From positions 3,441,061 to 3,505,060 of the forward strand of contig CM119271.1 of the NCBI GenBank assembly GCA_051294375.1: a stretch of 64,000 nucleotides of DNA, read 5' to 3'. Positions 1 through 64,000 of this stretch are shown piece after piece (position 1 is the stretch's first letter; each line of letters starts with the position of its first letter). Origin of the DNA: Paraspadella gotoi. Lineage: Eukaryota; Animalia; Chaetognatha. Under the pieces are notes generated by a model that was not told where the DNA came from, did no database searches, and worked only from the letters and a program-made list of their open reading frames with translations. Position numbers and translations under genes: made by a program.

Positions 1-76
1 ATATCGTCGATAGCGTTAACACGGTCAAGAAGAATACCGACGCGCCCCCGATCACGAGCAGTTCGAAAACCACCAT
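1..76 (-). CDS. 5' end of an unidentified gene running off the window; hydrophobic N-terminus (MVVFELLVIGGASVFFLTVLTLSTI...)
   Basis: ATG at 76-74 in GCCATGG context, exon-like GC content, open to the window edge, signal/anchor-like residues; acceptor-like TTTTATATTACAG at ~154-166 upstream. Confidence 0.5.
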   Translation of the reverse strand, partial: MVVFELLVIGGASVFFLTVLTLSTI

Positions 77-1830
77 GGCTCCGTTTTTTTTTGTAAGCAA
101 TGATGAGACGAAGCCGTTTAAAAATAAATCCTCGACATTTTAGAAAATGAAGGCTGTAATATAAAATATCGTATAAAATATTTTTTATTATTACGAATAA
201 AATCCTATTGCTAGAGTAAAAATAGAAAGTTGGAATAAATTCGCTTTATTTTTATCCATGGGGTTAATAAAATTGAGACACTGCTGCCCTTTACTGGAAG
301 ATCATGACAAAAATATTAGTTCAAAAATAAATTTAATAAAAAATCAAACTGCGGCTGGCACGAACATGCGACCAGAACCGGCAGCCGCACTGATGAGCAA
401 AATGTTTAAATTAAAAACGTTTGACTTGCTTAGTCTAATCGATAAGTCCGTTTCTTGGATGTTAAAAGGATGAAAAGTAATTTTACAATGAAATGACGAA
501 TAGCCAAAAAAAAAAACAAAAAAAAAAAAAAAAACAAACTTTATAATGCCCTAACTCCTATTGAAATTTTCAGGTTTCTGAAATATTTCATCATGAAGAA
601 AATAAAACGAGAAATATTTTTCCCGCACGTTAGCAATACTATTAAATACATTTTTTTCATCAGTGTTATGACTAAAAGTGACAGACCCAGTTTCTTCTAT
701 TAAACTTTCTCAAAGAGCAAAATATCAAACTAAGATCTAATAATTCTACATGCAAGATGCATACTTTCTTAGAAGATTTTACGAAATGTAGTTATGGAAA
801 TATAAGTATATAAACCCATAACGAATTAAAACAAACATGCACACCGGCACATTCTGAGCAAAACAATCATTACTAACTTAATCAAAGTTTATTATGCAAA
901 CATGAAGTAAATCATTTATCAGAAAACAAAGTCAAAGGTACGTAGTGGAAGACAAAATCAAACTAATGCATTGCATAACATAAAACCTCGTCAATCGTCA
1001 TGTAATACGAAATTACTGATCGCATTTTGTGCGAAGTTGTAGACCACCGAGTTAAAAACAATCGCAATGAAAAAATTCCGAAAAAGGAATCGGTTTAAAA
1101 AGCAGGTAAAAATGTATATGGGATTAAAGACTAAGAGTAAAATGTTAATGGCACCAAGATGTATTTCTACCCAATATGAAAAACGGAAGGCCATATGGAG
1201 ATTAGCCAGAATAAAAAATAAAATAGTAGTAGGCGATGATGGCAACAAAATAAGGCAAGTTTTTGCAAATGAAGCTAACGAAAAGGGAGTTAAAACGCAA
1301 ATAACCCTATTCGAAAGCTTAAAAGTTTAATAATAATAATTAAAATAAACAATTTACGTGGAAAAAATAAAAAAGATAATGACCAATGCCTTCAAAAGCT
1401 AACGGCAATTTAAAAAAAAAACTGATAAAAAAAAATTACTTTTTAATTAATAATTATGCGTATAATTCAGTAATCATATGTGATACTGTAACAAAGCCGA
1501 GGGCAAAAACACGTTTATGAGATCATACATGTCAACAAAACCTCGAGTTTCGTTAATGTAAAAAGGGGTACAATCCCATTTTTAAATAATTACGTGTCAT
1601 TATCAATTTAAAGAAATTGCCGTCCAGTTTAATCAAGTATGAACGCTTGAACGATAAAGGTTAAGAAGAAATGGTTAATTTCGACCTACTAAACCCGAAA
1701 AGCTTATTTATAAAAGACACCGCGCGTTCACATTATTATTATAATTAAATTAACGCTAAAAATGAAAATGGTTCGAAAGAGCGAATTGGGAAAGATAAAG
1801 TTTAAATCGTATTCATTTTTTTTTCATTTT

Positions 1831-4800
1831 TCATTTTAATCTCCAGACTAAAACGAAAATGAAAAACTTAAGAGATGGAGAGAGAAAAAGGGAAGAAGAA
1901 GAGTTGGGATCCGAAGTCGCTTCGTTCGTTTTCGCCTCCGCCATTTTAAGTTTTTTCGGCTCAAGATCCAAAACGAACAAGGGGCGTTCGACTTCGTCGT
2001 CGTTTTTGGCGTCGACACCTTCGTCGACCATCTTCGGCTTTATGAGTAAATCGCCGCTGACGACGGAAACGACTCCGTTTAGTCCGTCGATCGCTTCGTC
2101 GGAAGACTCGCGCGCAGCCGACGGCGTCGTCGGCGCCGGCGGGTTCCGAGGAGCGCTCCTCTTGGGCTGCGGCAAAAGCGGCGTCGTCAACAGAATTTCG
2201 GCCACTCGACCTTCGCCTCGAGACGACAACGCCGCCACGCGGAATACGAAGTCGGCGCCAGTTTCCAAATGGGGAATCTCGACGGAAGTCACGTTGGGAG
2301 GCAGGCGCTAGCGGAGAAAGAAGGAAATGAAAAACGGATCCGCATTCGATCAGCAAAAAATAAAAACTAACCCTCCTGACGGCGGTTTCCTTGTCCAGCA
2401 GCGGGTGAGGGCTGAAGGGGGAATAGAATCCCCCCTCGGTCCGCCGCCGCCGCTTTCCCCACAAGAGGTTCCATCCCGTCAGCGATTTGGCCGGCCAACC
2501 TTTGGGAAAGTCCCAGGAAAGCTTGACGACCACATCGTTCCTGGTTACCTGAAAATCGCAAGGAGTCGAGGGGGGAATAACGATCGATAAACCACAACCA
2601 ACACCGGCCACCACGAGCCCGGACACTCACCCTGTACTCGTAGGCGAGGGCCTCGGGCCTTTGAGGTAGATGAGAAGAGAGGGCGTTGGTCTCGAGGCCG
2701 CATTGAGGTTCGATCCGGCCTCTGACCAACGTGTCTTTGCATCCGAGGACGTTGACGGTCACGCGGGAAATGGGACCGCGTTTGCCGCTTGACGAAACGC
2801 CTTGGACCTGGGAAGAGAGAATTGAAAAAAAAAAAGAAATAAGAAAAAAAAATAATAAAAATGTATTTGGTACCCTATTCCTCCTCCTTCCCTCCTTTCG
2901 GGCATTCCCGCCCTCAAGAACCTGAATATTGTAGCGACAATCGAATCGCAGGTCAAAGACTGTGAATCTGTTGTCGCTCGTCGTCGTCGTCACGGGTTTC
3001 GTCATCAGCGAATCCAAAGAGCCGCCGATGCAAACGTCAGGCGACCAGTGAATCATCATCTGAGAATAAATGAGGAAAATGAGTTTTGTCTTTTGTTTTT
3101 TGTTTATCACTTTGAATAGCAAATAGAATATTATATTTAAATATTTAACTCAAAAATATTTTAACAAATAAATAGAATAATAAATAATAGTTAGTTTAAA
3201 TCTAAAAAAAATAAAAAAATAAAGATAGTGAAACAAGTAATTTTTGCCCAGTGTGGCGGTATATTTCACCACGCCGCCTCACGTCCACAATCCTTCAGCC
3301 AAATCCATTGGCTCAGAGGGGGAAACACCATCCCAGGCGTAGTGTTCCATCCACAGTCCTAACGACTTCCCTCTGCGTTGGCAAAGCGAGACCGTCCTAG
3401 GGTAACGCGCCAGTGACTGGATGCGTCACTGAGGGTCGGAAGCCCCAAAGCCAACAGTGAGATGCCCATCCCAATGGGCATCACAGGCAACCCGGCTGTT
3501 GCCATAAGTGGTGAGCCCTACTATCGAACACCAACCTTCTCAGGGTACGCTACGACAAACGCCTATGCCCTGCCGACTTCGGGTACGCTACGACAAGCGC
3601 CTATGCCCCTGGGGTACGCTACGACAAACGCCTATGCCCCCACAACTCGCCGCTCTCTCTCTCTCTCCCACTATGGTAACAGTCTTGTCAGACACCTCTC
3701 AGGCTTGAGGAACTGAGTGATGTCTTGGCCCGGGGATCCTGGCGGTATATTCACAGCCTCACGTCCACAATCCTTCAGCCAAATCCATTGGCTCAGAGGG
3801 GGAACACACCATCCCAGGCGTAGTGTTCCATCCACAGTCCTAACGACTTCCCTCTGCGTTGGCAAAGCGAGACCGTCCTAGGGTAACCGCGCCAGTGACT
3901 GGATGCGTCACTGAGGGTCGGAAGCCCCAAGCCAACAGTGAGATGCCCCATCCCAATGGGGCATCACAGGCAACCCGGCTGTTGCCATACCAGTTTCATA
4001 AATCGAATAATATTTTTTGCCGCCCGAATTAACCTTTCTCAACTCGGAACTTGTTCTGCTTACGTCTGCGGTAAAATTTTTAACCTCGAATAATTAAATA
4101 GATAAATATTTTTTTCAAACGGACCTGGCGCGTAGCGCCCTTGTCTCGGGGCGAGTTCCACGCTAGATCGACCCTAACCAATCCGTTCTGAAAGTAAGGG
4201 ACGCCGGCGGTGAGGTTCTCGACGAGCGCCGGAATCGGCGAGTCCAGGGCGAGATCGATCACTGCGTCGATGAGTCGTTGGCCCGAGGGGTCGAGACGGG
4301 GCCGCGCCGCATCCGAGTGGGGTCGCTTAGGATCGTTAAGTATTCTAGCGGGGTCGACGACGCGGGGCTGGGGCGATGGGCGTGGAGACACTGGCGCCTC
4401 GGCCTGGAGTCTCTGTGGGGCCGAGACTCGAGCCTCGTCTGGAGGACAAAAATCATCGTTAATCTTTGGTTCTACGATCATGTTTACCAAAAAACTCACC
4501 TCCATGCGTGGAAATGACGACGTGAGTTTTCTTGCTCCTTAGTTTTCTTCCTCCGAACTGAATGACCGCCTGCACTTGGACCAGATACACGGACGATCCT
4601 TCCAGATTTTTGAGAACGAACTCGGAATTTTTTCCCGATATCGTTTTCTTTCCGTCCTTGCGGGGGGGGAAACCAAAAACGTAATTTGGAGTCGTGACGA
4701 ATCGGTTAAAGGGTCAATCAGACGAGCAGACGAGCAGACGAGCAATCAGACGAGCAACTGACCTTTTGTTTGCGACGCAAGACGCTTTGACCCTTGATCT

Positions 4801-6308
4801 GTTTGTTCCAAAAGATCTTGTATTTGGAGATCGGAACGTCAGCGTCGCTCGGGGCGTCCCAACGAATTTTAACGAAGTGTTTTCCCGATTTTACCTGAGG
4901 AATTTGGATGATTTAGTGAAGATATAGTGCGTACTTACTACTTAGTTCTTTTGAAAAAAAAAAATTTATACATATACAATAATAACAAACTATAACCCGT
5001 TAAACTCGTCCCCCTAACATATACCATCGAAGAGACGGCCGTCAGATTGGACGGCGCCGACGGTGCTTTCGGCTCTGTCTGCAGACGAAACGGCGACGCG
5101 GCTTCAACGAAGCCGGCGCCGCCCCGGACGTCGACGGCGGCGACGCGAAAGGTGTACCAATGACCAAGTTCCATCTCCTTGACCGTCGCCTCGGCGCCGT
5201 TCACCACCAATAGGGGACTTTCCCAATCCTTTCGATAATAAAAGTTTTTTTTAATTACTAATATTAGGCTACAACTTCTTCACATTAAACATTAAATGCG
5301 TCAACCTTCGGCAGCAGGTGCCTGTTGAACGACTGGCCGGCGTGGTGCTTGCACTGCACGATGTAGACCGTGGGATTTTCGGCAAAGTCGAGCCGACGCG
5401 GCACCGACCACTTGACCACTGCCGATCTCGAGCCTTTCTTCTTTTTGCCGATCACTGAGAAAGGGGGGAAGAATTGTGTAAAGCTACTGCATATAAACAT
5501 TCTATACGTTTAATAACAAACTTAGAAGCATGAACCTTTAACGTTGCGCGGTTTGGGTGGATAAGCGCCGAGATCGACGCCCACAGGCTTCTGACAAGAC
5601 GTTCCGCATCCGTTGGGGCAGCATTTGAGACTCTCGTCGCCGTCGTCGGCGTCGCAATCTCGGTCGCGCTCGCAGGCGTTGATGCAGACGGCCGACGTGG
5701 AGCGGGCGCCCGGCGCGGGGCAATGACCAGGATTGGAGACGGCAGGCCCGATCTCGGTCAAGAAGGCGCAAGTGGCCAAGCAATCGTCCTCGTCTTCCTG
5801 GCACCATTCCGAACACTCAACTGGAAGTGAAAATTTTTTTTTTTTTTAGTTTCGAGCTTAAAAGAAAGACAGCTCCCCCCCTCCCCCCTTTCAATCTTCA
5901 CCTTGGTCTAGTCTGCTGATAAGATCGCAGGGTCTGGAACAGGCGGCACAGGTCCGATCCATGAGACAGGCCTTGAGCACGTTAGACTTGCTCGGGTCGC
6001 GTACTCGCGATCCGCTCGAGTCCAAACGACGCAAATACTCGTCCAAATTGGCAAGACATCTGGCGCGACAACGGGTGGCGGCGATGAGATCGCTCGCCGA
6101 TCCATCTAGTCAAGGAGGGGGGCGGGGGGGGAGAAAATGGAGATGAAAAAATTATTAAAACATTTAAAGACTCAAAAAAAAAAAAACAACAAAAACTAAT
6201 CCCCTTACCACGTTTGGCGGGTCGCGACGGAGCGACCGCGCCCAGAGAGACTAGTAAGAATAAAAAATTCCCGACGATCAGCGACGCGGAATTTCGTGGC
6301 AATTTCAT
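1831..6308 (-). CDS. ANOS1: Anosmin-1/KAL-1 homolog (signal peptide, Cys-rich box, WAP domain, FN3 repeats, hydrophobic C-tail); multi-exon
   Basis: Spliced translation gives TRCRARCLANL...CLMDRTCAACSRPCDL, WAP motif GHCP...CINACERDRDC...KCCPNGCGTSCQKP, and FN3 motifs (WYTFRVAAV, IRWDAP, FVFRVAAL); GT-AG introns. Confidence 0.9.
3252..3989 (+). mobile_element. Non-autonomous miniature LTR retrotransposon (TRIM) with tRNA-like Pol III boxes in its LTRs, in an anosmin intron (family 1)
   Basis: Two ~250-bp direct repeats (3252-3506, ~3738-3989); outer termini TGTGGC...GCCATA; TSD CCAG (3248-3251 and 3990-3993); PBS-like TGGTGAGCCC at 3509-3518; CGGGGAT before the 3' LTR; A-box-like TGGCTCAGAGG (3309) and B-box-like GTGTTCCATCC (3342). 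Confidence 0.85.
3543..3639 (+). repeat. Three 28-bp repeats GGGTACGCTACGACAA(A/G)CGCCTATGCCC in the TRIM internal region
   Basis: Copies at 3543-3570, 3581-3608 and 3612-3639; ends GGGTA/TGCCC can pair. Confidence 0.9.
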
Positions 6309-6950
6309 GGTTGAATTTGATCAGAAAGGAAATCCATTATTGGCACAGAATATGAGAAATTCATAGTTATCATTGTAAAGATTTTCCTTTTCTTTATGGC
6401 GGAAAATCGAGAGCGAGTATCGCGACGTGCAACGAGAAAACGCAGCGAGCGTTTTGATTCCAAGTCATGGCTGTTATTTTTTTTTTTTTTTCTTTTTTTT
6501 TTGTTGACAAATTAAGTGAAAGGTGTGGGCGAAATAGCCCCAATAATAGTTATTTATAGGGCATATTACATTACATAAAGTTAAACCTGTAAAATTAGGT
6601 AATAAACAAAACATAACTACAGCAGATAACTGTTTAGGAAGGCGAAACGGATATAAAAAAATAAGGCTAAGGTTTCCAGATATATATTGTTGTAGTTTGT
6701 AACTTTGTACATAGTACGAATAACAGGAAAGAAATTGATTGAGGCGCAAATGTAAGGCTAACTGTTTCAAGTAATAGTATAATCAAACATAACTAGTTTT
6801 AACCAACAGAGGTTCAAGGAACAACCGTGAAAAAAAACCGACAGTAAAACGCCAAAAAAAAAAAAAAAAAAAAAAACGATCGAAGAAAACTGTATAAGAG
6901 TAATTCGGTGGAATTCTCGATTCGATCCTTCTCAACCCCGGATTCAGTCT

Positions 6951-7807
6951 TCAGCATATTTTGGAGGCTTCGGCGGCAAAGTCGACGTCTCTCAGGGCGA
7001 AGTTGACGTCGTCGACGGCGACGTTGAGTCTCACGCGACGGTGGATATCGAGTTTCCCGGCTTCGAGGAGGAGAAGGCGGGAGTCGTTGAGGTGGTTGGC
7101 GATCGTGGAGAAGTCGCTCATCCGGAGGACGGGGAGAGCTGAAAATGTAAAGGGGGGGGGGAATTGTGTTAATATGCAAAGCGTCGGTTGTTTATGGTTT
7201 TGGGGGGTTGACAGTTTTGATTTAATTGTTGACTTATCAAATTGAATTAACTTCTTGCATTAATTCAATTTTTTTTAACATCTTTTTTTTTTGCAGAAAG
7301 TTTTCTGAAGTAGGTTAATGCAGATAAAAATTTGTTCAATGTCAACTACCCATTTCTTCTCACCCTCGAATCGGCAGATGGCTTTGTGATGTTCGAAGAC
7401 GCGATGGAACAGGGCTTCCTCGACGCCGCGCTCCCGAAACTCGGCGACGACGGCGCGGAGCAGGATCTGCTCCTGCAGCGAGGCCGCCTTCATGGCGACG
7501 ATCAACGGGGAAGAATACATCTCGTCCAACGCCTGTTGCACGTGGGAGATGGAGACTTGGATCTGGCGAAGACGTGGGGGAGGAGCAAGTTACTAGTCGT
7601 GAATTTTGTTATAAGTTTCGAGATCATCTTCCTCTTAACTCGGTCGTACCTTTTTACCCAGTGCTCCCCTCTCGGCGATCTCGGTGGCGCGCCGACAAAT
7701 GTCGAGAGCGCGGCGAGCATCGCCCGAAACCGCAGCCACTTTTCGGGCGGCGAACTGAACAGCCTCCTCCGAAAAGCACTTCAGGCCTGGAAGAAAGAAA
7801 AAGAATT

Positions 7808-7851
<44 letters not shown>

Positions 7852-10800
7852 AGTTTTAATGTTTAAAAAAAAGGGAAAAAATGAATCCTCCTCTCACCGG
7901 TCGTCCGCGACACCACGATCTCCTGCAGCTGCTTGAAAGTATACGGTTGAAAGATGAGCCGAGTGAGTCCGAGTCGACTCGCTACTCTATTCATCAGCAC
8001 CCGCTCCGGCAAGTCCATCGTGTTGGCGATAGCGAGAACGGTGAGCCGCGCCGCCGAGCGAGAGGGCCAATCGAAGACGTTGTAGAGAACGTCCTGCTTG
8101 GGCGTCATCAGGAGGTCGAGCTCGTCGACGAGGAGAACGACGGCCGGACGTCGGGATGACGTCGCCGAAAATCGCTTGTCGAGGAGGGTGCACGCGTGGT
8201 CGGCCGTCGCCTTTTGGCCTTTTTAGTTTTGTCATTAAGGAAAATTAAAAAAAAAAGTTAAGAGAAAATTACAATACGTACTGCAACCCAATATCACTCT
8301 GAAAAAAAAAAAAGCGTTTTACCCGTCAACTCCTTGTGAATGGCGACGTAGGCCTGGCGCGGATCCGTCAACCTCATCCCGTTGATGTCGATGAAGAGAA
8401 ACTCCCCGACTCTCCCCGCAGTCCGCTCCGTCGCCAGCGCCCGCATCACTTCGCGCGCCGTCGCAGTCTTACCGGTGCCTGGAACGCCGCTCACGTACAT
8501 GCAGCCGCCGACGCCTGAAAAAATATTTGTAAATTTATAAGAAAGATGATCATTAATTGAATATGTAAAAATATAGATTGCGGAAGTGTCTTGATTTAAA
8601 GCTTGTAGGGCCCTTCTAGGTTATTATCTTGTAAAAAAAGATGGGTGCTTTAACATGTCCAAAATCAGGGACATGATTAATTCATTGAATGAATCGCTAA
8701 CTTATATTATATTGGTTTTTATCAATTTTTGAATTTTGGAGTAAAGTAAAACTGAAACAAAAACGTTAACTCACCCTCTGTCAGGTTCCCCTTTACAAAA
8801 TTGAATATCGTCTCGAACTCGTTGTCCCGACACGGAAGCGAATCGGGCACAGCTGAGACGTGCAGCCTCGCCCGCGCCGCCTCCAACTGGTTGCCCGGCG
8901 CCAACACGGACGTGGCGCGAGCCTTTGTTCCCGGTGTCATGTCACGGGCCCGCCTCGAAGGCGTCGGTGGATTTCGCTTGGGCGTTGTGAAAGGCTTCGA
9001 CGGCGTCGCGGCCTTTGTCTTCGTGGGCGTGCTTGTCGGCGTCGTGGCGGGGGAGTTCGTCGCCGGCGCAGCTGATGACCTCCGAGACCGTTTCGACGGC
9101 GTCTCTCGTTTAACCTTTTGCGGGGTTTCTCTTCTCGTCTTTTTCGGCGTGGTTTGATCTTCGAAGGCGGCGACGGCGGCGGCGCGGCGCCGCTTGACCG
9201 GACTATCGTCCATCGAGGGTGAGATCTCGGTGTAATCGACAGGAATACGTCGCGAACGAGTCGGCGTCTCTCGACCGCGCGAGGGCGTGCGACACCCGCG
9301 ACTCGGCGTTTGCCGGCGAGTCGGCGTCGCCGAGGCGGCGGGCGGGGTCGATGGTTTGGCGGGACTCGCGTCCGCGCTTTCCATGGCCTCGGCTTTCTTT
9401 GCCGGAGTTCTGCGGCCTCGCGGCGTTCGACGGACGGGCGTCGATGGGAGCGGTCGCGTCGGAGTCGTAGGTACGGATGGCGCGGTTTTAGTAGGAGTTT
9501 TTGACGCCGGTTCATCTTCGTGATCTTTGTCGGGTTTCCCTCTTCTCCTTGGCGTTGTCCTCGTGGACGGACTCGCATCCCGCCGAGGCCGTTGGGGCGT
9601 CCGTTTCAAAGGACTCGCGTCCCGGTTTTGAGTGGCCGACTCCGGCGCCTCTTTCGTTTTCTCCTTTTTCTTAGCGACGGGAGAATCGAAGGCTTCGTCG
9701 ATAAAGTCGTCGATGGCCTTCATGTCGAAGGCGGCGTGAGAGGCGACGAGCGGAATCGAGGAAGACCGCGACGACGCAGAAGACAAACGGCGCGAGAAGT
9801 TTCCGATAGGCGCCGTCGATGCTGGTCCCTTTGATCCCACGGAAGACACCGAGAAAGGCCGAAGCGCCGTCTTCGAAGAGTTCAAGCTTTGCTCGACACA
9901 GTCCAGAGGCACAGCCTTAAGTTGTTGTACGATTTTGTTAATCGACGCTTTACCATCTTTTGTATCGCAAACGGTGTTTTCCTTTGTCTTCTTTTTGTTG
10001 TTGTTGTTGTTGTTGTTTTCTACGTTCTCTTCGTCGGAATCGCTCATGAGATGATCCACGACGGAGTCAGTCTTGAACTTTTGTTTCGGTTTGGCGGAGG
10101 TCAGATCCAAACGGCGGCCCGGGGATACGATTGGCTCGGCTTTTTCCTCTTTCGCATTTTCCACCTTCTTTCTTTCTCCGACGTTTCCCGAAGACGAGTG
10201 TAACTTGCGAGTGGCGAGACAAGAACTCGCGTCGGCCTTTTTCGTGAAGAAAGGCGTGTCGGCAGTGCTCTTAGAACGATCCTTGACGAGGGTGATGGAA
10301 GGCAACGGGGTGAAGTTGGAACCGGCCGTCGACGATGAGCCAAGGGTTAACTTCCGACCCTTGGCCACGTAGGGAATCGTCTCGTCGAGGTCCGCCCCAC
10401 TCGAAGATGGACGGGACGTTCGAGAGATTTGCTTGATGCGGTCCATCATCGTCGTCTGGTCGACGTTCTTGATTTTAGGCGCGACGGAGGCGTCGTTTTC
10501 GTCCGGTAGTCGACGAGGAGGCGCGGCGCGGTTTTCCTTATCGCCACAAGCGTCAAAGTCCCTGGCTAGGACGCGGGGCGACGCGCGAGATCGGGAGGGA
10601 GTGGCGCCGCGGCCCGTAGTCGAGGCGCTGCGGGGTGTGCGTCGTCCGGAGGTCGGCGCTTTCCCGACGGGGCTTTTGGATTCGATGCGACGGGATGGAG
10701 TCTCCCGTTTGGGTGTCTCTTGCTTCGGCACGCGTTCGCCGAGGGGCGTGCACCGTTTAGGGGTTGCCCGTCGCACGGGAATTCTTTCAGGGGACTCCAT
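6951..10800 (-). CDS. ORC1: Origin recognition complex subunit 1 (long SP/TP-rich disordered N-terminus, AAA+ and winged helix; no BAH domain seen)
   Basis: [24 protein letters not shown], Walker [44 protein letters not shown]; stop TGA at 6953-6951. Confidence 0.95.
7809..7849. repeat. (AAT)n microsatellite in an ORC1 intron
   Basis: Directly visible. Confidence 0.95.
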
Positions 10801-11311
10801 TTTTTCAGTTAGACGAATTTAAAGACGTTTTTAAAATAATAACCTAAGCTTAACTGCGAGGGAAATCATTAAAAAACTGGCCATAAAGAGAAAAAATGTA
10901 TATGAGGACTGAGAAGTGAAGAGTAAATACATATACTTTATTAAAGATAAACCGTTATTGCAATTAAATTAAATTTTCAACATGATTGTTCATCACAAAT
11001 ATAGCACCAAATCGATGACAGACGAATATACGAGTAAAGAAAAGCTATTAAATTGGGAGTTAGATTGCCACCTAATTGATAATCAGCGCGTGTAAAATTT
11101 AATTAGGAAAGTGCGTTATATATAAATGGGGGCTAATCTATTTCTAAGATCAAATTAATGTGAAAAGGTCTCTACCATAATGAGACGCTCCAATTCTTCC
11201 AACGTTTGTTCTCATTAATCTGAAACGTCAGAAAAACGAAAAGAAAAAAAAATAATAAGCAACATTAAAATTGTTTGAAACAGAGTTTGATTTGAAATGA
11301 TTGTTCGTTGA

Positions 11312-11600
11312 CGGTCGTATTTGACAGCGCTATGGGCGGCAAAACAGGAATACGAATGAAAAAAAAAGATGTAATGGTGTAGAGAATTCGTTTTATTTCT
11401 AGTTCTCTCAAAGTTTTTTTTTAGCACATTGACATTTCCATCGTCGCGACTCGTCGGTCGTATTTGAAAGCGCTATGGGCGGCAAAAGGCGAATACAAAT
11501 AAAAAAAAATGTGATGGTGTAGGAGAATTCGTTTTTAATTCTAGTTCTCCTAAAGTTTTTTTTTTTTTTAGGTCACAGTGACATTTCCATCGTCGCGACT
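11312..11600. repeat. Tandem duplication (~143-bp unit, 2 copies) directly after the glycerol kinase stop codon
   Basis: CGGTCGTATTTGA.AGCGCTATGGGCGGCAAAA...GACATTTCCATCGTCGCGACT at ~11312-11451 and ~11455-11600. Confidence 0.9.
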
Positions 11601-11605
11601 TTATT

Positions 11606-13626
11606 TCACCGTTTCACTCTTCCAAACAGATACTCGCTGGCGACGACGATGGCGAGTGAGGCGAAGGCGTAGACGCCGAAGGGAAAATAATATTTGTCCT
11701 CACCGGTTTCGACTGGTGCAGAGTCAGCGCCGTCCTTAGCGGCGATCTCCCGAGGCGTCGTCCAGTTCATGCAACGAGACACGGCGTCCTTCCACTTGAG
11801 GAGACGCCGCGTTCGCTCGGCTTCACTCAGGGTCGGGAGGAAAGTCTCAGTCGTGGAAGAATCTTCGTCAAGGGAGGTCGTCCAAATTTTGAGGGCCTTG
11901 CCGGCCACATAGGCTGCGCCCAAGGCTGTGGGAAACAATCAAGAAAAATTATAATAATTTAATAAACATTTTTTAAAAAAAATACAATTCACCAAACCTG
12001 TTGTTTCGATCATAGACGGTCTGGCGACCGGGATTCCCAGCACGTCCGCTTGGATCTGTAGCAATAAATTGTTGCTACTCATCCCACCGTCGACTTGGAG
12101 GCGATTGAGCGATGCGCCGCAGTCCGACTGCATTGCTTCCAACAGCTCCTTCGTCTGAAAGCACACGGCCTCCAAAGCCGCTCGACAAATGTGCGCCTAA
12201 GGAAAATTAAATCGAATATGATCATAACTTTAAAAGATACAATTGTCGTCGAAAATACGGAGACAGCATTTTCCACACACCTTGGAGGTAAATTGCGACA
12301 ATCCGCATATGATCCCTCGCGCCGACGACTGCCAGTAGGGACAAAACAGTCCGGAGAATGCGGGTACGAAGTAAGCGCCCGACGTGTTGGTTACCGTGCT
12401 CGCCAGCGCCTCCGCCTCCGAGTAGCCAGAGATGAGTCCCATTTGTTCGACGAGCCAATCGATGGCCGCGCCGGCTACGGCGATAGAGCCTTCGAGGGCA
12501 TAGCGAGCCGGCTCCTCAGGACCCATCTTGTAGGCGACGGTCGTGAGGAGCCCTGTTTCGGATATAAGTGGGTGCGACCCGATGTTGTACAAGAGGAAGC
12601 AGCCGGTGCCGTAGGTGTTCTTAGCGTCACCGCGTTGAAAGCAACCTTGGCCGACCAGCGCCGCCTGTTGGTCGCCAAGAATACCGGAAATGGCGACGCC
12701 GCGGAGACGACCGGCGTTGGAAACGACGCCGTATACTTCGGAGGAAGATCTGGAAGGAAAAGAGTGATGCTTGAAGAATGAAACGGGTAAATTAAGGTCA
12801 AATATATAAATTAATTGTATTCAATGGAATTTAATTGTTGAAGCATTATTTTCCTCTCTTACCTAACCTCCGGCAGCATCTGACTCGGAATTTCGAAAAA
12901 GTCCAGCAGCCTCTGATCCCACTTCAAGGTGTCGATGTTGAGCAGCATCGTTCTCGAAGCGTTTGTGACGTCGGTGACGTGTACGCCGCCCTTTACGCCG
13001 CCTGTCAAATTCCACACGATCCAAGAATCGACGGTGCCGAAGAGGGCGCGGTTCTCTTCCACGGCGGCGCGAACGCGGTCGCTGTTGTCCAAAAGCCATC
13101 GAACCTTCCAGAAGAATACAATATAAAATATGAAAAACAAAATTAAGGTCATTGTCAAACAAACCTTTAGCGCGGAAAAGTAGGTCGACAAAGGCAAACC
13201 ACACCAGGATCTAAGGTAATCCTTATTCTTTCCCCCGGGCGTTCTGGCCACCAACCGTTCCACCGTCTCCGCCGTCCGCGTGTCTAGCCAGACGATAGCG
13301 TTATGCAGCGGTTGTCCGGTTTCTTTGTCCCACACGACGACGGTCTCTCGCTGGTTGGCCACCCCCACCGCCTGAATGTCCTTGTGGTCGATGTTGAGGG
13401 CGTCGAGGTTGTCGACGGCGCGTTCCATCGTCTCCTCGACGGTGCGGAGAATGTGCATGGGGTCCTGTTCCACCCACCCCTCGCGCGGGTAGAAGCGCTG
13501 CACTTCCATTTGGTGGTAAGTGAGGACCTCCCCGGTATCTCCGGCGAAGACGTAGAACCGGGTGGAAGAAGTGCCTTGGTCGATAGCGCCCACGAGGGGC
13601 GAGGATCGACGAATGTGACTCGCCAT
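11606..13626 (-). CDS. GK: Glycerol kinase with C-terminal hydrophobic helix; multi-exon
   Basis: [64 protein letters not shown]; C-tail [19 protein letters not shown]. Confidence 0.95.
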
Positions 13627-13850
13627 TTTTCCTCTCTAAATTTCTCGGCCAAAACGATTGATTTTTTTTACGATTTATGAATCGCATTAAAATCAGCCGA
13701 TCTGAAGAAAGTGATATGGTACAAAAAATCATATCCTCGGTCGCATCACTTTTAAACAAACGGCTTTTTAACAAAATAATAAATTAAACAAAACGACATT
13801 AAAATACAGGAAAAACTAGGAGAGAACACGGGAGTTCCGATCCATTTCCA

Positions 13851-14704
13851 TCACGTTAGAAAGCTCCTGAAATTTTCCGCGTCCCTCTTCACCTTCTCGT
13901 TGATAAAATAAAAGTCGACGGTGGGACCAAGGATCGGGCAAAACTCCTCCGTGAGCAGAGACGTCATTGTTTCACCTCGATACTTCCACGATTTATCGAC
14001 GAAATCGTAGCGTTTGGGTCCGCTTACCGGGGAAGACAACCAGATCTGACGGTTGGGCGTTTGTTTGTTTATCACGTAGGTTCCGTTAGTATTTAGGTTT
14101 ATCGTCAAGACGCCCTGCAGAGGAGAAGTCAAAGAAGTTTGGGGAAAAAAATACTTTATAAGAATTGAGGATAAAAAAAAAAAATCTTTCAACCCATGTC
14201 CCGTTTTTTTTTAGGTTTAAATCTGCTATTAATCCTCACACTTCGGCTTTCCCCTACTTGGGCGAGAGAGATGTCAAAATCGGTGCACTCGGGACCTCCC
14301 TTGTCGATCGATTCTTCGAGGTAATCGGCAAGATACTCCAATGTCGTTTCCGCCAAGAAGTCGAAGTCGCTCTCGCTCAAATCCCCGTGGAATGAGGCTG
14401 AAGGAAAACATTTGTCGCAATAAAAGTAGCAGAAAATGGACAAAACTCGCGCCTCACCGAAAACTTGGTCCGTGCCGAAAATATGGTCCAAACTCAACTT
14501 CTCGGAAATGAAAAACTCATCCTTTTCGCTCATGAGTCGAGCCGGGGAAATGGTGGGGGCGGCCGGGCAGACGGTGAGGAGGGCGGGAGAAGCTCGCGAC
14601 GCGTTTGACGACGACGTCACGGAAGGTTTGCGAGTTCGAACGCAGGGAAGGCGCGAAATTGCTCTGTCCGCGCGTGACGCCAAAAGTAAAGTTCTTGCAG
14701 ACAT
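13851..14704 (-). CDS. FXN: Frataxin with mitochondrial targeting-like N-terminus; 3 exons
   Basis: LAETTLEYLADYLEE, GVLTINLNTNGTYVINKQTPNRQIWLSSPVSGPKRYD; Arg/Ser-rich leader. Confidence 0.95.
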
Positions 14705-14852
14705 TGTTTGCGTTTTTTTTTAGTCGACTAGAGGTTTGCGTGACTATAAAATAAAATCATTTCAGAAGTAAAATCCAATTGTGTAACGACATTGGCCCAA
14801 CAAAAAAAGCAACGATTAAGTGACTAGCGTCCCGACGAAAAAAGTTCTCTCT

Positions 14853-16730
14853 TTATCCCAAAACGGCGCGAAACTCAGAACGGAGAACGCTCCACGAGAA
14901 CCTCTCCGTGTCGATCTCCACGACGGCGGAGCGGGCGAGCGCGGGAATCTCGCAGAAGCGCTTTAATTTGTTGAAAAGTTGAGTCGGCGTGGAGAAGAGG
15001 TGGGCGTCTGGGTAGAGCTCGGGATAGACGAGAGATTTGGGAGCGAGGGGATAGCAACCGGCGTGGATCGCTGGAGAAGGTGGGAATTTGCGAAAGAGTT
15101 GTACCAGCGGCTGTGATATGACTTCGAGCTGGTGGAATGGAATCACCAGGACATTTAAATCTCACCCTCCAGCATGGCGACGCCGAAAAATTCGTGTTTG
15201 GCGGTGGAGACGACCACGTCGGCTTCCTGCAAAATAGCCGCGTAGTCCTCCCTCGATTGGGCGAATCCCCATCGGACAATCTCTCCGGAAAGACGAGTTT
15301 CAGCTGGGGACATTCATAAAAAAATAAATTGACTATTTACCAGAAAATTGTTGCCATTCTTAAAATATTTTAACAACGCAACGTAATCTTCGCAAATTCA
15401 GATTCCTCACATCTCCGTATTTTCCCCTCACCTTCATCGAAAATCGGCGGCGTTTGCGAAAACCGTTCGCCGAGGACGCTGAGGCGAAACGGGCGATCCT
15501 CGTCTTTGAGTCTGAAGAGAGTTTCGAAGAAGAGATCGGGGTCTTTGTCGTGCTCCCATCGATGAGGCCAGAGGATGTGGAGGGGCTTAGAAACCTTGGC
15601 CCTGGGGGAAACAGCCAAGTCGATAAGAAAAAGAATTAAATCTGCGAGTTAGATAAGACAAGGTATTAGTAAAAGGACTCACTGGTTGCCGAGGCACTTC
15701 GCCCGACGAAGACCGGTAAAATCGACCGGAAAGTAAAGAACTCCGCATTTAGGAGCGATCTTGTCTTTTAGATTCTTTGGTCTGTGATCGGGTATTAGAT
15801 TGAGAAATCGATCGATGTTATCCAAGAAGGAGTTCATGTTGTAACGACTGTTGAAAAAAACCTGAGGGAGAAAATATCATTATGATTATCAATTTGCTGG
15901 CGACATCGAATCATTCAACACTGACCTTATCGGCGACGAGACAGGAGAGAATTTGATTGTATCCGAACTGAAAGTCCCTCTCTCGGTTGTCCGCGTTTCG
16001 CACGGGGTAGACGAGTTGATTCTCGTGAAAGTAAAGGATTTTGTTGGGAATGCGAAGAATGTCAGAACGCAGGGAAACGAGCTCGGCGAGATTCAGCACG
16101 CTGGGGAGGAAATGAAACTGTATCGATCAGCCAATCCCATTGGCTCAGAGGGGGAATGCACCATCCCAGGCGTTACGTTACGTTACGACTTCAATCTGGG
16201 TTGGCAAATGGAGACCGTACTTGGGTAACCGCGCCAGTGACAGGAGGCGTCAGTGAGGGTCGGTAGCCGTTAAAACCAAAAGCCTCATTCCAATGTGCAT
16301 CACGGGCAACCAGACTGATGCCATAATGTCTAATTATAGTTTAATGACATTAACCTCACCTACTGACGAAAAGGGTCTTGACGTCAGCGGCGGCGTCTTC
16401 TGGTAGAGAGGTGGAGAGCCACAGGGCGGAGGTTCGGGCTCGCCAAGGCCATTTTTTTCCGGGCATGGTGATCAAGGTTGTTAGGGTGAGATCTGACAAT
16501 GGGTAATATGCAATGTTAGCAACCACAAAGCATTTTTGAAAAATGAACTTTTGTAAAAAGAGTGGAAAAAAAAAAAATTCGGCAGCATTAGTTATATGAA
16601 ACTCACCAAAAGACGAAAGCAGCAAGTCGACGAGCCGCTTGTGAGACCCGGCGTAAAATGGTTCAATAAGAAGTATTTTGCGTCGTTCGCCATCGACGAT
16701 CATATCGTTGAGAACTTCCGGTGAACCCAT
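14853..16730 (-). CDS. GTDC1: GTDC1/QTMAN glycosyltransferase (tRNA queuosine mannosyltransferase family); multi-exon
   Basis: ILLIEPFYAGSHKRL, KKWPWRARTSAL, LYFHENQLVYPV, DFQFGYNQILSCLVAD, ILWPHRWEHDKDP, STAKHEFFGVAMLE. Confidence 0.92.
16119..16325 (+). mobile_element. Diverged, 5'-truncated solo LTR of family 1 in a GTDC1 intron
   Basis: CCATTGGCTCAGAGGGGGAA..CACCATCCCAGGCG...GGGTAACCGCGCCAGTGAC...GCATCAC.GGCAACC...GCCATA matches 3252-3506; no TSD found. Confidence 0.75.
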
Positions 16731-16796
16731 AATGCAGATTATTCTACCCCCCTCAAAAGTCAAAGAAGCGCGACAATATGATGTTTTCGAACTTCT

Positions 16797-17153
16797 TCAC
16801 TTTAACAATTTAAACTTTTTAAAATAATTGGCCACATCCCCTTTTGGATAAGGCTTCGTGGCGAGGCAAGTGTGAATATTTTCTGGCTGCTCCGTCCATA
16901 GCTTGTGATCCACTCCGTTCTCCGCCAACTTTTCTCCCAATTTCTCCAGCGCGGTCGCGTCCTTGGCCTCCAGCACCACCTTGTGCATGGAGTCGAGATC
17001 GTCGACGTAGCGTCCGGCGTCGTCGTCGCCGGCCCGCAACGCCGTAGCCAGCGCCGCCGAAGAGGCGTGGCAGGCTTGCGCAATGAGGGCGCCAAGGGGC
17101 CAGCCGAGGTCGGAACGAACGACGACGTATTGAACGAGGGTAGAAGCGGACAT
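16797..17153 (-). CDS. PTRHD1: PTH2-family peptidyl-tRNA hydrolase domain protein, single exon
   Basis: LVQYVVVRSDLGWPLGALIAQACHA...MHKVVLE...HKLWTEQPENIHTCLATKPYPK. Confidence 0.92.
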   Translation of the reverse strand: MSASTLVQYVVVRSDLGWPLGALIAQACHASSAALATALRAGDDDAGRYVDDLDSMHKVVLEAKDATALEKLGEKLAENGVDHKLWTEQPENIHTCLATKPYPKGDVANYFKKFKLLK

Positions 17154-18229
17154 TGATCGGGCGATTCGAGAAAGAGGGAAAGTCCCGGGTTTTTGTTGCC
17201 AAGTATTTATTCTCACCAATTTGCCTTTTTTTTGTATTTGGTGTTTTTTATATATCGCTCGAGGAGCTCAATCGATCACAGTCGAAGACATTCTGTATTC
17301 TAGATATACATATAAAAAAGGAGAAAAAAAATTATGATTAATGTGTATATTATCTATGAGAAATAAAAGCAAGGTGATTATTCCGTCATAATAAAAAATA
17401 AAAGAAATAAGGAAGCGTATCACAAAAAACGCTGAAAATAGCAAAACTAAAATGCACCAATACAGAAGTACTGTGCGACACAAACTGACTAGCTGTTAAT
17501 GAAGTGAAATTACTTAAGGAGAATAAAAAAGAGAACTGGGAGAGATTGGACTAAAAATTTCATTAAAATAAGAAACTACCTTATAAAGTATTTCTGAATT
17601 AGAATACCACAACATCGAAATAATTAACTCTGACACCATTCACCAGGAATTTTACTTTCAAACCGACGACTATTGTACGCTAAATGTAAAGTAAAAAGCG
17701 CGCGTTAAAAAGGCACGTGAGATGACGCAATAAGCGCGTATGCGATTTCGTTTCCTTCTAGAAAAAACCAATTGTGGGTGATAGAGACATTGAGCAAAAT
17801 GGGAAGATAAGAGGCGATTTCACGATCCTCTGTATTCTCCCAGAAAAAAAAAAACGGTTAAATTGCTGCCAATGAAAAAGGCACTCGATATGTGTTTAAG
17901 TTTTGTATTTATGCATTATTTTAGCCGCGGCGATTAGGGCCGACATTTTGGAAAAAAAGATAGTGGAAGGTCGCATGTGAGAGAAATCGAATAGAGGAAA
18001 AGAAAAAAAAATCCATTCAACGAATTTCACAAAAGCCAATATCAAAGTCGGTATCGACTTACAACTACCAATAAAAAGTCTATGGACTGCATATATTCAT
18101 CTACTTTCTTTTCTTTTTTCTTCTTTTTGAGTTTCTTTTAACTTGGGTGGAATGAAGGTGCGAAAACAAACTATGGATGGAATTCTTGACGAAAAAAAAA
18201 AAAAAAAAACCGAGGAAACGTGATCGACG

Positions 18230-33466
<15,237 letters not shown>

Positions 33467-34013
33467 ATTTCTCTATCTTTCCTTTGAGATCACCACATGC
33501 AAGTTTTTTACTAAACAAAACTAGGATATTTATTTTTTGGCCGTTTTAGTATGGCCAAATTACTCGAGATGACTAGATGAAGATGTAGCTTGACGTTACG
33601 GTCGTTCAGACAGGTTGTCGGCTTTATTCCTTGGTTTTCACGGAGACAACCCTTCAGTTTTCACAGAACATTATTTTTACAATTCGGTACAATTTAGTGC
33701 ATTGTCGGTGCCGCTAACCTCAGGCTGATTCGAAAAAAAAAATCATTCCTGCATAAATAATATAATCGGGAAAAAAAAATAAGTCTTTGCAAGAAATTTT
33801 AACGAGAAGTTCAAACATTTTGTTGAAGGTTTAAAATTCATTGAAAAAGTCGCTAAGAAAAAAAATCATTCCGCGTTCATCGAAAAACGGCCTTTCTGAA
33901 AACCTTTTTTGCATTCAAGACTTGTTTCACAACCTGAACGCAAACCTGGTGACTCGATGCGAACCGGGGAGCTTTCATTTCCTGTCGTCAACAGCACCAT
34001 TAAGTTGCGCGAT

Positions 34014-34526
34014 TTAAACAACACTTAAACCTTCCATCAGCTTAGCAATCTTCTTTACGAGAGGAACAGCCTCCTTCGCCAACGCCCTTTTCCGCCTCTT
34101 CCTCTTTCTCCTTCGATTACTTTCGGCAAAAAGATCCGGCCAATCTCCTTCTTGCCAAAACCCCGAATCGGTCGCCCGCCGAATCGCCGCCTTTAAAAGA
34201 TGCTCCGTGCTGGGTCCCTTCATGATCCCGCGCCGCAGAATCGGCGCCCTTGTGGAGTTACTGCCATAAACTTCCATCATGTTGCGCAGGATCTGCGTAT
34301 CGCTCTTCCGGAGGAGGCGCCGTGCTGAGCTGATCCCTTCACGTTGGTGGGGCACTCGTTTCTCTTTTTCCCCTTGTAGGCCGCTGTATAAGGAATGAGT
34401 GGCGGGGATCGACACCTTCGGCGATTTCAATAACCAACACGAACAAGAAGAGGCAGGAAAGGACGGCCACCAATCGGCCCGTTGTCCGTTTGTCACGCGA
34501 ATAAACCGCGGTCGACTTTGAAACAT
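34014..34526 (-). CDS. Orphan 170-aa basic ORF between TPRKB and NBEA
   Basis: Intact ATG-to-TAA ORF with exon-like GC content inside AT-rich flanks; acceptor-like TTTCGTTCGGTTTAG ~78 nt upstream; RRRKRKRRKR basic patch; no family recognised. Confidence 0.45.
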   Translation of the reverse strand: MFQSRPRFIRVTNGQRADWWPSFPASSCSCWLLKSPKVSIPATHSLYSGLQGEKEKRVPHQREGISSARRLLRKSDTQILRNMMEVYGSNSTRAPILRRGIMKGPSTEHLLKAAIRRATDSGFWQEGDWPDLFAESNRRRKRKRRKRALAKEAVPLVKKIAKLMEGLSVV

Positions 34527-34745
34527 TTTAAGATACGCAATTACGAGGTCTCGACAAGAAACAATTCACAGAGAATTCCCCGCAGACCCCCGTTATCCTT
34601 GGGCTAAACCGAACGAAACAAAAATCTAACTCACAAAAAAAGCAGCATTTTACGGGAATGCTATATTTTCTATCTTTGTTTTTCTCGTAATAAAAAAAAA
34701 ATTCATGTTGAATAAAAAAAAGTGTATTAATACGTAAAACCGGAT

Positions 34746-35422
34746 TCAAACGGATATTCCTTTAGAGGAAACTCTGGACACAACTGCGTTGATCAGTTCC
34801 GAAGAGAATTTCTCGTTTTGACGGATTTTCAAGAGTTCGAACTCGGGTTCTTTGATTTTGTACGCCTTCCGCGTCGCGGCCAAATCGAAATTCTGCCGAA
34901 GGTACGAGTCGATTGCGTCCGATTCTGAGAAAAGGCAAATAGAATTGGGGACAATGGGGAGTGTGAACTTGGAGCCTACGACTACATTTTACCCCACGAA
35001 TTACATAGAAAACACTTGCTCATAATCCTACCGCTCAATTCCTGTTTTGCTCTGATAAGCTCCCCAAGTTTCTTCAGCTCAACCCCTTCCTCGTCGTTAA
35101 AAACGACGACGACGACGGCTACGTCGTCATCTTTGACTCCGAAAATCTTCAAGGATTCGCTAATGTTTTTCGTGAAGGAGAGATTGTAAAGGATCTCTGT
35201 GTAAACACTTCTCGTGATCATCTTTCCCGCGTCCCGCCCCTGGACGGCCTTCTCGGCGGCGATTAAGAGGGGAAAAGAGTTGCACAAGAGTCGAGTGGAT
35301 ACAAGCGACGCCCTGAGGCGACCGTCGGTGACAGCGGCGCGAACGTTGCCCATATTTTCAACGCCGGCAAAGAGAACGACATCGAAGGTCGCCGACGTCG
35401 ATATGACACTGTGGAATTTCAT
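34746..35422 (-). CDS. TPRKB: KEOPS/EKC subunit TPRKB (Cgi121); 2 exons
   Basis: LFAGVENMGNVR, LLIAAEKAV, GKMITRSVYTEILYNLSFTKNISESLKIFGV, RKAYKIKEPE; stop TGA at 34748-34746. Confidence 0.92.
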
Positions 35423-35615
35423 CTAAAAAAGGCCGAAATGTAATGTAAAAGTAAACTTTTGAATAAAATTCTTTAAATATAAAACCGACCAAACCAGCGA
35501 ATGAAACGGAACGTTTCTCAAAAATTTTCCTCGCATTTAAAAGAGCAACAACACAAAGCGTAACGATTAAAAAAAAATTAAAACTTAAAAACAATTCCCC
35601 ACTCCCGCCCGAGTA

Positions 35616-38600
35616 TCACAACAGATCACGGAACTTGACGGGCTTTCTGACGGCATTTGAGTATCCCTCCTTAAAACAAAACCAGAGGGCGTCGCCCGAA
35701 TAGTTTCTTTTCTTCTCCATCTTCGCCGACGCAACTCCGATTTTGTCGTCTCCGGTAGGACTCTTAATAACACGCCCGAAAAAGTCTTTGACGACACTGA
35801 TCTTTGGCGTTTTTGGCGCCGGTTTAGCGCTTGCCGCTGGATGAGATTTTTCAGCGTTATTTTCCTTCGGCTTGTTTTCCTTGGCCCCGAGGTTGGCGGG
35901 GCCGAAGAGTCGGTTCAGGGTCGACGGTTTCGCCGCCTCAGTCGTCTCTTTTTTAGTAGGCGACGCGAATGGATTCCGCTTCTTGGGCGAGGCTTTTAGC
36001 GTCTTGGCGGCGACCGCTGCCTCCGATCGACGCATCCGCGCCAACTCCAACTCGCGCGCCAACATCTGCTTAGCCGCGTAAGTCAATTGGCGCGGCGCCG
36101 TGGGCCGACTGCCGTCCGATGAGCCCGAAGTTGCAGAGACGGCGAAGCGGGAGAGCCTATCGATTTTGGGCTCCAGAACGTAGTGGTACTGCCCCTCATC
36201 CGTCTTTTCTTGCTGATAGGTGAGCCCGAAGGACATCATGTTGTCGATCAGTTGGGCGATCTGCGCTTTTTCCTTCGCAGAGTACAACTGGGCGTTGACG
36301 GGGCGGAGTCCTGGGACAGAAAACAAAGCTCAGCAAAACTGTACAAAAATCTTATATTATTAATTTATGAACAATTGAAATTTTTTTACGATTGAAACAT
36401 AACCTGGTTGAATGATTTCCATCAGCGGCGGCAGCACGTCCTCCAGCAGCAACGGAGGGGTCAGCCATTTTCGAATCTTGAGCTGCACCTCGTCCAGCGC
36501 TGATTTGATAAGCTGCGCGTTCTGAGTTGACTTCGTGTAATTTTCGAATTCAGTGTTCGGATACTTGACCTACAGTTTTAAATATTTCGTCCTTACGACT
36601 CTGAATGCCGATTGTTAAATAGTTAATACGTTTTCTCAACTTACCTTTGCCGGATTATTAGTGGCGAAGAGCAAGTGAAACGAAACGGGAGCGAAATGGA
36701 GGTAAGGCATCATGATGTAGTTTTGAGTGGAGAGTATTTTGGTAGACATAGCGTCGTAGAGCTGCAGCCACGACTCGGCTAGATTGAGCGCTACCATCCG
36801 CGAGTCTTTGATTTTGGCGAAGAGGTAGTTTTCGAAAAGTCCCTAAAATTGGACGGTGGACCCAAAGTCATTTATTGAATTAACTTTTGAAAGACAATTT
36901 GAAACTTTATCCTCGACAAACTTACCTGCACGATCTTCTCCGATTCGCCGACGCTTTCGACGAGGCTCAAGGCAGAGTCGAAACGCGACGTCCTCGCGGG
37001 AGTACGAGTTGAAGGCCCCCTGGGGCATTGGTCAAGAGCGAAGGGCTAGATGGACAGATTATTTTGCAGCTTTATAAAGAGTCCAAGGGGGGGCATGTGT
37101 GATGCCTGGGGTGTGAGGCATCTCCCGACAGCTGGCACTCAGGGCTTTAGACCTGCAGTGACCACCCCATGTCACTGGCGTGTTTATGCCGACACCATCA
37201 CACTTTAACCAGCGTGACCGTGAGGGGATCGAACCCGGAACTCACGGTTGGTGAACGAGTACTTAGCTGTCCATGTCACCATGTCACCAAGCTATACGGT
37301 AGAGCGTTGAAAAATAACAAAATATAACAAATCAAGTGAGGTACATAGCTATTAAGGCGTAGTAAAATTTCTAAATTTAACTTTAATTAAAATTCTAAAA
37401 GTGAAGAACGAACAACATTATACTAATGAACATTTATGTATAAAAAAAATTTATAATAAATTTTACAATTTACGCAGTAGGCCATATTTATACTAGTACT
37501 AATCCAATAAATGTTAAAATTTCAAAACAGTTTTTTCTAAGATTTTTTTGCAGATTTGGATTCGTCATAAAAAGTTGATAAAAAGAAATATAACTCTTTT
37601 TAAAAAATTCCTTCATTAAGTGGGTCACAAATTAGAAAAAACTATATTTTAAGCTGAAAATTAACTTTTTATATATTAAATATAGTTTTTGTAATTTTTA
37701 ATCCACTTAATGAAAGAATTTTTTAAAATAATTTATATTTTCTTTAATCAACTTTTGACGAGGAATTCAAATCTGCAATCAAAATTAAGAAAAGACTATT
37801 TTGAAATTTTTCGATTTTATAAGGATAGTACTATATATAAATATAGCCTACTGCGAAAATTAAAAAACATAAAATTAATTTTTTTTACAAATTAATGTTC
37901 ACTGATGGTATGTTGTTCATAATTGACCTTTAAAATTTTTGTACATAACTTTCACTACGCCTTAATAGCTATTTTAGTGTAAAGTAATCTATAGAATTCG
38001 ATGGTGATGACCATTTTTTTGTATAATTTTATCTTTCTTGTCGGAAATGACGGTTTTTAATTAGGGGTAGCCGCACTCAATGGGGCGAGTCAAAAATTTA
38101 GAGCGAGTACGTGCTCAAACGAATATTTATACATTTTTAAGAATACTTTCATTTAAGTAAGTAGACAGGGATTTGAACATGAAACCAAAGTGGAATTTAT
38201 TGATATAAAAACAGATATGAAGACGGTGTCAATTTTGGACAGAATACTCAGATACAAAATTTACATCTATTTATACAGAGCAAGTGGATCAGAGACGTGG
38301 GTAAATTTTACAGCCTCTTCGCTCATTGGCCGCTTCCATTTGAGTCTTGACCAATCAGATAGCTCGATTCCATTCTGGTAATTTCTTCCCGAGCCTCCGA
38401 TCCGGTTCCGTCTCTATATAAGAGAGCTCGATTCCATTTCGGTGATTTCTCCCCGAGCTTCTGATCCGGTTCCATCTCTGTATCTTCTGCTTTCAATGGA
38501 CAAAAAATTTCTAATATGGCTCGATACCCTAGTAATTAATTTTTTAATATTTATTTATAGATAGGAAAGGTCAAAGTTTTTTTTAAAGATTTTTAAATTT

Positions 38601-41600
38601 TAAGACCAGATTCAGATAGTTCATAAAAAGTTGTCTACACAAAGTATGATTCTTTTTTAAATATTTTTACGATAAGTGTGTCAAAAATAATAAAAACTAT
38701 AAAAAATCTTTCGATGATTTTATCAGTTTTTTATATTTTCACTAAGAAAACGTAAGAATTTTTAAAAGCTGTAATTATATTTCTTGTTTAACTTTTTATG
38801 CTCTATCAGAATCTATCAAAAAAATTTAAGATTTTAAAAAAGTATTTTTTGCTCTATATAGTAATATAATATTTTTAATTAGGCGAGTAAGAAAGCATTT
38901 TTGACAAAAAATATTTTAATACCATAATCTATGGTCATGATAGATTATTTTAACGCTGTATACATTAGCATTTAAATTTCTTCGGCTATGGCTATTTTAA
39001 TGTATATAAAATTATTATAAAATAGCAAAACCATTATAAGTTATGATAAATCAAATTATTAAAATTTTATAAAATTTATATGAGCTTTTGAAATATAAAA
39101 ATAAAGACTTATAAAAATATTTTGGTAAGTTTATTTCTAAATTTTATGTTTTATAAAAAGTTAGTTAACTATATTTATTAATAATTATGAGTAAAAATTG
39201 AGCTAAAGTTAAAAAATAATAATTTCAAAATTTTTTTCATGGATTTGCATTCTTTGCAAAAAGTTGATATAAGAAAATAAAATTTTTATATCAAAATTAT
39301 GTTATAAAGTTGGTCAAAATTCAGAAAAACTATAATTTTAAGCCAAAAATTTAAACAAAAATAAGTTTTTAATATTTTTAACCTACTTAATGAAAGAATT
39401 TTTTAAAATGGATTATACTTTCTTATATCAACTTTTTGTAAGGAATTCAAATCCGATTTTAAAAATTTTAAAATTTTTATTTTTTCACTTTAGCTTATTT
39501 TTTATTAATATTTATTAATAAATATAACTAACAAACTATTAATAAAATATAAAATTTGTAAATAAACTTACCAAAATATTTATATGGGTCTTTATTTTCA
39601 TATTATGTAAGTTAAATATGGCTTTTATAAAATTTTAATAATTTGAATTTCTTATACTCTACAAGGTTTGCTCCATTTTAATAGCACCTTATATGCTGCA
39701 AAAATCGCCATTTCCGACAAAGAAGATGAGACTATACAAAAAATTGGTTATCATCATCGAATTCTACAGACTTTATTACACTAAAATAGCTAGATGTACC
39801 TCAATTGATTTGTTAAATTTCATTATTTTTCAACGCCACAGACTCATCAATAATTAAGTTAAGTTTCCCCTTACCCGTTTTTCGGTTTTCGGCATTTGAA
39901 ATACGCTCTGCCAAACACTGTACAAGCTCCGGTGGACGTCTTTCTCCCCAACGGCGGAACTGTTGACCATCGCCTGAGTCAATTCCTTGTAGCGCCCTCT
40001 GACGAACTGCAATGTGTTAAGGCAGCCGCGCACGTCGTTCTCCATCTTGCGGCAAAGCAAGCGGATCGTCGCCTGATCAGCCTTGAGGCGTTCTGCGCGA
40101 GAAACATGAAGTAGTCGGTGGATGAGACGTTGGGAATCGGTGGCGGGCACACGCAGAACCAGCGCCATCTGGCGAAGAGCGCGGATGGAAGGGGCGTAGA
40201 GGTCATTGCAGATGCAAACAACTGGACGCAGCAACGGTTTGGGTTTGTTCTTTTTCTTGCCGGTGCCAGTCGAAGGATCCGCAGCTGATGCGGCGCCGCC
40301 GCTGCCGATCTTGAGAAAGTTGACGAGAACGTTGACCGCAGGTGCGGCGGCTCCGTCGATCTCGTCGACCACGAGGCAGACAGGGCGCGAATCTTCGCCG
40401 AGGACGGATTTGGTTTGACAGGCCGCTTCGATCTTGTTTTTAAAGGCCTGGAGTACGGTTCATAAATATGAGACATTTAGACATTCTCTACACCCCCCCC
40501 CAAAAAAAAACAAACAAACAAAGAATTAACCTCCGCGTTACGATCGTCGGAAGCGTTCATCTCTTGAACGGCGTATCCCGCGTGGCGAGCGACCACGTGA
40601 GCGAGAGTCGTCTTCCCAAGACCTGGCGGTCCACTAAGAAGGACGACCTTCTGCTCTGGTCGACCCAACTTGTCAAACTCTTCCGTCAATTGGCCGGGGT
40701 CTTTAAACTTGGACCCGGGGGGGAATTTGGAATTCTTCTCGTTCTTAAATTTGAATGGCCGTGCCTGTCCGGCCTCGCTCGTTTCATCGCCGTCTCTCTT
40801 CCCGGTAAATTTGTCATCGCCGCTGGGATTTTTTCCAAACTTGTCGTTCTTCCACCCGTCGCGACCCTTGTCCCTTTTGCCGAACTTGCTCACAAAGTTG
40901 TCGTTGGACGCGGAAACTCGCGCTTCGCCGACGGGTGCGAGATGCTTTTTGTCTTTGGTCAGTTTCACCTCCTTCCCAAAGACCAACTTGTCCCACATCT
41001 TGAGCCATCGCAAAAAGGTTCTGTTGACGCCGTCGTCGGAGAGCAAATCAGTGTAGCCGCGGGGTGCGTATTTTTCAACCCAGAGTCGGTGGCGGTCGAT
41101 CACCGCATCGGGCTACAAAGAAAAAAAAAACGAGCGAATCATAAGTATAAAACCAATACTTTGATAATCGATGCACTTCACCTCCCAATCACTCGACTCA
41201 CGTCAATCCCTTCCTCCTCGTCCTCCGACTCAAAGAACTCTTGCTCATCCGCCAACTCGACTCCCTTCGCCGACTCCATCTCCAGGACGACGCGACGTTT
41301 GAGGGCGGCGAAGTCTTCGGTTAAAAGGTTTCGCCTCTTAGACGCCAAGAAGACGCGTGACTCGCGTTCGATTCGCTGCCACTCGTGCTCCGGGGCGGAG
41401 GAAGAAGAGTCGAGCTGGAGAGGGAATCGAGATATAGATTTCGCACACAGTAACACATCGCTGTTTAAAAGATTAATTTGCTTGGGACAAAATCAACCTC
41501 TTCATCCGGCCGCACGGAGACGTAGACACGTCTCCCGCCCTCGCTTCCCGTCACGAAGACGTAGTCGTCTTCAGGAGGCGGACGCTTGAAGACCCTTTTC

Positions 41601-42106
41601 CGTTCAGCATCTCTGTCGATCGAGACGGATGGGTCAGCGCCTTCGGGAACGACGTCCTCATCGATGCCGTTGCCAAAGTCACCGTTCGAATGTGGCCTGC
41701 CTTTGTTTTTCAGAAAGGAGGACAAGGAGAGAGATTTGCTTTCCAAAAGAGTCGAGGCCCCCGTCGTACCGTTCCGCTGGCCTTTTCCTATCCGCGGCAC
41801 GTCAGCATTTACGGCGGCCACAACGTCAGATGTCTCATCAATAACCAATTCGTTGTCGACTCGGCGACGCTTGTCGGGAGCGCTGTCGCCGTCACCGCTC
41901 GTCGGACGCTTTCGTGGCGGAGGAACGGGGTCATCGTCTTCGTCGGGGTAAGTCAGTCCGCCGTCGCCGAAGATATCTTCCTCGGCGGAACGAGCGAAAC
42001 GATTGGGCGGCTGATCGAGAGGAACAGAGTCTTGCGAATCTAATTCGGCGAAATTTTCAAGTTCGTCGGCAAAACGGGACTCGAATTCGTCGAAATATTC
42101 TTCCAT
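35616..42106 (-). CDS. CHTF18: Chromosome transmission fidelity factor 18 (alternative RFC clamp loader); multi-exon with a ~2.8-kb TE-filled intron
   Basis: LWVEKYAPRGYTDLLSDD, LLSGPPGLGKTTLAHV, EMNASDDR, LVVDEIDG, RPVVCICNDLY, KDFFGR, C-end FKEGYSNAVRKPV. Confidence 0.95.
37065..37296 (-). mobile_element. tRNA-headed SINE-like or solo-LTR-like element whose body resembles the family 1 LTR 3' half
   Basis: Minus strand has B-box GGGTTCGATCCC and GTGAC...GTCAC acceptor-stem-like pairing, then CGCCAGTGAC..GTCACTG..GGTC.AAGCCC..GAGATGCC..GGCATCACA as in family 1; TSD not verifiable. Confidence 0.7.
37352..37965. mobile_element. Nested palindromic MITE inserted in the outer element's left TIR
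   Basis: TTAAGGCGTAGT...ACTACGCCTTAA termini, flanked by duplicated TAGCTA (37346-37351 and 37966-37971); internally self-complementary. Confidence 0.85.
38361..38483. repeat. 64-bp tandem repeat (2 copies) within a GC-richer insert in the MITE cluster
   Basis: AGCTCGATTCCATT..GGT.ATTTCT.CCCGAGC.TC.GATCCGGTTCC.TCTCT.TAT at 38361 and 38425. Confidence 0.85.
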
Positions 42107-42252
42107 CTTGGACGTCGTAACGTCAAAAATAATAAGTATCAACCGAAAAATTTTTATTTTATTTTCAATAAGATTAACCAACAATAAATAATAAATAACA
42201 ATCGAAAGTGTAAATGATGGAATGGAAAAACAAGTAATTTCTCTTAATTCAT

Positions 42253-45200
42253 TTAGCAATTTTCATTTTTCTCCGTGACATTAGAAAATATCATGGATAC
42301 ATCTTCCTCGGCGGCAAACAAAAGATCATCGTCAAAGTCTTCGTCAAAAGGAGTCTTCAAATGAGACCACTCCCTGAGTTCGTCGATCCCTTGAAACTTG
42401 GTCAGAGAGGTTGGCGCTGGAGCTACCAAGTTGCCTTCTTGATCACACGTTGCCTCGTCGACGTCTTTCAAGCAATCGCAGTTCAAAAGGTCGTGAGTGG
42501 ACGAGTCGGTTTTTTCGTCGAAAACGAACAAGTCGCGAAGATCTTCTTTAGAAAAGTGAATGGTTTTTCCCTGAGAGAAAAACGGAATAAATGGGATCAT
42601 GTCCCACGTAAACAGTCCAACTTCTTCAGCGAAAAATACCTGATGTAATTCCTTAGCGTCAACCACAGCCCCGCTCAGTCCCTGCTTTGATATCTGACGC
42701 TGAAAGATCTTTTCTTCGATAGATCCCGTCGTGAGGAGCCGATAAATGCGGACGAGGCGTTTCTGTCCGTCGCGCCACACCCGCGCCATCGCTTGAAGGT
42801 CGTTGGCTGGGTTCCAGTCGATATCGAACAAGATGAGCGTTGAAGCTCCTTATTTGGAGATATGGAAATTTTAACTCAAATAAATTTATGGATCGGAAAG
42901 TAAACACGTCGAAGCCCTACGATTTCTCACCCACGAGATTAAGCCCGACTCCACCGGCCTTGGAGCTGAGAAGGAAGACGGTCTCCGTCTCGACCCCCGG
43001 AATGATTCTGGCGTTGAATCGATCCACGAGCCCCTGTCGCTTGGCGACGGGAGTGGCGCCATCGAGACGCAGGAAGGCGAAGCCTCGAGAGGCGCAGACG
43101 CCCTGGATGACGTCCAGGGTCGACGTCCAGTTTGAAACGACGACGACTTTCTCCGTTCTTAAGGTTAAAGATAATAAGATAATAAGATAATAAGATGATT
43201 ATCGCCCATTGTATTGTTGTTATTGCGACGATTCACTACATTGATTCTCACCTTCCTGTCTCATTGGCTCGTAGATGCAACCTCTCCAGCATTCGGATCA
43301 AAACCCTTAACTTCCCCGATTCCTCTGGACCTCCACAACCGAAAGGCGTCAAAACGGACTCGATTTCGTTTCGTAAGTCACTGTCGGAAAACCAATAATA
43401 ATTTTGTTTTAATTTTTTTTTTTTTTTCAAAAGTCCCAAATCTTTACCCGACTCCATCGCCGCGAAGCAGCAGCCCGGGATGGTTGCATAATTTCTTCAA
43501 CGCCGAAATGCAGGCAAAGTGGGAGGCAGAGTTTTCGGAAGCCAGCGCCGAACGGAGGAAACGCCCATCCAAGAGTCTACGGTAGATGGCCCTTTGGGTG
43601 GACGAGGCTCGACAGAAGACTGACGTCTCGACCTGAAAATAAAAGGTTTAAATTACTTTTTACAATAATATTTACATTCATTTATAACGAGATTTGTTTG
43701 ACCGAATTTTATTCAGAACAGTAAAAAGTCAAACCTTTGGTGGAAGGTAGACCTCGTTGACCTCCTCCGTTCGTCTCAAAACAAAGTCGGCGACGAGACG
43801 CTGCAGCGAAGAGGCTCTCGCCTGTCCGAGTTCCTTCTCTTCCGCGGATGATTCGGGCTGGCGAGACTGCGAAATCGGATCCTCGTAAACACGTCTGGCA
43901 GAGAAGGTAAATTTGACATGGGGATGGAAATGGTATGGGGAATACTTCAGGAAGCATTATATATTTTTTTCCTTTAATCTATTGACGTATTGAAAATTCC
44001 CAATATCGCCTACTACCCCATACCCAAAACTAACTTAAACGAAGTCGGCGTCCCCAAATGTCCCGGATTGCAGAATTCCGCGATGGCGAAGAGCTCCTGG
44101 AGGTCGTTTTGCAGCGGCGTCCCCGTGAGGACGATCCGACGGCGAGTCTCCAGACTTGACAACTGCTTCCACGTTTGAGTTGAAGTGTTCTTGAGACGAT
44201 GACCCTCGTCGCAAATCAGGAGATCGAATTTGACGGACTAGGATCGGGAGGGATTGAGGAAAAATTTTATCAGGTGTGATTTTCAAGCTTGAAAAGACCG
44301 AAACAACCGTGGCATGCACCAGTAGTAAGTCAAACCTCTATCCTACCTTCAACGCGTCGAAATTTCGGTTGAACATCTCGTAACTGACGACGACGACGGG
44401 GCAGACGGCGGCGAACTTGTGGTAGTCTTCTGCCCTCCGCTCGTTCTGATTGTGGGTGCCGACGGCGTAGACACTCAACTTCTGACTTCCCAACCACTTG
44501 TCAAATTCCTTCACCCAATTCTTTACCAGTGAACCTAAGTATAAAAATAATGGTTGTTTTTTTTTAATTAGATTTAGTTTCATCCTGTTTTGGCAACTAA
44601 CCAGTAACGCCCTGGAGCCAAACTCAGACATCACTACTTCCACCAAGCTTAAAACCCTTAAAATTTTTATTAAACCAACAAAACTCCAACTACCCTCCCA
44701 CTAAGAATCCTCAATAGGGTGGACCGCAGCCTCGCTACCCAGCCAGAATGACCATCTCCAGCTCTCACCGGGAGTGACTACGACGACCCTCTTCAGCACC
44801 GGTCGGTTTCCATAAGGACCGTGCTTGAGCAAGGCCCAAATTAGCGCGATACATTGAAGGGTTTTACCGAGACCCATAGCGTCGGCGAGCACGGCGCCGA
44901 AACCAACCGAGTCCGACGAAAAGCCCATGATGCGTCGGTAGAGAAAGATCACGCCTGAAATGATGTCCTTTTGTTAACAATGAGGCCTTACAACTCACGA
45001 ACTATTCCCTACTTTCTAATTACGGTAACATAAATCATAATCATTACCTTAACGACGATCATCGAGATCAATACCAAGATTCTAATCATCTTATCGTCAT
45101 CGCAAAAACGAAAAGGGGGCAGACATCGCCGCCGGCGACCAAAGTTCGCACCTTTCTTCTGATGCGGCCTCAGCGTTCGAGCGAGGCGAGGGTCGACGAC

Positions 45201-46283
45201 CACGTCGGTGACCTCCAGGTCAGCACCGTTGTAGCGTCGACGGTGTTCGACGCCGGGACGGGGAAGAACGAAAGCGTCCGGAGCTGAGGCGTCGTAGAAG
45301 GGCCTTCGTGAAGGTTAACGTATCACGGTGAAATTATCGAATAATTTTGTCATAGTTACTATAAAATTCAGAAATTTAAAGCAAACCCACTTGTACAGGC
45401 CTTTTCCATTTTGAAAACTTGGCTTCACCGGCACAATTTTCTCCGCCTTCCCCGCTGAATTCGTCACCGTCCCTTCGTTAAGATCTCGCTTCGTCAGAGG
45501 AACTTTAAACGGCTTGGATGTTAATGCTGCCGGCGAGCTCGCGGCACCGGCAGAAGCGGCGCCGCCGCTGCCGGCGTCGAAACAGCTTCCGGCCATGAAG
45601 CTGCTCGCCGGGATGGGATCTCCGAGCTCGACTTCGAAAGAGCCAACGAAAGTGCGATCGCCATCACCGAGATTCTGTGCGTCCGAAGTTTTCAAGGTCG
45701 TCGTGGCGACGGTCTTGCCTTCGGAATCCTTCAACGTTAGCGTTCGACCTTTGATACAAGCGACGCCGTCCCCCATCCATTTTTTATGCTTCCTGTTGCT
45801 TTGTTTGCCGTAAACGCAACTGAAGTAAATGGCGTCTGAGACACACGCGTGAGAGGGAGATTCGATAACTTCTCTTCTCGACCCGGGGGCTACGTCGACG
45901 TTGGCTTTCATGAAAATTTTATCGACTGTTTTTTGGTCACAAACGCTAGCGATATTATCCTTAGAGACGACAAGATTGGCGCGATCACTCGTCAACCGGA
46001 CATTATGGCCCTTCTCTTTCTTTTCTTGCTTGGCGACGTCGGACAACTGTATCTTTTCCGGATTTCGGATTAAATCGAGCAAGGAAACCTTATCGTTTTT
46101 TTCGTCCGCAGCCGCCGGACCCGAGTTAACGGGCGGCCCAACTCTAATCGGCGCTCGTAGCAGCTCTCGAGGCGCAGCTGGGGACACGCTCGTCTCCAAC
46201 CGCGGCATTTTGGCGAGCGGCGGCTGAAAAGCCGATCTCGAAGCGCGACTCGGAGCGTTCGATCGCCGCATCGTGCTTGGCAT
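42253..46283 (-). CDS. RAD54B: SNF2-family DNA repair protein RAD54B; multi-exon
   Basis: MRRSNAPS start, [21 protein letters not shown] (RAD54B-type N-domain), [62 protein letters not shown]. Confidence 0.93.
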
Positions 46284-46446
46284 AAAGTTTAGGGACTCTC
46301 GCCCCTTACTGAAAAAAAAAATGGTAACAAATTTGCCAAAACGGACTTTCGAAAACAGCGTATCTAAATCTAAAACGAAAAAATAATCAAACGATAACGA
46401 TTCAACGCGATTTTGCCGCGTTTTTACTTCAAAAGTTTATTCTGCC

Positions 46447-49400
46447 TCATTTCTTGAAGCGTTTACTCGAAGCGACGCGTTCCTTCCCCGCCTGCTTGCG
46501 TTTTTCGATCGGACGATCGCGAATTTTGGTGAAGCTTTGAGTCTGATTCTTTGATTCCATCCTGTCTTCGTCGACGCCGCGACGCTTCGAGTCTTTGTCA
46601 GTTCTCTTAGCGAGGGATTCCGTCCTAACTTTGGACGGCGCTCGAGATGATGACGGTGATGATGACATCTCACTCTCCGGACTCGCTCGACATTTCTCCG
46701 AGTGAAACTTGTCCTTGATCCAATCGTCGAACCTTTTTTTTTTTGCAGGAAAAACAAGGTGAAAATAACCGAGGTTGGAATCGAATGGATCAGATAAGCC
46801 TAAAACACCTACCAGAGCTTGCAAAACCGACATTGAGACTCGCCGGGCGACGAAGGGGCTTCCTTTCCGGCAGGAATGATTCCGTGAATGGCGGCTTTGT
46901 GATGAATCACTTTGGAGTCCGTGGATTTCTCGCCGGAAAGGGCCTGGATTTAGGGCCAACAACAAAATCTTAACTTTGGACTATTCTCCTTCGGACAAAC
47001 TGAACTGACATACCAGACAACCCGCACAGGGTTCCTCCGCTGGCGTGTTGCAGGCTTTACTTTCGTGAAGATTCCTGATGAACGAGTCGCGAAAGAAGAG
47101 TCGACATCGACGGCATTGCGCAGGGCATGTCGGCGACGACTCGGCAGCCCCGGACGGAATGTCGTCGTGCAAGGATGCCTTGTGATGAATCATCGCCACA
47201 AGGGGATCGGTTAGGCGGGGTATGTCCCACTGCAGCGGAAAGAGGAAATAAAATCAAGAACGACTCAATGGCTTATGGCGAATCGAATGGCTTACGCAAC
47301 AAATAGGACACTCGTCGGAATCTCCTTCGGCCGGGGGATCGAGTTTTGGCGGGGGAGTCGCGGGCGACGCGAGTTCCTCCAAGATTTCCACATCCTTGCC
47401 GGAATCCGCGGATAGGGTCGACGGTGGACGCCGCGAGTCGGCGGCATAAACGATCGCGGCCATTTTCTTATTGGCCGAAATAAAGGCTCGACGGTCGCCC
47501 AGTGTTCGGAATTGAAGGTCGATTTGGGGCGACGCGGAGTTTTCTGATGGTTTCGTCGTAGAAGAGGATGTTGGTTTGGTAAATGTTAAGGGAGACGTGG
47601 AAATTAGTGTTGAGGTCGATACTTCATGAGTGGAACTCGTTTCAAGATTGGTTTTTGAAGAGTTAGACAGTTTTGAGACGATTGGGGCAGTAGGAGAAGA
47701 GAGAGCGGCTGATGCGAGTTTAGTGTTTTCCGAAATGAGGCGTTTGTGGGCAGAAGAAGTATTAACTGGGCTGGCGTTGGACGACTTCGGAACGGTTGAA
47801 GTGTGGGAATTACAGGCGACAGGAGTGGTTGTTGCGAGAGGATCAGAGGCACTAGCGGCAACAGAGCTTCCATGACTCGTTGTCGGAGTGGAGTGTCCGG
47901 AGGTAGGCGTCGAGGAAACTACAGTAGATGAGGCCGAAAAGGTGATAACAGGAGTAGACGTAGCACCAGTTATTGAGTTACCAGAGACCGAAGAATCGGG
48001 AAATTTGGAGGAAGTTGTCGGAGTCGAAACGGAGGAGATGACGGAAGTGGGATTGGCTTCAATTGAGGAGGAGGAGGAGGAGGTCTTCAAAGCCTTTTGA
48101 GTCGATATAGATTTAGCTTTAGCGAGAGAGGAGGAGGGGGCAAGGACTCTGGTTTGATCCGAAACAAACGTGAGAGGCGTAGGCGTCAAAACCGAGGGTG
48201 ACGTTACGACGGAAGGAGACGAGCTGACGGATGACGAAAGGATTGATGACGTCACCGACTGTAACTTCACGGCCGATGATGACGTCACGACGGGCGATGG
48301 CGTCACGAGAGTGGCTCTGTACATAGACTTCCTCGCAGTCTTCTTCGTGTTTGGCGCCTTCGCGACTACGGAATATGTCAAAAATTATTTTAGCGATTCA
48401 ATAAGAACCAGAACCAAAATTGGAATGTAACGAGATAATTTTCTATCTTTGAAGAGAGTATGGGAAAGTAAAAAAAACATCTACGGTAAGAAATCTTCAA
48501 AAATAGGTTAAAAGTTCGATAAAAATAACTCTCAAAATATTAGACCCCAAAACTAACGGAAAAAAAATGTATTATAATTTTGAAAAAAAACATTTCCCGT
48601 TGATTTCCCCTTTCTCTCTCTCCCCCTCCCCCCGCTTCAAACTAACCCGAGGGCCGAATCCTGTTCTCCGAACGTGAGATTCGTCCGACGCCAGGGCGCC
48701 GAAGTTCGCGAGGCTAACCTTATTTTCTTTTTTCAATTGCCCATCTTTTTTCTATCCGTCTCCCCCCCCCCTCTTCTCAATCCCTCTTCTTCTTTCCCTC
48801 ATCCAACCACAACCCTGTAACCCCCCTACCCCCTCCACCGCATCCTTCTCAATCTCACCTCGTGATTCTCCACCTCCCGCTGGTGGTGCCCGAAGCTCCG
48901 CAGATGGGGATGATGATGATGAGGAAGATGATAAGACGGATCGAAACATCGGATCGATCACAGGTTGCGAGTCTTTGTTCGGCCGAGATCGCTCGGCTAT
49001 CTCCTCCTCCTCGCGCACAGCCACGGCTTTGTCTTGTTTTCGCGACGACGACGACGATGCCTTTTGACCGTCGACTTTATCGTCGTTTCGAACGACGGTC
49101 TGGTCAAGAGTCTCATCAACGCATTGACCGACTATTCTCGCCCCGATTTCTCCCGCCATTTCGATCCGCCCGTCGGGAGGCCGGAATTCTCCGGCGGTGC
49201 TCGTAGGTTTGGGAAGAGGCGCGTCGGGATGGTGTTCCGAGTTTGATTGGCGAACCGAGGAAGCCGCGTCGCCCGCGATCGACGAAGCTTCGGCGCCTCG
49301 CTCGGCAACCGACATCCCTCTCCCACCTCCGCCACTCTCGCCCACTCTCTCTGTGTCTTTCCTCGCTCCATGACCTCGCGCCTTCCCCGCGCTCGCGGCG

Positions 49401-50741
49401 CATTCGTTAATTCCCCCTCCTTCGATCGGCGCCGTCGAATTGGACGAAGAATCGCCGTCTTTGTGAGGCCGAAGACGAAGGGAAAAAGAAGAAAGAGAAA
49501 GAAAAATATCACGAAGGAGAAAAAGAAAAAGCGATGATCGTTATTGAGAAGATTTGATGGGGGAGGGGGTGGAAAGGAGAGCAGTTGAGGGGGGGGAAGG
49601 GGTGGAGAATGATTAAGAATCGAAGAAGCCTTGGAGTCGCGATTCGATCCAAAGAAAATTCTTTTTTTTGGTTTACCAGTTTCTATTTCTCAAAGTAAAA
49701 TCTAATCAACAAGAAAAACTTCCTTTCTAATTTTACAGAAGCGAGGTCAAACAACTCAATTTAAAACAAAAACAAGTCAATCAAAATAAAGAGGGGTAGA
49801 AATCCAAGAAAGAAAACCCGCCTCTTCGCGAGAGATTAGTACCTGCAACTGACCAGGCAGATAAAGACGAATCTTGCTTCCGATCTCTCTTGCTCACGAC
49901 GTGAATGACGCTTCCTCCCGGAGTCACGTAGCGAACGTCCTGCTGGTGAAGCAAATTGAGATACCAATGAAAGAGACCCGATTCGGCAATTGAAAATTGA
50001 AAACAATATCACAGTCAACAAATTCTCAAGGCTCGAGCGCTCATCGAAAATTTGTAATGTTAACCAAAATTACTTGAATCTGACAATGGGCCGTCTTCGA
50101 ACCTTCCGCCCGTCTTGTCGGCGCAGGGACGACGAGAGGAGGCGTAGAAGGAAGAGGAGTCTTAAGACTTTGTTCGTCTTGTCCGTCGTCATCATCGTCA
50201 TCGAGGGTAATGACCTCCGGTTCTTTTCTAGTCACGGTTTTCACTAAAAACAAAAGTTTTGTTAAAGCATTTTTTCTCCTTTTCTACCAATATCCATAAA
50301 ATTATCGCGAGTCCCAAACCAAAACCCCCTCCCCAATCCGCCCACCAGTTGACTTATTCAATTCCTCCAACTTGCTCAACAGCTCAGCCTCCTCCTGATG
50401 GAGATGACGCATTTTTTGTGCATCCGGTTGACGAAGTTGCGGCGTCGCGGTGAAAATGTAACCAGGCAGCGCACGCGGCGTGAAAGGACGCTGCGATCCA
50501 TTCGGCGAAACGAATTGCGGCCCAGGAGGAATCCTAGAACCGAAAGGCTGCGCCGGAAGAATAGGGGGATGCGGCGCTGCCGTTGTATTCCCCGGAAAAG
50601 CCTGGCCGAGCGCGAGGCGGTGAGCGGTGGAAGAAAGTTGTTTGTTGTGATGTTGCGACTCCGAGCGTCCTCGAATTGAGATGACTTGAGTCCCGTAATC
50701 ACGGAACGATAGTCCGGGGGCCCCGGGAGCCCGGTCATTCA
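46447..50741 (-). CDS. Ser/Thr-rich protein with SIM-like motif and four C-terminal zinc fingers (C2H2 + C2HC module twice); multi-exon
   Basis: Spliced reading: EVITLDDDD; CPIC..x14..HHKASLH; CRRCRLFFRDSFIRNLHESKAC; CAGC...HHKAAIH; CRFCKLWFDDWIKDKFHSEKC; phases are compatible across GT-AG junctions. Confidence 0.7.
48859..49315 (-). CDS. Probable alternative first coding exon of the zinc-finger gene
   Basis: ATG 49315 to GTGAG donor at 48858 is 457 nt (phase 1), compatible with the phase-1 acceptor at 48366-48367; CpG-rich island inside an intron. Confidence 0.5.
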
Positions 50742-52084
50742 TCGTCCCTTTCAAAATCGCCACCTCTCTAGGATTTCATTTTTTTTTGGTTCGGGGATAA
50801 TCAGGGATATTTTTGTTTCGATTCGTCATCGCGCGCAACAATTGGACATCTGAGCGAGTGCGAAAAATTACAGACTTTTTCGGAATTAAAAAAAAAACCG
50901 GTTCAGACGTTCAACTCCGGAAGACTGGTTCTTGCTTTAAATTCCGGAATTAGCTACCGAAAAAAAAAAAGTTCAGGGCGTAAGTTATTTCAATATCTTT
51001 AATTGTAAAGCGTTATAATCATGTAATAAATTCGCTACTTTAAACGATAGCGAGAAGTATGGGCGAGAAATGGTAAATGCTACCCACTGATAGTCGTTTT
51101 CGTTAATATAATAATAGTAATTATTCGTTATATATATAAAAAAATTAACAATGACGAAGATGAAATAATTCGCGCGAAAACAGGACAAGTTTTACCACTG
51201 GAAAAAAAAAACTAACGGTGGGGGATATCATCAATATCATACACGTCACTCTGTTAAATTTATATATAGATAAGTCTATTTATAATTACATCTTGTATAA
51301 GAAAAAGTTATATTCAAGATACAACACATACAATCTCCGTTAGAGGTCATCATCATAAATTTCTTGCACTTGGATCAATGCTTCGGTACAAGAGCTACAT
51401 CATTAAGAACTTCCGCGCGAAAATATAAACAAAAATCACTGACCAGAGTCTTCTCAGAAAGATTCCTGTCGGTAACGTACAATTTAGCTCTTCTTAACAC
51501 AATTTTTATCTTTAAATTCCTTTTTTTCTTAAATCATGTTTCGGTTATCTGTCCGTTTTAGTATTTTTTAAATTTTATTAGCAAATCTGAAGACGATTAG
51601 ACCTACCGACAAATAATTAAGAAAAAAAGATACAGGTAAGTATCCACAAAATAACAAAATGCTGTCATAAACTTTTATACAAACAAGTGTATATCATTCG
51701 ACTAGAAGTAACATTGGCGCGAAAAAAAGGCGCAAAAAGAAAACAAAAAAACTCATTAAAAAAAGAAAAAAAAGAGAAAGAAGCTACGTTTAATTTCCCC
51801 CATGCGGTTGTGTATATATTTATATATAGACAAACCCTCGTTAATGGTTTTTATTATAGAGACAGAAAAGCCATAAGATAAGAAACGAATATGAAAAAAT
51901 AAACCGGATTTCAAAATGAAAAAAAAAATCTCTTTTAAAGTTCGTTAACTACGAAGCGTCTGAGCTACGAGAGAGAGAGAGAGCGAGAGGTCCGTGTCGA
52001 GAGAAGAGAGTTCCCCCCCGTTTCTTCGTCGAGGCAAAGGGCGGGCAAGAGGAAGAGGGGTTCTACGATCCCATTCTCAGACCC

Positions 52085-54195
<2,111 letters not shown>

Positions 54196-57100
54196 CTAGA
54201 AATGTTCATACGATTTAGTAATTGCCATGGAACTATAAGCATTAAAGCTCCTTGGTAAATATGAGGGGGAGCGAAAAAAAATACATGCAATATTTTTTTT
54301 ATTTGAAGGTCCTAAAAAGTTAGTATAAAGAGATTCTTGGGTACCAAGTCCCCAAAAAATAGTTGTACCACCGATACGCGTTGTCTTTTAGCTATTACCA
54401 AAATTATATTAATTAAAAATATCCCCTCGTTTGGACTAGATTTTTAAAATTCACCCAAATTTCGCGCAAGTTTTCACTAGAAAAAAAAATAGTCCTGATT
54501 TTTTAAGAATTCGGCGAACAAGATAACAAAAATGATGCCTGCTTCATAAATGACTCACTATCACATAACCATAACTAAGCTGTAACAAAACGATCCTAAT
54601 TCCAATCTATGTAAGTTGTGGCCAAAAATGAATGCCAAAACTTTAAAGAAGACAAAAAAATTGGAAAAGCAATCTGAACTTTGCCTCGCTACTGGGGGTG
54701 GAGACTTATTATTATCAAAGTGGGGAGGACACTCAAAAAAATTAATGTGACCTGTGACATTATGAAAATCTTCATTCAAATATTTTACTAAACCATTTAA
54801 TTTATTTCGAGGTCGGTACTCGTGAATCCCCTTATGCCTACCAAAATAACTCGTTTCCCTTTTTTTCCAAAGGCCATCATTTATTAGTTTAACGCAATAA
54901 AAATACCATCAGATGGTCTTTCTCCATCCTCAGTAGCGTTAATTACATTAAGGAAAGGACGAGAACATTTTCTTCGAAATTACCGTAAAAACAAACACGG
55001 AGCGCCAAACTAAGATTCTTTTTGCATAAAAATACATTACATCACCCGGGAGAAAAAAAACCATGAGCAACCAAATCGAATGCCATTTCGAAAGGGGAGG
55101 AGATCGGATGTGGGGGGGAGGCGGAAAAAAGAAAGAACTAAAGGGATCGGAGCCCATTTCATCGCTGAAAGAGAGGGAATAGAATTCCGAGAGAATTGGA
55201 ACCGATTGTGATAATCAAACTAAATCGAACTTCCCCCAGTCTCTCGGCTCTTTTCCCATTTCCTCATTTATGGCGTTGGCTTCCCAACGCGTGTTGGTTG
55301 GATTTCCTTGTGGAGCTCGTTAGCGCACCAGTTTTTTTTCCCTTTCCCTTCTCTCTCTCTCTCTCACTCGGTCTTTCTTCTTGGCACCATAAACTTACGC
55401 GTGATATCGTAGACTCGCCATTCCCATTCCTAAATCGACCGAGTTTTATCGTTCTCGAAAACCGAAAACAAACACACACTCGCTCACGAGGTTCCGCAGA
55501 GGGAAAGAGAAAAAAAACCGTTAACGGGCTCCCTTTTCCGAGTTCAAACTCGGCAATTTCCGGTGGGATACCATCGCTTTCTTAGAACCCACTTGAAAGA
55601 TTGGAAACCAATTGTGAGGCTCACGTTAGCCCTACTTGAACAAACAGGCCCACAGGCTGCAGATGTCGATCGAAGAAGAAAGAGGAGGCAACGAGAAGAT
55701 CCCTTCAAAAAAACAAAAAAAAAGCAAAAAAGGGATTCACACTCGTCTTCTATCCTTTTGTCTGCTCCTGCTATTATTAAGCCCAGACAATCCGCAAAAG
55801 AAACATTTTTATTAAGTCGTGCGTTCCTAAATCCATGCCGTTTGGCATTATTTATATACCTATAAAAATTGGTAGATTACTTGCCACTCCATATTATAAT
55901 AAAATTCATGATACTATTACTCGAAAAAAATTTAAGTGTTAGGACAACCAACGCACCAAGTTAGTCTGAAAAAACAAATTCCACAACATGAGAAAAACAT
56001 TGGGCTAAAGTAAAGATTGAGAAGCGCGACACTCTAATCATTACCAACTTTTTAAAGCCCATTACCGAGAGACCCTTCCTCTCTTTCAGTTAAATTAAAA
56101 GTTTAATCACTGCCAACCTTTCTCCACAAAAAAAAAACAAAAAAAAACCTGAGACTATTACCAGGAGGCAAAAGCCGTGACCCGATATCAGTATTCACTA
56201 ACGCCGTAGCCGGAAAAAGGAGGAAACCCTCCCCTCGCTCCTCATTCCTATGGAAATGACGGAGTTTCCTGTCGGAGGCGAATTTTTATGACTCTGAACA
56301 TCTTCTTTTCCCAGTCGTTTCTCCCGGCTCATCTTTGTTTACGTTTCCTCGTTTCACCATCGCACTTCTGGTTTTTCTGGCTCGTTCGCGGTTTCACAAC
56401 AACAACAAAAATCCTCTCGCCAAAACCCCAGTGAAGAATTGATCCGAGGTCGAGGATTTCTCCCTCATGCTTCTTAAACCATGACAAATATGTGTGAACT
56501 TCCGGCGACCACAAAGATTAAACAAAGCCAGAAACTACATATGTTTACCAAGATTTCAGATGAGTTCACGAAAATAAAACGTGCCATCAACTCATACATT
56601 TTTTTCCAATTAAAAATATCATCTTCGAAGCGAATTTTTTCTTGTGTGTCAACGAATAAAGTCTCAATTTAATCATAGACGGGCTGTCACACATCGATTA
56701 CTGAGTAAAACTTACGTTTCACTTAACATTCAGAGCGAAAGGTTAAAACATTTAGTTAAGGTCGCCAAAAAAAGCCTTCACCTCAAACAATTTCTTCTTT
56801 TTCTCAAAAAAAGGAACACATCTGGCTTTAAATTATCTGATGGCATAATGAAGAGTAATAACGGCCGTAAATTGAAAAACCACTAATCATCCTCACAAAC
56901 TCTGAAGCCTTTTTTAATGCCAATTAAGTTGAAAGGCATTTTTAAAAAATTAAGCCCGAGGCCATGGGACGGGATTTTTGTTATGGGGCTACGCTCGGAA
57001 AAAAAGTTAAACAGCGATCCTTTCACTAAATAATGAAACAAAAAAGGCGAACAAAAAAAAGGTTAAAAAAATCCTCGCAGGAAAAAGAGAGACAGAAAAA

Positions 57101-57599
57101 ACTCGCATCATATTTTCTGTGAAAGTTGGCGCGAGCGTGAACGAGGCCAGGACACGAGCAGATACCAGCGCCCGGACGGGGCCCCGAACCACAAGAGGCG
57201 CGTGGATTCTCTGGGGAAAGAAACGTGACGGCGGCGGAGACGACGACGACGACTATTTTACTTGTCTTTTTTTCATCCACTTTCGAAGAAACAGAAAAAA
57301 TGCCTCTTATATTATAGGGCGAAAAGACCCCCAATGGAGGAAAGAATATTCTTTCCGCTTCTGCACTTATATTTACGAACGGTCCTTGGATACTCGTTAA
57401 TTTTTTTTTTATCCTGCCGACCGAACAAAACAAAAACAAAAAAAAAAACAAAAACAAAAACAGACAAAAGAAAAAAACAAAAAATAACTGACAAAAACCT
57501 AAGCTAAGGTCGATTAGCATTTTTTTCAAAATACTGATTTCTTTTCCATGAAAAAGAAAAAGAAAAAAAATATCCACCTTGAAAATATATCAAGTTCGA

Positions 57600-58814
57600 C
57601 GATCATCGAATTCGCGTGTTCACGATCCACACCTCTCTCTCTCTCCCCCCCTCAAAATAAACGCCCCTCTCCGAACCTGAACAGTCTATGCATATTTATT
57701 TCATGCCTTCGATATATTTTTTTTCCTCGTTCCAGAAGGAATACGAGGGGATTTCTTAGGTCGAAAGAAATAAAGCCCACCCTCCCGCTAAGACCGGTAC
57801 ACTCGGCTGATTCATACCCGCCAAATTTCTTTCTCTCGAGAGAAGAGATAGAAAAAGAAAGAGAAAAGAAAAAAAAGTAAAACCAAAGGATCTTAGCGTC
57901 TTATCTCCCCGTAATAACAATAGGCCCCTATTATCTAAGGATTTTGCTGGGGAGTTTCACAACATCGAGAGAGAGAGAGAAAGATTGAAATCTGGTACAT
58001 CGTGGAAATGGAGACTTTGGGGGGAAGAAGCAAAAGAAAAAGTGTAAAAAGGAAAGGGAAAGAAAACGATAAAAGAGAACGGGTCCCGACGACTCTCGAC
58101 TGAAAGGGAAAAGGAGAAACACGACCGCGAATGTAAAAAAAAATTGTAAGAAAACACGACTAATGGTTTTCGCTCTAGTCGACAACCTCTGCCCTCTCGC
58201 CTCGCAAAAATGACTAAATAGAGAATTTTCTCTTTCTTTTTCCTTCTTTTTTTCTTCTTCCCCTTCTCTGTCTCTCTCTCTCTCACAACGTTCTGACAAA
58301 AATCGGGAATGTCCGTCATAGCCCGAGGTCAAGTAGGCCGCCGCCTATTTCCTCATTTGCATCGAGAGGACCATCGGGTTCTTAGATTCTCTCTCTCTCT
58401 CTCTCTCCTTCGATACACAAAAGGTGAGAAATGAGCAGCGAGCACAATCGGGAATAATTTTTTTCCCATTCTTTCCTTCTCTCTCCCTCTTTCTCTCTTT
58501 CTGTCGCTCTGCTCTCGCGCGACAAAAGAAGGAAGGGGAAAAGACCGTCTGGCTCGGTCGGGGTCTTTCCTACATTTTTTTTCCCTCGCTTCGTTAAAAG
58601 GCTTTTAATTTGGCTGTTATTGCGTCGTTAACCCTGTTAGAAAACAGGGAAAATCTGTTATTTACAAAACTTATTTTTACAACATACCTAAAAAACTCGG
58701 TCAGTCCTAGGTTAGGATCACTGGTCAAGCTTATTTAATATTTACCCATCTTCAAGCACCCCCCCTCCAATTTCTTTTCGGATCCGAAATCGGGAGATCT
58801 TTTTACTTTTTTAG

Positions 58815-58855
<41 letters not shown>

Positions 58856-59500
58856 ACTCGTCCATCCTCTCGGGACGGGGAATCATCGCAGCCCCTCCTC
58901 ATCATCCTCTTCGACTCTCCTCGTCCTCTTCCTCCTTCGATCGACGAAACCGCGAATTGTTTGTCAGTCAACAACTTTTTTTTTTCTTACCCTCTCGTTC
59001 TCTTCTCTCTTTCTCAGATTTCACGATTTTCCCTTTCTCGATTCCCCTTGGAAGTCGACGCCGATTTTATTCGTTATTACACATCCAACGTCGCCGTCTC
59101 CTCAGCCTTAATAAAATCAATCTCTCTCTCTCTCTCTCTCTCCTGACTTTCGTCCCCCGATGAAGACGACGAAAGGACGATTATCGGCGATCGCCGCGAC
59201 CCGGCCGCCGCCCCGTCGGCGGAAGCGGCGTTGTTAGTGGGTAAGAGAGAGAGGGTCGTCAACGACGACTTACGGTAATCGCGCACACCTGTGACACGTC
59301 TTTTTCGTCGGCGTCATCGTCGTCGTCGTCAAATCCGCCGGGGCCGAAGGGAACCAGTTGCCCCATTCTCCCGTTTACTGGGACAGCCTTTCGAGTGGTT
59401 TTCCCCCTTAATTGTTCTTCGACGTTAAAAAATTCCCCTTCTTTTCATCTCCGAGTGAATTTCTCGAACACGCCTCTCACTCTCTTTCTCTCTCGTTTAT
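57600..59500. repeat. Cluster of (CT)n/(GA)n tracts upstream of the plus-strand anosmin paralog
   Basis: Runs at ~57633, 58270, 58389, 58816-58853 and 59121-59141. Confidence 0.85.
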
Positions 59501-59761
59501 CGCCGAAGATTTTAAGGATGGAAATACGATTTTTTTCTCCTCAACTCAATATTGGGAATTAAAAAAAATCTGCAAGAAAAAATTTTGTTCAAAAAGAAAA
59601 TAAAAAAAAAGAATATATTCGCCAAGGGAACGCCGAGCACAACCATCGGCTTTTCGCGGGAAATGAATTCGGGCACCGCGAGATCAACGACCCGCTCGGC
59701 CTCCGCTTAATCATTGTCGCCCTCGGCAAGGGACCGTTCCTCGTTCGTTTACTCACTTCAG

Positions 59762-60184
59762 CTCCCGAACTAAGTCGATATCGTCGGCGACGGCGGGCGC
59801 CCAGTACCTCAGCGCGCGCGGCGCCCTTTGCGCGCTCTTGTATTTTCTCTTGATGCCCGGGAAACGGGACGCTTATTCGGCGGTGGCGGCGGCGCCGACG
59901 TCGGAGGACGTGACCCCGCTACTCGCGTCGGCGAGATGTAGGGCAAGATGCCTAGATAAACTAGCGACCTACCTCGGCAGGTTATTACCCGAGTTTGAAG
60001 GGACGAAAAAAGGAGCTCAGAGTCGTTGATCCGAAAGGCTGATAAGAAATTTCTTTTTACTCAGTTTGGAAGAACTTGGATTAAAATCGATTATTTTGCG
60101 GCAGCAGCACACAGCCTCTCTTGAGACTTGTCTTCAAGACCAAAGCTGCTCTTCTTGCATTCGTCCTTGTGATCTCACACCAAG
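59762..60184 (+). CDS. Second anosmin-like gene, N-terminal exons (partial; start codon unresolved, remainder beyond the window)
   Basis: Exons 59762-59980 and 60065-60184 give ALCALLYFLL...LLASARCRARCLDKLATYL...LETCLQDQSCSSCIRPCDL, which aligns with LIAATRCRARCLANLDEYL...LKACLMDRTCAACSRPCDL of the first copy. Confidence 0.8.
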
Positions 60185-61383
60185 GTAGGCTAGAGATTAG
60201 AGAATTGCCATCAAAATATATGCATCGTCTTTTTTCTGCTCGATTTCATAAATTTGGTAACCGATCGACGTAATTACGTCTAGGTTAGTCACGGTAAATT
60301 TCCATAGAAATGAAGTTGCCACGCGTTCAAAGTTATGGACAAAAAACGACAAAAAAATAGCGCCTTCCGAGGGATCAACTTTCGCCGCTCAACGAGCGAA
60401 AAGTGGTTAACATAAGATTTGAACTACGTAGTACTAATCCTTAGTTCGACCGAATCGTCGGTAAAGCCGAAATCCTCGTTCCGGGCCAAATAGAAATTAA
60501 CGGAAAAATTACGGAGCTGACGACGAGAAGAAAGGTTTTGATATAGGAAATGAATTCAATAAGAGAATAAGGTTTACAATTGGATGATGACGACTCCCGT
60601 GGCATCGCCTTTGATCAGTTGCCGCTTTCATCACCACCAGTTAACTCTTTAGTCCTAATTTAACAATAACAACCGCGACAAGAAGACTGAACTTAACCAG
60701 GTCATAACTGACATTTAACCAAGGTAAGGTTACTGATCTTTAACTGACCTTACCTTCCTACTATTGTTTATTGGTTTTCCTTTTTTTACTTACTATTTTG
60801 ATCATTACTTGACTTATAAAAAGTTATCTCAAAACGATGTCAACATGGAGGGATTCATTCCCAGACGAACCGTTGGACGCGGACACTTCTGCCTCAGAGA
60901 AGAGATCTCTCGCGCTAAGCGCCGTCCTTTCCACCGCCTCTAGCTGGCGCCACCCGCCCCGCGGTTGATCTGGCGCCCGAGGTTTTGGAGCTTCTGCGCC
61001 AAAGAGGAGACGCTGAAGGCGTTTCCCTTCTCCAGCCGGATTACCTGCCGCCAATAACTTCTGAGACTTGATTTGACAAATGTCAACCTATGAATGACGT
61101 GCCAAAAAATTTGATGTTAACTTGTTAATGTTTCTGAAAAAATATAATTGTAATTAAATGTTATCATTAACATCAATGATATTTAAATTACTTGGTAATT
61201 TACTAATTATGCTCAGTAACTGGGAATATAAGTGTCTACAGCCCTATTAATATACAAAAAGACGGTGAATCTATTGCAAACAATTATATAAATGACAAAT
61301 AAAAAAATATAAAGCTCTAACTGAGAGAAAAATAATATAAAACAATCTACATGACCAGGTCATCTGCTTGCGAATCATCCCCG

Positions 61384-61586
61384 TGTGGCATTAGATGTTA
61401 ACGAGACGAAGGTTCAGATCGAGAATGATTTGTATTCTCCAACAGTAACAAAGCGATAACAATAACAATACTACGTCTGACTATTTTACAGGACAAAAGT
61501 TAAGGACACGTGAGGACAAGTGTTGAATAACTGAACCAGTTGAAGAGAGAGAATCTTGATCGAGATTTGAAGGTTGCGGTGCCACA
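61384..61586 (-). repeat. 3' LTR (203 bp) of the Gypsy element
   Basis: TGTGGCA...TGCCACA inverted termini, preceded on the minus strand by PPT-like GCGGGGGATG. Confidence 0.85.
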
Positions 61587-64000
61587 CATCCCCCGCTGAG
61601 ACTTTGGCCAGAGGGGAGAAGTCTATGAGAACAGTTGATCGTCTCCTTGTCATTTGGCGGTTGTAACATCGACGGAAGGATTTTACGAGATTGGGGATCG
61701 CTCTCGTTTGTCTTTCCATAATCTTGGTTGAGGAGTGGCGGGTGGGGGTGGGGAACGATTTGTGGGATTGAGATGATGCGTGGTCGCCCTCGCGTGGTGC
61801 TTGAGGAGGAGTTGGGTGAGGGCGTTTCTGTGTCAAGGACTGCCGCTTTAGACGTCGACAGATATTGTTCTATTCCTCGTCCCGGTATTTCGATTTTAAA
61901 TGTTTTCTCGCCTTTTTCGACGATGATATAAGGCCCGTCATAAGGTGGTTGTAGCGGCGTTGAATGGCCATCGCGTCGTATGTATACGCGGCTGGCGTCG
62001 GCGAGCGAGTCTGGGACGTGGCCGGTTGGGGAGGTGTGCACGCGGCCGAAGAGGCTGCAATAGCGGCGACGTCTTGACGGAAGCTCCTCTACGATTTTGT
62101 TTCGTTCAGCGATGTCGACGTCAGTTGACGGCGTTGGGAGGAGTTGTCCCGGGAGTGTTAACGTTTCCCCTAGTGTGAGCTCGGCGGGTGAGATATTGGA
62201 GTCGTCGCGGGGCGTGGCTCGGAGACTAAGAAGAGTCCAAGGGAGTTGCTTCAGCCATTTTCACCGGCGGCGTCGCATTTTGCTCTGAGAGACGACTTGA
62301 GCGTCCGGTGCAGTCTTTCTACCATGCCATTTGATTGAGGATGGTATGCTGTGGTGGTTGCTGGATAAAACCTACTACTGCGGCCACTTGGCGCCACAGT
62401 TCCGAGGTAAATTGTGCTCCTCGATCAGTAGTTACGACGGCGGGGACCCCAAAGCGTGAAACCCAGTATAGAAGGAAGGCGTTGGCTATTGATGCCGCGG
62501 ATGTATCACGAAGTGGCGCTACTTCCGGCCACCTTGTGAAACGGTCAATGATTGTCAGGAGGTGGGTGTGTCCTGAGGCGGGGGGGAGTGGGCCAACGAG
62601 GTCCACGTGGATGTGGGCGAAGCGCCGTGAGGGAGGCTCAAACTGCTGTAGAGGCGTTCGAATATGACGTTGTATTTGGCCCGTTGGCAGGCGTCACAGG
62701 CGGCCGCCCACCGGCCAACGTCACTGGAAACAGAGGCCAGACGAACCTTTTTGAAACAAGGCTTTGGATGCCTTAATTCCAGGGTGGCCAACGTTATGGG
62801 TTGCTTCGAATATACGGCGGCGCCAGTTTGCTGGACGAGAGGACGCGCGCGCGTACCGGAAGTGTCGCAAATGAGAGGAGCGTTTCCGATGAGGATCGTT
62901 TTTAGTTCTAGCCCAGTTTGTGATTGTTGAGAAGGTCTTGGACGTCGTTGTCTGTTGCCTGGTCTGCTGCCATTGCTTCCAGGTTCACACTGAGGGAGCC
63001 AATTGCATTGACTGATGCGATACATCGTCCTTAGCGCGCTTATTGGTAGCATCTGGCTCTGATGATTTTTCTGGAGTTGTTGGGGTGTTTCCGCGGAGGG
63101 TCGTGAGAGGGTGTCCGCGACGACATTGGCTTTTCCCGCAATGTGTCGATGTCGCCTGTGAACTCTGCTATACCGGCAGCTGATAAGTTTGCCGCATTGT
63201 GTGCGGTTCTGCCTTTTTACGGAGCGCTGGGACTAGTGATATATGATCACTAAACAAAGTGAACCGTCGACCTTCAATGTAGGGTCGGAAGTGGCGGATG
63301 GCGCTGTGAGCTGCAAGGAGTTCCTTGTCAAATGGAGGCACTTTTGTTGAGCCGGCTTGAGGCGCTTGGAGAAAAACCCAAGGGGCTGCCATGAAGAGTT
63401 GACGGATTGCTCCAGGACGGCGCCAACCGCGATGTCGGAAGCATCGACAGTGAGGGAGAGAGGAGCGCCATCAACTGGGTGGACTAACATGTTGCATCAG
63501 CCAAGGCATCTTTGATTGTTTGGAAAGCTATATCCTGCTTTGCTTCCCATGAAAACGTTCGGCGTTTTCCACTGAGGAGTTCCAAGAGTGGTGCCATGTG
63601 CTCGGCGGCATGCGAACGAAGCGGCGATAGTAGTTGACCATGCCTATAAAGCGTTGAAGCTCCTTGGTGGATGTGGGCGTGGCCATGTTGCGTATTGCAT
63701 CAACTTTTGATGGAAGGGGACTGACGCCATGGCAATTGACTTGATATCCCAGGAATTCCAAGCTTGATGCGCCGAACACACATTTGGCACGATTGACCAC
63801 AAGACCGTTGTCGCAAGTGTGTTGAAGACTCTCTTGAGGTCTTCAAGGTGTTCCTCATGTGAGTTTGATGCCACGAGGAGGTCGTCCAAATAGACAAACA
63901 CGTGTGGAAATTCCATTGAGGACCCTATCCATCATTCGTTGAAAAATCTTGTGCGGCGTTTTTCAAGCCGAATGGCATGAAATTGAATTCCACAAGCCAA
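61384..64000 (-). mobile_element. Degenerate Ty3/Gypsy LTR retrotransposon (RT-RNaseH-integrase, 3' LTR), probably CsRn1-like
   Basis: VFVYLDDLLV, TVDASDIAVGAVL, FDKELLAA, HVDLVGPLP..LLTIIDRFTRWPE, TTDRGAQF, LQPPYDGPY; many frameshifts; domain order is Gypsy-type. Confidence 0.93.

Follow-up and report, generated by a model that had tools for sequence, protein, structure and literature searches.

In the accessible parts of the literature, retrozymes fall into two groups, plant LTR elements with type III hammerhead ribozymes and animal non-LTR elements with type I hammerheads. The plant LTR retrozymes (PMC4918200, PMC7761336, PMC9695139) are non-coding LTR elements with a PBS, a PPT and a 4-bp target-site duplication (TSD), which carry one self-cleaving motif at the same position of each LTR and give a unit-length RNA of about 700 nt with a GC content above 55%. 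Cervera et al. proposed that their cleaved monomer is circularised and then reverse-transcribed by a Gypsy enzyme (PMC4918200). The metazoan non-LTR retrozymes (PMC7229834; bioRxiv 10.64898/2026.07.22.740005) are non-coding as well, and some of them act as dimers; they form tandem repeats of a ribozyme-delimited unit, possess no LTR, PBS or PPT, and are linked to Penelope-like elements. The monomers of animal retrozymes are circularised by RtcB in vitro.

Twister ribozymes have been associated with retroelements in RTE-type LINEs, where the Perere-3/RTE twisters (Liu et al. 2021, PMC8501958) are single, 5'-terminal motifs of autonomous non-LTR elements, with a weak P1 formed from flanking DNA. 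Liu et al. also noted that 1.6% of the Schistosoma twister variants have LTR RT domains downstream of them, and the accessible text claims no link between the two (PMC8501958). Furthermore, the Helenus/TRIMp3 elements (PMC10886601) are TRIMs of less than 1 kb with a box A-like motif in the LTR and a PBS 2 nt after the LTR; animal Helenus elements have 4-bp TSDs, and the conserved marks of the group according to Kojima are TRGCY, YGG and GGTTC. The word 'twister' does not occur in the accessible text of that paper, which describes no ribozyme in Helenus. In the LTRs of Helenus-2_SyJa and Helenus-2_SyUm from gall wasps (PMC10886601, DataS1), we recognised by eye a type III hammerhead with a GUC site, a CUGAUGA and GAAA core and complementary loops, lying after the tRNA-like part; the main text of Kojima, as far as it is accessible, makes no mention of it.

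The 64,000-nt stretch of Paraspadella gotoi DNA analysed here (the window) contains a 738-bp element (Table 1). A preliminary description had placed at this locus a miniature LTR element within a CCAG duplication, with TGTGGC...GCCATA termini, TGGTGAGCCC shortly after the 5' LTR, CGGGGAT before the 3' LTR and some 230 bp of non-coding interior, and all of these were found as described, the interior measuring 233 bp. With less than 1 kb, a pair of LTRs, a TSD and zero coding capacity, the element is a TRIM. The two LTRs align over 246 identical columns and 11 gap columns, the latter mostly in homopolymer runs, with zero internal substitutions, and the insertion is therefore young; errors of assembly may account for part of the indels. 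The two mismatches in the alignment printout are the CC preceding the 3' LTR, where the first TG is missing. The PBS-like site has TGG at +3 and, compared by eye with the 3' end of honeybee tRNA-Trp (PMC10886601, Fig. S2), shows complementarity at 11 of the first 13 nt. The PPT-like site includes CGGGGAT (3731-3737), and its purine run is just 5 nt long.

Table 1. Features of the element and of the related LTR copies in the window.
Feature	Position	Strand	Remarks
Whole element	3252..3989		738 bp; termini TGTGGC...GCCATA
Left target-site duplication	3248..3251	none	CCAG
Right target-site duplication	3990..3993	none	CCAG
5' LTR	3252..3506	+	255 bp; TG...TA ends; flanks of many contigs diverge at 3506/3507
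3' LTR	3740..3989	+	250 bp; first TG absent in this copy
PBS-like site	3509..3518	+	TGGTGAGCCC; 2 nt past 5' LTR
Three 28-nt internal repeats	3543-3570, 3581-3608, 3612-3639	+	hairpin predicted for each
Interior stretch complementary to LTR end/PBS junction	3668..3681	+	junction at 3497-3512
Weak PPT-like site	3731..3739	+	CGGGGATCC
Box A-like motif, 5' LTR	3309..3319	+	TGGCTCAGAGG; 1 mismatch; overlaps reverse CCAAT box at 3307
Box A-like motif, 3' LTR	3789-3799	+	TGGCTCAGAGG; 1 mismatch
T-arm-like remnant with box B-like motif, 5' LTR	3339..3355	+	GTTCCATCC at 3344; 4/5 stem pairs, read by eye; 7-nt loop
Box B-like motif, 3' LTR	3825-3833	+	GTTCCATCC
Type-P5 twister fold, 5' LTR	3377..3455	+	P2 one C shorter than in 3' copy; predicted cut U3403/A3404
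Type-P5 twister fold, 3' LTR	3858..3936	+	complete
P5, 3' LTR twister	3858-3863/3931-3936		6 bp
P2, 3' LTR twister	3867-3869/3888-3890		3/4 pairs, one C-A
General-base G, 3' LTR twister	G3871
T1 pseudoknot, 3' LTR twister	3873-3875/3919-3921		CGG/CCG
P1, 3' LTR twister	3876-3883		2-3 bp as hairpin
Predicted cut, 3' LTR twister	U3884/A3885
T2 pseudoknot, 3' LTR twister	3891-3892/3924-3925		GC/GC
P3, 3' LTR twister	3893-3899/3907-3913		7 bp
P4, 3' LTR twister	3915-3917/3926-3928		3 bp
Older solo LTR	16119..16325	+	76% identity; nhmmer E 6e-32; TSD absent; lacks box B; P2 of twister broken
Diverged solo LTR	29444..29662	+	70% identity; nhmmer E 4e-18; TG...CA; TSD CCAT; P4/L4 deleted

Rfam returned partial twister-P1 matches in both LTRs, that of the 3' LTR (24.4 bits, E 0.011) far under the gathering score of 67.2 of the type-P1 model and that of the 5' LTR weaker still (14.2 bits, E 9.3); on 3845-3940 the P1 model alone matched, no type-P5 family being listed. 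The type-P1 model cannot align the permuted strand. The strand missing from the match (P2', G-A and T1') sits upstream and a 6-bp P5 closes the whole, which identifies the type-P5 permutation (PMC5408937). The marks by which twisters are recognised are a U-A site, a general-base G, the T1 and T2 pseudoknots and extra pairs in P4/L4 (PMC5408937, PMC6154101). The 3' LTR holds the U-A site, the general-base G, a T1 with three Watson-Crick pairs and an A-A, a GC/GC T2, and the extra G-C and U-A in P4/L4, and every helix and both pseudoknots are able to form. The T1 pairs CGG/CCG differ from the CCC/GGG of the Rfam consensus by two swaps that keep the pairing. No Rfam hammerhead match was obtained in the element.

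The catalytic A after the scissile bond, a second A and the general-base G are identical in all four LTR copies of the window, across which AAA, GA, UAA and GC are invariant. Moreover, five pairs are changed on both sides in the 29444 copy and yet remain paired (three in P3, one in P2 and one in P1), and one outer P3 pair is broken at a deletion; this covariation is drawn from a single diverged copy, aligned by hand with a hand-set loop length. A descriptor built from the Rfam consensus found one site in 128 kb (both strands of the window) and none in 100,000 dinucleotide shuffles of the LTR, figures that are optimistic because it was composed after the sequence had been seen. It is passed by one of the four LTR copies: the 5' LTR misses a C in P2, the 16119 copy, where Rfam found no twister, has a broken P2, and the 29444 copy has lost P4/L4. 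In contigs from public runs (see below), the 5' LTR form has a depth of 678 at 3404, whereas nearby positions of the 3' LTR reach some 500,000; the intact twister form is therefore the common one. The well-supported twister variants, in the 40 of 64 listed, fall in the P3 loop and at the outer edge of P4. Loose contig ends of older copies show UCCG or CCCG in L4 followed by the kept AAGC, and the 29444 copy has a G at the matching T1' position, which hints at a T1 swap between subfamilies, not seen on one molecule.

The fold also has flaws. The C-A mismatch of P2 adjoins the active site and recurs in every copy that retains this position, and P2 length is suggested to matter in one twister review, within its accessible text. 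Minimum free energy folds recovered P5 and at most P3, not P2 and P4. In large-scale assays of type-P1 twisters only (PMC11662667, accessible text), as in other published assays (PMC5113685), flaws in P1, P2 and P4 were tolerated and T1 pairs were exchangeable. P1 is unstable as a hairpin (+2.7 kcal/mol), and is a self-complementary 8-mer whose duplex reaches -11.0, kept in the 29444 copy (-7.4) and lost in the 16119 copy; only the central UA separates dimer from hairpin. As a lead, the two LTR ribozymes may thus pair with one another through P1. Taken with its covariation, the LTR fold is very probably homologous to twister, and it is likely that the ribozyme is active within the family. A reading of GGAGACCG as similar to box C of 5S rRNA was rejected, since Rfam gave no 5S match and the stretch is the catalytic strand of the twister. 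A scan with the twister motif gave no match in metagenomes and none in viral contigs; a looser scan returned 42 loci that were judged to be chance, with the downstream L4 motif in none of the 42 and a 31-nt blastn match in one.

Two other loci had been described as solo LTRs. The one at 29444 is flanked by CCAT; the older one at 16119 is genuinely related but has an eroded 5' end and lacks a TSD, and in nhmmer the relatedness of both to the LTR is far above chance. Abundance was sampled with the contigs of four public runs (X1, X5, X9 and X10) mapped on 3100-4150, of which 7,294, 2,270, 540 and 2 matched, respectively; the 29444 copy was matched by 13, 12, 2 and 0. No run that carries the element is recorded as RNA; X9 and X10 are presumed to be RNA and, being contigs, say nothing about expression or RNA ends. 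Relative to a single-copy contig, the summed depth is about 31,000x (X1) and 33,000x (X5) in the ribozyme bins and about 3,200x (X1) and 1,200x (X5) in the interior. Summed contig depth is not copy number and is usable as an order of magnitude alone, and so read it points to the order of 10^4 LTRs, mostly solo copies. The TG inserted at the start of the 3' LTR accounts for about 45% of the X1 depth at that place. In X1, 61 and 95 contigs depart at 3506 and 3507, with a flank agreement of 0.41-0.43, and in the 16 of about 790 loose contig ends listed TGTGGCGG follows variable DNA; the termini are therefore fixed on both sides, without a common tail. These fixed termini, a 4-bp TSD at two of the three loci and the high depth agree with what had been proposed, namely a non-autonomous new family mobilised repeatedly, probably by Gypsy.

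After 3531, the contigs of all four runs switch to another shared interior sequence, which suggests that another subfamily shares the LTR and the PBS. The AT-rich left flank (3136-3243) has a depth of about 7,000-12,000 against about 35 in X1, which suggests a second repeat at or beside the insertion site. Run X10, whose label names another organism, contains a single contig of 276 nt that matches 3325-3590 with 2 differences and 4 gaps, either from a close relative or from contamination.

Between 1800 and 48400 the window is densely packed with minus-strand genes that have GC3-rich exons, among them those for an FN3 protein, two AAA ATPases (presumably ORC1-like and CTF18-like), glycerol kinase and neurobeachin. 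For the glycerol kinase, the best matches from named organisms share 55-61% identity, and in a quick single-gene tree of 50 of 121 rows it forms a long branch in an open fork next to pancrustacean sequences. All three loci are antisense within introns of minus-strand genes, the splice sites being read by eye. Antisense bias is common among transposable elements, and this orientation would be expected if sense copies cut the pre-mRNA, three of three being weak (p 0.125). The window also holds two related long inverted repeats (37389-37939 and 39092-39604; arms of 100-144 nt, 72-86%), MITE- or foldback-like, and a 119-nt repeat of 85% identity (23773-23891 and 53354-53472) with no relation to the LTR.

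The preliminary description had further read a tRNA-type Pol III promoter in the LTRs, with A and B boxes closer together than in a tRNA. The spacing was right: the boxes start 35-36 nt apart, about 10 nt under the roughly 45 nt of tRNA. Against general consensus motifs, box A was found in four of four LTR copies, perfect in that at 29444, and box B (1 mismatch in 9) in two of four at no more than one mismatch. Among 20,000 shuffles, 0.9% gave an A-B pair of equal quality and 45% gave a box B on its own. A T4 run is absent from the plus strand of the whole 738 bp, which suits Pol III read-through and, like box A and the T-arm-like remnant, speaks for the promoter; the short spacing and a box B without GGTTC speak against it, as do the negative results for tRNA in the LTR (no ARAGORN gene, no Rfam match, fold z -0.10). 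Among the Helenus marks, TGGCT is present in four of four copies and YGG in one (29444), the others having AGG, and GGTTC in none, box B reading TGTTC in both LTRs and AATTC at 29444 and being lost at 16119. A potential 6-nt self-priming match of box A with the PBS was no better than chance. From these motifs, the chances that the element is transcribed by Pol III appear evenly balanced.

A TATA at 3260 and a reverse CCAAT at 3307, with both types in both LTRs, raise the alternative of Pol II. The promoter could then be Pol II, or transcription could come from host read-through, with incidental A and B boxes as the chance-level frequency of box B alone would allow; the LTR of a Nicotiana retrozyme has promoter activity, for which the accessible text does not name the polymerase. 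Box A, kept in all four copies and perfect in that at 29444, which has neither TATA nor reverse CCAAT there, argues the other way. This is a real possibility, which leaves the rest of the cycle below in place and is a variant of it more than a competitor.

The anatomy of LTRs, TSD and PBS, the high abundance, and a twister fold whose key residues are conserved and whose stems covary lead us to propose that this non-coding miniature LTR retrotransposon, with a type-P5 twister fold in each LTR, is probably an animal LTR retrozyme that moves through a self-cut circular RNA. Transcription would start near box A of the 5' LTR, by Pol III or otherwise, and cross the T4-free element. The ribozymes would cut after U3403 and U3884 and release a 481-nt RNA with 5'-OH and cyclic-phosphate ends, which a host RtcB-type ligase would close into a circle. 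The reverse transcriptase of a Gypsy-type helper, primed by a tRNA, would read through the circle and rebuild both LTRs, and the integrase of the helper would produce the 4-bp TSD. The predicted unit has a GC content of 57%, and its circular fold is somewhat better than those of shuffles (z -2.3). Since such a unit is without terminal redundancy, a circular RNA template is favoured by analogy with plant retrozymes, and we regard a circular intermediate as rather more plausible than its absence. The rare letters A3289/A3769 and T3422/T3904 are common to both LTRs, as expected if one template gave both. A Gypsy helper is suggested by the 4-bp TSD and by the PBS, which comes close to the tRNA-Trp type that Gypsy-32_NVi and Helenus-2_SyJa use (PMC10886601); no such helper was found among the 20 ORFs scanned in the window.

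The element thus resembles plant LTR retrozymes in being a non-coding LTR element with a PBS-like site, a weak PPT-like site, a 4-bp TSD, one predicted self-cleaving fold at the same position of each LTR, a GC-rich unit and a predicted unit-length RNA. Unlike them, it has a type-P5 twister instead of a type III hammerhead, lives in an animal and is smaller (250-bp LTR, 481-nt unit), its PBS is not of the tRNA-Met type and tRNA-like boxes lie upstream; circles are described for plant retrozymes and predicted here. We infer that it works like an LTR retrozyme, yet it is no member under the hammerhead definition. It shares with Helenus/TRIMp3 the size, the box A-like motif and the position of the PBS, and with animal Helenus the TSD length (here at two of three loci), and differs from Helenus in the missing GGTTC, the short spacing, the absence of a detected tRNA and of a T run after box B; we call it Helenus-like. 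The nearest layout is that of the Helenus-2_SyJa and Helenus-2_SyUm LTRs, with a hammerhead following the tRNA part. With the Perere-3/RTE LINEs it has in common the twister class, an animal retroelement as carrier and a weak P1, and it differs by having two internal type-P5 twisters in LTRs. Finally, it is animal, non-coding and delimited by ribozymes like the metazoan non-LTR retrozymes, some of which act as dimers, and it differs from those tandem repeats in its ribozyme class, in its LTRs, PBS-like site and PPT-like site, and in their link to Penelope-like elements.

An active twister could instead only trim the RNA ends, tidying the 5' end or standing in for a terminator, in an ordinary linear TRIM that uses strand transfer and makes no circle. 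The 5' ends of Perere-3 LINEs are processed by twisters without circles (PMC8501958), the ribozyme could act as 3' end where a T4 terminator is missing, and the 5' LTR copy is flawed here. However, cuts at the same site in both LTRs would abolish the terminal redundancy that strand transfer needs, and the intact form prevails in contigs, so that both LTRs would normally cut; we hold this explanation to be unlikely. Less likely still is a plain Pol III TRIM of the Helenus kind, in which the twister fold would be the unused relic of a captured ribozyme-bearing SINE, as Kojima proposed SINE capture into LTRs (PMC10886601). The above-chance A-B pair, the lack of a T4 run, the low Rfam score and the C-A mismatch in P2 would fit a relic, but compensatory changes between subfamilies about 30% apart, the invariant core and the absence of GGTTC from box B count against it. 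That the locus is two SINE copies in tandem or a structure arisen by chance, and no LTR element, is largely refuted and highly improbable: the TA in place of CA at the LTR end and the weak PPT would suit this view, against which stand 4-bp TSDs at two loci, TG starts, a PBS in its usual position, a distinct interior of high depth and, as the test proposed earlier required, fixed 5' ends in many contigs without a common tail, TSD length being checkable at three loci only.

The account of this locus as a Pol III TRIM, as first proposed, leaves out the twister fold, which changes how the element probably replicates and makes LTR retrozymes its nearest known counterpart. The element is a twister-based variation on the retrozyme design. 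Neither a twister in an LTR nor an animal LTR retrozyme was found in the accessible literature, with subscription papers and Repbase/Dfam entries mostly outside this coverage. In its boldest form, our proposal would make it the first LTR retrozyme known from animals as well as the first to use a twister, transcribed by Pol III and mobilised by Gypsy; its LTR twisters would pair via the palindromic P1, and the 481-nt circle would come from full-length transcripts with two LTRs alone. This full combination is tentative and rather doubtful.

A twister LTR element in an animal would break the split between plant LTR and animal non-LTR retrozymes and, if a twister-based LTR retrozyme is true, the class of ribozyme would be interchangeable within the LTR cycle. 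It would give a concrete role to the rare type-P5 twister, in a field where twister function is largely unknown, and it offers a very high-copy natural library of variants for studies of covariation and activity. Together with the gall-wasp Helenus hammerheads, it would make a Pol III promoter plus any self-cleaving ribozyme in the LTR a recurrent animal design and, if true, such elements would be a source of viroid-sized circular RNAs in animals.
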